A stretch of DNA of 64,000 nt, from contig CAVRIR010000002.1 of NCBI GenBank assembly GCA_963721305.1, forward strand, positions 174,000-237,999, in the 5' to 3' direction. The DNA is from an uncultured Acidimicrobiia bacterium (lineage in GTDB: Bacteria > Actinomycetota > Acidimicrobiia > Acidimicrobiales > JACDCH01). The notes under the pieces were generated by a model, which was given only the letters and a program-made list of their open reading frames with translations, ran no database searches and was not told where the DNA came from. Both the position numbers and the translations under genes were made by a program. Of this stretch, positions 1-64,000 are shown in pieces (within the stretch, counting starts at the first letter, position 1; each line of letters opens with the position of its first letter).

Positions 1-315
1 CTGTCGCAGCGGCACGAAGTCGCGGCGCGCGGTCAGCAATTCGCACGCGGCCTCGAGGCCGGCCGCCACCGCGGCCATCGGTGACAGCTCGTTCGGAGCC
101 GCCGCGACGGAGTCGACGAGAAGCTGCCGGAGCGCATCCGACCCCGAGAACAGCACTTCGCGCTTGTCCGCGAAGTGGCGAAAGAAGGTGCGCTCCGTGA
201 GCCCGGCCTTGTCCGCGATGTCCGCCACCGTCGTGCTCTCGTACCCGCGGTCGACGAAGAGTTCGAGCGCCGCCTGCTCGAGACGGCCGCGAGCGTCCGG
301 CTCCCATCGCGCCAC
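1..315 (-). CDS. TetR/AcrR family transcriptional regulator (3' end outside window)
   Basis: Manual translation from GTG at 315: MARWEPDARGRLEQAALELFVDRGYESTTVADIADKAGLTERTFFRHFADKREVLF, a classic TetR HTH; frame missed by the ORF track. Confidence 0.9.
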   Translation of the reverse strand, partial: MARWEPDARGRLEQAALELFVDRGYESTTVADIADKAGLTERTFFRHFADKREVLFSGSDALRQLLVDSVAAAPNELSPMAAVAAGLEAACELLTARRDFVPLRQ

Positions 316-330
316 GGATCCATCCTAGGT

Positions 331-379
331 GATGACAGCCACTGACATCCGTGTTATCGTGATGTCAGCAACTGACATC
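331..379. promoter_or_regulatory. Twin 19-bp palindromic operators between divergent tetR and SDR genes
   Basis: GATGACAG-CCA-CTGACATC (331-349) and perfect GATGTCAG-CAA-CTGACATC (361-379), 30 bp apart. Confidence 0.75.
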
Positions 380-417
380 GGCTGCCGCCGGCAGCGAGTC
401 GTCCTGGAGGTTTCGAC

Positions 418-1308
418 ATGCGCGTGTTCGTCACTGGCGCGTCCGGATTCATCGGCACGGCCGTCGTCCCCGAGCTGCTCGCGGCGGGACACGAGGTCGT
501 CGGATTGGCGAGATCAGACGAGTCCGCCGCGACGATCGCCGCGATGGGCGCGGAGGTGCAGCGAGGCGATCTCGAAGATCGAGACATCTTGCGAGCGGCC
601 GCGGCCGCGTCCGAGGGCGTGATCCATCTCGGGTTCGTGCACGACTTCAGCCGCTTCGACAACTCGGTGCGGATCGACGCCGAAGCCATCGAGACGTTCG
701 GAGACGCGCTCGAGGGGTCCGATCGGCCGCTCGTCATCGCGTCGGGGATCGCGGCGGTCCGAGAAGGCGACTCGCCGGCGACCGAACGCGACGCGCCGGC
801 TCCTGTGTTCCCGCGCGCTCCGGCAGCACAGCGCACGATCGCGTTCGCCGATCGAGGTGTCCGCTCGTCCGTGGTCCGGCTTCCACCGACGGTTCACGGC
901 GAGGGCGACGCCGGCTTCGTGCCGACGTTGATCAACATCGCGAGGGACAAGCACGTGTCGGGCTACATCGGCGACGGAGCCAGCCGCTGGCCGGCCGTGC
1001 ATCGGTTCGATGCCGCGACGTTGTTCGCGCTTGCGCTGACGAAAGCGCCGGCAGGATCAGTGCTGCACGCGATCGACGACGAAGGCGTGCCGACTCGCGT
1101 GATCGCCGAGGTCATCGGACGTCATCTCGACGTCCCTGTCACGAGCATCGGCCCCGACGAAGCAATGAACCACTTCGACTGGCTCGGCATGTTCTTCGGC
1201 TTCGACGTGCCCGCATCCAGCGATCTCACACGCGCGTTGCTCGGCTGGGAGCCGACGCAACCGAAGCTCATCGAGGACCTCGAAAAGGGCCACTACTTCG
1301 ACGGTTGA
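418..1308 (+). CDS. NAD-dependent epimerase/dehydratase (extended SDR) oxidoreductase
   Basis: N-terminal VFVTGASGFIG Rossmann motif, VIHLGF, RLPPTVHG; RBS GGAGG upstream. Confidence 0.9.
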   Translation: MRVFVTGASGFIGTAVVPELLAAGHEVVGLARSDESAATIAAMGAEVQRGDLEDRDILRAAAAASEGVIHLGFVHDFSRFDNSVRIDAEAIETFGDALEGSDRPLVIASGIAAVREGDSPATERDAPAPVFPRAPAAQRTIAFADRGVRSSVVRLPPTVHGEGDAGFVPTLINIARDKHVSGYIGDGASRWPAVHRFDAATLFALALTKAPAGSVLHAIDDEGVPTRVIAEVIGRHLDVPVTSIGPDEAMNHFDWLGMFFGFDVPASSDLTRALLGWEPTQPKLIEDLEKGHYFDG

Positions 1309-1358
1309 CGCGGGTCGTCACCGTTCGGCGCACGCGCCGCCGTTGTGGGACGAAACGA

Positions 1359-2190
1359 TCACACGCACCGGTTCCGGATGGTGCCGATGCCCTCGATCCA
1401 CGACTCGAGCACGTGGCCTGACCGCAGGAATCGAGGAGGCTTGCGCGTCGCGCCGACCCCCGCAGGGGTTCCGGTGAAGATGATGTCGCCTGGGAGCAAC
1501 GGCAGTACGGCGGAAAGCTCGGCGACCAGCTGCGGGACGTCGAAGATGAGGTCCGACGTCCGCGCGTCCTGCACGGTCTCGCCGTCGACCGAGCAACCGA
1601 GCGCGAGGTCGTCGGGATTCGCGAACTCGTCGAGGGTCACGACCCACGGTCCCATCGGTCCGTACCCGCGACGCGACTTGCCGAGCGAGAACTGCGACAC
1701 CGGCCGCGAACTGAAGGGTGCCGGTCGCTGATGTCCTGACCGACGGTGAGACCGGCGACGTGTGACCACGCGTCCGCCTCGCGCGACCCGATCGGCCCGC
1801 GTGCCGATGACGACGACCAGTTCGACCTCCCAGTCGACGGTGTCCTCGACGATCTCGACGTCGTCGAACGGACCCGCCAGCGACGCCGGGAACTTGGTGA
1901 ACGTCGCCGGCACGCTCGGCACGGCCATGCCCGACTCCTCGGCGTGGCTGCGGTAGTTGAGGCCGATCGCGAACACCTGGCGCGGCGCCGGCACCGGGCA
2001 ACCGAGGCTGCCGTCGGTGAGCGTTGCCGTGCCCGACGGTGACACCCGCGGCCCAAGCGGCGAAAGCCGTCCAGTCGTCGTACACACGCATCGGGTCGGG
2101 GCCGAACCGCCCGCCCGACACCTCCTCGATGTCGGCGACGGCGTCGTCGATGACGAGCACGGCACGTCCGTCATGGTTGGCGAGCTTCAT
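1359..2190 (-). CDS. Fumarylacetoacetate hydrolase family protein (frameshifted)
   Basis: MKLANHDGRAVLV start in one frame; AIGLNYRSHAEE, VDWEVELVVVIG, GDIIFTGTPAGVG in another; stop at 1359. Confidence 0.85.
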
Positions 2191-3699
2191 GTGGTGGCTC
2201 CTCGTGCGAGGTGTTGGCGGAGATCGTCGAGCAGCGCTGACGCCGATGCGGCGGTCGTCGCGGTGCCATAGAGATAGAAGTCAGGACGGGACAGCGCGTA
2301 CTTCGTGTCGTGCTCCTGGAACCAGCGCTCGAACGTCGGATCGGGTTCGGTCAATGCGACGATCGCGCCGCCGATCGTGGTGAACCAGCCGCGCTGCTCG
2401 TCACCGACGCCGGACGGATCGACGTCGACGACCACGAGCCGCCAGCCGTTGCCGTGCACTTCGTCGAAGGGCCGGCCCCCGACCTTGCCCTGCACGAACT
2501 GCCGTCCCGCGTGCGGCGCGGTCGGATGGATGAAGCCCGCGTCGAGGTCGGGCAGTCCGGGTGCCGGCGCCGGTTCGTCACCGACGCCCGAGGCCATGGC
2601 CTCGTCGCGCGCGGCGGCCTCCGCAGGGTCCGGAACGCATATGACCTTGCCGAGCTCCATCGAGAACTCGATCGCAGCCCGCGCGCTCGGCAACCGCTCC
2701 TCTTCGTACGAGTCGAGCAGCCGATCGGGCGCGCGGCCGTCGAGAACGAGGTCGAGCTTCCACGCAAGGTTGGCCGCGTCGCGCAAGCCCGAACACATGC
2801 CCTGCCCTGCGAACGGGGGCATGAGATGGGCTGCATCACCGGCGATCAGCACGCGTTCGGCGCGCCACTGCTCCGCACAACGAGCATTGAACGTGTACAC
2901 GGCGTGCCGTTCGAGTCGGGCATTGCCCGGATGCACATCCCACGGCGCGAGCAAGTTCCCACGCGCGTGCTTCGTCGTTGAGCTCGTCGAGGGACTCGTG
3001 CGGCAGACGCATGAACTCCCACCGACGCCGACCGGGACCGCCCGACACCACGGTCGTCGGCCGCGCCGGATCGCAGATCTGCAGGTTGATCGGATCGAAG
3101 ACGCGCGGTTCGTCGAGGAGCACGTCGACGATGAGCCAGTCGTAGAAGAACCCGAGGTCGGTGACGGGGAGGTCGAGCTGGTCCGTACCGTGCTGTTGGC
3201 GCCGTCGCAGCCGACGACGTAGCTCGCCGTGGAGGTCGAACCGTCGGCGCCGCGCACGACCGCTCTCGACTCCGACTGGTCGATCCCGGTCACCTCGACA
3301 CCACGGCGCACGCGCGACGCCGAGCTCGACGGCGCGCCGGTCGAGCAGCGCCTCGAGCCTCGGCTGGTTGAACATCGACGATGCCGGCCAGCCCGATGGC
3401 CCGTCCCCCGTTCGGCCGAAGCGCAACAGCGTCGTGCCCGCCGCGTTGCGCCACTCGTAGATGTCGGCGGGCTCGCTGATCGCACGTACCTCGTCGCCGA
3501 TGCCACATGACTGCAGGATGCGGCCGACTTCATGGTCGAAGTGCACCGCACGCGGTAGCGGGTACGGCTCGGGCCAGCGTTCGATCACCGTCACCGACCG
3601 GTCGAGTTGCGCGAGGAAGATCGCGAGCGCGCTCCCGACCGGTCCGCACCCGACGATGGCGACGTCGGCGTCACGATCGGCGTCGAGGTCGCGCGTCAT
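2187..3699 (-). CDS. FAD-dependent aromatic hydroxylase, MhpA/PheA class (frameshifted)
   Basis: DVAIVGCGPVGSAL, PRAVHFDHE, VVGCDGANSTVR, LIAGDAAHLMPPFAGQGMCSGLRDAANLAWKL spread over several frames. Confidence 0.85.
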
Positions 3700-4575
3700 C
3701 CCTGCCGCAGCGGCTGGTGGCCCCACGCGCTGATGCGGTCGTAGCTTGCGGTTGCCGTCCCAGTGGTCGCCGACGACTTTCGCGCCGTGGCCGACCTCGA
3801 CCTGGAAGCCGGCCGGACTCGCGACGTAGAAGCTGAACATCCCGTCGTTGTCGTGGCGTCCGAGACCGTTGGGTATCGGCAGCCCCGATGCCCACGCACG
3901 ATCGAACGCGGCACCGACGTCGTCTCGATCCTTGGTCTCGAACATCACGTGATGCAGGTGCTGCGGCAGCTCGAATGGCGCTCGCGCCAGTGCGATCGTG
4001 TGGTGTCGTGCGTTGCAGTGGTAGAAGCGGACCTCGAGCTCGATGCCCTCGGCGATCTCCATCTCCAGCCAGTCCGACTGCTCGAGCCCGAGCCCTTCCA
4101 CGACGAAGCGGTGTGACTCGTCGAACGCGGTTGTCGCGAAGACGGCGTGCCCGAAGCCGACATGCTGGGTGAGGAACCCGCCCGGCACGAGCGGCGATGC
4201 GAACGGGGTCGATGCCTCGGCGAGGCCGACCGCGACCTCGACCGGGACGCCCCAAGGGGCGGCCGAGCGGACGAGCCGTCCGACGCCGCGGGCTCGCGCA
4301 TCGTCGTCGGATCCGTCGATGGCCTCGAAGCCCGCGGCGCGAAGGCGGGCGGCGGCGCGAGCCAGTGCGTCGTCGTCGACGGCTTCGAAGCCGACGAAGA
4401 CAGCGTCGTTGGCGTCACCCTGCTGCACGATCACGCGCCGCGCTTTGTCGTCGTCGCGCCAGGTATGAGCGCCGTCCCCGGGCACGAGCCCGATCACGTT
4501 CCCGAAGAACGAGTCGAGCGCGGCAGGGTCAGGCACCTCGATACCGAGGTATGCGAGCTCGATGTCGCGATTCAT
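3696..4575 (-). CDS. Extradiol ring-cleavage dioxygenase, BphC/HsaC-like VOC family (frameshift near 3' end)
   Basis: LAYLGIEV, GFGHAVF, FYHCNARHHTIA, LHHVMFE, LGRHDNDGMFSFYVASPAGFQVEVG: Fe(II) His/His/Glu ligands present. Confidence 0.9.
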
Positions 4576-5477
4576 GTTCTGCCTTCTTTCGTGAAGAGCC
4601 GCTCGGAGTTCGCGCACAACGTCGAGACGAGATCGTCGACGCCGTCGATGCGCGTGGCAAGGCCAGCAGCGACCGGCTCGGGGGTGAACGGATAGTCGCT
4701 GCCGTAGTGCAGATGGTCGATGGTGGTGATCGTCAGAAGCGCGTCGAGCTGTCGAGGCACCGAGTAGCCGGCCAGATCGAAGTGCAGCCGCCCGAGGTCG
4801 CGCATCACATCGACGTCCGGGCTGACCAGACTGCCGAACGCGGTGACCCGATCGGCGAGCAGCGGGAGTGCCGCCCCGGCGTGCGGGACGATCAGCTCGA
4901 GATCCGGGTTGACGGCGACGGTGCCGCTCAACACCAGATCGACGATCGCGCGGGTCGTGTCGAGGAGGAACTCGATCAGCGGGCGCGGCCGGCCGAACGA
5001 CGTCTGCTCCCAGCACACGGGCGACGTCGGATGCACCAACACCCGTGCGCGGCGACGACCGAGCTCGCGCAGCACGGGGGCGAACAAGACATCGCCGAGG
5101 TAGGTGCCGTCGAAGTTCGTGAGCAGGACGAAACCGTCCGCGTCGAGTTGGTCGCAAGCGAACGCGATCTCGGCCATCGCGCTGTCGACGTCCGGCAACG
5201 GGAGCGATGCCAGGAGACCGAATCGACCGGGATGATCGACGACGGCACGACGTCCGTCCTCGTTCACCGCACGCGCCAGCGCTGCGTCGCCGAGCACACC
5301 GGGAGAGGAGACCGACAAGTACGAGCGCGCGATGTCCAGGCGGTCCATCAGTGCGACGTGTTCTGCGGCGGACCACTCCGGGACGTACGGCATGCCGTCC
5401 GGCGCCTCGTGTCCCGACTGCCGGAGCGCTTCTCGGTAGAGCTCCGGCAGGTAGTGCGCGTGGATGTCGATCTTCAC
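4572..5477 (-). CDS. Amidohydrolase_2 family protein, 6-methylsalicylate/orsellinate/resorcylate decarboxylase-like
   Basis: GTG start; KIDIHAHY (HxH), LVHPT, IVPHAGAALP, HFDLAG, LHYGSDYPFTP. Confidence 0.85.
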   Translation of the reverse strand: MKIDIHAHYLPELYREALRQSGHEAPDGMPYVPEWSAAEHVALMDRLDIARSYLSVSSPGVLGDAALARAVNEDGRRAVVDHPGRFGLLASLPLPDVDSAMAEIAFACDQLDADGFVLLTNFDGTYLGDVLFAPVLRELGRRRARVLVHPTSPVCWEQTSFGRPRPLIEFLLDTTRAIVDLVLSGTVAVNPDLELIVPHAGAALPLLADRVTAFGSLVSPDVDVMRDLGRLHFDLAGYSVPRQLDALLTITTIDHLHYGSDYPFTPEPVAAGLATRIDGVDDLVSTLCANSERLFTKEGRT

Positions 5478-6430
5478 AGGCCGAGCGTGCCGACCCAGTC
5501 GACCAACGTGTCGACGTAGAGATCCGGTTCGGTGCCGTGCATCGAGTGCGCGACCGCCGGGAACGAGCGGTAGTCGACGGTGACGCCGACTTCGCGCAGC
5601 AGCGCCTGCACGCGCTCGGCTTGCACATCGGCGAGCGCGCCCATCAGGACGCCCGTGCTCTCGTCGACGACGCGCATGTGATGCGTGAGGAGCACGTTCG
5701 ACACCTTCACGCTCCGGAGCATGCGCTCGTGATCGCACGACGCCGAGACGGTTCCGCTCCAGAACGCGCGTCCCCACTCGGGGTCGTATTCCTTCAACTC
5801 CTGCCGAGGCTCATCTGGGATCGGCATGAGCTGCAACCATTGCGGCAACCGATCAGGCGCGGCCGCGCGCATCTCGTCCCACGCGCCGATGGACCATTGG
5901 TCCCCTAGGTACGTGCTCCACAGATCGAAGATCGGGCCGATCGACTGCTGGATGCCCGGCGCGATCGCGGGGCGCACCTCCGAGGAGAACAGAGGCGGAT
6001 CCTCGTAGCACGCGGCCACGACCTGGCCCGGCTTCGCGTACGCCGACAGCCACGCGGACAGCACGCCACCGGACGACAAGCCACTCACGATCGCCGGCCG
6101 TGCGATCACGATGTCCATGAAGCGGACCAGATCGTTGCCCATGTTGTCGAGCGTGTAGCGACCCGGCGTGCGCGTGCTGCGGCCCTGCCCGCGAAGGTCG
6201 ACGGCGAACACCTCGAAGTGCTCGGCGAGGCGAGGCAGCGCCGCTTCGTACCCCCACCACGACTCGGTTTGTCCGGGGATCAACAGCAACGCGGGGTTCG
6301 CCGGGTCACCGGCGGTGGCGTGGTTGAGCTCGACCTCACCGAGGGCGACCAGCTTCTCGGGGAAGGCGTGCGTGACGTAAGTCACGTCAGGGGCGTGCGG
6401 GCCGTACCGACTTCGATGTTCGTTCGCCAT
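5474..6430 (-). CDS. Alpha/beta hydrolase resembling ZenA zearalenone lactonohydrolases
   Basis: GLSSGG nucleophile elbow, YEDPP, AHSMH; YTLDNMGNDLVRF, LGDQWSIG and LKEYDPEWGRAF match my recollection of Rhodococcus ZenA (not verified by search). Confidence 0.8.
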   Translation of the reverse strand: MANEHRSRYGPHAPDVTYVTHAFPEKLVALGEVELNHATAGDPANPALLLIPGQTESWWGYEAALPRLAEHFEVFAVDLRGQGRSTRTPGRYTLDNMGNDLVRFMDIVIARPAIVSGLSSGGVLSAWLSAYAKPGQVVAACYEDPPLFSSEVRPAIAPGIQQSIGPIFDLWSTYLGDQWSIGAWDEMRAAAPDRLPQWLQLMPIPDEPRQELKEYDPEWGRAFWSGTVSASCDHERMLRSVKVSNVLLTHHMRVVDESTGVLMGALADVQAERVQALLREVGVTVDYRSFPAVAHSMHGTEPDLYVDTLVDWVGTLGL

Positions 6431-6492
6431 GCCGCGCCCAGCCTGGCACTGCGTCGTGGATCCTGAGCGAAATCACAGCTTTCTCTGTCCGC

Positions 6493-6516
6493 ACTCTGGG
6501 CCACAGACCCCAGAGT
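6493..6516. promoter_or_regulatory. 8-bp inverted repeat in divergent promoter region
   Basis: ACTCTGGG-N8-CCCAGAGT between the hydrolase operon and the exporter operon. Confidence 0.25.
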
Positions 6517-6550
6517 CGACTGTCATGGACAATCGAATCGAGTACGCGCT

Positions 6551-7516
6551 GTGAGCGCGATGCCCCCGTATCCGCCCGAGGACGGCGCCGGCCCGGCCAT
6601 CACTCCCTCCCCCGAGCCTGCGCCGTCCTCGTCGCGCCCGGCGTGGCGCACTTGGGTGATCGCGGCCGTCCTTTCGGCTGTCGCGGCGGGCCTCATCGGA
6701 TTCGTCGTCAGTCGTTCCGGTAACTCCAGCGCGACGACCCTCGCCGGCACGGGCAGCAGCGCGTCGAGCAACAGCGATAGCGGCTCCGGCAACGGCGCGC
6801 CTTCCGGGTTCCGCAACGGCACGAGAGGAACCGTCACGAAGATCGACGGTTCGGACATCACGATCCAGTCGACCGACCGCAACGGCACGGCGTCGACGGT
6901 GACCGTTCGCACCGCTTCGGACACGACGTTCACGAAGTCGGCGACCGGAAGCGTCAGCGACGTGAAGACCGGCGACAACGTGCTGGTCAGCGGAACGGAT
7001 TCTTCCGGCACGGTTGCCGCCACGTCCATCACCGACAACGGCGACATGACATTTGGTGGCCGCGGCGCGAACCGCAACGGGTCGCAACCTGGCACGCCGC
7101 CGGACAACAGCAACTCCACGCCTCCCAACAGTGGCGGGTTCACGCCACCGTCCGGGGGGAACGGGGGCAACGGCAACGGCCGTCCCGGCGGCCCCGGCGG
7201 TGGCGGGTTCCAAGCCGGACAGGTCACCGCGGTCAACGGCTCGACGCTCACCATCTCGACCTTCGACGGCAGTTCGGTCACCGTCACCACGGACGGCTCG
7301 ACGACAGTCAACGTGACCCAGACCGCCTCGATCGCCGACGTGAAGACGGGCGACACGATCATGGCGACCGGCACGAACGACAACGGCGTCGTCACCGCGA
7401 CCTCGGTTCGGATCGGCGGCGGTGGGTTCGGCGGCGGCGGGTTCGGCGGCGGCTTCCCCGGCGGTAACCCCCCGGGCGGCGCGCCGAACAGTGACGCCAA
7501 CGGCGCGGAGAACTGA
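6551..7516 (+). CDS. Membrane-anchored Gly/Ser/Thr-rich protein with two DUF5666-like repeats
   Basis: One TM (WVIAAVLSAVAAGLIGFVV), two GxVTxIxGSxxTI...DVKTGDxxxxSG repeats, GGGFGG tail. Confidence 0.65.
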   Translation: MSAMPPYPPEDGAGPAITPSPEPAPSSSRPAWRTWVIAAVLSAVAAGLIGFVVSRSGNSSATTLAGTGSSASSNSDSGSGNGAPSGFRNGTRGTVTKIDGSDITIQSTDRNGTASTVTVRTASDTTFTKSATGSVSDVKTGDNVLVSGTDSSGTVAATSITDNGDMTFGGRGANRNGSQPGTPPDNSNSTPPNSGGFTPPSGGNGGNGNGRPGGPGGGGFQAGQVTAVNGSTLTISTFDGSSVTVTTDGSTTVNVTQTASIADVKTGDTIMATGTNDNGVVTATSVRIGGGGFGGGGFGGGFPGGNPPGGAPNSDANGAEN

Positions 7517-7521
7517 TCGCG

Positions 7522-9645
7522 ATGGCGCGTGTCAAAGCGCTGCTCACCAAGCCGTTCGTGGTCATGCCGCTCCTCGCGGTCGTCGTGCTCGCCGGCTGGG
7601 CCGTGTTCCAGGCCCATTCGTCGTCGAGCGACGCGGCCGCGCAGCCAACCGACCAGACCGTCGCGGTGACGAGCGGGACGATTGCAGAGACGGTGTCGGG
7701 GCAGGGCACCGTTGCTTCCTCGCAGTCCGCCGACCTGAACTTCGGATCGTCCGGCACGGTGACGGCGGTAAACGTGAAGGCCGGTCAGAAGGTCAGTGCG
7801 GGTGACGTGCTCGCCCAGATCGACTCGACCTCACTGCAAGCCGCCCTGAGCACGGCGCAGTCGTCGGAAGCGCAGGCGGAAGCCAAGCTCTCCGACGACG
7901 AGTCGGCCGGCGCGTCGGCCGCGCAACTGACCGCCGACCAGACGAGCGTGACGACCGCGCAGGACAAGGTCGCCACCGCGTACACGGCGCTCGGAGGCGC
8001 GCAGCTCGTTGCGGCGTTCGACGGCACCGTTTCGCAGGTGAACCTGACGGTGGGCGAGCAGCTCGGCAGCAGCGGTACCGGCGGCACGAACACGTCGGGC
8101 AGCCAGAGCCCATCCGGCGGATCGACGTCGGCGCTCGGCTCGAGCTCCACGAACGGCTCGAGCAGCGGAAACGGCTCGAGCGGCGGAAACGGATCGAACA
8201 GCACGGGTGGCTCGAACACAGGCAGCAGCTCGACCCCTGAGCTCCAGGTGATCACCGCGTCGTCGTTCACGGTGCAGCTCGGCTTCGACGCAAGTGACGT
8301 CGCCAAGATCGCCGACGCGCAACCGGCAACGATCCAACTGTCGACGACGAGCTCGAACACGAGTGGTTTCCCCGGCGGCGGCTTCGCCGGAGGCGGAGGG
8401 TTCCCGGGTGGCGGAGGTTTCGCCGGCGGCGGGTCTGCCGGAGGCGGGACCCAAGGCGGGAACAGCACGTCCTCCAACGGCACCACCAACACCGTGACCG
8501 GAGCATCGAGCGCCACCGGCACGGTCACCGACGTCGGGACCGTGGCCACCGTCAGCTCGGGGGTGGCGAAGTATCCCGTCACCGTCACCTTCTCGGATGA
8601 CACCGGAACCTTCAATCCCGGCGCGACTGTTGTGGCTCGCATCACGTACGCGGAGAAGCAGAACGCGCTCCAGGTGCCGGCCGCGGCGGTCACGACGACC
8701 AACGGCGTGTCCACTGTGACGGTGAACGACAACGGCTCGAAGCAGACACAGACCGTGACCACGGGCTTGACGTCCGGGAACATGGTCGAGATCACGTCCG
8801 GTCTCCAAGCAGGCGACCAAGTCGTCATCTCGTTCCCGAGCTTCCAGTTCGGCGGCAACCGCGGGACGACGGCCGGCGGGAGCGGGTCGACCGCTCGCAC
8901 CGGCACAGGAACGCGCGGCGGCGAAGGCGGCCAGAATTCGAGCGCCGTCATCGAGCTCGTGGGCGTCACCAAGACGTATCGATCGGGCTCCCTCGAGGTC
9001 GAAGCGCTGCACGGCATCGACATGCGCGTCGACGAAGGCGAGTTCGTGGCCATCGTCGGACCGTCGGGCTCAGGGAAGTCGACGCTGATGCACATCGTCG
9101 GCTGCCTCGACGTGCCCTCGACCGGACAGCTGCTGCTCGCCGGTCAGGACGTCGCCGACTTCGATGAGGATCGGCTGGCGGACGTCCGCAACCGCTACAT
9201 CGGCTTCGTGTTCCAGCAGTTCAACTTGCTGCCGTACATGACCGCGGTGCGCAACGTCGAGCTGCCGCTCGTCTACGCCGGCGTGGAGCCGGCGAAACGA
9301 CGTGAGCTCGCACGCGCGAGCCTCGAACTGGTCGGCCTCGCCGAACGGGGTGAGCATCGTCCCGGCGAGCTGTCCGGCGGCCAGCAACAGCGAGTCGCGA
9401 TTGCGCGTGCGCTCGTCACCGAGCCGGCATTGCTTCTTGCGGACGAACCCACTGGGAACCTGGACGCGGCGTCGACGCGCGACATCCTGAACCTGCTGAC
9501 CGACCTGCATCGCGCCGGCCGGACGATCGTCCTCATCACGCACGAGGCGAGCGTCGCGGCGCGTGCGAGCCGCGTCGTGCACCTCTTCGACGGCCACATC
9601 GCGGACGACGAAGACGCGCTCGCAGGCGCGGGGCCGACGTCATGA
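7522..9645 (+). CDS. Membrane-fusion/periplasmic adaptor (MacA/HlyD-like) fused in frame to a MacB/LolD-type ABC ATPase
   Basis: N-terminal TM, biotinyl-lipoyl-like [20 protein letters not shown] and hairpin; C-terminal [33 protein letters not shown]. Confidence 0.8.
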
Positions 9646-10874
9646 CCTGGCGCGACACCATCCGAACCGCGGGCGAGTCGGTCCGTTCCCACCGGTTGCG
9701 TTCCGCACTGACGATGCTCGGGATCATGATCGGGATCACTGCGGTGATCCTCAGCGTCGGCATCGGCAACGGCACCAAGGCCGAGGTCCGCGACCAGATC
9801 AACGAGCTCGGGACGAACGTCCTCGTGGTGTCCCCCGGGAGCAGCACGACGACGAGCGGTGTGCGGGGCGGCTTCGGCAGCTCCTCCACCCTCACCATGC
9901 AGGACGCGCAAGCGTTGAACGACCGCACCGTTGCCCCAGACATCGAGTCGGTCGCGGCAACCGCGTCGACCAACGCCGAGCTCGCGGCGGGATCGACGAA
10001 CTGGACAACGCAGCTTCTGGGCACCACGCCGTCGTGGCAACAGGTCCGCTCGCGCGGCGTCACCAGCGGACGGTTCATCACCGACGCCGACGTGCAGAAC
10101 GCTGCACCTGTCATCGTGCTCGGCCCCGACACCGCGCAGGAGCTCTTCGGCGGCCGCAACGCCGTCGGTCAGACAGTGATCTACAACGGCACGACCCTTC
10201 AGGTGGTAGGCGTCCTGCAGTCGCTCAGCTCATCGGACAACGCTTCCAACAACGACCTCGCGATCGTTCCGTTCACCACCTACTCGCAGGCATTGGTCGG
10301 CGGTCAGAACCGCAACTCGGTGTCGTCGATCTACGTCAAGGCCACGTCCGAGGGGACGCTGAGTGCTGCCTATCAAGAGAGCGACGCGTTGCTGGTCAAC
10401 GTGCATCGTTTGAGCTCGACCAGCTCCGCTGACTTCACGATCGCGACGGAGCAATCGATCCTCTCGGCCGCGACGACCGTGAACAAGACGATGAGCCTGA
10501 TGCTCGCCGGCATCGCGATCATCTCGCTCCTCGTCGGGGGCATCGGTGTCATGAACATCATGCTGGTGTCCGTCACCGAGCGGATCCGCGAGATCGGGCT
10601 GCGCAAGTCCTTGGGAGCGCGACCGCGTCTCATCCGTCGTCAGTTCTTGGTCGAGGCGAGCGCGCTCGGGTTCGCCGGTGGCCTACTCGGTGTCGTGGTC
10701 GGCATCGCGATCGCGGCCGTGGTCCCCCACTTCGTCGACACCCGCTTCATCCTCTCGGCGAGCGCCTCCATCGCCGCGATCGCGATCGCGATCGGCGTCG
10801 GCGTGCTGTTCGGCGTCTACCCCGCGTCGCGCGCTGCTCGCCTCGCCCCCATCGACGCGCTCAGGAGCGAGTGA
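9642..10874 (+). CDS. ABC transporter permease (MacB/FtsX family)
   Basis: [13 protein letters not shown]; [33 protein letters not shown]; [17 protein letters not shown]. Confidence 0.92.
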
Positions 10875-12646
10875 CCGGAATGCCCCTCGACCTTCCCGAC
10901 TCGACGCACGCTGACGCGGCACGGGCCCGCCGCCGGCGCATCACCATCGGTGTCGGCGTCGTCGCCGCTGCGCTGATCGCGTGCACCGGCATCGCCTTCG
11001 CCCGCTCGAGCGACGACAGCAGCTATCGCACCGCCGTCGTGGCCGCGCACCCCGTCGACCAGACGCTCACCGGCGTCGCCACCATCGAGCCCGTCTCGCA
11101 AGCAACCGTTGCCTTCCCGTCCTCGGGCACCGTTGCCACTGTTGCGGTCCACCCGGGCGACCAGGTGACGACCGGCGCGGAGCTCGCATCGCTCGACCCG
11201 ACGTCGCTGCAACAAGCGGTCGACACCGCGCAGGCCAACCTCGCGCAGGCTCAGCTCACGCTCGAGCGCGCGGAGAACGGTCAGTCAACGAACGCGACAG
11301 GCGGAACCGGTGGCTCGGGAACGGCGACGACGGGTTCCGCGCAACCGACGTCGTACCGCAGCGACGGCAGTGATGCCACAACGCAGGTCGAGTTCATGGC
11401 GGCCACACCGAGCAACACGCTGACCGCGGCCCAGCAAGCAGTGACCGACGGCCAGAAGCAAGTCGACGCTGACCTCGCCGCCGCCGACCAAGCGCTCGCC
11501 GCCGCCGGCAGCACGTGCAACGGCGTGACGGACGGCGGTTCGAGCACACCACCGGCATCGTCGACGTCGAGCGACTCATCCGACCGGTCGTCATCGTCCT
11601 CATCATCGTCCTCGACAGACCCGACAACGGGCAACGTCGGCGCCTGCTACAGCGCGCTGGCGGCAGTGCTCTCCGCACAGCAGCAGTCGCAAACGGCACA
11701 GAAGTCATTGGCCCAAGTCGCCACCGCGCTCGACGCGCTGCTCGCGCAACAGACGTCATCACCCGGTCAATCCACCGCACCGTCGTCCGGCAAGGCACCC
11801 TCCGCGAGTGGCGGTGCGCAGTCCCAATCCAACTCGGGTGCGACGACGACGCAGTCCGGCTCTCGTGCGACGGGATCCCAGTCGAGCTCGGGCACGACGG
11901 CCGTCACGAACACACCGTCATCCGCGGATCTCATCGCCGACCAGAAGGCGGTCGACGCCGCCAACGACGAGGTCGCCGCCGCGCAGCAAGCGGCGCTCGA
12001 CGCCACCATCGTGAGCCCGATCGACGGCACGGTCGTCGCGGTGAACCTCACCCCCGGCAGCACGGTCTCCGCGAACTCGAGTACGGCGAACGTCGTGATC
12101 GCCGGCCCGGGCGGCTACGAGGCCGTCACCATGGTGAAGGTGACCGATCTCCCGAACCTGAAGGTCGGCCAAGCTGCATCCGTCACTCCCGACGGCCTCG
12201 GTCGCACCATCACCGGGCAGGTCATCGCCGTCGGCCTCGTCAGCACCACCGGGACGACCGGCACCACCTATCCGGTGACGATCGGCCTCACCGGCAGCAC
12301 GGACGGGCTGCACGACGCCGCGACCGCGACCACCGTCATCACGACCTCGAGCTCGGGCAACGCGCTGGCGGTGCCCACGTCAGCGGTCCATGCCGACAAC
12401 GGCCACTACAGCGTCGACGTGTTGCACGGCGACTCCGTGGACGCGGTCACCGTCCAGGTCGGACCCATCGGCGCCACGTGGACAGCGATCACCAGCGGGC
12501 TGAGCGCCGGCGACACCGTCGTCCTCGCGAATGTCGGACAGCCGCTGCCGAGCAGCGCGACCTCGTCGACCAACGGCCAGCAGACGAACCGGTTCACCGG
12601 CACCGGCGGACGAACCGGCGGCGGCACGTTCGGTCCCCCCAACTGA
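10871..12646 (+). CDS. Second periplasmic adaptor (HlyD/MacA-like) with Ser/Thr-rich inserts
   Basis: TM, VAFPSSGTVATVAVHPGDQVTTG, TIVSPIDGTVVAVN, LAVPTSAV, ITSGLSAGDTVVL. Confidence 0.8.
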   Translation: MTGMPLDLPDSTHADAARARRRRITIGVGVVAAALIACTGIAFARSSDDSSYRTAVVAAHPVDQTLTGVATIEPVSQATVAFPSSGTVATVAVHPGDQVTTGAELASLDPTSLQQAVDTAQANLAQAQLTLERAENGQSTNATGGTGGSGTATTGSAQPTSYRSDGSDATTQVEFMAATPSNTLTAAQQAVTDGQKQVDADLAAADQALAAAGSTCNGVTDGGSSTPPASSTSSDSSDRSSSSSSSSSTDPTTGNVGACYSALAAVLSAQQQSQTAQKSLAQVATALDALLAQQTSSPGQSTAPSSGKAPSASGGAQSQSNSGATTTQSGSRATGSQSSSGTTAVTNTPSSADLIADQKAVDAANDEVAAAQQAALDATIVSPIDGTVVAVNLTPGSTVSANSSTANVVIAGPGGYEAVTMVKVTDLPNLKVGQAASVTPDGLGRTITGQVIAVGLVSTTGTTGTTYPVTIGLTGSTDGLHDAATATTVITTSSSGNALAVPTSAVHADNGHYSVDVLHGDSVDAVTVQVGPIGATWTAITSGLSAGDTVVLANVGQPLPSSATSSTNGQQTNRFTGTGGRTGGGTFGPPN

Positions 12647-12649
12647 TCC

Positions 12650-12689
12650 GATTCCGCCCGACGCCTCAGGGTCGTCGAGGTCGGCAATC
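12650..12689. terminator. Possible imperfect hairpin between convergent genes
   Basis: GATT-CCG..CGACG / CGTCG..CGG..AATC arms just after the stop at 12646; no U tract. Confidence 0.25.
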
Positions 12690-12803
12690 GATGGTGCGGT
12701 GCGTCGACACAGCGCCGCCCGCCCTTGCCCTCCGTTGCGCAAACCCTGAGCGGATGGGGGTTGTGGCATCGTGTGACATCAGTCAGGACCACGGTACGTG
12801 AAC

Positions 12804-13280
12804 TCAGACAGAAGCTGACTTCTCGGCGACGGTGGCGAGATGACGCAGCGTCTCCTCCATACCTGTGCGGTTGTGGGCGGATCTGTCCTTCACGCCCGTT
12901 GCCAGCTTCGACGCAAGTCGCATCGCGCCGCCGCGCCGATCGGTCCAGCTCTCGCTGACGCGACAGCCGGTGCCGGTCGCCTCGATCGTGTAGCCCCAGT
13001 CGGCGACATTGAACGGCCCGACCGTGATGCGGAACGCGACGGCTCGGTCCGGTTCGAAGGCGGTGATCTCGCCGACGCTCTTCCACGACCTCTTGCCGTT
13101 GCGATTCGTGCCGCGGAACTTCGCCCCGAGGGCCGCTGTGGTGGCGCCGCCGATCCACTCGATCTGCTCGTTCTCAGGCGACCACTCGGGCATGCGCGCC
13201 AGATCCGCGAGCAACGCCCACGCGACCGCCGGCGGTGCCGCGACGTCTCGGCTGACGGTGACGTCGGCTGGGCTGACCAT
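12804..13280 (-). CDS. SRPBCC (polyketide cyclase/dehydrase) family protein
   Basis: VTVSRDVAAPPAVAWALLADLARMPEWSPE, GAKFRGTN. Confidence 0.85.
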   Translation of the reverse strand: MVSPADVTVSRDVAAPPAVAWALLADLARMPEWSPENEQIEWIGGATTAALGAKFRGTNRNGKRSWKSVGEITAFEPDRAVAFRITVGPFNVADWGYTIEATGTGCRVSESWTDRRGGAMRLASKLATGVKDRSAHNRTGMEETLRHLATVAEKSASV

Positions 13281-13326
13281 GGCCGGCACCCTAGTGACCT
13301 CGGTTTGGCCGGCGCGACGATGAACC

Positions 13327-14061
13327 GTGCCTTCGCTCGTGATCCTCGCCGCAGGACTCGGCACACGGTTCGGCGGGGTCAAGCAACTCGCACCCATCGG
13401 CCGCAACGGCGAGGCGATCATGGACCTGCTCCTCGCTCGCGCGAGCACCGCGGGCTACGACCGCGCCGTCGTGGTGATCCGACCCGAAATCCGCGACGTC
13501 GTGCAGGCGCACTTCGGGCGCTACCCATCGCCGATCGCCGTGGAGCTCGCCGAACAGTCCGAGCCAATCGGGACGGCCGATGCGGTGCTCAGCGCTCAGC
13601 GCGTGGTCCATGAGCCATTCGTTGTAGCCAACGCCGACGACCTGTACCCGGTCGACGCGTTCGCGGTGCTCGCGGAGCACATTCGCCGGACGGACGAGCA
13701 TGCGATGGTGGCCTTCCGCGCCGGACGCACGATCGTGAACGATCAACCCGAGCGACGAGCCCGCCTCGACATCGGCGATGACGGCCGCCTCGAGGGTGTC
13801 GAAGAGAAAACCCTGCGTCCCTCCGAAGGGTTCGACAAGGACGCATGGATCTCGATGAACCTCTGGGGGTTCCAGCCGTCGATGTTCGACGCGTTGGCGC
13901 GAGCAGTTGCGCGTCGCGCATCGGGCGAGGTCTATCTGCCGGATGTGATCGGTGTCTTGATCGCCGATGGAGCGGTCATTCGAGTCCTCTTCTCCGAGTT
14001 GCCGTGCATCGGCATCACGCGCGCCGAAGACGTCGACGCAGTCCGCCGGACGCTCCGATGA
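13327..14061 (+). CDS. Sugar-phosphate nucleotidyltransferase (NTP_transferase)
   Basis: LVILAAGLGTRFGGVKQL, PIGTADAV, FVVANADD, ISMNLWGF, GEVYLP. Confidence 0.85.
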   Translation: MPSLVILAAGLGTRFGGVKQLAPIGRNGEAIMDLLLARASTAGYDRAVVVIRPEIRDVVQAHFGRYPSPIAVELAEQSEPIGTADAVLSAQRVVHEPFVVANADDLYPVDAFAVLAEHIRRTDEHAMVAFRAGRTIVNDQPERRARLDIGDDGRLEGVEEKTLRPSEGFDKDAWISMNLWGFQPSMFDALARAVARRASGEVYLPDVIGVLIADGAVIRVLFSELPCIGITRAEDVDAVRRTLR

Positions 14062-15059
14062 GCCAACTCGAAACCGCCGATCGCGTCGCGGCTCAGTTCG
14101 TCGACCGCGTGCTCGGCGTGAAGCCCTTCGGAAAGGGTCTCATCAACAAGACGTTTCTGGTGACGGGATCGACTCACGACATCGTGTTGCAGCGGCTGAA
14201 CCTCGAAGTGTTCGCAGATCCCGATGCAGTGATGGCGAACATCACCAAGGTGTCTTCGTTCGTCGGCGACACCTTGCTGCCGAGACCGCTACGCACCATC
14301 GCGGGCGACTGGCTTGCGCGCGACGGGGGTGAGGTCTGGCGTGCGTGGCGGCGAGTCGCCCGCGCGCACACCGAGTCGGTGAGCTCGCCCGCGATCGCCC
14401 GGGAAGCGGGGTTGCTGCTCGGCCGGTTCCACGCGTCGGTCGCCGGTCTCGATCCCCGGTCGCTCGTCGAGACCATTCCGTGCTTCCACGATCTCCGCCG
14501 CCGGTTCGATGCACTGCAAGGAGCCGTTGCCGCTGACGGTGCCGGACGGGCTGCCGCGGCCGCCGAACTCATCGACGTGGCACTCGCGCATGAACCGCTC
14601 GTCGAGCTCGCGTCGGACACGCTCGCACGCGTCCCTCGACGCGTCGCCCACAACGATGCCGCGCTCGCCAACATGCTGTTCGTGCAGGACGAAGCCGTGT
14701 GTCTCGTCGACCTCGACACGCTGATGCCCACGGCCTGGTTCTGGGACGTCGGTGATCTCGTTCGCACGGCGGCTACCACTCAGGCAGAGGACGACCCGTC
14801 GGCCGAGGTCGATCGAGATCTCTACGCCGCGATCCACGAGGGATACCTCGCGACGGCGCCGTCGATGACCCCCGCGGAGATCCAGGCCCTCGACGTCGCC
14901 GGGATCATCGTCGCCTACGAGCAGGCGTTGCGGTTCCTCACCGATTGGCTCGAAGGCGACGTGTACTACCGCATCGTCCGTCCCGACCAGAACCTCGATC
15001 GCGCCCGCGCCCAGCTCGGGCTCGTGGCATCGATGACCGATACCGTCGCGGAACGATGA
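14058..15059 (+). CDS. APH-fold sugar kinase, N-acetylhexosamine 1-kinase (NahK)-like
   Basis: GKGLINKTFLV, VLQRLN, RVAHNDAALANMLF, LVDLDTLMP, DVGDLVR, ALRFLTDWLEGDVYY. Confidence 0.8.
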   Translation: MSQLETADRVAAQFVDRVLGVKPFGKGLINKTFLVTGSTHDIVLQRLNLEVFADPDAVMANITKVSSFVGDTLLPRPLRTIAGDWLARDGGEVWRAWRRVARAHTESVSSPAIAREAGLLLGRFHASVAGLDPRSLVETIPCFHDLRRRFDALQGAVAADGAGRAAAAAELIDVALAHEPLVELASDTLARVPRRVAHNDAALANMLFVQDEAVCLVDLDTLMPTAWFWDVGDLVRTAATTQAEDDPSAEVDRDLYAAIHEGYLATAPSMTPAEIQALDVAGIIVAYEQALRFLTDWLEGDVYYRIVRPDQNLDRARAQLGLVASMTDTVAER

Positions 15060-15892
15060 GCGAGCGGAGCGATCAGCTCCCGCAACTGGGCCGTGAGCAT
15101 CTCGACGACATCGCCGCGCTCTGCACTCGAGGGGTCGTGGGCGCACCGACGATCGAGGAGCTCGACGGCGCGCTGTTCTGCGACGAACAACCGGCTGTCG
15201 TTCGAGGCGATCCTGCCGTCGGGATCGTCGCAACCGTCACCGCCGACAACGGCGGTCATATCCGACTTCTCGTCGTCGACCCCGACCACCGGAACCGAGG
15301 CCACGGCAACTCGCTGGTGAACGCGGCCGAGTCCGACGCCCGCGCCGCTGGACACGATGCCCTTTCCACCGGCGCCGACGCGCCGTACTTCCTCTGGCCG
15401 GGTATCCCGAGCACGGACACGCCGATGATCTGCTTGTTCGAGCACCACCACTACTTCCGCGCCGAGACCAACTTCGACATGACCGTGGACCTCGCCGCGA
15501 TCCCCGACGACCCGGGCGGCCACGTGCGCGCGACCGCGGCGGACGCCGACGAGCTCGACGCATGGATGACGGCGCACTGGGCGAACTGGCGGGCCGAGGT
15601 GATACGGGCGCTGCACAAAGGCAACCTCGTGCTCGTCCGCGGCAGCGACGGCATCCAGGCGTTCTGCGCGTTCGAGGTCAACCGGACCGGGTTCCTCGGC
15701 CCGGTCGCCGTGCGGCCCGATCTGATGGGACAAGGCATCGGCCGTCCAGCGCTCATCGGCGCGCTCCACGAGTTGCGGCGCCGCGGACGAACGCACACCG
15801 ACGTGTGCTGGGTCGGCCCAGTGATTCCGTATGCACTCGTGGGTGGGCGCGTCACCAATGTGTATTTCGTCTACCGCCGGAACCTGAGATGA
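15056..15892 (+). CDS. Tandem GNAT N-acetyltransferase
   Basis: LLVVDPDHRNRGHG and GPVAVRPDLMGQGIGR acetyl-CoA motifs. Confidence 0.75.
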   Translation: MSERSDQLPQLGREHLDDIAALCTRGVVGAPTIEELDGALFCDEQPAVVRGDPAVGIVATVTADNGGHIRLLVVDPDHRNRGHGNSLVNAAESDARAAGHDALSTGADAPYFLWPGIPSTDTPMICLFEHHHYFRAETNFDMTVDLAAIPDDPGGHVRATAADADELDAWMTAHWANWRAEVIRALHKGNLVLVRGSDGIQAFCAFEVNRTGFLGPVAVRPDLMGQGIGRPALIGALHELRRRGRTHTDVCWVGPVIPYALVGGRVTNVYFVYRRNLR

Positions 15893-17628
15893 ACCTGCTT
15901 CCTCGTCCTCGATTCGCCGACTGCAGCGACGTGCGCGTACCGAACGCCGCGCCGCGCGAGCGCATCGACGCGTCGCTGCCGGCCGAGGGTTACGAGCTTC
16001 GCATCGGCGCAGACGGCATCGACCTCGCGGCCGCCGATGACGCGGGCACGTTCTACGCGCGCAGCACACTCGCACAACTCGCACGCATCCACGACGGCTC
16101 ACTGCCCGAGGGCGTGATCCGCGATCATCCAGACCTCCCCGCTCGCGGGGTGATGCTCGATATCTCGCGCGACAAGGTGCCGAGCATGGCCTCCCTGCGC
16201 GATCTCATCGATCGCCTCGCGTCGTGGAAGATCAACCAGGTCCAGTTGTACAGCGAGCACACATTCGCCTACCGCAACCATCAGATCGTGCACGAGCACG
16301 CGAGCCCGCTCACCGCTGACGAGATCATCGAGCTCGATGCGTTCTGTCGCCAACGGTTCGTCGAGCTCGTGCCGAACCAGAACTGCCTTGGCCACATGAA
16401 TCGCTGGGTCGAGCACGAGCCCTACCGCGCGCTCGCGCTCGCGCCGGACGGATTCACCGATCCCTGGGGCATGTTTCGCAACGCGATGACCCTCGACCCG
16501 GTCAACCCTGGCTCGCTCGAGCTCATCCGTGAGCTGCTCGCCGAACTGCTTCCTCTGTTCACGAGCAGACGCGTCCACCTCGGACTCGACGAGGCGTGGG
16601 AGCTCCCACCCGAGCGGATGGACGAGTTCATGGCCTGGATCGACACGCTGCGTTCGCTTCCAGAGCTCGCCGACCACGAGCTGTTGATCTGGGGCGACAT
16701 GATCGCGGGCGACATCGACCGGTTGCGACAAATTCCCGCCGGCGTCACCGTCTGCGAGTGGGGTTACGACGACTGGCATCCGTTCGATGAACGCGTGTCG
16801 ATGCTCTCCGACGCGGGCGTGCCGTTCTGGGTGGCACCGGGGACGTCGAGCTGGCTGTCGGTGGTGGGTCGCGTGCCCAACATGATCGGCAACTGTCACG
16901 CCGCGGCGAGGGCGGCACTCGCACACGGCGCGGTCGGTTACCTCAACACCGACTGGGGCGACCAAGGACACCTCCAGCAACATCCGATCAGCGACCCCGG
17001 TTTCGTATATGGCGCGGCGGTCTCATGGTGTTTCGCCAGCAACGCCGACCTCGATCTCGGCGCCGCGTTGAGCACGCATTGTTACGACGATCCGAGCGGC
17101 AACATGGCCGACGCGGTGCTCGCACTCGGGCGCACGTACCTCGACATCACGCCGCAGTTCCCGAACATGGCGACCATCGTGTTGCACCTCTACTTCCCGC
17201 AACTCACGGTCGGACGTGGCCTCACCCGCGGAATCACCCTGGACCAACTCGACGGTCTCGCCGAGCACCTGGCCGACGCACGCGCCCTCGCGCGGACCGC
17301 GAGATCGGCTCGCGCTGACACGGAACAGCTGACGCGCGAACTGGAGTGGAGCGCCGACATCGTCACGCTGACGACCGACGACGCGCGAGCCCGCCTCGAA
17401 GGTGACGGCACGATCGGTTCGATCGACGAGGAAACGAGGAAGCGGCTTGCGGCGCGCTTGGCGGACCTCACCGAGGAACACCGCGCACTCTGGCTCCAGC
17501 GCAATCGCCCTGGTGGCCTCGAAGACAGTGCAGCCTGGCTCGACAACCTCTTTGCCGCCTACACGAGCGGCAAGCCCGATCCGAACTGGGGAGGTTGGCG
17601 TGTGCGCGACTCGTCGCACCCGCAATGA
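15889..17628 (+). CDS. GH20 beta-N-acetylhexosaminidase family
   Basis: GH20b EGYELRI, RGVMLDISR, ELVPNQNCLGH, VHLGLDEA catalytic DE pair, LNTDWGD. Confidence 0.9.
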   Translation: MNLLPRPRFADCSDVRVPNAAPRERIDASLPAEGYELRIGADGIDLAAADDAGTFYARSTLAQLARIHDGSLPEGVIRDHPDLPARGVMLDISRDKVPSMASLRDLIDRLASWKINQVQLYSEHTFAYRNHQIVHEHASPLTADEIIELDAFCRQRFVELVPNQNCLGHMNRWVEHEPYRALALAPDGFTDPWGMFRNAMTLDPVNPGSLELIRELLAELLPLFTSRRVHLGLDEAWELPPERMDEFMAWIDTLRSLPELADHELLIWGDMIAGDIDRLRQIPAGVTVCEWGYDDWHPFDERVSMLSDAGVPFWVAPGTSSWLSVVGRVPNMIGNCHAAARAALAHGAVGYLNTDWGDQGHLQQHPISDPGFVYGAAVSWCFASNADLDLGAALSTHCYDDPSGNMADAVLALGRTYLDITPQFPNMATIVLHLYFPQLTVGRGLTRGITLDQLDGLAEHLADARALARTARSARADTEQLTRELEWSADIVTLTTDDARARLEGDGTIGSIDEETRKRLAARLADLTEEHRALWLQRNRPGGLEDSAAWLDNLFAAYTSGKPDPNWGGWRVRDSSHPQ

Positions 17629-17658
17629 CGACATCTGCACAGGTGATGGGAGGATGCA

Positions 17659-18138
17659 GTGCTGACGCACGAGAACGAGCTCACCTCGCCGGTCGACCTC
17701 TGCACGACTGACGGCGATCGGCTCGACCGGGCCGCACTCGGCTGGTCACGGCGGCCACTGCACCGCGCGAACCTCGCGGGCCGATTCGGCATCAACAAGC
17801 GGTGGGACTACTGGGCGGTCCTGGCCGGCGACCTCGTGCTGTCGTGTTTGTATGCCGACGTCGACCACTTCGGGGTGTCGGATGTGTGGTGGGCCGATCT
17901 CGCGAGCGGCACGACCGGGGGCAACGGCATGATCACGGCGGAATGGGGCGGAAGACCGGCACCCGACCGCGCCACCGCTAGGGCGAAGGTCGTTCGCGCC
18001 ACCTACTCCCTCAGACGAGGTGACCCCCTGACCGCACAGCACCACGGCGAAGAGTTCGTCGTCCGCCCGGGTTCCGCGGTCTCATTCCCCGGCAGCTACC
18101 GCACTCACGACACACCGTCACGCCGCCCGGCCAATTGA
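17659..18138 (+). pseudogene. 5' fragment of a DUF2804-like gene; similarity ends near 17945
   Basis: ELTSPVDLC..LDRAALGWSRRPLHRANL..KRWDYW N-terminus, then sequence without family-like character. Confidence 0.6.
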
Positions 18139-18575
18139 GATGACTCGGCGCGAGGGCCGGCCGCCTCGAAACGCTTGTGATACCAGAGCGCGTCGGTTCC
18201 CGATGGAAAGTCCTGGACTCGACCGACGAGGTCGTAGCCGTTTCGCTCGTAGAGAGCTCGAGCCTGAAAGTCGTAGGTGAAGTGGACCGTCTGTGAGCAA
18301 CCGCGCGTGACCGCCTCGGCCTCGGCCGCGGCGAGCAGCCGGGTTGCCAGCCCCCGACCTCGGAGGTGCGGCGCGACCCAGAGGCTCTGCAGCTCGCAGC
18401 AGTCGCCCCAGGTCCACCCGCTGATGCCAGCGACGATCGTGCCGGCGTCGCGCACGAAGATCGCCAACTCCACTTCGTCACCGAGCCCCTTGACGGTCGA
18501 GGCCTCGGAACGGATGCGCTCTTCTAGGAGCTCGACGTCGAGCGGATCCGGATGGTCCTCGACCTGGAACTCCAT
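18105..18575 (-). CDS. GNAT acetyltransferase
   Basis: LQSLWVAPHLRGRGLATRLL, FQARALYERNGY. Confidence 0.85.
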   Translation of the reverse strand: MEFQVEDHPDPLDVELLEERIRSEASTVKGLGDEVELAIFVRDAGTIVAGISGWTWGDCCELQSLWVAPHLRGRGLATRLLAAAEAEAVTRGCSQTVHFTYDFQARALYERNGYDLVGRVQDFPSGTDALWYHKRFEAAGPRAESSQLAGRRDGVS

Positions 18576-18588
18576 CGAGAACGACTCG

Positions 18589-19005
18589 TCACACGCCGAC
18601 GATCTGCTCGATCATCGAGAGGTCATCGAAGTAGGTCCGGAACGAGCGGATCTTTCCCTCACGGAAGTCGGCCACGCTGACGCCTGCCAGCTGAACATGC
18701 CGACCCGTTGCCTCCAACACGACATCGTCGTCCAGCACGAGTGGCCCCGTGTGATCGGCTTCGATCAGCCACTCGGCGTACGCCCTGTTGCCGACCTCAT
18801 CGAGTCCTCGCAAAAAGATCACCACGTTCGAGAATGCGATTTCACGGAGGGCGGACAACTCAGCGAGCGCAGTCAGCCCTGAAATGGATGCGTATGGCGA
18901 CCAACCGACGACATCGTCTGTGAAGAGCGTGTCGAGATCCACCGAGGTGCTACCAACCTCGGCCTCGAGCGCCTTCGCCATCACGTCTTTGCGCGATTCA
19001 GTCAT
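18589..19005 (-). CDS. SnoaL/NTF2-like protein
   Basis: LFTDDVV, HTGPL, FREGKIRSFRTYFD. Confidence 0.75.
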   Translation of the reverse strand: MTESRKDVMAKALEAEVGSTSVDLDTLFTDDVVGWSPYASISGLTALAELSALREIAFSNVVIFLRGLDEVGNRAYAEWLIEADHTGPLVLDDDVVLEATGRHVQLAGVSVADFREGKIRSFRTYFDDLSMIEQIVGV

Positions 19006-19063
19006 TGCAGCCCTTCGATTGTGCCGTCATCTGCCGTGACGTCGCTCGGGGATCCGACGTACG

Positions 19064-19303
19064 TCAGGACCCGATGATCTTCGCCTTGGCCGACGCGAAC
19101 TCCTCGTCGGTCAGCACGCCCGATGCATGCAACTGTGCGAGGTGTTCGATCTCGTCCGCCGTGTCGGCGGGAGCCGGTGCATATTGCGTCTGATCTACAG
19201 GCTGCGGCTCATCTTCTTGTCCGGAGTGGTGACGAGCGACCGCAGCTCCCGCCGCGGCTCCGACGATGAGCCCGCGACGCCTTGACCTTCGCCTCATTCC
19301 CAT
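19064..19303 (-). CDS. Small SHOCT-domain protein
   Basis: EIEHLAQLHASGVLTDEEFASAKAKII. Confidence 0.8.
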   Translation of the reverse strand: MGMRRRSRRRGLIVGAAAGAAVARHHSGQEDEPQPVDQTQYAPAPADTADEIEHLAQLHASGVLTDEEFASAKAKIIGS

Positions 19304-19893
19304 GAGCCCACCCTAGACGAGCAAGCTCGCCGCGTCGCGCGGCCACCCGAACCACGAAGCCCTTCGGTCCAGCAGAAGCCGAAGCATTCGTCCTGATGTC
19401 GCTCGTCTTCCGGGTCGCCCACGTCGTCTGCGAACAGGATCGACGTCGCGTGCCGCGACGACAGCACGCGTTATGGTCGCGCGCTTCGCAGATTCTGGCA
19501 TCCAGGGGATCAAGGCGAGAACCGACAATTGAGCTGATCGACCTCTTCGTCGATGCATCAGCATTCCGCGCTCGCTTCACTTCGGTAGGGACGCTCAGCG
19601 ACGAATCACTACGATCCACCGCGGACGCCACGAGCCTGGATGGTCTTCAGGTCCACGTCGCGGGTCGCATCGCCCTGCGCACGTGTACCTACTGTGGACA
19701 CAGGTCAATCGTCGCCATATGTTGACAACGTGTGTCGGCCCGGCGGGGAGGCCCCGCCGCCACTGGGGGCAGCCATCGTCATGGGGACGGGTCACGATTT
19801 CGGACTTGGTGTCGGTCCGTATTCGCCAAGACCATCAACCCGATCCCTGGCGGCCCCGATCTCGTGCACGGCGGCGGATCTGCGGACGCGGGC

Positions 19894-20166
19894 ATGAAGT
19901 CCTTGGCCGAGGAAACGACTCGGCGACGCTGGCCTTATCTTCTCGCCTTCTGGACGGCGTGGTTGGTGCTGTATCTGTGGTGGCCGTGGTTGCTGGGCTG
20001 GTTCTTCCCTGCCGTCCTGATCGGCTTGGCGGCGAAGACTCTGATCTGGGGACCACCTGCTCCCCGTCGGGTGCTGCTGTTGACGTTGGGCACTATCGCC
20101 GGATGCCTGGTGGTCGTTGGGCTGTTCGCTCTGTTGATTGCAGCCACGTCCGGTTCGGCACCGTGA
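19894..20166 (+). CDS. Small hypothetical membrane protein
   Basis: About 90 aa with two or three hydrophobic segments (WPYLLAFWTAWLVLYLWW; VLLLTLGTIAGCLVVVGLF). Confidence 0.45.
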   Translation: MKSLAEETTRRRWPYLLAFWTAWLVLYLWWPWLLGWFFPAVLIGLAAKTLIWGPPAPRRVLLLTLGTIAGCLVVVGLFALLIAATSGSAP

Positions 20167-20227
20167 CCGCTCAGCCGTTCACTCACGTAGGGCGTTTTGA
20201 TCTTCAGCAACATCGCGACGGTGGTGC

Positions 20228-20602
20228 TCACGCTCGGGTTAGGCCACCGCCAGTGCTCGCAAGGGCGTCAGGTCCACGACGCCTTGCTCGACTTTGTCGA
20301 ACGCGATCGTGACTTGCCTCGGATTTCGACGTGTCGGCTCCAGCTTGAACCCTCCGGCGCGACGCACGCCTACCGCGTGAGCGTGAGCACCTCGAAACGC
20401 ACGAGCGGTGGTAGCTGCGCCAGTTCGTCGACGGAGATGTCCCGCGTCGCGAACACCGACAAGCCGTAGGTGCCGTAGACGGCTTCGTAATCCTGCGCGT
20501 CGGATCGCAACCGCTCAGCATCGAGCTCCCCGCCACGATGACGATGACGATGTCGTCGTCGTCGAGCTCATCGCCCTCGCCCAATCGACGCTGCTTGGCC
20601 AT
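20228..20602 (-). pseudogene. Degenerate small hypothetical gene (frameshift plus stop)
   Basis: Joining frames gives MAKQRRLGEGDELDDDDIVIV..ELDAERLRSDAQDYEAVYGTYGLSVFATRDISVDELAQLPPLVRFEVLTL..GFKLEPTRRNPRQVTIAF. Confidence 0.5.
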
Positions 20603-20617
20603 CTTCTTCGAGTCTGA

Positions 20618-22333
20618 TCAGGTCCAGCCCTTCTTGTCGATCAGCGCCATCAGGTTGCGCTTGCGGGCATGCTCCGCTGACACGGCATCAAGCAGCTCGG
20701 TGAATCGCCCGGGTTCGCCAGCCTTGTCGGCCAACGTGCGGATGCGAGCGAGGAGGTCGACCGCGGCCCGGTAGCCGCCATTCTTCTTCGTGTCGATCTG
20801 CGCGACCATGGCGCGTTCGTAGATCGGGATGGCGTCGAGGGGATGTGTCGCTTCTCGGGCCCTTGCCAGCGTGATCCACGTACGTTCGTCGCAGCCGTAT
20901 GCCGACGCGGCTTCCCACGCGTCGTCAACGTCGCCTTCGTACAGCAGGATCTCCACGAGCGTCGGCGCCGGGCCTCGGTCGAGCAGCGGGTTCCGCGTGT
21001 GCGCTTCAATGTCGCCGGCGTCGAGGCGCGCTCGCAGCAGGCCAATTGCCTGGCTTCGGCGGGCGCCAGCATCGGCACTCTCGGCGAGGAGCTTGCGGTA
21101 TCCGTCGAGCGAAGGGTGTCGTTCGAACGCGTCCCACCACAGCTCCTCGGCGCCCTTGTCGTCGCCGGTGGCGCGCAGCTGCGCAGCGAGGAAGTCGCAC
21201 AGAGGCGGCGTCTGCCAGTGCCGGTCAGCGAACGCGGCCAAACCGCGGCGTGCCCAGTCGACCGCATCGGCCTGGCGGCCCGCCTCTGCAAGTTCGGCCG
21301 CGATCTCGAGGTAGGCGTCAGGTGTGCGCATGTCGTCGCCGCGGATCGCGATGAGATCGTCAGGGTCGCCGCCGGCCTGCGCGATGCCGATCATCGCCTC
21401 GCGTGCCCGGAACGCCACGTGCGAGTGCGGATCCTTCGCGTTCTTCGAGGCCTTCCACTTCGGTTCGACGATCTTCCTGTAGGCGGCGATGCCGTCTTCG
21501 CCAAGGACGTCCGCGTAGGTGGCGGCAGCCCGGTGGAAGGAGTCGAGTTCGCTGGTCAGCTCGAGCTCCGCAAGGCGGCGCGCCAAGTCCACCGGATCCG
21601 GCCGCGAGTGCTCGCACGCCCGAAGGTGCAGCTCGCCGAGACGGCCGGAGATGTCGGTGAGCCAGCCGTCGCTGTCATCGACGAACTGCACGGCGGCATC
21701 AGCGCGGCGGTGGGCGTGCTCGACGAGGCCGACGACCGCGGCCGCTTGGCCTGCGTCGGCGAGATCGCCGAGCGCATCGATGACCTCGAAGATGTCCTGC
21801 GCCCAACCGCCGGCCTCCGCGTAAGGAACGAAGTAGCGGCTGTCGCCGAACACAGCGTCGATTCGCGCTTTCCAGGTACGAACATCCAGCACTCCACCTC
21901 CAAATGCGAGGGCCCGAGCGATCAGCCGCTCACGGAGGCGCCAGTCAGCGTCGACCTGCTCCAGCAGCAGCTCGACCAGCTCGTCGCTCTTGAGACTCGA
22001 CAGAAACCTGACGAGGTCCGGGCCGTCGTCGGGCTTGGCGCGCGGAGACCGCCGCTGGCCGGGCTCCTCGCTGGCGACCTCGAGCGCAACCGCCACGCAG
22101 TGCTTGCAGAAGGCCCCGTCCTCCCCGACTGGGCACGTGCAGGACCATGTCAGCTTCGGTGCTCGGCGCAGCTCGACGCGGTACGGCATCGAGCCACGGA
22201 CGGTTGCGGTCACGACGTCGGCGCGTTGGCCTTTGACCTCGACGCGGCCCTGGTGCTGGTAGGCGAGACCGCGCACGAACGACCGCGGGTCAGCCAATCC
22301 CTCGATCTCATCTCGAGTCCAGGCGGCCGGCAT
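20618..22333 (-). CDS. SWIM zinc-finger protein with helical-repeat C-terminus
   Basis: ATVRGSMPYRV, WSCTCPVGEDGAFCKHCVA (CxC...CxH). Confidence 0.85.
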   Translation of the reverse strand: MPAAWTRDEIEGLADPRSFVRGLAYQHQGRVEVKGQRADVVTATVRGSMPYRVELRRAPKLTWSCTCPVGEDGAFCKHCVAVALEVASEEPGQRRSPRAKPDDGPDLVRFLSSLKSDELVELLLEQVDADWRLRERLIARALAFGGGVLDVRTWKARIDAVFGDSRYFVPYAEAGGWAQDIFEVIDALGDLADAGQAAAVVGLVEHAHRRADAAVQFVDDSDGWLTDISGRLGELHLRACEHSRPDPVDLARRLAELELTSELDSFHRAAATYADVLGEDGIAAYRKIVEPKWKASKNAKDPHSHVAFRAREAMIGIAQAGGDPDDLIAIRGDDMRTPDAYLEIAAELAEAGRQADAVDWARRGLAAFADRHWQTPPLCDFLAAQLRATGDDKGAEELWWDAFERHPSLDGYRKLLAESADAGARRSQAIGLLRARLDAGDIEAHTRNPLLDRGPAPTLVEILLYEGDVDDAWEAASAYGCDERTWITLARAREATHPLDAIPIYERAMVAQIDTKKNGGYRAAVDLLARIRTLADKAGEPGRFTELLDAVSAEHARKRNLMALIDKKGWT

Positions 22334-22383
22334 CTGCTGATTCTCGCCGCGTGCCCGAACCTGTTTCCGGCCGTCGACTCCTC

Positions 22384-22833
22384 TCATTGCCCCAGCGGCG
22401 GCGCGCCGGCCTCCTCCACGCCGGCGGCAACGAGGCGGCGGCACGCCCGCTCCCATCGTTGGGTGTCCTCGACTACGAGGTCCTCCACCACCTTGGCCCA
22501 ACGCAGGCTCAAGAAGTGGGCGAACTGGTTCTCATAGGGCTGACCGTCGACAGAGCCGTGGATGTGCACGTGCGCGGCGAGCTGCTGGTTCCACGGCGGG
22601 CCGCTCACCACCACCCGCTGTACCTCGAAGCGCGGGCTCGGCAGTAGGCGAGCGAAGCGTTCGAACCAGCGACGAATGTCGGCGTCACGGACCGCGGTGG
22701 CACCGAGCGGGGTGTCGCCGACGAACGTGAGGGTGCAGCCCGCGGCGAACCGGCCGAGGAGGGCATCCAGGTCGCCCCGCTCCAGGTCGGTGAGCCCCCG
22801 CCGGTACATGCGACGGCTGATGGCTTTGATCAA
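22384..22833 (-). CDS. SnoaL/NTF2-like protein
   Basis: GDLDALLGRFAAGCTLTFVG, YENQFAHFLSLRWAKVVED. Confidence 0.75.
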   Translation of the reverse strand: MIKAISRRMYRRGLTDLERGDLDALLGRFAAGCTLTFVGDTPLGATAVRDADIRRWFERFARLLPSPRFEVQRVVVSGPPWNQQLAAHVHIHGSVDGQPYENQFAHFLSLRWAKVVEDLVVEDTQRWERACRRLVAAGVEEAGAPPLGQ

Positions 22834-22860
22834 CGTTCCTGACTCCTCGTGCTCATAAGA

Positions 22861-22902
22861 TTGACACTGTCAACCTTCGCGAAAGGAGATAGACACTGTC
22901 AA
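22861..22902. promoter_or_regulatory. Twin palindromic TetR operators
   Basis: TTGACA-C-TGTCAA (22861-22873) and TAGACA-C-TGTCAA (22890-22902) between divergent genes. Confidence 0.7.
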
Positions 22903-23513
22903 GGAGCAAGCGGCCCGCGCCCCGCGCCGTCGGCGAGCACTTTGTCGGCGATCTGCGCCGTGCACTACTCGACACGGCCGCGGCCGCGCTCGACGAGCGC
23001 GGCGCCGACGCCCTCAGCCTTCGCGACGTCGCGCGCCGCTGCGGGGTGTCGCACGCCGCGCCCGCCCACCACTTCGGCGACAAGACCGGGCTGCTCACCG
23101 GCGTCGCGACCGAAGGCTTCACGCTGTTCATCGAGCATCTGGCGAGCGCACTAACCAAGGGCACACACGACCCCGTCGCCCAGCTCGGCACACTCGCACG
23201 CGCCTACGCGGACTTCGCCGACCGCCACCCGGGCCACGTGGAGGTGATGTTCCGGCCCGGCCTCACACGAGTCGACGATCCCGACTACGACGCCGCCAGT
23301 CACGCGGCGTTCGGTCTCCTCCACGCCCACATCATCCGCTGCCAAGAAGCCGGGTGGAACCAAGACGAAGACTCCCGCGCCCTCGCAGCTGCCGCCTGGT
23401 CTCTGGCACACGGCATCACCGTCCTGCGCGCGCAGGGGTCGCTCGGCAAGCACTACCCCGACGACTCCCTCGACGGTGTCGTCGCCATCGCGTCGACCCT
23501 CGTCACGAGATGA
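22896..23513 (+). CDS. TetR/AcrR regulator with WHG-type C-terminal domain; apparent CTG start
   Basis: Open frame from 22896: GDLRRALLDTA..LSLRDVARRCGVSHAAPAHHFGDKTGLL; AWSLAHG; GAAAGGAG RBS upstream of CTG. Confidence 0.8.
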   Translation: MSRSKRPAPRAVGEHFVGDLRRALLDTAAAALDERGADALSLRDVARRCGVSHAAPAHHFGDKTGLLTGVATEGFTLFIEHLASALTKGTHDPVAQLGTLARAYADFADRHPGHVEVMFRPGLTRVDDPDYDAASHAAFGLLHAHIIRCQEAGWNQDEDSRALAAAAWSLAHGITVLRAQGSLGKHYPDDSLDGVVAIASTLVTR

Positions 23514-23597
23514 CCTCGTGGAGCACGTACAGCTCGAAGTCGGCTAGGCGCTCACTTCGAAGCAATCTGGCCGCGCCTGTCGCAGGCCAGCGCGCAG

Positions 23598-24053
23598 CTA
23601 CTTGACCGTGAACGACACCGACGCACTCGGCTGGTTCGCGAACGGGGCATGGTCGGACGCCACGAACACGCCCTCAACGACGTGAGGACCGGGCGGGACG
23701 TCGAAGAGGGGCACCTCGGTCGTATCCACGACCTCGAGCTGCCTGTTGTCGAGGGAGAGATGGATGAACCCCTCGTCGGGTTTTATGTTCGCCGTCGTCT
23801 GTGGTGCGAATTTCGCATCAGTCAGCTTGAACACGATCGTTGGGTTGGCGTCGGTGACCTGGTTCGGCGTGGGTTGGACGATCTCGAGTTGAGCGGGCGT
23901 GGTGGGTCGGCCCCCAGCGGGGGAGCTGATCGGACCCGACGCATTCGTCGAATTGGAGCTCGAACCGCTCGCGCTCGAACCACCGCCACAGGCGGTCAGC
24001 ATTGCGGCGAGCAGGAGGGACGGGCCGAGTCGAGAAAGCCGGGTTCGCGTCAT
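23598..24053 (-). CDS. Lipoprotein with Ig-like His-containing domain (DUF4399-like)
   Basis: Lipobox MLTAC; EGFIHLSLD, GPHVVEG, SDHAPF. Confidence 0.65.
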   Translation of the reverse strand: MTRTRLSRLGPSLLLAAMLTACGGGSSASGSSSNSTNASGPISSPAGGRPTTPAQLEIVQPTPNQVTDANPTIVFKLTDAKFAPQTTANIKPDEGFIHLSLDNRQLEVVDTTEVPLFDVPPGPHVVEGVFVASDHAPFANQPSASVSFTVK

Positions 24054-24457
24054 GGAACAACATTCTCGCGTGCCTGGCGGGCGGTGGGCCGCGGTCCGCA
24101 GATAGACGCCACCGCACTGCCAACTCCCGCGACCGCCGGCCTGTTCGATGAACCCGCCGCGCTTCATCTGTCGACGTTCCGATGCTCGGCGACGCGCTTG
24201 GCTGCCTTCTTGACCCCTGAAAGTGCGTCGTCCGGCGGGTATCCTGCGGGTTCGGGCGCGCCGGGAAGTCTGTCGGCATCCGGCAGGCGACCCTGAGGCT
24301 TCCGTGGAAAGGCGTCGCACATGACCCGCTGGTCCCCGTCGTTCGGCGTGGCGCCGCGACGCCTTCCATACGAACCCTTGAGCTGTTCGAAGGGCGGCCA
24401 CACTGCGCGCACAAACCGCCATACATTGTCGGCACCGCAAAGCGAGAGGACCTCGCC

Positions 24458-25642
24458 GTGACATTCGCATCCGACCCGCCCGTCCCCCTCGGCAACGACC
24501 AGGAGCTCGATCCCGCGCCCTCACGACGCGAGCTGCCATCGGTGGAGTTGCTGAGGATCGCCGCAATTGCCTCGATTGCCGCGGGCATCGTCAACTCCGG
24601 AGCGATCGCCGCCCACAGCGATCACCGTGCGGCCGTGTGGACGTTCCTCGTCGTGGCGGTCGTGCAGGTCGGTTGGGGCGCATTCGCCCTCGCCCGCCCG
24701 CTCCGGTGGGTCGCCCTCGTCGGCGCCGCGCTCGGACTCGTGGCATTCGCCGGATGGGTCGTCGCCACCACGAACAGTCGCGGCATCTGGTTCATCAGTG
24801 GGCTCAACACGAAGCAGTCGATCCAGTTCGCCGACGGGCTGTGCGCCGCCTTGGCGCTGATCACGTTGCTTGGCGCATCTGCGTCGTTGACCGTCCGACT
24901 TCGCGACCTGCCGCGCGGACTCGTCTTCGCGGTTGCCGTTGTGCTGCTCATCGTCGCCGGACCCGGCACCGCGTCAGCCGTCAACCACTCGCAGAACGAG
25001 AAGACCGTGGTGTCGACCGCAGCCGCACCCGTCGCATCGGCGCCGGCCGTCACAACGCATCCTTACAACCCGTTGCTGCCGATCGACCTGAGTGGAGTCC
25101 CCGGCGTCACGCCTGAGGAGCAAGCGCGCGCCGAGAACTTGGTTGCCGCGACGGTCGATCTCCTGCCGCAGTGGTCGGACCCCGCGTACGACCAAGCGCA
25201 CGGATTCTTCTCGATCGGCGACGGTGTCACCGGTACGGAGCACTACCTCAACATGCAGTTCATTCAGGACAACGCGATGCTCGACCCTGACCGGCCCGAG
25301 TCGCTGGTCTTCGACACGACCGTCCATCCGAAGAAGCTCGTCGCCGCGATGTACATGGCCACGCCGGGCATGACCCTGCAGACGGTTCCGGACATCGGTG
25401 GACCACTGACGCAGTGGCACATCCACGACAACCTCTGCTTCACTGCGGCCGGAAAGGTCGGCGGGCTCACCCAGCCGGACGGAAGCTGCGCTGCGCCCCT
25501 GACCAAGGGCGCTCTGATACCGATGATCCACGTGTGGATCGAGCCGCACAAGTGCGGACCGTTCGCGGCGCTCGAGGGCGTCGGCGGCGGCCAGATCGCG
25601 GCCGGACAAACAGTCGCCTGCGACCAATTGCACAGCGGCTGA
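24458..25642 (+). CDS. Multi-TM protein with extracytoplasmic His/Met-rich domain, possibly metal-binding
   Basis: About five TMs, then EHYLN, DPDRPESLVF, LVAAMYM, QWHIHDNLC, MIHVW, KCGPF. Confidence 0.6.
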   Translation: MTFASDPPVPLGNDQELDPAPSRRELPSVELLRIAAIASIAAGIVNSGAIAAHSDHRAAVWTFLVVAVVQVGWGAFALARPLRWVALVGAALGLVAFAGWVVATTNSRGIWFISGLNTKQSIQFADGLCAALALITLLGASASLTVRLRDLPRGLVFAVAVVLLIVAGPGTASAVNHSQNEKTVVSTAAAPVASAPAVTTHPYNPLLPIDLSGVPGVTPEEQARAENLVAATVDLLPQWSDPAYDQAHGFFSIGDGVTGTEHYLNMQFIQDNAMLDPDRPESLVFDTTVHPKKLVAAMYMATPGMTLQTVPDIGGPLTQWHIHDNLCFTAAGKVGGLTQPDGSCAAPLTKGALIPMIHVWIEPHKCGPFAALEGVGGGQIAAGQTVACDQLHSG

Positions 25643-25842
25643 CATCGCTGCTCGGCTTCGGGACGTCACGCACGGACCAAATTGAGCGATTCAGCTGACT
25701 TTTACGATGTCGCGGCCGGCCGGTGCCGTGGGTCACGCACCCGGATCGGTTCGTGAGCGCTGGCCCACTTCGTCCGGACCAGCCGCGGCCCGCCTCCGCT
25801 GGTGCGTTCGATGCCCTGAACCAACATCCAGAGAGGAGAGAC

Positions 25843-26526
25843 ATGCGTGACCATTTGCGTCGATGCGTCGTCGCGTCGACGGCGCTCGTGGCGGGAGTGT
25901 TGGTGAGCTTCGCGATGGCCGGTCCCGCGTTCGCGCACGAGCAGCGAACAGTCGGCAGCTTCCACGTCGAGGTCGGTTGGGGCGACGAGCCGACCTACGC
26001 CGGGTTCAAGAACAGTGTCCAACTCATCCTCACGGACGCCAACGACCAGCCGGTGACCGACCTCGGCGACTCGTTGAAGGTCGAGGTGAAGTCAGGGGAC
26101 CAGACGATGACGCTGCCGGTGGAGCCCGACTTCTCGGTCGGCGATGACCCGTCCGGCGTACCCGGCGACTATCGGGCCTGGCTCATCCCTACCGCCCCCG
26201 GGACCTATTCGTTCCACTTCACCGGGACGATCCACGGGGAAGCGGTCGACCAGACGTTCACGTCGTCCGACACGACGTTCGACGACGTCGGTGATCCCGC
26301 GAGCATCGAGTTCCCGTCCAAGGACCCGACGACCGGTCAACTCGCGGACCGGCTCGACCGCGAAACGGCCCGGCTCGGTGACACGGCCAACGCGGCGGCG
26401 AGCAAAGCGAGCAAGGCCAAGGACGACGCCGCCCGTATCCAGTTGATCGCGATCGCGGGGCTCGTCGTCGCGGTCGGTGCGTTGGCCGTCGCCATCATCG
26501 CCGTCCGCCGGCGGCAGCCGGCGTAG
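25843..26526 (+). CDS. Secreted, C-terminally anchored protein with N-terminal His (YcnI-like position)
   Basis: RBS GAGAGGAG; signal peptide ending AFA|HE; C-terminal TM followed by RRRQ. Confidence 0.65.
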   Translation: MRDHLRRCVVASTALVAGVLVSFAMAGPAFAHEQRTVGSFHVEVGWGDEPTYAGFKNSVQLILTDANDQPVTDLGDSLKVEVKSGDQTMTLPVEPDFSVGDDPSGVPGDYRAWLIPTAPGTYSFHFTGTIHGEAVDQTFTSSDTTFDDVGDPASIEFPSKDPTTGQLADRLDRETARLGDTANAAASKASKAKDDAARIQLIAIAGLVVAVGALAVAIIAVRRRQPA

Positions 26527-26530
26527 TCGG

Positions 26531-28486
26531 ATGTTCCGTCGCGCGCTGGCAGCGCTCGGGCTGATGGCCGCCGTCCTCGTGCTCACGACGACGGCGGCAT
26601 CGGCCCACGCGCTGCTGGCGCGCTCGGAACCGGCGCCCGGCGCGGCGCTCGCGTCCTCGCCGACCGAGGTCGTCCTCCACTTCACCGAACAGCCGGATTC
26701 GAGCCTCTCGCTGGTGCACGTGGTCGACCAGTCGGGCAAGGCGGTCGAACAAGGTCCGGCGTCCGTCGATCCGAATGATGCGCAGACGTTGCGCGTCGGC
26801 GTCCCGACGCTGTCGACCGGGACCTACACGGTGACGTGGCGCACGACGTCCTCCGTCGACGGTCACACGACGGCCGGGTCCTTCGCCTTCGGTGTGGGGC
26901 AGGCACCTGCGGCGGGCGCGGCATCGGTGACCGCCACCGGGTCGACGCCGTCGCCGACGGTGCTCGGCGTCGTCGGACGCGGGCTGCTGTACGCGGGGCT
27001 CGCGCTGCTCGTCGGTGGTCCCGCGCTGATGCTCGCCCTCGGCATCCGGCGCATCGAACCGTGGGCCGTTGCGCTCACCATTGGCGCGTGGTGCGCGGCG
27101 ACCGGCGGCGGTGTGATGGTCGGCCTCGACGAGTATCGGTCGTCCGGCGCGTCGCTGAAGCTGTTCTTGCAATCAACACCCGGCCGGCACTGGACGCAGC
27201 TGTTGCTGGTGTTGTTCGTCACCGCGATCGCCGTGGCCGTGTTCGCGCGCAGTCGCCGCCGCGGGCCACTCGTCGGCGTCGGCGTGCTCGCGCTGGTTGC
27301 AATGTTGTTGCGCGCCGACGCGGGACATGCAGCCGCATCGACCGCGGTTTGGTTCACCGTCGGCACCCAGTGGCTGCACTTCGCGGCCGTGGGCGTGTGG
27401 CTCGGAGCACTCCCATGGTTCGCGGTGATGCTGTGGCGGACACCGGCCGACGCGCGGGGTGCACTGGCGAAGCGTTTCTCGCTCGTGGCGACAGTCGGCA
27501 TCCTCGTCGTCGCCGCGACGGGCACGGTGCGGGCCTTCGACGAGGTCAGCAGTTGGGGACAGCTGCTGCACAACTCCTTCGGACGGACGCTGTCGATCAA
27601 GGTCGGACTCGTCGCGGTGATCGCCGCGGTCGGCGCCCTGAACCACTTCGTCCTGACGCGGCGCCTACCCGCGCGCACCTCTGCGCTCCGGCGATCTGTC
27701 GTGGTCGAGATCGCGGTCGGCGTGGGGGTCGTCATGGTGACCGGTCTGCTCACCGGGCTCGCGCCCGCGTCGTCGCTGGCGGCCGCGACGACACCCCCTG
27801 CAACCGCTCAGATGACGGTCGAGGGTCATGACTACGCGACGACGACGCGTGTCGAGCTCGTGGTCACGCCGGGCATCGTCGGTTCCAACCGCTTCACCGC
27901 CACGGTCACCGACTACGACACACGCCAGCCGGTCGACGCCCGAACGGTGAAGTTGAAGTTCGCGCTCTCGTCCCGTCCCGATCTCGGCAACACGTCGCTC
28001 GATCTCGCACCTGCAGGGAGCGGCCGATGGGAGGCGTCGGGCGCGACGCTCGCGATGCCGGGCGTGTGGCAGCTCACGGCGGTCGTGAACGACGCCAATG
28101 GTGGCGTCGAGGTGCCGCTCCTCGTCACGCCGACGATCGCCGGTCAACAGACGACGGTCACGCCCGGGGCGCCGACGATCTACGACATGCGCACCATCGA
28201 GGGCTTCCGCCTCCAGACCTACGTCGACCCCGGCCATGCCGGGCTCGACCAACTCCACGTCACGGCCTTCGACAGCGCCGGCAACGAGCAGCCGCTCGAC
28301 ACCGTTGCCATGGTCGCGTACGCGCCGGATGGAAGCGCGACCACACTGACGCCGACCCGACTAGATGCTGGCCACTTCGTGGCCCCGGTCACGCTGACGG
28401 CGGGCACGTGGACCTATGTCATCACTGCGACCTCGGCGGGACGCACCACCACCGCAATGTTCCAAGATCCCGCAGCGGGACAATGA
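26531..28486 (+). CDS. CopC-CopD fusion copper uptake/resistance protein with YtkA-like C-terminal domains
   Basis: ASA|HALLARSEPAPGA, YTVTWRTTSSVDGHTTAGSFAF (CopC); AGHAA, QWLHFAAVGVWLG, FGRTLSIKVGLV (CopD). Confidence 0.9.
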   Translation: MFRRALAALGLMAAVLVLTTTAASAHALLARSEPAPGAALASSPTEVVLHFTEQPDSSLSLVHVVDQSGKAVEQGPASVDPNDAQTLRVGVPTLSTGTYTVTWRTTSSVDGHTTAGSFAFGVGQAPAAGAASVTATGSTPSPTVLGVVGRGLLYAGLALLVGGPALMLALGIRRIEPWAVALTIGAWCAATGGGVMVGLDEYRSSGASLKLFLQSTPGRHWTQLLLVLFVTAIAVAVFARSRRRGPLVGVGVLALVAMLLRADAGHAAASTAVWFTVGTQWLHFAAVGVWLGALPWFAVMLWRTPADARGALAKRFSLVATVGILVVAATGTVRAFDEVSSWGQLLHNSFGRTLSIKVGLVAVIAAVGALNHFVLTRRLPARTSALRRSVVVEIAVGVGVVMVTGLLTGLAPASSLAAATTPPATAQMTVEGHDYATTTRVELVVTPGIVGSNRFTATVTDYDTRQPVDARTVKLKFALSSRPDLGNTSLDLAPAGSGRWEASGATLAMPGVWQLTAVVNDANGGVEVPLLVTPTIAGQQTTVTPGAPTIYDMRTIEGFRLQTYVDPGHAGLDQLHVTAFDSAGNEQPLDTVAMVAYAPDGSATTLTPTRLDAGHFVAPVTLTAGTWTYVITATSAGRTTTAMFQDPAAGQ

Positions 28487-28790
28487 CTTCGCGCGCCGCC
28501 CGACCAGGGACGTGCGCGGTTCGAACTCCCATGGGTCCTCACATTCGTCGTACAGCCGATCCGCCCGCTCCTCTACGTATACGGGGACGCTGAGGCGAGA
28601 GCCCATTCGGGGTTGCCGCGAGGTCTCGGCCGATCGTTGGGTTGCTCAGCGCGAGAGAACAATGAGTTCGATGGCGATGACGTGGACCCAGGCGACCCAG
28701 GAGTCTTCGAACAGGCGTTCGAAGACTCCGAAGATGTGTTTCAGTCGCGGCCTCGGATCGCGACGGCTGTCGCGATCGCCGTTCCGGTGA

Positions 28791-29050
28791 TCAGCCATTG
28801 GAGGACGTTGAGGAGCCATACGGCAACGGGCCGGACTCGACAGTCGCGAGTGTTCGGCCGTCTACCGAGATCACGTGAGTGTTGGCGGACGCGTCCATAT
28901 CGCCATGCACAGGTCCGCCGACCCAGACCTCGCCAAGCTTCTCGGCCACGGACTTCGATCGAACCCAACGGTTGCGATACCACTCGGCGCGGCCCTCGCG
29001 GAGCCGAACCCCGTGCACCATGCCGCTCTCGATGAACCAGTGGGTCGGTG
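28791..29050 (-). pseudogene. Internal fragment of a carotenoid/lignostilbene oxygenase (RPE65 family)
   Basis: HWF..GMVHGVRLREGRAEWYRNRWVRS, ANTHVI..GRTLATVESGPLPY; no start or C-terminal region. Confidence 0.7.
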
Positions 29051-29065
29051 ATCAGGGGCTGAGCG

Positions 29066-29895
29066 GTGGGGATGTCGAATGGCTGGCTTAGGAATGCCGC
29101 GCTGACGCGGCGCGCGCCGGCTCGAAGGTCGGGTCGGCCCGACGCATCGCATCGAACTCGCGCTGAATGGACAGGAACCGGCCGTGTGAGCTGTCTCCCA
29201 ATCGCCGAGGGCGCCTTCACCCTGCTCGATGATCGTCTGGATTGCGAGGAGTGCCGACTCGAGGTCTGTGACCGAGACGAGCTGCGGCCATCGGAAGAGC
29301 TCCGGTGTGGCCTGCGCATGCGGGGAGCCAACGAATACGGCGCGCTCGCCGTACGAGACGAGAGGTTCCGCAACCCATCGGCGATGCCGCGATATAGATG
29401 ACCGATGGTCGCGTACTCCTGGTCGCGCGGGAGCGTTTCGTTTGGGTCGACCGGGTCGCGGGGTGACGCGGTCTCGACGAACTGGGAGCCGTCGTCTCGC
29501 TGCATGCCTTCGGGTCGTTCAAGGAACAAGAAGTGATCGAGGGCCTCTTCGCCGAACGGCAACAGGTCGAGTCGTACCTCTGCCGGGAAATAGCCCGATC
29601 GCTGCGGAAAGTTCGGACGTCCGAGATTGGAGGCGGCTCCGATTGCGGACATCAGGTTGCCGACGAGCGCCATGTGCAGCATCTCCTCGATGGCGATCCC
29701 GCGCACTTTCGTGCGCCACCGGTCGACGGCGTTGGACTGCTCGGCGGTCAAGCCATCGCGAGCGCCGTCCTTGAGGCTGAACTGTGCGAACAGGTATTGA
29801 CACATGATCATGTGCTCGAGCTGCAGCGCCTCCGAGAGGAGCTGCGACAGGTGGTCGCGGTGTGCGATGACGATGTTGGGCTCGGAGGTGGTCAT
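29066..29895 (-). pseudogene. Truncated/frameshifted ferritin-like (VioB C-terminal type) protein
   Basis: ALQLEHMIMCQYLFAQFSLK, IAIEEMLHMALVGNL, FLFLERP, YATIGHLY. Confidence 0.7.
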
Positions 29896-30011
29896 GCGGT
29901 CCTGTCGCCGATTGCGGAATGGGTCCTTGCTGGAGGCGTTGGCCGATTCGTGGTGCCACCGTCGCACGACTGCTTGGTCGATCCCCTCCGTGAGACTGTG
30001 GCTGCTTGCTT

Positions 30012-30653
30012 TCAGTAGCCGACCGTAAAGCGCTGCCGAACATGGGTGGGGCGTTCCAGTTCGTCGATCATCGCGACGGCGTAGTCCTGAACCGAAATGG
30101 TGCTCTGGCCGGTCGCGTCTACCAAGAGCTGGTCGGTTCCGAGGCGGAACTTTCCCGTTCGCTGTCCCGGGTTCAATTCTGCCGAAGGGCTCAAGTAGGA
30201 CCACTCAAGTTCAGACTCTTCTCGCAGTTGCTCCAGAGCATCGATCATCGCCAGAGAACCTGGCTTTACCCAGTCCGGCATATCCGGGCCGTCGACAACA
30301 CGCACTCCAGGTGCGACCTCCAACCCACCCGCTCCACCCACCCACAGCGCCCTCTTGAGTCCCGCCGTCTTGATCGCGGCGATGATGGACGCTGTTCCTC
30401 GAACCTGGTCGTCATAGAGGTTCGGGTTCTTCCATCCTGCGTTGAAGGCGCTGATAACAGCCTCGTGTCCCCGGATCAGCGTCGCAAGAGCAGCGGTGTC
30501 GTAAACATCGCCAACCTTCGCGGTAGGACCTTCGCGTTTTTCAAGCTTCTCCCCGTCCCGCACAATCGCTGTCACCACATGCCCTCGGTCGAGCGCCTCG
30601 GTAAGCAACGCGGAGCCAACGAAACCTGTGGCACCTAACAGCACTACCTTCAT
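30012..30653 (-). CDS. NAD(P)H-binding oxidoreductase (YwnB/flavin-reductase-like)
   Basis: VVLLGATGFVG, WVGGAGGL, WSYLSPSA, ISVQDYAVAMIDELE..HVRQRFTVGY. Confidence 0.9.
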   Translation of the reverse strand: MKVVLLGATGFVGSALLTEALDRGHVVTAIVRDGEKLEKREGPTAKVGDVYDTAALATLIRGHEAVISAFNAGWKNPNLYDDQVRGTASIIAAIKTAGLKRALWVGGAGGLEVAPGVRVVDGPDMPDWVKPGSLAMIDALEQLREESELEWSYLSPSAELNPGQRTGKFRLGTDQLLVDATGQSTISVQDYAVAMIDELERPTHVRQRFTVGY

Positions 30654-30817
30654 TGCATCCTCCTTGTGTTCGGTAGCGGCAGCATTTGCGCTAACTGCCG
30701 CACTCAGGGACACCCATCACGCGGACTGGACGTCCGCCAACGCTCGCCTGGCTCGCATAGGCGCTCCTTCTTGTCGTCGCGCCGCAGTCTCAGAGACCCG
30801 ACTCGGCTGCCTTTGCA

Positions 30818-31185
30818 CTAGGCCACACAGATGCCTGGCACCGCGACCTTCTGAAAGAGGTGCGGCGTGGCGACCACGGAGGACGGATACACGGCGAGGC
30901 TGGACTTGAACTCGGGATGGGTGAAGGCGGCCCAATAATGCGCCGTCGACTCCCACACTGCGGTGTTCAGATAGGTCGAGCTGTCCCCGATGACGCGGTG
31001 TAGCTGAGTCGAGATGAACCCCGGTTGGCGCTTCATGAAGGCCGCGTCGTTCTGCCTGCCTCGAGGAAACGTGGCTCGTCGGCTTTGTCCAGCGTGACCA
31101 GGTTCACGAGTACGACGGCAGTGGCGTCCACCGCTAGCTGTCGGTCGATCGGGAACGCAGGGTCGAGGGGGCGAAGTAGCGGCAT
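30818..31185 (-). CDS. Antibiotic biosynthesis monooxygenase (ABM) family (frameshifted)
   Basis: VVLVNLVTL..., MKRQPGFISTQLHR, YLNTAVWES. Confidence 0.75.
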
Positions 31186-31206
31186 GACAGGCTCCTTGCG
31201 GGCCAC

Positions 31207-31268
31207 GTTGGTTGTATGATGTCAACGCGGTGCGATGGAACCTATCAAGGTTGGTGCTATGATGTCAA
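31207..31268. promoter_or_regulatory. Two 19-bp direct repeats in the ABM/marR divergent promoter (candidate MarR operators)
   Basis: GTTGGTTGTATGATGTCAA (31207-31225) and GTTGGTGCTATGATGTCAA (31250-31268). Confidence 0.6.
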
Positions 31269-31287
31269 TCCAACAGTGTGGTGACAG

Positions 31288-31765
31288 ATGACAACCAAAC
31301 GCACGCCGGCCGCTGACGCCTTGACGGACCTCGTCATCGACCTACTCAGGCTGAACGGTCTCCTAGTGCTGGCAGGCGACCGGATGGTGGAGGGGCTCGG
31401 GCTGACGAGCACCCGCTGGCAGGTTCTCAGAGCCATCATCGACGCCGAGCAGCGCCCAGCCCGTTGCGTGGCTCGCCCGCGACATGGGCGGAAATCGCCA
31501 GAATGTGCAGCGAGTCGTCAACGATTTGCAGAAGATGGGGCTCGTCGCACTCGAGGTGAACCCGCATCACCGCCACCGCGTCACTCGTCGTGTTGACCGA
31601 CAAAGGACGCCGGACGTACGACGAGGCCAGCCGTCTGCAAGCGCCATGGGCGAACACGCTCTCCAAAGAAGGACCTGACGATCAGAGAAGGCGACGACTC
31701 GCCGCTTCGTCGCGGAGCTGCGGAACAAGCTCGTCGAGCTGAATGGCGAACAGGCTTCGACATGA
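31288..31765 (+). CDS. MarR family regulator (multiple frameshifts)
   Basis: GLGLTSTRWQVL, RQNVQRVVNDLQKMGLV..NPHHR, VLTDKGRRTY. Confidence 0.75.
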
Positions 31766-31959
31766 CCTGATCAATGGATCATTGTCCACGAGTGGACGGC
31801 TCGCACGAGAGGGATCCCTCAGCCCTATCCCAGAACGCGCACCCCCAATATGTCCAGCCCTGGGTCCGCGCCTCTATACAGAGGTAGCAAATGGACGCCG
31901 GCATCGCCGCCGCCGTCCTTGTTCCACGCCGGGTGCGCGCATCCGTGAGGTTCTTGGCC

Positions 31960-32647
31960 TCAGGCCACTACGGAGCCGGGAAGGTCACCGGTGAGGGATG
32001 CCCGTTGGGAGATCTCGAGCCACACGCCGTCGGGGTCGCGTACGAAGCTGATCATCGCAACGTCGCCGAGCCTGACCGGCGACATGGCTTCATCCCAGCC
32101 GAGTCCGACCAGCCGGTCGTGTTCGAGGTTGACGTCGGTGACCTGCACGGTGAGGTACCGGAACCCGACCGCTCGTTGCGCGCCGTGCTGCGCAGCGGGG
32201 TCATGGACGACGTGGAGCAGGGTCGTGCCGACTCGCCACGCGTTGACACCGACGTCGGTTGCGCCGAGTCCGGCGGTGAGCAGTTCACCGAGACGGACTG
32301 GATCGCGGGACGCCCATGTGACGCCGACGGTCTGCACACCGGCGTGACCGACCGGAACGAGCCGTACCGGCACGCCGTCGGGATCGTGGAGATCGATCGG
32401 CGTGGTGACGTGCTGGCGTGGCGATGGTGAGGTCGCGAAGACATGTGTGGTCCTCGGCCAGGGTCTCGCGCGATGCGTTGAGCTTGAGGACGGCGCCTCG
32501 CAGTCCGAGCCGGTGTTGGTGGATGCCGCCGCCGACCTTCAGGAGCTCTTCGTAGGGAAGACCGACCGACTGCTCATAGAACGTGCGGCTCGCGTCGACG
32601 TCGCGGCAGAACAGCCCGACGTCAAGGTGAGGCTTCGCGAGTTGCAC
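31960..32647 (-). CDS. Two-domain VOC/glyoxalase family protein (frameshifted)
   Basis: LDVGLFCRDVDASRTFY; GFRYLTVQV; ISFVRDPDGVWLEISQ. Confidence 0.75.
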
Positions 32648-33065
32648 GTGGACTCCCCGGTTCGCTGAGGACGTGTCGATGCAGGTCGGTCGTCAATGTA
32701 TGGATCTGACGTGTGAGCTCGGTGTTGAGGCGCAGCTCCTGTTCCTCCGATGCGAAGTCGTGATCGGCCTTGGCGCGCTGGAACTCGGCTTGACGGTTCT
32801 GGCCGATCATCACGAACGTCGACAGGAAGATCGCTTCGAGCGAGACGATCAGCGTCAGCCTCGGCCAGGGGTCCGATTCGACGAACAGCATCCAGCACGC
32901 GAAGACGGCGGCGTGGATGTAGACGAACGGCATGGAGCCGGCGAACGCGGTGATCGCATCCGCGATGCGGAGCTGGGCGTCGGCCGCGCGTCGTGCCGCG
33001 TGCTCGACGACGACGGGATGATGCAGTGGCGGCTGTGTGGCACGCACCTCGGCGCCGGGCATCAC
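32622..33065 (-). CDS. DUF1003 membrane protein
   Basis: IADAITAFAGSMPFVYIH, DPWPRLTLIVSLEAIFLSTFVMIGQNRQ. Confidence 0.85.
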   Translation of the reverse strand: MMPGAEVRATQPPLHHPVVVEHAARRAADAQLRIADAITAFAGSMPFVYIHAAVFACWMLFVESDPWPRLTLIVSLEAIFLSTFVMIGQNRQAEFQRAKADHDFASEEQELRLNTELTRQIHTLTTDLHRHVLSEPGSPRATREASP

Positions 33066-33601
33066 GTCGCCTCCCCGACTGGCTTGTCGTCGACCGGCTC
33101 AGCGGGCTGTGCGCGACCTGACCTTCGGAGCAGGAGCGTGGCGATGGCCGCGCCGACGCCGAGCGCGATGCCGGCAACGCCCCACGCCGTCGACCAGTCG
33201 AGTCCGAGCGCGTGATCAACCGAGATCGACCCGGGACCGGTGAGCGCGATCGCGGCACCGACGGTCGCGAGCACGACGGTGTACTCCCAACCGCCGTTGA
33301 TGATCCACGGGCCTCGGTCGCGCAGTGACGACGCCGCGTTGAGCATGACGCCGATGATCGCGGCGCCGGCGAGGGGCGTGAGAAAGCCGAGCGCGAGCAG
33401 CGAGCCGCCGCCGGCTTCGCTCAGTCCGGCGACCACTGCGAACAGCAGACCGGGCCGGTAGCCGAGCATCTCGAAGAACGTGCCGGTGGTGCGCGGGCCG
33501 TGCCCGCCGAACCAGCCGAACAGCTTCTGGGTGCCATGTCCGACGAGGGCCAGGCCGACGACGACCCGCAGGAGCAACAGACCGGTGGCCATCGCCATCA
33601 C
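33062..33601 (-). CDS. DoxX family membrane protein
   Basis: GHGTQKLFGWFGGHG, GGWEY, GPGSISVDH. Confidence 0.88.
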   Translation of the reverse strand: MMAMATGLLLLRVVVGLALVGHGTQKLFGWFGGHGPRTTGTFFEMLGYRPGLLFAVVAGLSEAGGGSLLALGFLTPLAGAAIIGVMLNAASSLRDRGPWIINGGWEYTVVLATVGAAIALTGPGSISVDHALGLDWSTAWGVAGIALGVGAAIATLLLRRSGRAQPAEPVDDKPVGEAT

Positions 33602-34492
33602 CCCTTGACCGCGGCGATCGGTATCACGAGGACGGGCGCGGTGGACGTGTGGACGATCTCTGCCGCACCGGAGCCGAACACGAGATGCGCGAGCGGATCA
33701 CGGACATGGCTGGTGACCGCGACGAGGCCCGTGGGATGCGCGGCCAGGTAGTCCTTCATGCCGGACGCGGGGCCGATCGGGTCGTAGACGACGGTCGTGT
33801 CGAGACCCGGAGCAGCGAGCGCCCAGCGTTCGCCGAGACGGCGGACGTACTCGTCGGCGTCCTCGTTGGGTCCGTGATGGCGTCGCCACGGCACGCCGAT
33901 GCGCAGCGGCGGCGGGCACGGCTCGGCGACGGTCACGACGGTGACCTTCATCCCGAGCGCGTCCCCCCAGGCGGCGACAACAGCGAGACCGAGCTCCGAG
34001 TCGGGCGTGCCATCGACACAGGCGACGAGGTGATCGACGCCGAGCGGTCGGATCGCGGTCTCGTCGTCGGGGTCGGGATGCACGACCAGTGGGCCGGCGA
34101 CGACGACAGGCTGGCGGCAGCGTTCGATGATGTCTCGCGCGGTGGATCCGATGAGCGTCCCTGGTACGCGTCCTCGCCCGTGCGTCGACAGACAGATCAG
34201 ACAGGCGTCGAGGTCCGAAGCGCAGCGGTGGACCGCCGCCGCGTACATCGGTGTCGACCTCGACGTGGATGCGTGGGTCGTCAGGGTCGGTGCCGAGAGC
34301 CTGCGCGGCTTCTCCTCGGATGCGTTCCAACTCGAAGTCGGAGAGCGCGACGGTGACCGTGTGGATGGTGGCTCCGAACCGTGCGGCGAGGGCACGTGCC
34401 GTCGCGAGCGCGCCGGTGGCGAAGTGGGAGCCGTCGAGCGGAACCAGGATGGTGCGGTAGGTGGGCTCGGGAGCCCGATCAACGGGGTTCAT
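33598..34492 (-). CDS. Tandem universal stress protein (frameshifted)
   Basis: ILVPLDGSHFA; LVACVDG; VFGSGAAEIVHTSTAPVLVI. Confidence 0.8.
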
Positions 34493-35233
34493 GGTGTTCC
34501 TTCCTCCGAGGTGGAGTGGCCGTGGCCGCCTGCGATCGTTCGGGCGAGCGCGAAGACCCACAGCGCCACGAGGAGCCACGCGGTGGCGGTGGCCTGTTGG
34601 CCGGGGGCGAGCCAGTCGTGGTCGACGAACGACGCGATGCTCACGACCACGACGATGACGGCGATCTGGATGTCGAAGCGGATCAGCCAGCGGTCCGGCC
34701 GCCGGTTCGTGGTGGCGATGGTTCGGGCGTTGGCGAGGACGAGGCCGGCGACGGGCAGGAGCGCGAGCGTCGCGAGAAGCTTGGCGGCGACGAAGACGGC
34801 GAACACCGCTTCATCCGCGGACGAACGGTCCGCCAGCAGCGTTGCAGTCGCGAGCATCGCGCCTGCGAGCGACACCATCGCGACACCGATGGCGCCAACG
34901 ACGAGGGTGACCGTCAAGCGCCATTGGCCGACGTCGGTCCGGCGACTCGTGAACGAGCGCAGGCTGGCGAGGAACGGGACGAGGAGCAGGGCCGCGATCA
35001 CGGTCGTGTCAGGCCGCCGCCGTGGTGACCGTGTAGTGGTTCGCCAGGTAGTCGCGTACCGCGGCGGGGGTCGAGTTGACCGACGGCGTCGAGGACAGGA
35101 TGCAGGTCGCCACGACGAGCGCGGTCGCGGCGACGACGCCCGAGATCGCGCCGACGAGCTCCCACGCCGCCGGACCCTTGGTCCGACGGCGTGGGGTGCG
35201 CAGCGTGTGCGTCGCGGCTGCGGTGCTGGTCAT
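34489..35233 (-). CDS. Multi-TM hypothetical protein (frameshift near 35010)
   Basis: Hydrophobic segments in ORFs 35009-35593 (3' part) and 34489-35001 join into one membrane protein. Confidence 0.5.
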
Positions 35234-35234
35234 G

Positions 35235-35822
35235 TCAGCCGACCGCGTGTTCTGGATGTGACGCCTGGAAGCCCTGGGGCTTCTGCAGCTCGTGGGTCTC
35301 GTGCCGGACCTCGAATGCGAGCGACAGCTCGACGGTGCCGAACAGGAAGGCGAGCCAGCCGATCGCCCACGTGATGCCGATGGCGCCGGCGCCGGGGTTG
35401 ACGACGAGGATGACACCCAGCAGCACCAGGAGGGCACCGCTGAGCGCGATCGACCACGCCCCGGGGACCTGCTTGCGTGCCGAGATGGCGAACGCGATCC
35501 GGGAGCCGCCGATGAGCAGCGACCACGTCGCGATGACCACCAGCAGCGCCAGCGCGGTGATCGACGGCCACAGGAGGGTGACGATGCCGGCACCGATGCC
35601 GGTCACGCCCCAGAAGGCGACCCAACCGCGGTGCACGAGCAGCCGATCGGCGATCGCAGCCGACAGAGCAGTTACGCCGTCGACGAAGGCGAACGCGCCC
35701 CACAGCAGGACGAGGGCCGAGAGCGTGATGCCCGGCCACACGAGCGTGCCCAACCCGAACAGCACTGCCGCCACGCCGTGGACGGCGAGGCGCTTCCAGC
35801 TACCGACGTACGGGCGCATCAT
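35235..35822 (-). CDS. HdeD/DUF308 membrane protein
   Basis: GVAAVLFGLGTLVWPGITL..LLWGAFAFVDG; VNPGAGAIGITWAIG. Confidence 0.85.
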   Translation of the reverse strand: MMRPYVGSWKRLAVHGVAAVLFGLGTLVWPGITLSALVLLWGAFAFVDGVTALSAAIADRLLVHRGWVAFWGVTGIGAGIVTLLWPSITALALLVVIATWSLLIGGSRIAFAISARKQVPGAWSIALSGALLVLLGVILVVNPGAGAIGITWAIGWLAFLFGTVELSLAFEVRHETHELQKPQGFQASHPEHAVG

Positions 35823-36274
35823 GACGTCGCTCCCACGGTCGTGGTCGGCGCGGCCTGTGCGAGGTCGTCGGCGGCCATGCGGGCGAGGACGGCATCGATG
35901 ACGGCGTACTCGGCCACGTTCAGGAAGTACGAGGCGAGCTCGACCGCCGCCGCCGCGTCTTCCTCGGCCGCGTCGGCGGTGCGGAGCGCGTGGTGCAGCT
36001 CGTGCTCGGACTGGCGCTTGTCGACGCGTCCGCGGAGTTCGTCGAGCGGGCGCTTCATCGACGTCTTGGTTTCGTTCCACCAGGTGCGGCCGGCTTCCGC
36101 GGCCTCGCGGACGGCGGACTCGGCCTGGCTGACGTCGCTCTTGAAGGCTTCGTCGATCTCGTGACGCCGCTTCTCGAGCTTGGCTCGATCCGCTTCGAAC
36201 GTGGCGGTGGCGGAGTCCTCGAGGATCTCCACCCGACCGGCGAGCGTTTCGAGGGATTCGGACAATGGTTTCAT
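35819..36274 (-). CDS. Helical coiled-coil hypothetical protein
   Basis: MKPLSESL... preceded by GGAGG; stop overlaps the hdeD start. Confidence 0.65.
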   Translation of the reverse strand: MKPLSESLETLAGRVEILEDSATATFEADRAKLEKRRHEIDEAFKSDVSQAESAVREAAEAGRTWWNETKTSMKRPLDELRGRVDKRQSEHELHHALRTADAAEEDAAAAVELASYFLNVAEYAVIDAVLARMAADDLAQAAPTTTVGATS

Positions 36275-36376
36275 GGTTCCTCCGTTTGACGTTGGCTTGT
36301 GGTGCGAACGTAAGACGGAAGGGGGTGTCGGCGAATCCCCGAAAACCCCAGTCCTCACTGGGGTCGGCGCGACGGT

Positions 36377-39207
36377 TCAGGTGGGGAGATCGACGTGCGA
36401 GAGCTGGGTCCGCGAGGTCACGCCGAGCTTCACGAACACCTTGCGGAGGTGGTACTCGACGGTGCTGGTGGTGATGTAGAGCTGCGCCGCGATCTCGCTG
36501 GTTGCGCGCGCCGGATGCCGCGAGCCGGGCGATCTGCGCCTCCTGGGGCGTGAGGACGTCCGGCGGCGCGGAACGGCTCCGGACGTGCTCACCGGTCGCG
36601 GCCAGCTCGGCGCGCGTCCGTGCCGCGAAGCCGGAAGCGCCGATGGTCTCGAAGAATTCGAGCGCCTCGTGCAGCGGGTCACGCGCTTCCTTGCGGCGTC
36701 GTTCTCGTCGCAGCCACTCGCCGTACAGCAGCTGCGTCCTGGCCGTCTCGGTCGCGACCGTGGACCGTGACAGCTCGTCGAGGGCGAGACGGAACTGTTC
36801 GTCGGCGTCGTCGCCGTTCGCGACGAGCGCAAGCCCGCGCGCGAGCAGGCCACGAGCCCAGGGTGTGTCGGCCGCGGACGCTCGTTGCGACAACCGGTCG
36901 AGAGCCCGTCGCGCGAGCTCCGCGTCGTCGCCGCGGGTCGCGGCCTCGATGACGTCCGGCAACGCGATCGTGCCCAGCACGACGGTGTCGTGATCGACGA
37001 GATGTCGCGCCGCTCGCAGCGCGGCGTCGTACCGGCCGGCGCCGAGCTCGAGGACGAGAAGCGCCGCGTACGCGTGATCGATCCCGAGGCCCTGTCCGCG
37101 CTCGTGCGCGTCTTGCATCATGCGCCGTGCTCCGGTTCGCGCCGCTTCGTCGTTGCCTTGCCACGCGTCGCGAAGGACCTGCGCGGGAGCGGGTGACCCG
37201 AGCAGCCCTCGTGACCCAGTGAGCGTGACGACCTCCTCGATCTCCGCGAGGTGCGAGGCAGCAGACCCGAGACGTCCCTGGAGGACGTCGAGCCAGCTGC
37301 GCATGCTGAGCGCAAGCGGCAGCGCGGAGAGCGCCCCGATGCGGCGGCCGACCAGCGCCCACTGGTCGGCCAGGTCGGCCCAGGCGCGGTCGTCGAGAAC
37401 CTCGGCCGCCGCCATCGTCGTGTCGTAGTAGACGACGTGGACTCGCCGTCCGGCGACCGCCTGAAGATGTGTGTGGTCTGCGACCGCGGTGGCCACGGCG
37501 GAGCGCAGCATCTGGAGGGCGGCGACCTGCTCGCCCCGCAGCCGCGCTGCGAACCCCGACACGAGCTGCGCGACCGGCTCCGCGATGTCGCACCGGGTCA
37601 CGGCATCGCCGGCCGCAGCGGCGATCGCTTGTCGAGTCGGCTCCTCGATGAGGTGCCCGCCGGTCAGCGTCGCCGCCATGGCCGCGACGCACGCGCCGAC
37701 GGCGACGTCGGATTGGCCGGCATCGATCGCGGGCAGCGCGTCGGGCATCACCGCGGCGGCCTGGCGGACGTCGCCCGTGACGATGTGGATCAACGCCTCG
37801 GTCCACGCCGCCTCCGCCCGATGCCGTTCGCCGAGCCCGCTCGCTCTGGCCTGACCGAGGATTTCGAGCGCCCGCGAGCTGCGGCCGCCGACGAGCTCGG
37901 CGCGTGCCGCCTCGAGCAGCCGCTCGGTGGCTCGTTCGCGGTCCGGTGTCAGCTCGGCGGCGCGCCACAGGAAGAAGGCCGCGGCGGACGCACCGCCTCG
38001 CTGGCGGGCCCGCTCCGCCGACGCCTCCAACGAGCAGGCGATGTCCTCGTCCGGTTCCGTGACGGACGCGCCGAGGTGCCACGCGCGTCGATCGGCGTCG
38101 AGATCCGTGTCGAGGACCTCGGCGAGAACCGCGTGGGCGCGCCGCCGATCGGCCGCAGGCGCGGCGTAGTAGACGGCAGATCGCACGAGCGGATGGCGGA
38201 ACTCGACCTTCGGGGTGAAGGTGACGAGCCCGCTCGCCTCGGCGTTCGCGACCGCGTCGTCCCACGACACGCTGCCAAGGGCCTCCGCGGCGCGCCGCAA
38301 GGAGCATCGGATCGCCCAACCGTTCGGCCGCGGCGACGAGCAGCAAGCATCCGCGCGGCGGTGTCGAGTGCTCGTACCCGCGTCCGCGAAGATGCCGGCG
38401 AGGCGCTCGCCGATGCGGCAGCGGGTCGGGCAACGGCGTGCACACCGCGAAGCTGCTCAGGTGTCAACACCGCAGGCAGCTCGACGAGCGCAAGCGGGTT
38501 GCCGTCGGTCGCGGCGACGAGACGGCTGGCGACGACCTCGTCAACCGGTCCTTGTGCACAATCGGTCAGCAGCTGGTGAGCCTCTGGTGGTGACAGCCCG
38601 CCGAGGGTGACCGAGCGGAGGCCCTCGAACCGCGCCACCGCGTCCGGGATGTCGCGGCTCGTGAGGATGGAGGCGACGCGCTCGGCGTGGAGACGGCGGC
38701 CCACGAACGACAACACCATCGCCGACTCGTCGTCGACCCACTGCGCGTCGTCGATGACGGCGAGCACTGGCTGCGCACGGGCTGCCTCCTCGGCGAGACC
38801 CAGGACGGCGAGACCGACGCGAAACGGGTCGAGCGCAGCGTGCTCCGCGTCTGACACCGAGCACCGCATCGAGGACCGTTCGTTGCGGATCGGCGAGCGC
38901 GTCGATGCAGTCGTGGAGCAGGAGCGCGAGTTGGTGGACCGCTGCGTACCCGAATCCCATCTCGGACTCGACGCCGACCACGTGGACGACACGGAAGCCG
39001 GATGCGACTTCGATCGCGTAGTCGACCAACGCCGACTTGCCGATGCCGGGCGGACCACGGAACAGGAGCGCCCCGGCGGTGCCCCGCTCGGCGTCTCGGA
39101 GAAGCGTCATCGATGGCGGCTCGTTCGTCGGCGCGGCCGACGAGGAGCTGGCTCGCCTGCGTCACTTGTCCGGGATCGTCCACGTCCGTCACGTCACCCC
39201 CGTCCAC
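36377..39207 (-). CDS. AAA-ATPase/LuxR (MalT-like) transcriptional regulator (several frameshifts)
   Basis: LVGRADE, GPPGIGKS, VIDDAQWVD, TDGNPLAL; C-terminal LTPQEAQIARLAA..TVEYHLRKVFVKLGV. Confidence 0.85.
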
Positions 39208-39234
39208 TCGCGCCTCACATCGACATCAACGTCA

Positions 39235-40144
39235 TCACTGCAAATCAGGTGGTAGAGCCGATGGTCCCTTCCGGCCGCCCGGCCGGCGCGGCACCGGCCG
39301 TCGGACGGTTCGGCGGGCCGGCACACGGACCCGCAACGTCTTCGGACTCGACTCGAACAGGAGCGGCGGCTCCATCACCACGCTCTCACCATCGATCCCG
39401 AGAGCGACCGGTGCGTCGGAGTCGACTCGGAACATCGTCGTCGTCCACTCCGCCAGGCCACGCGGCGGCGGGCCGGTCACCGCGATCACCCCGAGCTGGC
39501 CGCTGTCGATGTTGGCTCTCGTGCCCTGTCCCCGGCCGCGGGTCGAACAGGTACGGGTTGTTGGACACCAACACGAGCACGGCCGTTTCGAACGTCCGGC
39601 CGCCCGGCCCGGTGAAGCGGAGGTCGAACGGTTCGGCGTCGGGGCCCAGCAGGTCCGGCAGCATCTCGACGACAGTGCGCACCTTGTGGTCGCGGTACTG
39701 CGGCGACTGCACGACGGCGCCGTAGAGACCCATGGCGACGTTGTTCACGAACAGACGGCCGTTGACGCGCCCGATGTCGATGCGGCGTTCGTCTCCCTCG
39801 ACGAACGCGTCGAGCGCGCCGACCACGTCGTTGCGGTCGATGCCGAGGTCGAGCGCGAAATGGTTGCGCGTGCCGGCGGGCACGCAGACGAACGGGACGT
39901 CGTGCTCCGCGGCGACCGCAGCGACCGCGGCTTGTGACCCGTCACCGCCCGCCATGCCGAGGGCGTCGGCGCCGTCGTCGATGGCCGCTGCCGCGAGCTG
40001 CCGCGAGGTCGTCATCAGGTTCGAACGGGATGGCCTCGATGTCGCGTGCGCCGGCACTCGCGTCACGAGGTCGTTGCGCACCGCCTTGCCGCCCCCCGAT
40101 CTCGAGTTGACGATCAGCACCGGGTGGACCGGCGGCACGGTCAT
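39235..40144 (-). CDS. Diacylglycerol kinase (YegS-like) catalytic-domain protein (frameshifted)
   Basis: IVNSRSGGGKA, MAGGDGS, PAGTRNHFALDLG, FVNNVAMG. Confidence 0.8.
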
Positions 40145-40232
40145 GCGGGCACCGCATGACCGGTCGACCGAGCGACCGCCAGGGAGCCGGGTGACGACGG
40201 GGCCCGGGGGCGCGGCCCCCGAGAGAACACAG

Positions 40233-40920
40233 TCATGACGCCAGGTTGACGTCGGGTGCGATCGCTTCGAGGTGTTGCGCCGTCGTCTCGAGGTGTCGGG
40301 TCACGAGATCGACGGCGCGGTCGGCGTCGCGTGCCAACGCTGCTTCGAAGATCGCCCGGTGCTCGTCATCGACGTGCTCGCGAGTGGGATGGTGCGGCAG
40401 GTTGCTCGACCACATGCGGTACAGCTCGGCCGCGTCGTAGAGCTGACGCCGAAGCCGTTCGAGGATCGGACTGCCGGCCGTAGCGGTGAGCTGCCGCGTG
40501 GAAACCGCTGTGCGCGGTGAGCCAGTCGAGGTTCCCGGTGCCGTCCTCGACGTACGTGGGCGTGACCGCCAGCCGGTGGTGCGCGGCGACGAGATCGGCT
40601 TCCCAGGAGACGTCGCCCTTCGCGATCGACTCGCGCAGCGCGAGGGACTCGCAGCTGGACCCGGACCACGTGAGGTCCTGGAGGTGCTCGATCGAGAGCG
40701 GCCGGACCCGAAAGCCGCGCTGAGGCGTCGCTTCGACCAGCTCTTCGGTGGCGAGGCGGGTCACGGCTTCACGGACGACGCTCAGGCTCACGCCGTGGTC
40801 GTCGGCGATCTCGTTGAGCTGCACGCGCGAGGCAGGGAGCCGGCGGCCGAACAGGATCTCGGCGCGGAGCGCGCCGTAGATGTCTTCGGCCAGCGATCGT
40901 CCTCGCCGTTCACGATCCAC
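40233..40920 (-). CDS. GntR family (FCD) regulator (frameshifted)
   Basis: GVSLSVVREAVTRLATEELVEATPQRGFRV; HSGFH; EHRAIFEAALARDADRA. Confidence 0.85.
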
Positions 40921-41082
40921 GTGGCACCCTACTGCACGAAAATCGACTTCACGGGGCGGTGACTTCGCTGCGCGGAGTGCCAAGTCATCGGTGCCAAGTC
41001 ATCGATGCGCTGACAAAACGCTGACAATGCACCGAACACGACGAGAACTCGTTCTACCGGCACCCGTCGCGACCAGCCCTTA

Positions 41083-41098
41083 TTGGTGGCGGGGGCGG
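41083..41098 (+). repeat. Left 16-bp direct repeat (copy of the tRNA 3' end; probable target-site duplication)
   Basis: TTGGTGGCGGGGGCGG identical to 42422-42437. Confidence 0.85.
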
Positions 41099-42421
41099 TG
41101 TGTGATGTCAGGACATAGGAAACACCTGTCGCGCGTCATGGGAAACACCTGAGGTCCACCGTGGCGGCGATGCAGGTCTTGACGCTCGGGCATGTCACGT
41201 GCCCGGCTTGTCATCACTGCAGTGGTCCTCGAGGGCCGTGGGGTTCGGGAGGTCGGTCGTGACTATGGCGTGTCGCCGGGCTGGGTGTCGCGGCTGGTGG
41301 CCCGCTACCGCGACGAGGGCGACGCCGCGTTCGAGCCGAAGTCACGGCGGCCGAACAACTCGCCGAGGGCGACGCCGCTCGATGTTGTCGCGCTGATCGT
41401 CGAGCTGCGGCGTCGGCTCGTCGAAGCCGGCGACGACGCCGGAGCGGAGACGATCCGCTGGCATCTCGCGCACCACCATGGCGTGTCGCTGTCGGCCGCC
41501 ACGATCGGGCGCTATCTGCACCGTGCGGGACTCGTCACGCCCCAGCCGCACAAGCGTCCGCGCTCGAGCTATGTGCGCTTCCAAGCCGAGCAGCCCAACG
41601 AGACTTGGCAGGCCGACTTCACCCACTACCGCCTCGCTGGCGGCGTCGACGTCGAGGTCCTGTGCTGGCTCGACGATCACGCCCGCTACGCCCTGCGCCT
41701 CACCGCGCACCACCGCGTCACCGGACCGATCGTGCTCAACGAGTTCCGCGCCGCCATCGCCCACCACGGCGTGCCCGCGTCGACGCTGACCGACAACGGC
41801 ATGGTGTTCACCACCCGCTTCGCCGGTGGCAAAGGCGGCCGCAACGGCTTCGAGGCCGAGCTTCGCCGCCTCCGCATCACGCAGAAGAACTCCCGGCCCA
41901 ACCATCCGACAACCTGCGGGAAAGTCGAACGCTTCCACCAGACCCTCAAGCGATGGCTCGCCGCGCAACCCGACCAGCCCGTGACCATCGCCGAGCTACA
42001 AGCACTGCTCGACGCGTTCGCCGAGCACTACAACCACCAACGACCGCACCGATCCCTACCGCAGCGATGCACACCAGCCGACGCCTACCACCGGCGACCC
42101 AAAGCATCCCCAGGCGACCGCGACGACAGCCACGACCGCGTCCGCCACGACACCGTCGACCACAGCGCAAAGATCACTCTGCGCGTCAACGGGCGCCTGC
42201 ACCACATCGGCCTCGGCGCCGAACACCGCGGCACCCGCGTGATCGTTCTCGTCCACAACCTCGACGTCCGCGTCGCCCACGCCACCACCGGCGAGCTCAT
42301 CCGCAAACTCACCATCGACCCCGCCAAGAACTACCAACCCCTCGGACGGCCACCAGGACCCAAACCCCGCCAGCCACCGAGATAAGGGTTCAAGGTGTTT
42401 CCGATGTCTCGCGACATCACA
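41099..42421 (+). mobile_element. IS481-family insertion sequence, about 1.32 kb
   Basis: TGT...ACA ends; imperfect IRs containing GACAT-N-GGAAACACCT (41118-41127, extra copy 41141-41150; reverse copy 42393-42402); single DDE transposase. Confidence 0.9.
41192..42385 (+). CDS. IS481-family DDE transposase
   Basis: N-terminal HTH; TWQADFTH, LTDNG, CGKVERFHQTLK; HNHQRPHRSL. Confidence 0.92.
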   Translation: MSRARLVITAVVLEGRGVREVGRDYGVSPGWVSRLVARYRDEGDAAFEPKSRRPNNSPRATPLDVVALIVELRRRLVEAGDDAGAETIRWHLAHHHGVSLSAATIGRYLHRAGLVTPQPHKRPRSSYVRFQAEQPNETWQADFTHYRLAGGVDVEVLCWLDDHARYALRLTAHHRVTGPIVLNEFRAAIAHHGVPASTLTDNGMVFTTRFAGGKGGRNGFEAELRRLRITQKNSRPNHPTTCGKVERFHQTLKRWLAAQPDQPVTIAELQALLDAFAEHYNHQRPHRSLPQRCTPADAYHRRPKASPGDRDDSHDRVRHDTVDHSAKITLRVNGRLHHIGLGAEHRGTRVIVLVHNLDVRVAHATTGELIRKLTIDPAKNYQPLGRPPGPKPRQPPR

Positions 42422-42422
42422 T

Positions 42423-42499
<77 letters not shown>

Positions 42500-42626
42500 G
42501 TGAAGGGAAGCAACCCTACCAGCGGGTCCACGAGCGGCCAACCGCGGCCTGGCGCTGTCGATGGGGAGTCCTGTCACGAGAAGATGACGCAAGGCCAGGC
42601 GCCGGCAGGGCGCGCTTGGCGCGCGC

Positions 42627-45620
42627 CTATGCGGAGCCGCCGGTGGGAACTGTGGTTGTCGTCGTGGTTGTGGCCGCCCCGCCCGCCAGCAACGCCTGCG
42701 CCTGCTGTACCAACGCCTGTGCCTCGGACAGCTTCTGTCCGTACGTCGCGTAGTCCGCAGGCGACTGCTTCAACGCGGCATCCGCAGCATTGAACGCGTC
42801 GAGGGCTTGTGACAGCAGCTGGTCCGGCGTCTGCCCCGGCTGCGTCGGTTGTGTGGGCTGGGTCGGTTGTGTGGGCTGGGTCGGTTGCGTCGGTTGCGTC
42901 GGTTGGGTCGGTGGCGGCGTCTGCACCTGCAGATCAGCGAAGTTGGAGAACAGCTTCAACGCCTGCGGCAAGGTGTCGGACACCTGCACCTGGCCGTTGT
43001 ATTCGACGATCACCTTGCGCAAGAGCGGTGGGTTGGTCTCACCGGTGGCTTGTACGTACACGGGTCGCACGAACATCAGTGACTGCTCGATGGGCACGAT
43101 GATCAGGTTCCCGAACAACACCTCCGACCCACCACCGCGCACGCCCAGCAGCGTTTGCAGACCCGCGACCGTCGGATCGGACGTCATCTGGTTCGCTACC
43201 AACGTCGGTGACGGCGGCAGGTTGTTGCTCGGCATCTGGAACGTCTCGAGCTGGCCGTAGTGCCCTGGATCGGACTTCGCGATCATGAACGCGGTCATCT
43301 GCTGGTTGCCGCTCTGCGTCGGCACGAACGGGCGGAACAACATGAAGCCTTGTTGTTCCTCGTTGGGCAGGCTCAACAACACGTAGTACGGCGGTATTCG
43401 CCCAGTGGGCGAGGGCGGTACCTGACCCTGGTCGGCGTTGTTGTCCGTCGGCAGCGTCGACGCGGTGAGCCCGGTCTGCGTCTGCGTCCCGGGGTCGGGG
43501 GCGACGGTCCACACGTTGGCGTTGGTGTAGAACGCGTCGGGGTTGTCGAGGTGGTACCGGCCCCACATGTTCGTCTGCGTGCGGAACAGATCCTCGGGGT
43601 ACCGGAAGTGCTGGGCCAGCCCGTCGGGTGCGTCCGACTTCGAGAACAGGCTCGGGAACGCCTTCGAGTATGCCTTCACGATCGGATCGTTGTGGTCGAC
43701 GATGTACAGCGTCGTCGTGCCGTCGTACGCGTCGACGACGGCCTTCACCGAGTTGCGCACGTAGTTGAAGCGTTGCCCCGACAGTCCGCCGCCGCCATCG
43801 GTCACGGCGCGCTGCGCGTACGGATACTTGTCGGTGGTCGTGTAGCCGTCGATGATCCACTTGGTGCGCCCGTCGATGATCACCGGGTACGCGTCCGCGT
43901 CCCACGACATGAACGGCGCGATGGCGGTCACGCGCGCGTAGATGTCGCGGTTGATCACGATCTTCGACGAAGGCGTGATCGTGCCGGACACCAACGGGTT
44001 GAAGTCACCGAACCGGAGCGCGAAGGCAGCGCGCCGGATCCACGAGCTCATCTTGATGCCGTCCTGGCCGGAGTACGTGGTCGGGACGCTGTTACCGCTG
44101 GCGTCCTGGTAGTCGATCTCGGCGCGTTTCGTGTTCACCACGACATAGCCGTCGAGGTGTTCGCCGAAGTAGATGTCGGGTTGCGTGACCGGGATCCCCG
44201 CGGTGTTCGAGAGCGGGATGTCCTGGATCTGGAAGTCCGGCTGGCCTTCGGGCGTCTGCGCATTCGAGGGAGCGAGCACGAGCCCGTAGCCATGGGTGAA
44301 CGCGAGATGGGTGCCTTCCCACGATGCCTGCGGAACGCCATCGGTGTTCAGCTCGCGAGGCGACAGCAGCACCTGGGTGATCTGTCCGTTGATGTTGTAC
44401 CGATCGACGTCGACGTCGTCGATCTTGTAGAAGGGCTTCAGCGACTGAAGCTGCTGGTACGTCTTGAGCGAGATGTTCGACGACGGATCCCACAGACGGA
44501 TGTTGCTCACCGTCGTGGCGTTCTTCTGGATGTCGGTCGTCGTCAATGTGTTGTCGTTCTTGAAGTCGTTCGTCGTGACGTTCGAGAGGTTCATCGCCGC
44601 TTTGGTCGCTTCGATGTTTCTCTCGATGTACGGACGCTCCTTCGACGACTCCGACGGCTCGACGCGGAACTTCTGGATGAACGCCGGGACGATGGTTCCC
44701 GCCACGACCGCGACGAAGGCCCACAGGCCGACGCCGAGCACCGGCAGGATCCAACCGCGCCGGAAGATGTTGTAGAGGAACAGCGCGACCGAGAAGAGCG
44801 AGATCACGAGCAGCAACCGGATCGCCGGCAACTGCGCGTGAACGTCCGTGTACGTCGGTCCGTCGACCGTGCCGCGCGTCGACGTCGACAACGTGAACTG
44901 CTGCAGGTAGTAGCCGCCCGCCTTCACCAGCGCGAGCACGGCCAGCAGCACGGACAGGTGTGCCTTGACCTGCGGCGTCACCCGCTGGAACGGCGTCTGC
45001 ACCCGGATGCCGCCGTTCAAGTAGTGCGCGACCGCAGTGACGATGAACACGATCACGAACGCAGCGAACAACCAACCGACGACCCAGCTGAGGAACGGCA
45101 GTTGGAAGACGTAGAACCCGACGTCCTTGTTGAACTGCGGGTCCTTGACGCCGAACGACACGTAATTGCGGAACAGCAGGTACTCGTTCCACTCCCCTGA
45201 CGCACCTGCGCCGGCGATGACTGCGAACAGCGCCGCGATGCCGATGCGCAACAGCCCCTGTCGGCGACCGACCAACTCGTGGTAGCGCTCGATCAGTTCC
45301 TCTTCCGGGCCGGCAGGACGGAACTTCGGCGCGAGCCGGTCGGCGATCAGCAGGTTGACCCACATCAGGACGAAGAACAGGCCGATGAACACGACCGCGA
45401 GACCGATCTTCGTGCCGAGCACGCCCCGCCAGACGCCGGTCTGGCCGATGGAGTCGAACCACAGATAGTCCGTGTAGAAGGACGCGATGCTGCGAACCGT
45501 CGTTATGAGGATGAACAGGGCGATCGCCGCAACGACGAGAACGACTCGTCCTCGTCCAGGTCTGCGTTCCCGACGTCGCGTCCGTCGATCTCCGCGGGGC
45601 ATGTCGTCGCCGGCGCGCAT
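42627..45620 (-). CDS. UPF0182 family membrane protein
   Basis: YTDYLWFDSIG, DPQFNKDVGFYVFQLP, FNYVRNSVKAVVDAYDG, HFRYPEDLF; adjacent to tRNA-fMet as is typical in Actinobacteria. Confidence 0.93.
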   Translation of the reverse strand: MRAGDDMPRGDRRTRRRERRPGRGRVVLVVAAIALFILITTVRSIASFYTDYLWFDSIGQTGVWRGVLGTKIGLAVVFIGLFFVLMWVNLLIADRLAPKFRPAGPEEELIERYHELVGRRQGLLRIGIAALFAVIAGAGASGEWNEYLLFRNYVSFGVKDPQFNKDVGFYVFQLPFLSWVVGWLFAAFVIVFIVTAVAHYLNGGIRVQTPFQRVTPQVKAHLSVLLAVLALVKAGGYYLQQFTLSTSTRGTVDGPTYTDVHAQLPAIRLLLVISLFSVALFLYNIFRRGWILPVLGVGLWAFVAVVAGTIVPAFIQKFRVEPSESSKERPYIERNIEATKAAMNLSNVTTNDFKNDNTLTTTDIQKNATTVSNIRLWDPSSNISLKTYQQLQSLKPFYKIDDVDVDRYNINGQITQVLLSPRELNTDGVPQASWEGTHLAFTHGYGLVLAPSNAQTPEGQPDFQIQDIPLSNTAGIPVTQPDIYFGEHLDGYVVVNTKRAEIDYQDASGNSVPTTYSGQDGIKMSSWIRRAAFALRFGDFNPLVSGTITPSSKIVINRDIYARVTAIAPFMSWDADAYPVIIDGRTKWIIDGYTTTDKYPYAQRAVTDGGGGLSGQRFNYVRNSVKAVVDAYDGTTTLYIVDHNDPIVKAYSKAFPSLFSKSDAPDGLAQHFRYPEDLFRTQTNMWGRYHLDNPDAFYTNANVWTVAPDPGTQTQTGLTASTLPTDNNADQGQVPPSPTGRIPPYYVLLSLPNEEQQGFMLFRPFVPTQSGNQQMTAFMIAKSDPGHYGQLETFQMPSNNLPPSPTLVANQMTSDPTVAGLQTLLGVRGGGSEVLFGNLIIVPIEQSLMFVRPVYVQATGETNPPLLRKVIVEYNGQVQVSDTLPQALKLFSNFADLQVQTPPPTQPTQPTQPTQPTQPTQPTQPTQPGQTPDQLLSQALDAFNAADAALKQSPADYATYGQKLSEAQALVQQAQALLAGGAATTTTTTTVPTGGSA
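42839..42912 (-). repeat. (Pro-Thr-Gln)n coding tandem repeat in the UPF0182 C-terminal linker
   Basis: PTQ x7 from degenerate 9-nt repeats. Confidence 0.85.
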
Positions 45621-45632
45621 TGCCCGAGGACT

Positions 45633-47543
45633 CTAGTGAGATGACGGCACGAGGAGGCAGCGGCACCCTGGGTGCGCCGGCGGATGGCAGTGGCCGGTGG
45701 GGAACGGTTCGCCCCGCACGACCAGCCCCGCGAGTGAGTTGTCCTCTGCGTCCGGGCAGGGCGAGCCGCCGTTGTCGACCAGCCACCGCATCTCGGTGCT
45801 CGGCTCGGTGGTGTCGAACAAACCCCGATTGAACGCGGTGAGAACGGCATCGCGGGCCTGGGTCGCGACCTTGTGGGTCTTCCAGTCGCGGTACGCCGCC
45901 CGCACGCCGTCGGCCATGGCATCGTCGTCGCCGGCCGCTTCGCGCAGCGATCCCTCGATGCGATCACGCAAGGGCAGGGTCAACCCCTGTCCGAGCTCGA
46001 CGGCGACGTCGCCGACGTCGGTCTTGGCCGGCTCGGCGCCGTAGAACCCCCCGCCGCGCTGGGCCACGTCGTCGAGGTCGCTCCGTACGGCGGACGCGTA
46101 CCGCTCCGCATGCTCGCCGGCGTCGGGAAACAGATCGCCGAGACCCGACTTCGGATTCCGCCGCAGGCGGTCGAGGACCTCGTTCTGCTCGTCGGCGAGC
46201 ACCCGCTTGAGCTTCCGGACCGCCTGTTTCTCGGCCGCGTCGGTGATGCCGTCCCGTCGCTCGAGGAGGGCCTCGTCGTCGGACGAAGCGCCGGTCACGA
46301 CCTCGAGCTCGGTGTCGGCCTCGCTCTCGTCAGCGGTGGCCTCGGGTCCGGCCGCAGCCTCGACCGTGGGCGGAGCGGTGTCCGCCTCCGTCTCGGCCGC
46401 AGCCTCCGTCTCCGCCTCAGCCTCCGTCTCGGCCGCAACCTCGACCACGAGGGAATCGGCATCCGCAACGTCGTCCGGTGCCGCGTCGGCCGCCGCGAGC
46501 ACTTCCTGCGCCTTGGCGACCTCCGCTTCCCGCGCGGCGCGGATGCGGGCGAACAGCTCGTCGACGTCGACCGACGGTTCGTCGTCGTCTTCGTGGTCCG
46601 CGCCGACCGCCTGCGTGACCGCGACCACTTCGACGATCTCGACCACTTCGACGTCGTCTTCGTTGGCCATCGCCTCGCGGGCCGCCTCGACTTCACGTTC
46701 GAGCTCGCCGATTGTGGGGAGCGATTCTGACTCGACGCGCCGTGCGGCCGCGTCGGCCGCGATCTTCGCCGAGGTCAACGACGTCCGCAGCTCTTCGTTG
46801 GCCTCGTCGAGCGTGCGCTGCACGATCGCATAGGAGTCGAGCAGACGAGCGCGTCCGGCTTCGAGACGTTCGAGCTGCACACGCGACGCTTTGCGCTTGC
46901 GTGCCAGGTCTTCGAGGACACGCGTCCGGACGACGATCGCTTCCTCGACCACTTCGCGTCCACGGGCGGTCGCCGCCTCGGCCTCGGCCTCGCCGGCTCG
47001 CTCGGCCTCGACGCGGATGCGGTCGGCGTCGGCGCGGGCAGCCTCGAGCCTCTGCGCGGCTTCGACGTGCACTCCCTGAACGGCGGCCTCGGCCTCGGCG
47101 CGGAGGCGAGCCCCCTCGGCCTCGGCTTCCTCGGTGCTCCGGGTCATGATCGCTTCGGCTTCGCTGCGCAGTGAGGACGCTTCCTCTTGCGCTTCACGGA
47201 CCATCTCGGATGCGCTCTCGGACGCCTTCGACCTGATGTCGGCCGCGGCCTCGCGCGCCACGGTCAACACGCGCGCCGTCTCTTCGCCGAGTGCCGCGGT
47301 CAGGCGATCCTCGTCGAGGTACGAAGCCTCCGCGAGCCGGGACTCCAAGGACTCGAGCTCGGTTCGGAGGGCGGCCTCGCGATCGCGGGCCTCACGCAAC
47401 TCGTTGGCCACGTTCTCGAGGAACACTCGCACCGCGTCCGCGTCATAGCCGCGGAAGCTCGTCGGGAACGTCGTGCGGGCTATCGCTTCGGGACCGAGTC
47501 GCGCCGCGCGACGTTCGGCATCACGATCAGAAGAAGACATCAC
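45633..47543 (-). CDS. DivIVA-domain coiled-coil protein with phage head-morphogenesis (MuF/SPP1 gp7)-like C-terminus
   Basis: FPTSFRGYDADAVRVFL (DivIVA); long coiled coil; acidic linker; RWLVD..PCPD..N..GEPFPTGHCHPPAHPGCRC. Confidence 0.8.
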   Translation of the reverse strand: MMSSSDRDAERRAARLGPEAIARTTFPTSFRGYDADAVRVFLENVANELREARDREAALRTELESLESRLAEASYLDEDRLTAALGEETARVLTVAREAAADIRSKASESASEMVREAQEEASSLRSEAEAIMTRSTEEAEAEGARLRAEAEAAVQGVHVEAAQRLEAARADADRIRVEAERAGEAEAEAATARGREVVEEAIVVRTRVLEDLARKRKASRVQLERLEAGRARLLDSYAIVQRTLDEANEELRTSLTSAKIAADAAARRVESESLPTIGELEREVEAAREAMANEDDVEVVEIVEVVAVTQAVGADHEDDDEPSVDVDELFARIRAAREAEVAKAQEVLAAADAAPDDVADADSLVVEVAAETEAEAETEAAAETEADTAPPTVEAAAGPEATADESEADTELEVVTGASSDDEALLERRDGITDAAEKQAVRKLKRVLADEQNEVLDRLRRNPKSGLGDLFPDAGEHAERYASAVRSDLDDVAQRGGGFYGAEPAKTDVGDVAVELGQGLTLPLRDRIEGSLREAAGDDDAMADGVRAAYRDWKTHKVATQARDAVLTAFNRGLFDTTEPSTEMRWLVDNGGSPCPDAEDNSLAGLVVRGEPFPTGHCHPPAHPGCRCLLVPSSH

Positions 47544-47599
47544 CTTCGATCGTACGACCGCGCCACCGAAACGTGGCGGACTCGCTCCGCCGCGTCGCG

Positions 47600-48736
47600 C
47601 TACCCCGGAACGGATGTCGGGGTGGTGACCGGCGGCGGGAGTCCGCTGCCGCCGAGCGTCGACAGGAACGCGAGCGCGTCGTCGAGCGTGTGGACCGGCA
47701 CGATCTTCACGTCAGGAGGCGCGCTCTTCTCCGCGTCGGCGGCGTTCTCGACGGGAACGAGGAAGTAGCCGATGTGGGCGCGGTGCACGGTGGTGACCTT
47801 CTGCTCGATCCCACCGATCTCCCCCACGGTGCCGTCAGCCGAGATCGTGCCGGTGGCCGCGATGTCCTTCCCGCCGGTGAGGTCGCCTGGCGTCAGCTCG
47901 TCGAGCACCCCGAGCGTGAACGCCAGCCCGGCGCTCGGGCCGCCGATCTGCTCGGAGTTGATCGTCACGTCGAACGGGAGCGACGGATAGGAGAGGCGGT
48001 CGGTGGCGCCGACGCCGAGGAAGCCGGTCCCGGGCTTGTCCGGGTGGTCGGCCAGCGTCACGGTCGCGTCTCGCTTCTGACCGCTCGAGTTCTCGATCGA
48101 CAGCGTCACCGTGTCGCCGGGCTTCTTGGCTCCCAGGACGTTGACGAGCGCGTCGCGGCTGGCGATCGGTTGACCGTCGACTGCGACGATCGTGTCGCCG
48201 ACCTGGATGACACCGTCGGCTGGCGCGCCGTGCTGGATCGATGTCACGAGCGCGCCGGTCTGCGTCGGTGCCACCTGGTAGCCGAGCTGGTCGAGAGCGA
48301 CGAGCGTCGCCGCGTCCTTCGACTGACGCATGAGAACCTGATTGAGCTGGTCGTTCTCCTGTGGCGTCTGCGTCCCGAGCACTTCCTTCGCGGGGACGAG
48401 CGTCTGATCGGACGAGTGCTGCGCTCGGAACTTCTCGAACAGCGTCACCTGCGTGTCGACCGTGACCGTGACGAGATTGATCTGGTCGGGGGTCGGGAAG
48501 GAGTGATCGGGCGGCACGGTGATGAGCGGCTCGACGGGGTCGGCGCTTCCCGGTGCTTCGATCACGTACGGCACGTGGACGAGCACGGACACCACGAACA
48601 CCGTCGCGAGCAACGACATGACCATGCCGATGACGACCAGCCACCACCAGCGGCGCAGGACATGACCCAGGCCGCGCCGTTGCTCCGACGGAGGAGCCTC
48701 CGGACCCCCGGATACGATCGGGTTCGGCGTGTTCAC
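47600..48736 (-). CDS. PDZ-containing Lon-like (S16, YlbL) protease
   Basis: PYVIEAPG, PDZ, IGGPSAGLAFTL (catalytic Ser), GEIGGIEQKV (catalytic Lys). Confidence 0.9.
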   Translation of the reverse strand: MNTPNPIVSGGPEAPPSEQRRGLGHVLRRWWWLVVIGMVMSLLATVFVVSVLVHVPYVIEAPGSADPVEPLITVPPDHSFPTPDQINLVTVTVDTQVTLFEKFRAQHSSDQTLVPAKEVLGTQTPQENDQLNQVLMRQSKDAATLVALDQLGYQVAPTQTGALVTSIQHGAPADGVIQVGDTIVAVDGQPIASRDALVNVLGAKKPGDTVTLSIENSSGQKRDATVTLADHPDKPGTGFLGVGATDRLSYPSLPFDVTINSEQIGGPSAGLAFTLGVLDELTPGDLTGGKDIAATGTISADGTVGEIGGIEQKVTTVHRAHIGYFLVPVENAADAEKSAPPDVKIVPVHTLDDALAFLSTLGGSGLPPPVTTPTSVPG

Positions 48737-49052
48737 GTTCGTCATCAGTCTGGTGGTGATCGGCGCCGCTCTCGCGATCGCAGCCCGCATCGTGATGAAC
48801 GGGGCCCCTCAGCCTGCCACGGACGGGCCGCAACGCGACCGCGAGTCGGTGAGCCGCCGTCGAGACCGGGCGGCCCGCACGACTGCCCGTCAGAACCGGA
48901 TGAAAGAAGCCGGGCCCGTCCCCTGGTGGGTACGGGCCCGAGCTGTGGTGCTGCTGAGCACGCTGGTGGCGCTGCTCGGCGCCTTCCTCGCGCTGCTGAT
49001 CGTCCTCGGCGGTGCGCTCGTGCTCACCGGCCTGCGGAACGCAGTCCAATGA
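48729..49052 (+). CDS. Small two-TM hypothetical protein
   Basis: Hydrophobic N- and C-terminal segments; start uncertain because it overlaps the divergent gene start. Confidence 0.45.
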   Translation: MFTFVISLVVIGAALAIAARIVMNGAPQPATDGPQRDRESVSRRRDRAARTTARQNRMKEAGPVPWWVRARAVVLLSTLVALLGAFLALLIVLGGALVLTGLRNAVQ

Positions 49053-49261
49053 CGCTTGGACCGAGAGAGCCTCCCGGTCCAAGACATCAACGACCGAAGA
49101 GACCCCCGCGGACGTTGGCGCCGACTTCCTCGCCGTCGACCACGCCTTTCGAGCCGTTGCATCTCGCAAGGGTGATCGGACTGTCTCCAACTTTTCTCGA
49201 GTGCCACGATGAGTCGCGGTGGGTAAATCGCGTCGATTGAGCGGGAACACCACGCGTCGCC

Positions 49262-49873
49262 GTGCGATCGCGCTCGCGGGGCACACCGGCGATGTGGCCA
49301 CGGTCCGCGGCGGGACTCGCGGATGCGGACGCACACGTGCGTGCCACCGCGCTGGGCGCGCTCGCACGCGCCGGCGCGCTGCAAGCCGACGATCTCGCCA
49401 CCGCGGCGCGCGATCCCGACCCGGTCGTTCGCCGTCGTGTCGCCGAGGCCGCGGCTGCCGCGCAGCCTCGAGGCGCGAGCACATCGGTGCTCGGGCTGCT
49501 CGACGATCTCGACGCCGGTGTCGTCGAGGCTGCGGCGTGGGCCTGCGGCGAGCTGGCTGACATCATCGACGCAGGCGATCCAACCGACGCGCGGCCGCGA
49601 GCGGTCGAACGACTGGCGCGTCTCACCACCGAACACGACGATGCCCTCGTCCGCGAAGCCGCGGTCGCCGCGCTCGGTTCGATCGGCGACGAGCGAGGAC
49701 TCACGGCGATCCTCGCGGCGACGCAGGACAAGCCCGCCGTACGCCGGCGCGCCGTGCTCGCGCTGGCGCCGTTCGACGGCCCCGAGGTGGACCGAGCACT
49801 CGAGCGAGCGAAGTCGGATCGGGACTGGCAGGTCCGGCAGGCGGCCGAAGACCTCACGAGGCCCGAGGATTAG
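49262..49873 (+). CDS. HEAT-repeat protein
   Basis: Repeated D-x-D-x-x-V-R-x-x-A units (DPDPVVRRRVA, DDALVREAAV, DRDWQVRQAA). Confidence 0.8.
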   Translation: MRSRSRGTPAMWPRSAAGLADADAHVRATALGALARAGALQADDLATAARDPDPVVRRRVAEAAAAAQPRGASTSVLGLLDDLDAGVVEAAAWACGELADIIDAGDPTDARPRAVERLARLTTEHDDALVREAAVAALGSIGDERGLTAILAATQDKPAVRRRAVLALAPFDGPEVDRALERAKSDRDWQVRQAAEDLTRPED

Positions 49874-49884
49874 GTTCGCTGTCG

Positions 49885-51020
49885 ATGCCCGCCGACGAGG
49901 TGCGCGTGACGTCGTGGTCCGACCACGTCGGCGCGCGCAACGCGTCGATCGAGTCCACCGGCCGGTGGCGAACGATCCGGACGCTCGACGGGGGCGGTCC
50001 CGAGTTCACCCTTGACGACGGACGCTCGATCGTGTCGTTCGCGTCGAACGACTACCTCGGGCTGACGCAGCACCCTTCGGTCGTTGCCGCGGCACACGCG
50101 GCCATCGACCGGTTCGGTACCGGCTCCGGCTCGGCGCGCCTGATCGTCGGCGGGCGGCCGATCCACCGAGAGCTCGAGGACGAGCTCGCGTCGTGGAAGG
50201 GCACCGAAGCGGCGCTGCTGTTCCCCACCGGCTTCGCCGCGAACCTCGGCGTGCTCACGACGCTCGCAACCGATGGGGTGCTGATCGTGAGCGACGAGCT
50301 CAACCACGCGTCGATCATCGACGGCTGCCGGCTCTCGCGCGCCGAGGTCGCGATCGCTCGCCATGCTGACGTCGACCATGTCCACGAGTTGCTGGCCGGT
50401 CACGACGGACCGTCGATCGTGGTGACGGACACGGTGTTCTCGATGGACGGCGACGTCGCCCCGTTGGATGACCTCGTCGAGGTGTGCGGGCGCCACGACG
50501 CACTGCTCGTGCTCGACGAAGCGCACGCGGTGCTCGGCCCCGCTGGTCCGGATGACGCGCGACGAGCGGGGTCACTGCGCTGCGGGTCGGGACGCAATCG
50601 AAGACACTCGGCGCGCTCGGCGGTTTCGTCGCCGGACCGCGCGCGTTCGTCGACCTGATCGTCAACGCCGCACGACCGTTCATCTTCACGACGGCGCCGA
50701 CTCCGGCGGACACCGCAGCCGCGCTGGCGGCTGTGCGGGTGCTGCGCTCGGACGAAGGCGATCGGCTCGTCGCGCGACTGCGCGCGCATGTCGAACGGAT
50801 CGCTCCGGGACATCCGTCGCCCATCGTCCCCGTGGTGCTCGGCGACGAACGACGTTCGCTCGACGCGTCCGCCCGCCTACTGGACGAGCATGGCCTGCTC
50901 GTGCCCGCGATCCGTCCTCCGACGGTCGCACCCGGGACGTGCCGGCTGCGCATCGCGCTGTCGGCCGCGCACACCGACGACCAAGTCGACTGCTTGGCCA
51001 AGGCGATCGCCGACCTGTGA
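49885..51020 (+). CDS. bioF: 8-amino-7-oxononanoate synthase (frameshift near 50540)
   Basis: FASNDYLGL, SDELNHASIIDGCRL, DTVFSMDGD, LDEAHA, IRPPTVAPGTCRLR. Confidence 0.9.
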
Positions 51021-51691
51021 CGCTCGTCGTCTGCACGGGAACCGCTACCGAGATCGGCAAGACGTGGGTGGGGGCGGCCGTGCTGTCCGAGTGGCGCGCC
51101 GACGGCGTGACCGTGGCGGCGCGCAAGCCGGTGCAGTCCTTCGACAGCGACGACACCGGTCCGACCGACGCCGACGTCCTCGCTTCCGCAACGGGCGAAC
51201 ATCCCGACGACGTCTGTCCCGGCCACCGGTCCTACGGCGTCGCGATGGCACCGCCGATGGCCGCCGCAGTCATCGGCAGCGAACCCTTCACGATCGCCGA
51301 TCTCGCCGGCGAGATCCGATGGCCGTCCCCCGAGCCCGCCATCCGGTGGGTCGAGACCGTCGGCGGGCCGCGGTCTCCCATCGCGTTCGACGGTGACTCG
51401 AAGGACCTGTGCGACGCGCTCGAGCCGGACCTCGTCGTCCTCGTCGCCGATGCGGGACTCGGCGCCATCAACTCGGTCCGGCTGTGCGTCGCCGCGCTGG
51501 ACCGTCACCGCGTCGTCGTGATCCTGAACGGCTTCGATGCGGACGACGACCTCCACGCCCTGAACCTGGCGTGGCTCACCGACCGCGAGAGGCTCGGCGT
51601 GGCCACCTCCCCCGCCGAACTCCAGGTCATGTGCGGCGCCACAGCGCCGCACATGCACCAACATTCGCCGCCTAGCGGCGGGCTCCCATGA
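51017..51691 (+). CDS. bioD: Dethiobiotin synthetase
   Basis: TGTATEIGKT P-loop, RKPVQS, VETVGG, GLGAINS; 4-bp overlap with bioF. Confidence 0.9.
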   Translation: MTLVVCTGTATEIGKTWVGAAVLSEWRADGVTVAARKPVQSFDSDDTGPTDADVLASATGEHPDDVCPGHRSYGVAMAPPMAAAVIGSEPFTIADLAGEIRWPSPEPAIRWVETVGGPRSPIAFDGDSKDLCDALEPDLVVLVADAGLGAINSVRLCVAALDRHRVVVILNGFDADDDLHALNLAWLTDRERLGVATSPAELQVMCGATAPHMHQHSPPSGGLP

Positions 51692-52677
51692 ACATCATCT
51701 TGAGCCGGTCGTAGTTCTCGATCACCTTGCCGGCGCCGAGCACGACGCACTCCAATGGCGCGTCGACCAGATGGACGGGGATCTCCGTCTCCTCGGCGAT
51801 GCGCAGGTCGAAGCCCCGCAACATGCCGCCACCACCCACGAGGTGCATCCCGCGCACGATGAGGTCCTGCGCCAGCTCGGGGGGCGCCTGGCCGAGGCAC
51901 GCGATCACGGAGTCGATCACCGCGACGACCTGTTCGTCGATGGCTTCGCGCACTTCCTCCGGGGAGAGGATGACCGTCTTCGGGAGTCCGCTCATCAGGT
52001 CGCGCCCGCGCACCTCCGCCTTGAACTCGTCGAGGGTCGGGTACGCGGATCCGATCGCGACCTTGATCTCCTCCGCGGTGCGCTCGCCCACCGCGATGCC
52101 GTACTCACGCCGGACGTAGATCTGGATGGCGTTGTCGACATCGAACGAGCCGACCCGCACCGCTTGCAGCGCGACGATGCCGCCGAGCGAGATCAGGGCG
52201 GTTTCGGACGTGCCACCGCCGATGTCGATGACCATGTTGCCGACGGGCTCCTGAATCGGGAGGCCCGCACCGATGGCGGCCGCCATCGGCTGTTCGATGA
52301 GCTGCGCGTCGGCTGCACCTGCACGGCGCGCTGCTTCCGTGACCGCGCGTCGCTCGACCTCGGTGATCGCAGACGGCACGCAGATGACGACGCGTGGACG
52401 GTTGAATCGGTTGACGCCGACGCGCTGCAGCAGCAGCCGGATCATCCGTTGGGTGATGTCGAAGTCCGTGATCGCGCCACCGCGCAACGGACGGACCGCG
52501 ACGATGTAGCCGGGCGTGCGCCCGATCATCTGCCACGCCTCGTGGCCCATCGCGAGTACATCGCCCGTCCGGCTGTTCAGCGCGATGACGGACGGCTCGT
52601 TCAGGACGATGCCGCGCGAAGCGCTCGTACACCAGCGTGTTCGCGGTGCCGAGGTCGATGGCGAGGTCGCGTGCCAG
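51672..52677 (-). CDS. mreB: Rod shape-determining actin homologue MreB/Mbl (frameshift near 52625)
   Basis: LAIDLGTANTLVY, EPSVIA, RPLRGGAITDFD, VIDIGGGTSE, LVGGGGMLRG. Confidence 0.9.
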
Positions 52678-52686
52678 AGCGGCGGC

Positions 52687-52854
52687 CTACCCGCGCTTGC
52701 GCTGTTCGCCCTCAGGCGACAACGCCTTCATCTCGCGCTGGAACGAACGCATGCTCGTCTTCATGTTCTGCGGCTTGTGGTTCACCGCAGTGAGGACCAG
52801 CGAGCCGACCACGATCACCGCGAGCGGAATCAGAAGGAACAGAAGAACGCCCAT
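52687..52854 (-). CDS. 55-aa single-TM small protein (below ORF-track cutoff)
   Basis: MGVLLFLLIPLAVIVVGSLVLTAVNHKPQNMKTSMRSFQREMKALSPEGEQRKRG*; GAGG upstream; fills the gap between moaE and mreB. Confidence 0.7.
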   Translation of the reverse strand: MGVLLFLLIPLAVIVVGSLVLTAVNHKPQNMKTSMRSFQREMKALSPEGEQRKRG

Positions 52855-52863
52855 GAGCGCGCC

Positions 52864-53358
52864 TCACCTCCCCAGTGCATGTTGGACTGCTTGTGGGACT
52901 TCCTGTGCCGGGACCAGATCCTGCGTGTCGTCGCCCCAGGCCTCGCCACCGTCCCACACCTCGTGCTTCCAGATGGGCACGGACGCCTTGATGGCGTCGA
53001 TGCAGAACCGCGCCGCCGCGAATGCGTCAGGACGGTGGGGGGACGACACCACGACGACGACCGCGGACTCGCCGATCGGCACGACGCCGACGCGGTGCAG
53101 CAGCGCGATCCGCCCGATGGCGGGCCATCTCGTCCGTGCCTCGTCGGCGACTGCCCGAAGACGGGGTACCACCTGCTCTTCGTAGGCCTCGTACGCCAGT
53201 TCACGCACACCCGGTCGATCGGGTGCGTGATCACGGGCGGTACCGCTGAACAGTACGAGCGCGCCGCAGTCGGGCCGCACGGCCCATTCGGTGGCGAGGC
53301 CGACTGGCAACGCTTCGGTGCCCAACCCCAACCACTCGTCCGACGTCGGTGGTCGCAT
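52864..53358 (-). CDS. moaE: Molybdopterin synthase catalytic subunit
   Basis: GALVLFSGTARDH, LAYEAY, LLHRVG, VSSPHR, KASVPIWKHE. Confidence 0.92.
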   Translation of the reverse strand: MRPPTSDEWLGLGTEALPVGLATEWAVRPDCGALVLFSGTARDHAPDRPGVRELAYEAYEEQVVPRLRAVADEARTRWPAIGRIALLHRVGVVPIGESAVVVVVSSPHRPDAFAAARFCIDAIKASVPIWKHEVWDGGEAWGDDTQDLVPAQEVPQAVQHALGR

Positions 53359-53407
53359 CGGCCCCAATCGTAGGTGAGACTGGGCCGCGGTCCCTCGGAG
53401 CAGGACG

Positions 53408-54595
53408 ATGTCTATCTTTTCGACCGTGCCCGACGACGAGAGTGACGACGAAGCGCCGTCGTTCGGCGTTCCGTTGCCACCTGATGACCGCCTGTGGCGC
53501 CATCCGTCCGAGCTGGGTCCCGTTGGCGGCTCGACGTCGGTCGCCGGCGACGAAGAGTCCCGCAAGCGCGCGAACATGTGGAGTGTCGCCGTCGTGGCGG
53601 GACTGGTCGGCGCCGCGCTGTCGCTCGGTGTCGTTGCCATGGCCGGTGCGTTCTCAGGAAAGGTCGTCGAGAGGCCGGTCGTCGAGAAGGTGCCAGTTCG
53701 TACCGTTAGTGACCTCGCGTCCGCCCCGTCGGGCGTCGTCGGTGTGACCAAGTCGATGGCACCCGCGCTCGTGAGACTCCAGGTCGACTCCAGCAAAGGC
53801 CCGGTCGTCGGGTCGGGCGTGATCTTCCGCAACGACGGCTACCTCGTCGCCGACTCGCACCTGGTGCAGTCGGCAGCCACGGTCCAAGCGATGCTGTCCG
53901 ATGGGCGTACGTTGCCCGGCACCGTGCTCGGCACCGACAAGTGGACCGGCGTGGCTGTGATCAAGATCGACGCCGCGCAGTTGCCGGTCGCGATGTTGGG
54001 ATCCGCGACGGACCTGCAGGTCGGACAGACCGCGATCGCGATCGGCGCGCCGGGAGGGACGACGGGGGGCCCGTCCGTCACCGTCGGCGTCGTCAGCGGT
54101 CTCGGCAAGGAGATCAAGAGCGTCGACGGCGTCGCGCTCCACGACATGGTCGCGACCGACGCGGCGGACGCGAGCGGCTCGACGGGCGGCGCGCTGTGTG
54201 ACGAAGACGGCGTCGTCGTCGGGCTTCTCACCTCCGTCACGCAGCCCGACGACACGAACCTCGACTTCGCCGCGCCGATCGACGTCGTGAAGTCCGCAGC
54301 CGAAGACATCATCGCAACGGGAACCGCGAAGCACACGTGGCTCGGGGTCGAGGGCGCCGACGACGGCGGCGGCGCGCGCGTGACCAAGGTCGTGGTCGGA
54401 AGTCCCGCGGCGCAAGCAGGTCTCGCCAACGACGATGTCATCGCGGCAATCGACGGAACCAAGGTCACATCGATGTCGGCACTACGGGTTTCGCTGCGAG
54501 GACACCACGCCGGCGACACGATCACGCTCGTGGTCATGCGGTCAGGTCAAGACATGACCGTGACGGCGACGCTGATCGACAAGACGCCGAGCTGA
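53408..54595 (+). CDS. HtrA/S1C-like trypsin-PDZ membrane protein with degenerate catalytic triad
   Basis: GSGVIF, ADSHLV, GTDKWTGVAV, TDAADASGSTGGAL, C-terminal PDZ. Confidence 0.85.
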   Translation: MSIFSTVPDDESDDEAPSFGVPLPPDDRLWRHPSELGPVGGSTSVAGDEESRKRANMWSVAVVAGLVGAALSLGVVAMAGAFSGKVVERPVVEKVPVRTVSDLASAPSGVVGVTKSMAPALVRLQVDSSKGPVVGSGVIFRNDGYLVADSHLVQSAATVQAMLSDGRTLPGTVLGTDKWTGVAVIKIDAAQLPVAMLGSATDLQVGQTAIAIGAPGGTTGGPSVTVGVVSGLGKEIKSVDGVALHDMVATDAADASGSTGGALCDEDGVVVGLLTSVTQPDDTNLDFAAPIDVVKSAAEDIIATGTAKHTWLGVEGADDGGGARVTKVVVGSPAAQAGLANDDVIAAIDGTKVTSMSALRVSLRGHHAGDTITLVVMRSGQDMTVTATLIDKTPS

Positions 54596-54616
54596 CGCGG
54601 CTCGCCGCGCCGCGGG

Positions 54617-55621
54617 TCAGCCGTGCCGCGCGTTGCGAGCGCGGCGCACGAGCGCGACCACACCGACCGCTCCCGCGGCAAGGGCTGCCGCTGCACCTCC
54701 GAGCGCCAGCTCTTGACGGCGTTGCGGACTGACCGTCGCCCACGGCGCGGGACGGTGGCCGGCAACGTACGCCTCCTCGTTCGTCGACGACGGCGACCAG
54801 CCCGCGGCCTTCAACCGGTCGTTGGCGATGACCCAGGGATGCACCGTGTACGGCACCAGTCCCGGAGGGGTCGCCGCCAGTCCCAGCTTCCAGCGTGTCC
54901 ACGCGACGCGGCGGGCGACGGGATCGGGGACCCGCAGCCGCGGCACACCGGCCAGGGCGCGCAACTGATCGCCGGGGATCCAGCCGTCCGGCGCGACGTT
55001 GAACGGACCGTCGAGCCGCTGGCGCCAGGCGACCACGACGGCCGACGCGAGATCGTCGAGGTGGACGTATTGCGCGGGCGGATCGTCCGATCCGGCGGGG
55101 CGCACCGCGGTCGTCGCTCTGACTGCGGCGGCCAACCATCCCTGCGCGTTCTCCGCGACCGGGATCGCAGGGCGCAGCACCGCCACGGTCACGCCGGGAT
55201 GATCGGCCTTCCACTCGACGGCGAGGCGCTCGCGCTCGGCCGCCCGCACCGCGAACTCGAGCTCGGCGTTGGGTCGTAGCGGCGCGTCCTCGGTCAACGG
55301 CACCGGGTTCGAGGGCCAAGCTCCGTACACGGTCGCGCTCGACAGCAGGACGATGGTCTTCGCCTCGATGCCGGCTGCGGCCTCGAGGAGCATCCGGGTC
55401 TCGGCGACGCCACCTTCGAGCTGAACGACTGCTGTCGCGCCTTCGAGGGAGGCTTTCAGCTCGTTCGCGGCACGGGCGTGATCGCCGTGATCGCCGTGAT
55501 CGCCGTGATCCTGGTGGGCGTTGACCTCGATGATGCGTGGGGCACCGTCTGCGTCCGCCAGCAGCGCCTTCACCCGTTGGCCGAGTGCGTCGGTCGAGCC
55601 GCTGAGGACGATCGTCGACAT
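54617..55621 (-). CDS. NAD-dependent epimerase/dehydratase-like protein with HGD-repeat insert
   Basis: LLSSATVYGA, EDAPLRP, QYVHLDDLA, GPFNVA. Confidence 0.75.
   Translation of the reverse strand: MSTIVLSGSTDALGQRVKALLADADGAPRIIEVNAHQDHGDHGDHGDHARAANELKASLEGATAVVQLEGGVAETRMLLEAAAGIEAKTIVLLSSATVYGAWPSNPVPLTEDAPLRPNAELEFAVRAAERERLAVEWKADHPGVTVAVLRPAIPVAENAQGWLAAAVRATTAVRPAGSDDPPAQYVHLDDLASAVVVAWRQRLDGPFNVAPDGWIPGDQLRALAGVPRLRVPDPVARRVAWTRWKLGLAATPPGLVPYTVHPWVIANDRLKAAGWSPSSTNEEAYVAGHRPAPWATVSPQRRQELALGGAAAALAAGAVGVVALVRRARNARHG
55478..55510 (-). repeat. 9-bp tandem repeat (GTGATCGCC)x3.7 encoding HGDHGDHGDH
   Basis: Direct reading of the sequence. Confidence 0.9.
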
Positions 55622-55638
55622 CGCCCTACCATGCCAAT

Positions 55639-56853
55639 GTGAGCGATCGAGGTCCATTCGATCCCGAGGGCGAGGATCCGTTCAAGGGCATCCCACTGTT
55701 CGGCGACCTGGCCCGGATGCTCCAGCAGCAGGGACCGGTGAACTGGGATGCGGCGCGCCAGTTGGCGGCTTCCATCGCCACCGAGGGCACATCCGAGCCC
55801 AACGTCGATCCCATCGATCGCATCCAGCTCGAGCAACTCACCCGGGTCGCGGAGCTACAGGTCGCCAACGCGACGACGTTGCCGACGTCGACGTCGGGGC
55901 GAGGGCTCACGGTCGAACCGGTCACGCGCACGCTGTGGATGCAACGCACGCTCGACGCCCACCGCGGCCTGTTCGAATCGCTCGCCGGATCACTCTCGGG
56001 CGGCATGCAGGTCGCCGGCCTCCCGGATGCCGACGATCCCGACTTCGACGATCCGATGGCGAAGATGCTCGGCGGCATCATGCAGGCGTTCAGCCCGGTG
56101 ATGCTCGGCATGACGATCGGCTCGCTCCTCGGCCATCTCGCCCGTCGCTCGTTCGGCCAGTACGACCTGCCTATCCCGCGTCCGCGCAGCGACGACCTGA
56201 TGATCCTGCTCGCCAACGTCGACGAGTTCGGCGGCGAGTGGAGCCTGCCGAAGGACGATCTCCGCTTGTGGGTGTGCGTCCACGAGGTGGCCCACCACAC
56301 GGTCCTGTCCGTGCCGCACGTGCACGACCGGCTGAACTCGTTGCTCAACCGCTACGTCGCGGGATTCGAGCCCGATCCGAACGCGCTCGAGACGCGGTTG
56401 GGCGATTTCGACATGTCCGATCCGTCGGCGCTCAACAAGCTGCCGGAGCTGCTCGGCGATCCCGAGGTGCTGCTCGGCGCGATGCAGTCACCGGCACAAC
56501 GCGAGCTGCTGCCGCAGCTCGAAGCGATCGTCGCCGTGGTCGTGGGCCACGTCGACTACGTGATGGACGCGATCGGTGAAGGTCTCATCGGTTCGTACCG
56601 GATGGTGACGGAGGCGCTGCGCCGCCGGCGGGTGACCGCTGATCCTTCCGACCGGTTCGTCGAGCGACTGTTCGGGCTCGAGCTCACGCAGGCGCACTAC
56701 GACCGCGGCAGCGCCTTCATCCAGGGCGTGGTCGAACGGGCCGGCACCGGGGCGCTCGAGCGGCTCTGGGTGTCCGAGCGCGAGTTGCCGACCCCGGCCG
56801 AGATCGACGCCCCCGGACTCTGGCTCGCCCGCATCGACCTCCCCCAGTCCTGA
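55639..56853 (+). CDS. Zinc-dependent metalloprotease-like protein (DUF2342, Rv3195-like)
   Basis: VNWDAARQLA, LWVCVHEVAH (HExxH), FVERLFGLEL, LPTPAEIDAPGLWLARI. Confidence 0.88.
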   Translation: MSDRGPFDPEGEDPFKGIPLFGDLARMLQQQGPVNWDAARQLAASIATEGTSEPNVDPIDRIQLEQLTRVAELQVANATTLPTSTSGRGLTVEPVTRTLWMQRTLDAHRGLFESLAGSLSGGMQVAGLPDADDPDFDDPMAKMLGGIMQAFSPVMLGMTIGSLLGHLARRSFGQYDLPIPRPRSDDLMILLANVDEFGGEWSLPKDDLRLWVCVHEVAHHTVLSVPHVHDRLNSLLNRYVAGFEPDPNALETRLGDFDMSDPSALNKLPELLGDPEVLLGAMQSPAQRELLPQLEAIVAVVVGHVDYVMDAIGEGLIGSYRMVTEALRRRRVTADPSDRFVERLFGLELTQAHYDRGSAFIQGVVERAGTGALERLWVSERELPTPAEIDAPGLWLARIDLPQS

Positions 56854-56883
56854 CCAACACGGGCGTCGCAAAACCTACGGGCG

Positions 56884-57376
56884 TCAGACGTCGAGGATGT
56901 CGGCCCGCACGAGACGGCCGTGGGACGCTTCGAGGATGCCGATGGTGTGGGTCGGCGCCATGCGCCGTTGCGTCGGCGAGCCGGGATTGAACAGCAACTG
57001 GCCCTCGATGCCGCGTTCGTTGAGCGGCATGTGGCTGTGTCCGAACACGACCACGCGCGCGCCGGGGAAACCGTCGGTGCAGGCGCGCCGCCCGTCCGGC
57101 ACGGGGACCGCTGTCGTGGACCATCGCGACCTCGATCCCGTCGAGGTCGATCACACGGCTGTCAGGCAGCACTCGGGCCAACCCGTAGTCGTTGTTGCCG
57201 AGCACGGCGTGCACCGGCGCGAACCCACGGAGCTCGTCGAGCAGGTCCTGGGCAAGCACGTCGCCCGCGTGGAGGATCACGTCAGTGTCACCGAGCGCGT
57301 CGTACACGGCGGCGGGCAACCGGCGCGCCCCGGAACCGGCCCGCACGTGCGTGTCCGCCAGGACGACGGCCCGCAT
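56884..57376 (-). CDS. Metallophosphoesterase, YfcE-like (frameshifted)
   Basis: LADTH, LHAGD, LGNND, VHDSG, FGHSHMP, LFNPGSPT. Confidence 0.85.
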
Positions 57377-58795
57377 CAGAACGTGGTCGTGCCGACAGCC
57401 GGCGTCGAGGGCGGCGTCGAGGGCGACGTCGAAGCCGAGGACGGGGTCGACGTCGAAGCCGACGGCGAGGTCGGCGGCGGAGCCGGTGGTGCGGCCGAGT
57501 CGACACGCCACGCCCGGCGGTACGCGTAGGCGCCGAACCCCGCGGTGATCGCGACGATGACGAACCCGACCCGCGCCGGGATGGGCACGATCACCGGCAG
57601 GAAGCCACCGATGACCCACAAGAGCTGGAACCGGGTCTCGAACCCCGCGAACGAGCGGCCGTAGTTCGCGTCGGGCGCGTCGCGCTGGACGATGGCGTCG
57701 AACGCCAGCCGCCCTGCGCTCGCACCGAGGCCGACGACCAGTGCGATGACGACCGAGCCGAGCAACCCGCCTTCCAGCGAGCAACCGACGGCGATCGCCC
57801 CGACGGCGAGCAGGCAGGCTGCGAGGATCCGCTCCTCTGACACCACCCGGCGCAGACGCGGCGCGACGAGCGCGCCCGCCAGCGCGCCGGCGATGCTCGC
57901 GACCAACACCGCGCCGAAGTGCCACGTGGGCGCGGTCGCCGGATGTCCTGTACCGACGTTCGGGAACCCGGCGGCATGTCGCACCGCTCGACCGATGGAC
58001 AGTCCCACTGGCACTGGCGCGTCGTTGCCACCACCCTTCAGAGCGAAGGCGAGCAGGAACGTCAGGAAGCCGACGATGCCGCGGAGCAGTCCCATCGCCT
58101 CGGCTGCGTGCACGATGCCGGCACCGCGCAGCTCGACCTCCTCCGCCGTGTCCGGCGGCTCGGGCGCGACCGCGGCCCGCGACAGGCGCGTCGCGAGGAT
58201 CGCCGCGGTACCGGACGTGATCGCGGCGCACACGAGCGCGGTCTCCGGACCGACGAACCTCACGATGAGCGCGGCCGGCGCGCCGACGACGAGGCCAACG
58301 ATGCCCGACACCAACGACAGGCGCGCGTTGGCGCGGACGAGCTCGGTGTCGTCGCTGACGACGGTCGGCACCAGCGCCGCTTTCGCGATGCCGTACGCCT
58401 TGCCCAGCACGAGTATCAGGAACGCGGCCGGGAACAGGAAGAGGTCGTTGACGTGCGAGACCATGAACACGCACACGAGCGCGCGCACACCGGACGCGAG
58501 CATGACCATGAACCGACGACCGCCCTTGATGCGGTCGATGGCAGGACCGACGAGCGGGGCGACGACGGCGAACGGCGCCATCGTGAGGACGAGATACAGC
58601 GCCACCTTGTCGCCGCGCCGCTCCGGAAGGGATCGAGAAGAACAGCGTGCCGGCGAGCGACACGGTCACGAACGTGTCGGTCGCGACCGAGAATGCGTGC
58701 ACGCGCGCCAGCCGGGTGAACGGCGTGACGGTGAACGCCTCGGCGACGCTCCGGCGCGGCGGCGTCATCGGTTGCCACGAGCCGGAGGCAGTCAC
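57376..58795 (-). CDS. MFS transporter (frameshift near 58610)
   Basis: SLAGTLFFSIP, YLVLTMAPFAVVAPLVGPAIDR, about 12 TMs. Confidence 0.85.
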
Positions 58796-58852
58796 GCCGT
58801 CAATGGTAAGTGCGCCCCGAGGAGCGCCGAACGCGTCCCCGACGTGGTGCGA

Positions 58853-60145
58853 TCAGCCGGCTTTGGGTTCGGCTGACGCCCCGTCGCGGGCATCCGATGC
58901 CGGGAGTGCGGGGCCGGCGGGCAGCACGAGCGAGAACGTCGATCCTTCGCCCTCGCTGGACTCGAGGCGCACGTCGCCACCGAGGCTGTCCGCGACGTGG
59001 CGGACGATGGCGAGGCCGAGACCGGTTCCCGGGGCGTCGGTCCGTCCGCGGTCGACGCGGTAGAAGCGCTCGAAGACGCGCTCGTGGTCGCGGGTGGGAA
59101 TGCCGGGGCCATGATCCCGGACCTCGATCGTGATCGTCTCGGCGTCCTCGCCGGACATGACGCGGACGTCGACCGACGAGCCCGGCTCCGAGTACTTCAC
59201 CGCGTTGTCGAGCAAGTTGAAGACGGCCGACACGAGTTGGCGGCGGTCACCCGTGACCGTGAGCGTGCGCCGCGCTTCGGCCACGTGAACGTCGATGCCG
59301 TGGTGCTCTGCCGACGGACGGACGTGCTCGACCGCCTCGGCCACGACGAGGTGGACGGGCACGGGCTCGCGCACCGGAGCCTGCTCCGCCTCGATGCGGC
59401 TCAACTCGAGCAGGTCGTCGATCATCCGCGCGATGCGCATGGCGTCGTGCACCAGGCGTTCCGAGAGCCGGCGGGCGACCACCGGATCGTCCTCCATGAC
59501 GAGCGTCTCGGCCACCAATGACAGCGCGGCGACCGGCGTCTTCAACTCGTGGCTCACGTTGGCGACGAAGTCGCGCCGCACGGCCTCGAGACGGCGGCGG
59601 TCGGAGACGTCGTCGATGACCGCGAGACCGCCGACGGTTCGACGTGCGTCGTCGATCGGGGTCACCGAAACGACGAGGGTGCGCCGCATCGGCCCGAACA
59701 GCTCGAGCGTGCGCTTCTCCGTCTTCCCGTCGACGGCGCGCCGCAACATGTCGTCGACGATGGTGCCGACCGGCCCGTCGCCGTACCGCTCCGCTTCGTA
59801 CTCGATGGCCTGTTGATTGCGGGTCAGGACATCGCCGTTCTCGTCACAGATCACGACACCCTGCGTGACCGCCTGCAGCGCGTTCGAGAGCCGGCCGGCC
59901 GATACCGTCGCTTCGCCGCGGGCCAGCACGGCGGCGTCCACCGCATGCTCGAGCCGCGTCATGTTCTTCTCCAGCCGCCGGCTCTCCGGGGACGGCGACG
60001 AGTCCTCGAGCCGCAGCGCGACGCCGATCACGCGCTGCACCTCCGCGCGACGGGCGCGCCACGCGAGCAGCACGACCGCGAGGAGCGCCAGCCCTGCAAC
60101 GACCGCGATCGCGATGGCCACCGCTTCGTTGATCCGTACGGTCAC
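58853..60145 (-). CDS. Sensor histidine kinase, SenX3/PhoR-like
   Basis: RRDFVANVSHELKTP H-box; NLLDNAVKYS, DHGPGI, FERFYRVD, GTGLGLAIV. Confidence 0.93.
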   Translation of the reverse strand: MTVRINEAVAIAIAVVAGLALLAVVLLAWRARRAEVQRVIGVALRLEDSSPSPESRRLEKNMTRLEHAVDAAVLARGEATVSAGRLSNALQAVTQGVVICDENGDVLTRNQQAIEYEAERYGDGPVGTIVDDMLRRAVDGKTEKRTLELFGPMRRTLVVSVTPIDDARRTVGGLAVIDDVSDRRRLEAVRRDFVANVSHELKTPVAALSLVAETLVMEDDPVVARRLSERLVHDAMRIARMIDDLLELSRIEAEQAPVREPVPVHLVVAEAVEHVRPSAEHHGIDVHVAEARRTLTVTGDRRQLVSAVFNLLDNAVKYSEPGSSVDVRVMSGEDAETITIEVRDHGPGIPTRDHERVFERFYRVDRGRTDAPGTGLGLAIVRHVADSLGGDVRLESSEGEGSTFSLVLPAGPALPASDARDGASAEPKAG

Positions 60146-60147
60146 CG

Positions 60148-60576
60148 CTACAACCTTCTCACGTGCGGCAGGCGATACGAATGCACCACTTCCACATCGC
60201 GGTCGTAGGTGAGGAGCTCAGCCACGTCGTCGACGCGGACCCAACGCAGCTCGTCGGTCTCGTCCGCCGGTTCGAACGGGGTCGCGTCCTCGATCGTCAT
60301 CGCCCAGTAGCGCACGACCTTGGCGCGCCCACGCCCGTCTGTGTAAGCGGTCGGGAGCAACTCGGCACCCAGCCGGCACCGCAGCCCGGTCTCCTCCTCG
60401 ACCTCTCGCACCGCGCACTGCTCGTCGGTCTCGCCCGGATCCCGTTTGCCCTTCGGCAACGACCAGTCGTCGTACTTCGGGCGGTGGACGAGCAGGATCT
60501 CGACGGCACCATCGGCTGCCGTCCGCCCGACGACACCGCCGGACGCGCGCACGGTGGCGCTCAGCTTCCTGACCAC
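60148..60576 (-). CDS. NUDIX hydrolase (MutT1 N-terminal-like)
   Basis: VHRPKYDDWSLPKG; Nudix box GETDEQCAVREVEEETG. Confidence 0.9.
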   Translation of the reverse strand: MVRKLSATVRASGGVVGRTAADGAVEILLVHRPKYDDWSLPKGKRDPGETDEQCAVREVEEETGLRCRLGAELLPTAYTDGRGRAKVVRYWAMTIEDATPFEPADETDELRWVRVDDVAELLTYDRDVEVVHSYRLPHVRRL

Positions 60577-62654
60577 CGTCCGCGGTTCGCCGCCAGCTCT
60601 TGCAGGCGGATGTGGGTGTCGACGCTCGTCCCGTCGGTCGCGGTCGGCACCTTGTCCCACGTGCCATCGGGTTGCAGCGTCCACGCGAGGACGTCGTCGG
60701 CGAAGTCGACGGCGAGGATTTCGCGCAGCCGGTCCTGCAGACCGGGGTCGTTGACCGGAGTCAGCGCCTCGACGCGACGATCGAGGTTGCGAGGCATGAG
60801 GTCGGCGGAGCCGATGTAGAAGCTCGGGCGCCCGGCACCGCCGCCGTTGCCGAACTCGTAGATCCTCGAGTGCTCGAGGTAACGACCGACGATCGAGCGG
60901 ACACGCACGTTCTCCGACATGCCTGGAACCCCGGGACGCAGGCAGCAGATGCCCCGGACGACACAGTCGATGTGCACGCCCGCCCGCGACGCCGCGTAGA
61001 GCGTCTCGATCATGTCGGGATCGACGAGGTTGTTCAGCTTCAGGCGCACCCGGCCGCTTCCCGGTTCGGTGCGCTCGGCATCGGCCTCGGCGAGGATCAT
61101 GCGCTTGATGCGGTGACGCAGCGAGTGCGGAGCGACGAGCAGCTTCTCGTACTTCACGTTGCGCCCGTAACCCGTGAGGAAGTTGAACAGGTGCGTGAGG
61201 TCGGCACCGATCTCCTCGTCCGTCGTGAACAGGCCGAGGTCGTCGTACAGCTTGGCGGTTGTCGCGTTGTAGTTGCCTGTGCCGACATGCACGTAGCGGC
61301 GGATGCCATCGGGGTCGTCACGTACCACGAGCGCGGTCTTGGTGTGCGTCTTCAGACCGACGAGCCCGTAGACGACGTGCACGCCCGCCTCTTCGAGCGC
61401 GCGTGCCCATTCGATGTTCGCCTGCTCGTCACCGCGGGCCTTCAACTCGACGAGCGCCGCGACCTGCTTGCCCCGCTCGGCCGCGCGGATCAGGTAGCGG
61501 ACGATGGCGCTGTCGCCGGACGTCCGGTACAGGGTCAGCTTGATGGCCAGCACCTGCGGGTCGGCGGCGGCCTGGCGCACGAACTCCTCGACCGTCGCCG
61601 CGAAGCTCTCGTACGGATGATGGACGAGCACGTCGCGGTTGCGAATCGCCTCGAACACATCCGCTCGCTCGTCCTCGCCCGGCAGGAATTCCGGCGGCGT
61701 CACCGGCAGGTAGACGGGGTCCTTGAGGTCGGCACGGTCGAGTGCGTGCACGGACCACAGTCCACCCAGATCGAGCGGGCCGACACCGAGGTAGACGTCA
61801 TCGTCGTCGACGTCGAGTTCGCGCTGCAGCAGCTCTCTCACCTCGTCACTCGCGTCGGCATCGAGCTCGAGCCGCACCGCGCGGCGGAACCGGCGCCGGC
61901 GCAGTTCGAGCTCGACCGCGGCCAGGAGGTCGTCCGCCTCTTCCTCTTCGAGCGTGAGGTCCGCGTTGCGCGTGACGCGGAAGCTGTAGTCGTCCACGAC
62001 CTCCATGCCCCGGAAGAGCTGATGCAGGTGGGCCCCGATCACCTGCTCGAGAGGGACGAATCGCTCGCCGTCGGGCATCACCATGAAGCGGGGCAGCAAC
62101 GGTGGCACCTTCACGCGGGCGAACCGACGCTGCGCGGTGACGGGATCGCGCACGACCACCGCCAGGTTGAGGGACAGGTGCGAGATGTACGGGAAGGGAT
62201 GACCGGGATCGACCGCGAGTGGGGTCAACACCGGGAAGATGCGCTCTTCGAACACCTCGTCGAGCCACTTCACGTCGTCTTCGTCGAGGTCCGCGTACGA
62301 GCTGAAGATGATGCCGTGGTTCGCGAGCCGGGGCGCGAGCTGCTCGAGGAACGTGCGCTCGGCCCGGGCCATCATCTCCTCGACGACATCGCGGACCTCG
62401 AGCAGCTGCTGCGCAGGCGTGCGGCCGTCGGGCGTCGGCGCGGTGATGCCGGCGGCAACCTGATCCTTCAGGCCGGCGACGCGGACCTGGAAGAACTCGT
62501 CGAGGTTCTGGCTGAAGATGGCGAGGAACTTGGCCCGTTCGAGCAGCGGAACGTCTTCGCGCTCGGCCATCGCCAGGACGCGTTCGTTGAATTCGAGCCA
62601 GGAGAGCTCACGATTGAGGAGCCGGGCGCCCGGCGACGTCTCGGTGGCGGGCAC
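60561..62654 (-). CDS. ppk1: Polyphosphate kinase 1
   Basis: NRELSWLEFNERVL, NLDEFFQVRVAGL, DPGHPFPYIS, LKTHTK, GTGNYN, SADLMPRNLDRRVE. Confidence 0.97.
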   Translation of the reverse strand: MPATETSPGARLLNRELSWLEFNERVLAMAEREDVPLLERAKFLAIFSQNLDEFFQVRVAGLKDQVAAGITAPTPDGRTPAQQLLEVRDVVEEMMARAERTFLEQLAPRLANHGIIFSSYADLDEDDVKWLDEVFEERIFPVLTPLAVDPGHPFPYISHLSLNLAVVVRDPVTAQRRFARVKVPPLLPRFMVMPDGERFVPLEQVIGAHLHQLFRGMEVVDDYSFRVTRNADLTLEEEEADDLLAAVELELRRRRFRRAVRLELDADASDEVRELLQRELDVDDDDVYLGVGPLDLGGLWSVHALDRADLKDPVYLPVTPPEFLPGEDERADVFEAIRNRDVLVHHPYESFAATVEEFVRQAAADPQVLAIKLTLYRTSGDSAIVRYLIRAAERGKQVAALVELKARGDEQANIEWARALEEAGVHVVYGLVGLKTHTKTALVVRDDPDGIRRYVHVGTGNYNATTAKLYDDLGLFTTDEEIGADLTHLFNFLTGYGRNVKYEKLLVAPHSLRHRIKRMILAEADAERTEPGSGRVRLKLNNLVDPDMIETLYAASRAGVHIDCVVRGICCLRPGVPGMSENVRVRSIVGRYLEHSRIYEFGNGGGAGRPSFYIGSADLMPRNLDRRVEALTPVNDPGLQDRLREILAVDFADDVLAWTLQPDGTWDKVPTATDGTSVDTHIRLQELAANRGRWSGS

Positions 62655-62671
62655 CGAGCCAGCGTAGTTCG

Positions 62672-62953
62672 CTACGCCTCGTCCTCTTCGGGTAGCCCGA
62701 GGTCCCAGTCGAGCAGCAAGTGCTCGCGCTCGGCATCGCGGACGACTCGTTCACGGTTGCGCCGGAACTGGGGATCGTGGGGCGGCAGCAGCTCGAGGCG
62801 AGCCAGCACCCGGGCCCGGAACTCCTCGATCAGCGCCCGGTCGCCGAAGTCGGAGTGGACCTCCCAGTGGGGCACCACCGGGCCGAGGTAGACGACGCGG
62901 ACGTGACCCCGTGGCGGCTCGTTGGCATCTGGTGCGTCAGCGGCGAGCGACAT
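62672..62953 (-). CDS. Small hypothetical protein
   Basis: 93-aa ORF with protein-like composition (VRVVYLGPVVPHWEV), co-oriented with ppk1. Confidence 0.6.
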   Translation of the reverse strand: MSLAADAPDANEPPRGHVRVVYLGPVVPHWEVHSDFGDRALIEEFRARVLARLELLPPHDPQFRRNRERVVRDAEREHLLLDWDLGLPEEDEA

Positions 62954-63135
62954 GGAGGTGGACTCTAACCGGTCGTCGAAAGGAGGAGCCGTAGCCGAAA
63001 CCTTCACTTGGGCCCGTTTCTTGATGCCCACCTTCGGTCCGTTGGTGTCTCATCTCTGCAGAGCGGCGACTGGCAGATCCTCGGAAGCTTTCCGACGATC
63101 CGCTCCGTAGAAAGTCTGAACGGAGGGACTGACTG

Positions 63136-63369
63136 ATGGAGACCGAGTGGATGCGACTGGGACTGTGTCGTGAGATCGCCCCGTCGACCTTCTTCCCGAG
63201 CGACGGGGTAGGAGTCGAGGTCGCACGTCGCATCTGCGCTGATTGTCCGGTCCGACAGGATTGCCTCGAGTACGCGCTCGAGAACCGCATCGACCACGGA
63301 GTGTGGGGCGGCTGCTCGGAGCGTGAGCGTCGCCGGATCCTCAAGCGCCGGCGGGTCGCCGTCAGCTGA
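63136..63369 (+). CDS. whiB: WhiB family Fe-S transcriptional regulator
   Basis: Four Cys (C..ICADCPVRQDC), GVWGG, basic tail; RBS GGAGG. Confidence 0.95.
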   Translation: METEWMRLGLCREIAPSTFFPSDGVGVEVARRICADCPVRQDCLEYALENRIDHGVWGGCSERERRRILKRRRVAVS

Positions 63370-63427
63370 TTCGCCCGTCGCCTCTCGGGCGACGCGAAGC
63401 AGTCGCGGCGAGCACAAGGGGACGCGA

Positions 63428-64000
63428 TTGCTGGAATGTGTGGTGAACGTGAGCGAGGGCCGAGACGGCCCGGCGCTGGCCGCCATCACTGCGGCCTGCG
63501 CTGACTACCTGCTCGACGTCCACCGCGACACGGACCACAACCGCGCCGTGCTGACGCTCGCCGGTCCGACCGTCGAGGTCGCCGCCCGTCGGGTGGCGCA
63601 GGCCGCGGTCGAGCAGCTCGATCTGCGAACTCACGTCGGCGTCCATCCGCGGATCGGCGTGGTCGATGTGGTGCCGTTCGTGCCGCTGGACGGATCGACG
63701 CTGGTTGACGCAATCGCCGCTCGCGACGCCTTCGCGGCGTGGGCGGGCGAGGCGCTGGGACTGCCCTGCTTCCTTTACGGCCCCGAGCGATCCCTGCCGT
63801 CGGTGCGCCGTGACGCCTTCGGCGTGCTGCCACCGGACACGGGGCCGCGGCAGCCGCATCCGACCGCAGGCGCTTGTGCCGTCGGAGCGAGGCCGGTGCT
63901 GGTCGCCTACAACCTGTGGCTTCGCGACCGGGACCTCGACCATGCCCGCCGCCTGGCCGCATCGGTACGGGGAGACCATGTGCGAGCCCTCGGCCTTGCC
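63428..64000 (+). CDS. ftcD: Glutamate formiminotransferase (3' end outside window)
   Basis: Manual translation from TTG: LECVVNVSEGRD..LLDVHRDTDHNRAVLTL..DLRTHVGVHPRIGVVDVVPFVPL. Confidence 0.85.
   Translation, partial: MLECVVNVSEGRDGPALAAITAACADYLLDVHRDTDHNRAVLTLAGPTVEVAARRVAQAAVEQLDLRTHVGVHPRIGVVDVVPFVPLDGSTLVDAIAARDAFAAWAGEALGLPCFLYGPERSLPSVRRDAFGVLPPDTGPRQPHPTAGACAVGARPVLVAYNLWLRDRDLDHARRLAASVRGDHVRALGLA

Follow-up and report, generated by a model that had tools for sequence, protein, structure and literature searches.

Within the window analyzed here, a 64,000-nucleotide stretch of a contig from an uncultured Acidimicrobiia bacterium, direct reading of the sequence placed five genes on the minus strand, together spanning positions 1359 to 6430 (Table 1). 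As the earlier note had claimed, they are co-oriented and each is joined to the next by a 4-bp stop/start overlap, GTGA at the lactonase/decarboxylase junction (5477-5474) and ATGA at the decarboxylase/dioxygenase (4575-4572), dioxygenase/hydroxylase (3699-3696), and hydroxylase/FAH (2190-2187) junctions. All five family assignments made there, including the specific call of the first gene as ZenA, were likewise borne out by Pfam, NCBIfam, and PDB matches and by the retention of the ZenA residues. Genes for an MCP hydrolase, hydratase, aldolase, or acetaldehyde dehydrogenase were not found within the operon.

Table 1. Genes of the operon and its upstream region, with positions in the window
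Feature	Position	Strand	Remarks
ZenA-type alpha/beta-hydrolase lactonase/esterase	5474..6430	-	318 aa, intact, operon gene 1
Amidohydro_2 (ACMSD-superfamily) putative 6-alkyl-resorcylate decarboxylase	4572..5477	-	301 aa, GTG start, intact
Type I two-domain extradiol dioxygenase (BphC/HsaC-like)	3696..4575	-	~293 aa, one frame break
Group A FAD aromatic-ring hydroxylase (MhpA-like subfamily)	2187..3699	-	~503 aa, three frame breaks
FAH-family hydrolase (acylpyruvate / 2,4-diketo-acid hydrolase-like)	1359..2190	-	~276 aa, four frame breaks, operon end
Intergenic region upstream of operon	6431..6550	.	aligned with eight relatives

[quoted passage not shown] It matched the ZenA structures 8clt/8clu with E = 1.6e-110 (1.6e-110 for ZenA(Re) and 9.2e-106 for ZenA(Scfl), residues 15-316 in all cases) and is 56.5% identical to the Rhodococcus enzyme. 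According to the residue roles described for ZenA (PMC10913051), where the Asp of the triad sits after strand 6 and the oxyanion hole is noncanonical, both proteins have the Ser-His-Asp triad (S119, H295, and D144, aligned with Ser128-His303-Asp153), the Ser/Gln oxyanion residues (S120 and Q54, equivalent to Ser129 and Gln63), and the resorcylate contacts (F168, L201, and F223, equivalent to Phe177, Leu210, and Phe232), including the Phe stacking on the resorcylate ring. The triad and the two oxyanion residues were invariant across 84 relatives. By homology, the protein is a member of the ZenA family that differs from ZenA in its host (an uncultured member of the Acidimicrobiales), in its activity, which is putative, and in the cap residue F211, replaced by Met. 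As an MCP hydrolase of the HsaD/BphD/MhpC type the protein found little backing: it reached 22.5 bits with the HsaD model, whose cut-off is 400, in its N-terminal part only, and E = 1.4e-4 in the comparison with PDB 1j1i.

The second protein belongs to Amidohydro_2 (PF04909; E = 2.2e-17, 64.2 bits) and had no match among NCBIfam models. Its best PDB match was 2f6k (E = 9e-48), a structure without assigned function, with which the DIHAH, HPTSP, PHAGA, and GSDYP motifs align; these are kept in 46 relatives. The remaining characterized PDB matches were all decarboxylases (LigW, ACMSD, IDCase, and gamma-resorcylate decarboxylase), and none of the structural matches was of the LigI/LigJ type. Gamma-resorcylate decarboxylase, LigW, and PatG, the fungal 6-methylsalicylate decarboxylase, are nonoxidative decarboxylases of the ACMSD superfamily that act on ortho-hydroxybenzoates; the protein described here shares their Amidohydro_2 TIM barrel and HxH...H...D metal motifs but is remote from each solved and characterized member (E = 5e-11 or weaker). 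Its relatives are named "6-methylsalicylate decarboxylase" by JGI automated annotation, and its gene directly follows that of the lactonase in 41 of the best 80 ZenA-homolog loci (25 colinear with the operon, 14 as a pair only, and 2 truncated by the contig end). From this naming and gene context, it is a putative decarboxylase of 2-hydroxy-6-alkylbenzoates such as HZEN, orsellinate, or 6-MSA.

The dioxygenase, with BphC_D1 and Glyoxalase domains, a match to PDB 1han (E = 8e-55), and retained GFGH, LHH.MFE, and FQ.E.G motifs, is by sequence a type I extradiol dioxygenase, with two VOC domains and a predicted His-His-Glu iron site whose ligands were assigned by motif position. As an equivalog of BphC or HsaC it was discarded, its scores of 225.8 bits (TIGR03213; cut-off, 366) and 158.8 bits (HsaC model; cut-off, 450) lying below both curated cut-offs. 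The hydroxylase has a FAD_binding_3 domain and the GxGxxG, GCDGANS, and GDAAH..PPFAGQG motifs. Its gene is split by frame breaks and matched the MhpA-like model NF004829 as two ORF translations (matched residues, 8-125 and 193-449) with 240.3 and 313.1 bits, each under the cut-off of 390 bits while their sum is over it. The FAH protein contains an FAA_hydrolase domain (PF01557; E = 9e-51, 173 bits) with a carboxylate metal site and invariant DWEVE and GQD.SDR motifs, and it matched PDB 6v77 (E = 8e-87) and 8gsr (E = 1e-47). The nearest named NCBIfam family is 2,4-didehydro-3-deoxy-L-rhamnonate hydrolase, and its nearest named functions are 2,4-diketo-acid C-C hydrolases.

A synteny survey of the best 80 ZenA-homolog loci, in which neighboring genes were counted at ≥50% identity, recovered the five genes in the same order in 25 loci and rearranged in another six, so that the search proposed in the earlier note was positive in 31 loci. 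The lactonase-decarboxylase pair stood alone in 14, and in 29 all four partner genes were missing from the neighborhood, so membership in the ZenA family does not always go with this pathway. Lactonase and hydroxylase genes occurred together in 5 of 61 related genomes and each alone in one genome. Conservation of the operon extends over many soil Acidimicrobiia; ZenA homologs number in the hundreds in soil MAGs (466 stretches). The two-gene lactonase-decarboxylase module was also seen by itself in Binatia and other lineages.

The biochemically validated zenA (100% identical to 8clt) is located on the Rhodococcus qingshengii plasmid NZ_CP089607, in a gene neighborhood for which we found no description in the literature examined. 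It shares with the present operon, besides the lactonase, an adjacent FAH gene whose product is 53% identical to ours, making it by sequence an ortholog, and genes for a VOC extradiol-type dioxygenase and a FAD aromatic-ring hydroxylase, which at only 27 to 28% identity are analogs rather than orthologs. The Rhodococcus neighborhood differs in gene order, in its IclR and GntR regulators, and in its acetoacetate-CoA ligase, SDR, and thiolase genes; moreover, no Amidohydro_2 gene exists within 9 kb on either side of zenA, whereas here the decarboxylase gene comes directly after that of the lactonase. This absence matches the slow, spontaneous decarboxylation of HZEN to DHZEN and the slow further catabolism reported for Rhodococcus (PMC10913051). 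Neither that paper nor a November 2025 review names a downstream enzyme, and both call the decarboxylation spontaneous; the gap past ZenA hydrolysis claimed in the earlier note thus holds in the searchable literature.

The present copy of the operon is less well equipped than most. An alignment of 6431..6550 with eight relatives showed that the TTGACA promoter conserved among them is absent, as is an AT-rich block common to them (putative operator). The divergent TetR gene that flanks this region is also lacking; a TetR family gene lies upstream of the operon in 26 of 34 mapped loci, and no ortholog was found anywhere in the genome. The P450 and MBL-fold genes of most relatives are missing too. 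All of these absences count against the interpretation that we favor below.

Frameshifts suspected in the hydroxylase, dioxygenase, and FAH genes are indeed present in the sequence. Alignment of the DNA with seven relatives located eight single-base indels, of which seven add a base and one removes a base: one in the dioxygenase gene, near 3747, three in the hydroxylase gene (near 3314, 3181, and 2954), and four in the FAH gene (near 2034, 1783, 1722, and 1698). We consider it likely that these are consensus errors of a long-read assembly and that the operon is therefore probably intact in the organism. The alternative is that decay of the three downstream genes is genuine and that the lactonase-decarboxylase pair, whose frames are uninterrupted, is kept as a detoxifying module. 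Consistent with decay, the first two genes, 1.86 kb in all, are free of breaks (p of about 0.03 if spread evenly), such pairs stand alone in the 14 loci mentioned above, and this copy has lost the cognate TetR gene and promoter region along with the P450 and MBL-fold genes. Moreover, frame-switch candidates are clustered across the genome, and errors cannot be uniform along it because the large essential genes rpoC and dnaE are intact.

Against decay, invariant columns showed no real change in the dioxygenase (0/74), hydroxylase (0/145), or FAH gene (0/101, the four apparent mismatches being residues omitted from the stitched query), and neither in-frame stops nor larger deletions were found in the three. 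If bacterial pseudogenes generally behave as assumed here, eight neutral indels should be accompanied by several-fold more substitutions, and seven of the eight events here are 1-bp insertions, contrary to the usual deletion bias. The genome-wide excess of frame-switch candidates (17 per 100 kb) resembles that of long-read MAG loci (24) rather than short-read ones (4.7). Long-read MAGs had 13 split orthologs of these same genes among 112, and short-read MAGs one among 113 (p = 7e-4). Candidate sites show an enrichment of CGCGC contexts, in which two of the eight local breaks lie. Genuine decay is thus unlikely in our judgment.

Taken with frame breaks that are consensus errors, a translationally coupled operon for the catabolism of 2,4-dihydroxy-6-alkylbenzoic acid esters or macrolactones is the interpretation that we favor, if by a small measure. 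The target class is probably of the beta-resorcylic or orsellinic type, such as zearalenone-class fungal polyketides, and the operon would probably break down fungal resorcylic acid lactones or esters to central metabolites; substrate, regiochemistry, and step order are predicted from homology and gene context. The ZenA-type lactonase would open the ester to give a 6-alkyl-resorcylic acid, from which the Amidohydro_2 enzyme would remove the carboxyl group to yield a 5-alkylresorcinol, taking the place of the slow spontaneous step in Rhodococcus. The MhpA-like hydroxylase would then hydroxylate the ring at the carbon adjacent to the alkyl chain, ortho to a ring OH, and the BphC-like dioxygenase would cut the resulting alkyl-benzenetriol beside the alkyl-bearing carbon. 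The 2,4,6-trioxo acid so formed would undergo beta-diketone hydrolysis by the FAH enzyme, with pyruvate and a 3-oxo acid as the likeliest products. Such a triketo-acid route, rather than the classical HOPDA route, would fit the absence of MCP hydrolase, hydratase, and aldolase genes. The "candidate complete catabolic pathway" of the earlier note stands as to gene families, five-gene synteny, and the analogous Rhodococcus cluster, but "complete" is too strong, since most relatives add the TetR, P450, and MBL-fold genes and what ring cleavage yields must be metabolized further.

Other hydroxybenzoate esters (lichen or fungal depsides, or simple orsellinate or 6-alkylsalicylate esters) could be the substrates in place of zearalenone-type macrolactones. 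ZenA structures show tight binding of the resorcylate ring but loose binding of the macrocycle, and their authors suggest other native substrates (PMC10913051). The Met at the F211 position, the naming of the decarboxylase relatives, and the hundreds of homologs in soil MAGs point in the same direction. On the other hand, all eight soluble ZenA homologs assayed in the same paper hydrolyzed zearalenone (PMC10913051), and a monohydroxy, salicylate-type substrate would lead to ordinary HOPDA, for which the operon lacks the MCP hydrolase needed. We regard this substrate range as improbable. Still further from our expectation, and hardly credible, is a generic phenol meta-cleavage operon of the Mhp/Bph type with an MCP hydrolase, FAH as hydratase or isomerase, and the amidohydrolase acting on the fission product. 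Classical meta operons do include an alpha/beta hydrolase and a hydratase of the FAH fold, the hydroxylase belongs with the MhpA-like NCBIfam subfamily, and BphC is the nearest match of the dioxygenase, yet the hydrolase is far closer to ZenA (E = 1e-110) than to HsaD, shares with ZenA the unusual placement of the Asp and the Gln in the oxyanion hole, and is paired with the decarboxylase in loci without a dioxygenase. Neither the missing aldolase and acetaldehyde dehydrogenase genes nor an amidohydrolase that matches only decarboxylases would be expected of such an operon.

The catabolic route that we favor would be built like the classical orcinol pathway of Pseudomonas putida, reportedly defined biochemically, from free orcinol, by Chapman and Ribbons in 1976. 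There, a flavin hydroxylase is said to form a trihydroxytoluene, extradiol cleavage a 2,4,6-trioxo acid, and C-C hydrolysis to follow, acetate and acetylpyruvate reportedly being released by two hydrolases. Acetylpyruvate hydrolase activity is the kind of reaction done by FAH-family enzymes. To our knowledge, this pathway has never been assigned to genes. What the present operon shares with it are the enzyme classes (hydroxylase, extradiol dioxygenase, and C-C hydrolase). It differs in having a single FAH gene and, before the alkylresorcinol stage, predicted steps of ester opening and decarboxylation. With the Mhp (MhpA hydroxylase, MhpB dioxygenase, MhpC hydrolase, and MhpD hydratase) and Bph/Hsa systems it would have in common a flavin ortho-hydroxylase and, after hydroxylation, proximal extradiol cleavage of an alkyl-substituted diol. 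Unlike them, it has no MCP hydrolase, aldolase, or dehydrogenase genes, its dioxygenase falls under the BphC/HsaC cut-offs, and the extra ring hydroxyl would turn the fission product into a triketo acid for FAH.

On the whole, we give an even chance to this being the first gene-level account of how bacteria break down resorcylic acid lactone mycotoxins past ZenA, one that combines a dedicated decarboxylase for HZEN/alkylresorcylate (whose decarboxylation is at present called spontaneous), candidate genes for the alkylresorcinol meta-cleavage route of the orcinol type, long an orphan, a wide distribution in uncultured soil Acidimicrobiia, and an independently assembled version around the Rhodococcus zenA. 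ZenA is already a commercial feed enzyme, with HZEN and DHZEN regarded as end points. If true, these genes would provide enzymes for full detoxification or biosensing and candidates for the catabolism of alkylresorcinols (orcinol, olivetol, and cereal alkylresorcinol). They would also show by what means soil bacteria clear zearalenone-class polyketides, and related ones from fungi or lichens, from the environment and would give the abundant, uncultured Acidimicrobiia a concrete role in carbon cycling.

The host genome (4.3 Mb in six contigs, ca. 68% G+C), whose nearest relatives are uncultured Acidimicrobiia/Acidimicrobiales MAGs, carries five genes in a row on the minus strand of the window (1359-6430; G000:C2:174000-237999 in genome coordinates). 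The earlier note had described them as joined throughout by 4-bp stop/start overlaps, and this was confirmed, with all four junctions read directly from the sequence and the protein families matched. Divergent from the operon on the plus strand are three genes (6551-10874) for a Gly/Ser/Thr-rich secreted or anchored protein, a fused HlyD-like/MacB-type ABC ATPase of 707 aa, and an FtsX-like permease, which look like an export system without relation to the catabolic genes. Five other loci have a homologue of this fusion protein (family 5 among the clustered neighbor genes) close to the cluster.

Features of the five-gene operon and its borders (window coordinates)
Feature	Position	Strand	Details
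NmrA/epimerase-like gene	418-1308	convergent	downstream border of the operon
Gene 5, FAH-family protein	1359-2190	-	PF01557 at E = 9e-51
Gene 4/5 overlap	2190-2187	-	ATGA
Gene 4, group A FAD aromatic hydroxylase	2187-3699	-	MhpA-like NF004829 subfamily, from profile matches
Gene 3/4 overlap	3699-3696	-	ATGA
Gene 3, two-domain type I extradiol dioxygenase	3696-4575	-	BphC_D1 + Glyoxalase
Gene 2/3 overlap	4575-4572	-	ATGA
Gene 2, Amidohydro_2 protein	4572-5477	-	301 aa, GTG start
Gene 1/2 overlap	5477-5474	-	GTGA
Gene 1, full-length ZenA (zearalenone lactonase) homologue	5474-6430	-	318 aa
Gly/Ser/Thr-rich secreted protein gene	6551-7516	divergent	upstream border of the operon
Frame breaks, FAH gene	near 2034, 1783, 1722, 1698		four
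Frame breaks, hydroxylase	near 3314, 3181, 2954		three
Frame break, dioxygenase C-terminus	near 3747		one

The product of gene 1 is 56.5% identical to Rhodococcus ZenA and matches the PDB structures 8clt/8clu (E = 1.6e-110) and 8cln (E = 9e-106). The description of the ZenA active site in PMC10913051 gives a Ser128/Asp153/His303 triad, the oxyanion residues Ser129/Gln63, and resorcylate contacts at Phe177, Leu210, and Phe232; these align, respectively, with S119/D144/H295, S120/Q54, and F168, L201, and F223 of the window lactonase, in which the position of Phe211 is occupied by Met. Among 84 relatives, Q54 and the triad never vary, and S120 is present in at least 90% of them. Gene 1 does not fit the models for meta-cleavage product hydrolases (HsaD, 22.5 bits versus a cut-off of 400).

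For gene 2, the top structure match (2f6k, E = 9e-48) is without assigned function, and the other structural matches with characterized functions are non-oxidative decarboxylases (LigW, ACMSD, IDCase, and gamma-resorcylate decarboxylase); many relatives at 70 to 77% identity bear the automatic JGI annotation “6-methylsalicylate decarboxylase.” The dioxygenase matches 1han (E = 8e-55) and falls under the BphC and HsaC equivalog cut-offs in the profile comparison. The FAH-family protein matches 6v77 (E = 8e-87), and its nearest named function is that of the 2,4-diketo acid hydrolases (L-2,4-diketo-3-deoxyrhamnonate hydrolase).

The synteny search around ZenA homologues proposed in the earlier note gave a positive result. 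The lactonase query retrieved 466 homologous stretches in a collection of species-representative genomes, the best 80 of which (67 to 85% identity) were examined with their flanks by tblastn with the five proteins. All five genes appeared in identical order in 25 of these 80 loci and rearranged inside 10 kb in 6 more, while another 6 held partial sets, mostly at contig ends or with split genes. The lactonase-decarboxylase pair stood alone in 14 (chiefly MAGs labeled Binatia or Deltaproteobacteria), and in the remaining 29 none of the other four genes accompanied the lactonase at ≥50% identity. Six of these 29 showed a third arrangement, a VOC dioxygenase, sometimes an SDR, and an amidohydrolase (42 to 46% identical) followed by the lactonase. 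It was seen at loci L067, L069, L072, L074, and L087 (VOC dioxygenase 36 to 39% identical), in MAGs labeled Gammaproteobacteria/Pseudomonadales, Myxococcota, Acidimicrobiia, and Actinomycetota, and neither an FAH nor an MhpA-like gene was detected within 10 kb. Among 61 related genomes, lactonase and hydroxylase co-occurred in five, with one genome having each alone, which is weak support since four of the five belong to one genus.

Most full clusters have additional features. Of 34 mapped loci, 26 have a divergent TetR gene. The intergenic promoter, too, is highly conserved in most full clusters, with AT-rich elements and a TTGACA -35 box. At L016 the conserved block between the TetR and lactonase genes (9900-10000; same region in L020, L024, L027, L034, L044, L051, and L057) holds TTGACA and repeated AATCAG/CTGATC-like elements, a likely candidate, from its sequence, for the promoter plus TetR operator. 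Most full clusters also have genes for a cytochrome P450 and/or an MBL-fold protein downstream, as after the FAH gene at L016:15083-17162 (Lactamase_B_2) and in L014, L044, L046, L048, L071, L073, and L078, which may serve in side-chain modification, O-methyl removal, or as a second hydrolase. The window has no TetR, P450, or MBL-fold gene, nor do orthologues occur elsewhere in the host genome, and the intergenic block is wholly absent 5' of its lactonase gene; the window copy is therefore a minimal version of five genes whose upstream region is different and unrecognized.

The validated zenA lies in a comparable setting. An alpha/beta hydrolase on the Rhodococcus qingshengii plasmid NZ_CP089607 is 100% identical to the R. 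erythropolis enzyme, ZenA(Re), over residues 44 to 328, and among its annotated neighbors is an FAH-family protein that shares 53% identity with that of the window across its full length. The other annotated neighbors are an FAD-dependent aromatic-ring hydroxylase, a VOC dioxygenase, an SDR, an acetoacetate-CoA ligase, an acetyl-CoA C-acetyltransferase, and regulators of the IclR and GntR families. An Amidohydro_2 gene is absent within 9 kb of this zenA. The ZenA paper (PMC10913051) is silent on these neighbors, a November 2025 review mentions no zearalenone decarboxylase, dioxygenase, or ring cleavage, and our literature searches returned nothing relevant on the downstream zearalenone pathway or on alkylresorcinol catabolic or orcinol-pathway genes.

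The synteny and the context of the validated zenA support the proposal of the earlier note that the operon would degrade resorcylate-type compounds. The ZenA-type enzyme would open the ester or lactone to a 2,4-dihydroxy-6-alkylbenzoic acid, which the Amidohydro_2 enzyme would decarboxylate to a 5-alkylresorcinol. The MhpA-like enzyme would then hydroxylate it ortho to an OH, beside the alkyl chain, and the resulting alkyl-benzenetriol would undergo proximal extradiol cleavage by the BphC-like enzyme; because of the extra hydroxyl, the product could tautomerize to a 2,4,6-trioxo acid, a beta-diketone that the FAH enzyme would hydrolyze. By analogy, pyruvate and a 3-oxo acid are suggested as products, since the closest FAH relatives with a named function act on 2,4-diketo acids with release of pyruvate, and the Rhodococcus cluster contains a thiolase as well as an acetoacetate-CoA ligase. 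The alternative would be cleavage to a fatty acid and acetylpyruvate, as reported for the orcinol pathway of Pseudomonas. The operon lacks genes for a meta-cleavage product hydrolase, hydratase, or aldolase, and the triketo-acid route therefore fits better than the classical catechol route.

Eight single-base indels (seven extra bases and one missing) interrupt genes 3 to 5. They are specific to the window and were located by aligning the DNA of 1359-4575 with that of seven relatives, as tblastn with the relatives' stop-to-stop ORFs gave misleading off-frame matches. Programmed frameshifting is not credible for eight events across three genes without a common slippery motif. We consider the breaks quite probably an assembly or consensus artefact. 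Once they were read through, no invariant column was changed in the dioxygenase (0/74) or the hydroxylase (0/145), the same as in the intact genes 1 and 2 (0/72 and 0/62), and the only mismatches in the FAH gene were four residues omitted from the stitched query. In bacterial pseudogenes, eight neutral indels are usually accompanied by several-fold more substitutions, and under this assumption ca. 9 to 18 would be expected at invariant positions. Moreover, among orthologues of the five genes, 13 of 112 cases in long-read MAGs had the gene split between frames, versus 1 of 113 cases in short-read MAGs (Fisher p = 7e-4; technology inferred from contig names). True decay of the lower pathway, leaving a two-gene detoxifying pair, is rather unlikely, even though all eight indels avoid genes 1 and 2 (about p = 0.03). 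Because of the breaks the window copy is a poor template; intact orthologues are present in short-read MAGs, for instance at loci L016, L018, and L029.

The presumed error fits a simple model poorly. ORF-based neighbor clustering suffered from the many shadow ORFs of this GC-rich DNA and was replaced by a codon-usage Viterbi segmentation, which counts same-strand frame switches away from stop codons and can fuse adjacent genes into one cluster; it gave 737 switches in the host genome (17 per 100 kb, versus 4.7 in 360 kb of short-read and 24 in 670 kb of long-read MAG loci, technology again inferred from contig names), a rate that favors the artefact. The candidates form 47 clusters (≥4 within 3.2 kb) where about 3 were expected. 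This strong clustering and the intact rpoC and dnaE frames rule out a uniform error model and, with the sparing of genes 1 and 2, point against a simple one. The breaks near 3314 and 1783 share one form: the window reads GTCGCGC (GTCGCGCG), and the relatives GTCGAC or GTGGAC with a G after it. However, GTCGAC is not depleted genome-wide (7654 copies, 178 per 100 kb versus 156 in short-read relatives), so a simple methylation-motif miscall is unsupported, nor is it enriched at the candidate switch sites (97 observed versus 96.9 expected). What is left is a weaker enrichment of CGCGC (1.41-fold) and CGCGCG (1.78-fold) within 40 nt of the candidates, exactly the context produced by two of the eight operon breaks. 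Elsewhere in the window, a BioF-like 8-amino-7-oxononanoate synthase gene (49879-51017, plus strand), directly followed by a BioD-like gene (51017-51685), seems split near 50559; this, too, is probably a consensus error, here in a gene for biosynthesis. On the minus strand (36380-39095), the gene of a large LuxR-family ATPase-type regulator lies in four frame segments with switches near 36498, 38429, and 38853, within a run of eight candidates at 32.4 to 40.5 kb. The densest hot spots, on other contigs of the genome (C6:57753-78026, ca. 67 in 20 kb; C5:1879-11296, 29 in 9 kb), may reflect low coverage, strain variation, foreign DNA with other codon usage, or true gene decay.

Two further readings were weighed. 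A native substrate of another hydroxybenzoate ester class, e.g., depsides or orsellinate esters, to which we give a small probability, would refine rather than contradict the proposal. Very improbable is a generic Mhp/Bph-type operon in which the hydrolase would act on the ring-fission product; the ZenA-specific features of the hydrolase and the lactonase-decarboxylase pairs standing alone argue against it. The operon would link a peripheral funnel to a meta-cleavage module of the orcinol type, which is not a new principle, and it offers a readily testable model of solid interest for mycotoxin and biodegradation specialists.

What the first reader, a model, noticed from the sequence alone, without database searches (positions are those of the whole stretch)
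45633..47543. DivIVA fused to a phage MuF/gp7-like head-morphogenesis domain in a core operon
Seen: an N-terminal DivIVA motif (FPTSFRGYDADAV), about 250 aa of coiled coil, an acidic linker, then a helical region and RWLVD..CPD..N..GEPFPTGHCHPPAHPGCRC. It lies between the PDZ-Lon and UPF0182 genes, with no phage genes nearby. Established: DivIVA targets negatively curved membrane at poles and septa; the W..C..F..G..PP-HP-CRC signature is typical of phage minor head proteins (MuF, SPP1 gp7), which associate with the portal and DNA. Inference: a domesticated phage domain tethered to the cell pole, acting as a chromosome or DNA anchor, a portal or ejection decoy against phage, or a metal-binding scaffold. 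I know of no characterised protein with this architecture.
Basis: partly seen in the sequence, partly recalled or inferred. Interest (0 to 1): 0.72.

Follow-up and report, generated by a model that had tools for sequence, protein, structure and literature searches.

The report
DivIVA scaffold with phage MuF-like domain
A core chromosomal gene of Acidimicrobiia joins a DivIVA membrane scaffold, through a long acidic tether, to a domain with the fold of the phage head protein MuF; it always lies directly in front of the membrane-protein quality-control gene UPF0182, so a phage-type part seems to have been taken over for an unstudied cell-envelope job.

Summary
One 636-aa gene on the minus strand (47543..45633) encodes six parts:
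- a DivIVA N-domain;
- a ~190-residue coiled coil;
- a disordered acidic linker;
- a conserved helix inside that linker;
- a second disordered acidic stretch;
- a 217-residue C-terminal domain.

The C-terminal domain scores below threshold by sequence (PF04233 14 bits, TIGR01641 19 bits). Its confident AlphaFold model matches almost only phage MuF, minor-capsid and head-morphogenesis proteins (TM up to 0.79).

The fusion is not a chimera. It is single-copy, present in 40/40 genomes of the order, and its tree follows taxonomy. It also occurs in some other Actinomycetota (Egibacteraceae). In 100/100 testable cases UPF0182 lies directly downstream on the same strand.

The domain is acidic (pI about 4.9), whereas gp7 and Mu F have pI about 9.4. 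No prophage or defence context was found.

Best reading (about 50%): a curvature-targeted cytoplasmic scaffold whose MuF-like, probably Zn-stabilised domain docks the UPF0182 (FtsH-linked) module.

New lead: UPF0182 behind this gene starts with a conserved cytoplasmic peptide, MRxPSD[LM]PRR, in 56/68 loci. The peptide is absent from 35 partner-less UPF0182 genes. No paper describing the architecture was found.

The parts
45633..47543 (-). Whole DivIVA-MuF-like gene (636 aa from GTG 47543; probably 635 aa from ATG 47540)
   Evidence: ORF list and translation. The identical 635-aa protein is in the database. Start region read.
47328..47492 (-). DivIVA N-terminal (membrane-binding) domain, residues 18-72, with the SFRGYD loop (F30/R31 = B. 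subtilis F17/R18)
   Evidence: PF05103 at 49.8 bits. TIGR03544. 2WUJ alignment, E 5.7e-4. AF2.
46734..47312 (-). Long continuous helix (coiled coil), residues 78-270
   Evidence: AF2 full-length model gives helix 78-270 with pLDDT up to 95. The DivIVA Pfam match extends to residue 135.
46566..46676 (-). Acidic disordered linker 1, residues 290-326 (38% D+E, no K/R)
   Evidence: pLDDT below 50 over residues 294-324. Composition.
46485..46565 (-). Conserved linker helix, residues 327-353. It carries the near-invariant motif V-D-x-L-F-A-R-[IL]-[RK]-A.
   Evidence: The motif is conserved in nearly all of 55 aligned homologues, with F331, A332 and R333 at 90% or more. AF2 gives a helix with pLDDT about 86-91 flanked by disorder.
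46287..46484 (-). Acidic disordered linker 2, residues 354-419 (32% D+E, no K/R)
   Evidence: pLDDT below 50 over residues 356-418. Composition.
45636..46286 (-). MuF-like C-terminal domain, residues 420-636: a helical bundle (420-578) followed by a small Cys/His knuckle
   Evidence: AF2 pLDDT 91 for the domain alone and 93-98 in the full-length model. Foldseek against BFVD gives 27 hits at E<=1e-3, almost all MuF, minor-capsid or head-morphogenesis proteins, TM up to 0.79. TIGR01641 E 1.3e-3. PF04233 matches 12 of 55 homologues, best E 3.1e-6.
45636..45809 (-). Cys/His knuckle, residues 579-636 (W587, D590, C596-P-D-A599, FPTG, H624, C627-R-C629); probable structural Zn site
   Evidence: H..C.C is present in 230/234 family sequences. 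At least one Cys of the C-x2-C pair is kept in 234/234, although each position is individually lost (103 and 26 times).
42627..45620 (-). UPF0182 membrane protein (997 aa). It starts 12 nt after the stop of the fusion gene and in the same frame. N-terminal cytoplasmic peptide MRAGDDMPRGDRR...
   Evidence: PF03699 at 893 bits. Junction read. No terminator-like site between the genes. Adjacency holds in 100/100 genomes. N-tail motif.
47600..48790 (-). PDZ-Lon (S16-type) single-pass membrane protease; first gene of the conserved trio
   Evidence: PDZ_2 and Lon_C Pfam hits. One N-terminal TM segment. Conserved upstream position in 19/20 sampled Acidimicrobiia.

Best explanation
The gene encodes a cytoplasmic, membrane-associated scaffold of the DivIVA family. 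Its far end carries a cellular (non-prophage) descendant or sibling of the phage MuF/SPP1-gp7 head-protein fold.

Proposed mechanism:
1. The DivIVA N-domain and coiled coil oligomerise and bind negatively curved membrane at the septum and poles. This is inferred from family knowledge.
2. Two disordered acidic tethers, interrupted by one conserved helix, hold out the MuF-like domain.
3. The MuF-like domain is an acidic helical bundle capped by a Cys/His knuckle that probably binds Zn. It acts as a protein-docking module for the product of the next gene, UPF0182. UPF0182 is a 7-TM protein predicted to form a dome and recently tied to FtsH/YccA membrane-protein quality control.
4. The upstream PDZ-Lon protease may also be part of the module.
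5. The outcome would be to position or regulate this envelope-proteostasis module at sites of division or growth.

A candidate docking site is the conserved cytoplasmic N-terminal peptide MRxPSD[LM]PRR of UPF0182.

Shown here: the architecture, the fold, vertical inheritance, the invariant gene coupling, the acidity, and the Cys/His pattern.

Inferred: localisation, zinc binding, the physical contact with UPF0182, and the direction of transfer (phage to cell).
For: Architecture.

MuF-like fold: the AF2 model has pLDDT 91 and pTM 0.87. Its best matches in BFVD are phage head-morphogenesis, minor-capsid and MuF-like proteins, with probability 1.00 and TMq up to 0.79. PF04233 matches 12/55 homologues, best E 3.1e-6. 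PF04233 picks out only this gene in the whole genome (E 0.008). The motif order W..D..L.G..F..P..CRC is collinear with gp7 and Mu F.

Real and old:
- 3422 database homologues, nearly all carrying DivIVA.
- 3972 representative clusters.
- One copy in 40/40 genomes of the order and in 102/151 of the class by profile. Further divergent orthologues were found by synteny.
- The domain tree follows taxonomy: 3 label changes against 13.1 in shuffles.

Coupling to UPF0182:
- UPF0182 is directly downstream on the same strand in 100/100 cases, with a median of 127 nt between domain matches.
- The same holds in 9/9 loci from other actinobacterial classes, including Egibacteraceae.
- In the window the gap is 12 nt with no terminator. 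The median stop-to-start distance is 13 nt in 68 loci.
- Mantel r is 0.74 between the two proteins' distances.

UPF0182 function: phenotypic correlation with ftsH and yccA and a predicted tetrameric dome (bioRxiv 10.1101/2025.11.14.688347).

Candidate docking peptide: MRxPSD[LM]PRR starts UPF0182 in 56/68 loci, with varied synonymous codons. It occurs in 0.8% of control windows and in 0/35 partner-less UPF0182.

A separate canonical DivIVA sits in the dcw cluster, so this gene is an extra, specialised paralogue.
Against: - No direct evidence of any contact with UPF0182. Adjacency and co-inheritance are also expected for merely co-regulated genes.
- The short cytoplasmic loops of UPF0182 show no partner-specific feature.
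- The N-tail motif is confounded by phylogeny. It is strongest in one order, and it is absent from the 9 partner-holding genomes of other classes.
- Sequence evidence for MuF is below curated thresholds for this protein. hhalign to a gp7-family profile is not significant. No solved MuF structure was available for comparison.
- Some lineages keep the helical bundle but lack the Cys/His knuckle (G007, G037). The most MuF-like piece is therefore dispensable.
- Two Acidimicrobiia families and most Actinomycetota have UPF0182 without this partner. UPF0182 therefore does not need it.
Confidence: 0.5

Rival explanations
1. A division or elongation scaffold that works independently of UPF0182. The MuF-like domain or the conserved linker helix would bind another partner: the FtsH cytoplasmic ring, the PDZ-Lon N-tail, SepF/FtsA, or MreB-associated proteins. 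The adjacency to UPF0182 would then reflect only shared regulation in an envelope operon.
For: - MreB lies 1-3 kb upstream in many genomes, and PDZ-Lon is directly upstream in 19/20.
- The linker motif SVDVDELFARIR loosely resembles this genome's FtsZ C-terminal peptide DDFDVPSFLK.
- No partner-specific feature was found in the UPF0182 cytoplasmic loops.
- From my own knowledge, B. subtilis YlbL/DdcP, a PDZ-Lon protease, degrades a division inhibitor.
Against: - The link to PDZ-Lon is looser than the link to UPF0182. PDZ-Lon is 7 kb away or absent from the fetched stretch in several out-of-class loci, whereas UPF0182 is always adjacent.
- PDZ-Lon N-tails carry no conserved motif.
- The resemblance to the FtsZ peptide is short and could be chance.
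Confidence: 0.25
2. Chromosome or DNA anchor: the MuF-like domain binds DNA, as SPP1 gp7 does, and DivIVA tethers the DNA to the pole.
For: gp7 is described as a DNA-binding protein targeted to the procapsid by the portal (Stiege 2003, cited in PMC6316719). From my own knowledge, DivIVA proteins anchor origin regions through RacA or ParB in other bacteria.
Against: - The domain is acidic (pI 4.93, net -12; 34 homologues range from pI 4.5 to 5.6), and it is flanked by linkers with 32-38% D+E and no K/R. gp7 and Mu F have pI 9.46 and 9.26.
- No par or segregation genes lie in the conserved neighbourhood.
Confidence: 0.05
3. Anti-phage decoy: the cellular MuF-like domain captures incoming or assembling phage portals at the membrane and blocks assembly or ejection.
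For: Phage MuF proteins bind portal oligomers. Defence by interference with virion assembly is known (PMC10884400, listed).
Against: - Single copy, core, vertically inherited, and with fixed synteny over a whole class. This is unlike defence genes, which are patchy and sit in variable islands.
- No PADLOC match and no PHROG match.
- The domain has diverged far from phage MuF at the sequence level.
Confidence: 0.05

Closest known systems
DivIVA / Wag31 / GpsB family (Pfam PF05103; B. subtilis DivIVA N-domain structure 2WUJ)
   Same: The N-terminal domain has the SFRGYD membrane-binding loop, is followed by a long coiled coil, and scores above the Pfam cut-off.
   Different: - It is a second paralogue outside the dcw cluster. 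The canonical DivIVA lies after ftsZ-sepF on another contig.
- It carries about 350 extra residues: acidic tethers, a conserved helix and a MuF-like domain. These are unknown in characterised DivIVA proteins.
- It is always coupled to UPF0182.
Phage MuF superfamily: Mu gpF (gp30), SPP1 gp7 (Pfam PF04233 Phage_Mu_F, TIGR01641; MuF1-4 of Jamet et al. 2017, PMC5576092)
   Same: The overall fold is shared: a helical bundle plus a C-terminal knuckle (Foldseek TM up to 0.79). The C-terminal signature is collinear: W..D..L.G..F..P..C-R-C. Sequence matches are weak but specific.
   Different: - It is not next to portal or terminase genes and not in a prophage. By contrast, 96% of bacterial muf genes are prophage-associated.
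- It is acidic rather than basic.
- It sits at the C-terminus of a cellular scaffold rather than being a free protein or the N-terminus of a toxin.
- It scores below the curated thresholds.
- A C-x2-C/His/C-x-C set replaces the RTR..H of gp7 and Mu F.
MuF polymorphic toxins and polyvalent proteins (PMC5576092, PMC5512222)
   Same: The logic is modular: a MuF domain acts as the address or docking part of a multidomain protein.
   Different: In those proteins MuF is N-terminal and delivers an enzymatic or toxin cargo into the phage head. Here MuF is C-terminal, the other part is a cytoskeletal scaffold, and no toxin or immunity gene is present.
UPF0182 / FtsH / YccA membrane-protein quality-control module of Actinobacteria (bioRxiv 10.1101/2025.11.14.688347); by analogy HflK/C-FtsH
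   Same: The invariant downstream neighbour is UPF0182. The proposed role is as an accessory or positioning subunit of that module.
   Different: No cytoplasmic DivIVA-type partner has been reported for UPF0182. Mycobacteria, corynebacteria and bifidobacteria, where UPF0182 was studied, lack this gene (0 hits outside a few deep lineages).

Membership tests
DivIVA (PF05103) | N-terminal DivIVA domain scoring above the curated threshold | tested here: met
   49.8 bits against a cut-off of 28, residues 18-135. TIGR03544 scores 30.3 against 22.
DivIVA (PF05103) | Exposed hydrophobic and basic loop residues used for membrane binding (B. subtilis F17/R18) | tested here: met
   The alignment to 2WUJ puts F30/R31 of SFRGYD on F17/R18.
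DivIVA (PF05103) | Coiled-coil stalk after the N-domain | tested here: met
   AF2 gives a single helix 78-270 with pLDDT up to 95.
DivIVA (PF05103) | Localisation to negatively curved membrane (septum and poles) | not testable with these tools
   This needs fluorescence microscopy.
Canonical DivIVA/Wag31 orthologue | Position in the dcw cluster after ftsZ-sepF | tested here: not met
   The dcw-linked DivIVA is a different 398-aa gene on contig C3, in the order murC, ftsZ, ylmE-like, sepF, divIVA.
Phage MuF (PF04233 / TIGR01641) | Sequence score at or above the curated threshold | tested here: not met
   PF04233 scores 14.0 bits against 29.6. TIGR01641 scores 19.1 against 39.65. One orthologue, in G046, reaches 28.4 bits. 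12/55 homologues match at E<=0.1, best 3.1e-6.
Phage MuF (PF04233 / TIGR01641) | Fold shared with MuF/gp7-type minor head proteins | tested here: met
   Foldseek against BFVD gives 27 hits at E<=1e-3, nearly all annotated as head morphogenesis, minor capsid or MuF-like, with TMq 0.4-0.79. The targets are predicted structures. No solved MuF structure was found in the PDB.
Phage MuF (PF04233 / TIGR01641) | Profile-profile similarity to a bona fide MuF subfamily | tested here: inconclusive
   hhalign of A2 against a 24-sequence SPP1 gp7 family alignment gives probability below 1%. Both profiles are shallow (Neff about 3), and gp7 belongs to the RTR..H subtype.
Phage MuF (PF04233 / TIGR01641) | C-terminal signature W..D..L.G..F..P..C-R-C | tested here: met
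   The signature was read directly in P0001, gp7 and Mu F. H..C.C is present in 230/234 family members.
Phage MuF (PF04233 / TIGR01641) | Gene located beside portal or terminase genes in a phage or prophage | tested here: not met
   The neighbours are PDZ-Lon, UPF0182 and MreB in all sampled genomes. There is no PHROG hit.
Phage MuF (PF04233 / TIGR01641) | Basic, DNA-binding character as described for gp7 | tested here: not met
   pI 4.9 against 9.46 (gp7) and 9.26 (Mu F).
Phage MuF (PF04233 / TIGR01641) | Binding to a portal oligomer and packaging into virions | not testable with these tools
   This needs biochemistry.
Anti-phage defence systems (PADLOC-DB) | Match to a known defence protein model, or a patchy island-like distribution | tested here: not met
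   No PADLOC hit. The gene is single-copy and vertically inherited with fixed synteny.

The most novel reading that the evidence does not exclude
On this reading the MuF fold is a general adaptor that docks onto ring- or dome-shaped oligomers by gripping a short terminal peptide. In Acidimicrobiia a cellular copy, hung from a DivIVA scaffold, would grip the conserved cytoplasmic N-terminal peptide MRxPSD[LM]PRR of UPF0182. It would thereby place the UPF0182/FtsH membrane-protein quality-control machine at the septum and poles. The conserved linker helix, which resembles the FtsZ C-terminal peptide, would add a link to the divisome. If so, this would be the first cellular function for a MuF domain. 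It would also suggest how phage MuF recognises portals.
Probability: 0.15. Interest if true: 0.8.

Novelty: new variant of a known kind. Interest (0 to 1): 0.62.

Why it matters
MuF is one of the commonest tailed-phage head proteins, yet its molecular function is unknown. It has been reported almost only in phages and prophages (96% of bacterial copies, PMC5576092). A core, vertically inherited cellular copy with a fixed genetic partner offers a tractable, non-viral setting for asking what the fold binds.

The finding also supplies a candidate cytoplasmic partner and a candidate contact peptide for UPF0182. UPF0182 is universal in Actinobacteria, is a fitness determinant in mycobacteria, and has only just been linked to FtsH-type proteostasis.

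It would add a new cargo type to the DivIVA family and a probable case of domestication of a phage structural domain. The class has cultured members (Ilumatobacter, Iamia, Microthrix-related), so the idea is testable.

Tried and rejected
1. Sequence search of the C-domain and of its family profile against PDB chains found nothing meaningful.
3. hhalign of the family profile against gp7 alone, Mu F alone and a gp7-family alignment was not significant.
4. A search for partner-specific features in the three cytoplasmic loops of UPF0182 compared 32 partner-holding with 35 partner-less sequences. None was found. Net charge of the N-tail also did not differ.
5. Apparent co-duplication of the MuF-like/UPF0182 pair in G098 and G033 was rejected as evidence. 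The two copies are 70-82% identical at DNA level over the whole 9 kb including flanks, so mixed bins or large duplications are likelier.
6. No conserved docking-type motif was found in the PDZ-Lon N-tails.
7. Naming the out-of-class lineages largely failed. Only Egibacteraceae was concrete. The others are labelled 'Actinomycetota bacterium' or 'Actinomycetes bacterium'.
9. The idea of reading through the in-frame stop to fold MuF and UPF0182 as one chain was dropped. The tool returns no PAE or coordinates, so an interface could not be judged.
Full report
OBSERVATION

The coordinates hold one open reading frame on the minus strand, 47543..45633. It is 636 aa from a GTG. An ATG one codon later gives the 635-aa form that gene callers recorded. 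G+C is about 70% and does not differ from the flanks.

ANATOMY

- Residues 18-135 match Pfam DivIVA (49.8 bits, cut-off 28).
- Residues 16-69 align to the B. subtilis DivIVA N-domain crystal structure 2WUJ (E 5.7e-4). F30/R31 sit on the membrane-binding F17/R18.

A full-length AlphaFold2 model built on 55 homologues gives:
- the N-domain, residues 18-72;
- one unbroken helix, 78-270;
- a disordered stretch, 294-324;
- a confident helix, 327-353 (pLDDT about 86-91);
- a second disordered stretch, 356-418;
- a compact domain, 420-636 (pLDDT 93-98).

The two disordered stretches have 32-38% D+E and no K/R. The helix between them carries a near-invariant motif, V-D-x-L-F-A-R-[IL]-[RK]-A.

IS THE C-TERMINAL DOMAIN MuF-LIKE?

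By sequence the evidence is weak but specific:
- TIGR01641 (SPP1 gp7) gives E 1.3e-3 and 19 bits against a cut-off of 39.65.
- PF04233 gives 14 bits against 29.6 for this protein.
- PF04233 matches 12 of 55 homologues at E<=0.1, best 3.1e-6.
- PF04233 finds only this gene in the whole 4.3-Mb genome.
- hhalign against a 24-sequence gp7 family profile is not significant.
- PDB sequence searches are empty.

By fold the result is clear. The domain modelled alone (pLDDT 91.1, pTM 0.87) has no PDB match better than designed helical bundles. In the BFVD viral library it has 27 hits at E<=1e-3, nearly all annotated as phage head morphogenesis, minor capsid or MuF-like, with TMq up to 0.79.

The C-terminal signature is collinear with gp7 and Mu F: W..D..L.G..F..P..C-R-C. 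I therefore call it MuF-like by fold and motif. It is not a threshold-passing member of PF04233.

A PROBABLE METAL SITE

In 234 distinct family sequences, H..C.C is present in 230. The upstream C-x2-C pair occurs as:

| First Cys | Second Cys | Count |
|---|---|---|
| C | C | 105 |
| C | lost | 103 |
| lost | C | 26 |
| lost | lost | 0 |

About 11 double losses would be expected if the two positions were independent (Fisher p 1.5e-7, not corrected for relatedness). One Cys of the pair plus H624, C627 and C629 would make a four-ligand site. This protein is of the C-x2-A type.

DISTRIBUTION AND INHERITANCE

The fusion is not an assembly chimera.
- 3422 database proteins match the C-domain, and nearly all also carry DivIVA.
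- A profile search of 1.84 billion representatives finds 3972 clusters, 1132 of them below 1e-30.
- The domain is single-copy in 40/40 genomes of the same order and in 102/151 of the class.

Several profile-negative genomes still hold a divergent orthologue in the same place. Two lineages (G007, G037) keep the helical bundle but end before the Cys/His knuckle. Only two families truly lack the gene: one has a UvrD-like gene upstream of UPF0182, and the other, with 1.1-Mb streamlined genomes, has PDZ-Lon directly upstream.

Outside the class, 12 of about 276 Actinomycetota genomes have the domain. These include Egibacteraceae, class Nitriliruptoria. Most of them again carry a DivIVA N-terminus.

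A maximum-likelihood tree of the domain follows taxonomy: 3 label changes against 13.1 in shuffles, 0 of 200 as low. The named relatives are Ilumatobacteraceae, Microthrixaceae, Iamiaceae and others.

CONTEXT

- In 20 diverse Acidimicrobiia the order PDZ-Lon, fusion gene, UPF0182 is kept on one strand, often with MreB 1-3 kb upstream.
- Across the class sample, every one of 100 MuF-like domains that shares a contig with a UPF0182 gene has it directly downstream on the same strand. The median gap between domain matches is 127 nt.
- The same holds in 9/9 loci from other classes, where PDZ-Lon is sometimes far away.
- In the window the stop and the UPF0182 ATG are 12 nt apart and in frame, with no terminator-like site between them.
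- In 68 further loci the median stop-to-start distance is 13 nt.
- Pairwise distances of the two proteins correlate (Mantel r 0.74, 0/2000 permutations).

The genome's canonical DivIVA is a different gene, in the dcw cluster after ftsZ and sepF.

WHAT UPF0182 IS

A 2026 preprint (10.1101/2025.11.14.688347) links UPF0182 knock-down phenotypes to ftsH and yccA in M. smegmatis, C. glutamicum and B. breve. It predicts a tetrameric periplasmic dome on 7 TM helices.

My hydropathy analysis of the window's protein gives seven TM segments and a basic cytoplasmic N-tail.

(a) The MuF-like domain is acidic. Its pI is 4.93 and the 34 homologues range from 4.5 to 5.6, whereas gp7 and Mu F have pI 9.46 and 9.26.

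(b) UPF0182 genes that follow the fusion gene begin with a conserved peptide, M-R-x-P-S-D-[LM]-P-R-R.
- It is present in 56/68 loci.
- The pattern occurs in 0.8% of control windows.
- Synonymous codons vary (six Arg codons at position 2, three to four Pro codons), so selection acts on the protein.
- The window's version is MRAGDDMPRG.
- Under the strict pattern it is found in 11/23 of the class-wide partner-holding sample, mostly in the window's order. Looser MRVP[TS] forms occur elsewhere.
- It is found in 0/5 partner-less Acidimicrobiia, 0/30 partner-less other Actinomycetota and 0/9 partner-holders of other classes.
- This correlation is confounded by phylogeny and is a lead, not proof.

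(c) The linker motif SVDVDELFARIR loosely resembles this genome's FtsZ C-terminal peptide DDFDVPSFLK. This may be chance.

MOST LIKELY MECHANISM (confidence about 0.5)

A DivIVA-type scaffold binds curved membrane. Through flexible acidic tethers it presents a Zn-stabilised MuF-like docking domain to the cytoplasmic face of the UPF0182 module, possibly to its N-terminal peptide. This would position or regulate envelope proteostasis at division or growth sites.

Shown: architecture, fold, inheritance, gene coupling, acidity and the ligand pattern.

Inferred: localisation, zinc, the contact, and the direction of domain transfer. Phage-to-cell transfer is the more parsimonious direction, because MuF is widespread in tailed phages and 96% of bacterial copies are prophage-borne (PMC5576092).

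RIVALS

- A scaffold acting on another partner such as FtsH, PDZ-Lon or the divisome (0.25).
- A DNA anchor (0.05). The acidity argues against it.
- A phage decoy (0.05). The core, single-copy, syntenic distribution and the absence of PADLOC or PHROG hits argue against it.

NOVELTY

Full-text searches found no paper that combines DivIVA with MuF, or that describes this family. Database names are only 'DivIVA domain-containing protein' or 'hypothetical'.

Earlier AI notes of this scan describe the same family in at least 22 other genomes and reach similar readings. I consulted the family notes only after stating my own reading. I re-tested their central claims here. They are not independent evidence.

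LIMITS

- There is no experimental data and no PAE or coordinates from the models.
- No solved MuF structure was available for comparison.
- All statistics on motifs ignore phylogenetic non-independence.

Noticed in passing
window 41192-42385 (+): An IS481-type transposase (rve, rve_3 and HTH domains) lies about 240 bp beyond the 3' end of UPF0182. It is the only mobile element near the operon.
   Followed up: no
window 49885-51691 (+): ORF 49885-50658 matches only the first half of an aminotransferase class I/II model (profile positions 3-197 of 361). The overlapping ORF 50468-51691, in another frame, carries an AAA_26 (dethiobiotin-synthase-like) domain in its second half. This looks like a bioF-bioD pair or fusion with a frameshift, which may be an assembly error.
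   Followed up: partly
window 46485-46565 (-) and L166 6157-7332 (+): The conserved linker motif SVDVDELFARIR of the fusion protein resembles the C-terminal peptide of this genome's FtsZ (…DDDDFDVPSFLK). It may be a mimic or it may be chance.
   Followed up: partly
window 45582-45620 (-), and loci L046-L125 just downstream of the MuF-like stop: UPF0182 begins with a conserved cytoplasmic peptide, MRxPSD[LM]PRR, in 56/68 Acidimicrobiia loci. The peptide is absent from 35 partner-less UPF0182 genes.
   Followed up: yes
L128 (G007) and L132 (G037), ORF directly upstream of UPF0182: The orthologues in two lineages end right after the helical bundle (…FRVWRSDEAERRLR…) and lack the Cys/His knuckle. 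The most MuF-like element is therefore dispensable there.
   Followed up: partly
L040 (G205:C4): Two tandem coiled-coil genes, each ending in a MuF-like domain and without a recognisable DivIVA motif, lie upstream of UPF0182 in one non-Acidimicrobiia genome.
   Followed up: partly
L167/L168 (G098) and L169/L170 (G033): Two copies of the whole PDZ-Lon / fusion / UPF0182 locus occur per genome. They are 70-82% identical at DNA level including the flanks, so these are probably mixed bins rather than true paralogues.
   Followed up: yes
window 51672-52550 (-): MreB lies 3 kb upstream on the same strand. This proximity recurs in many Acidimicrobiia and in some out-of-class loci.
   Followed up: partly
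window 45621-45635 (-): The stop codon (TAG) of the fusion gene and the ATG of UPF0182 are 12 nt apart and in the same reading frame.
   Followed up: no
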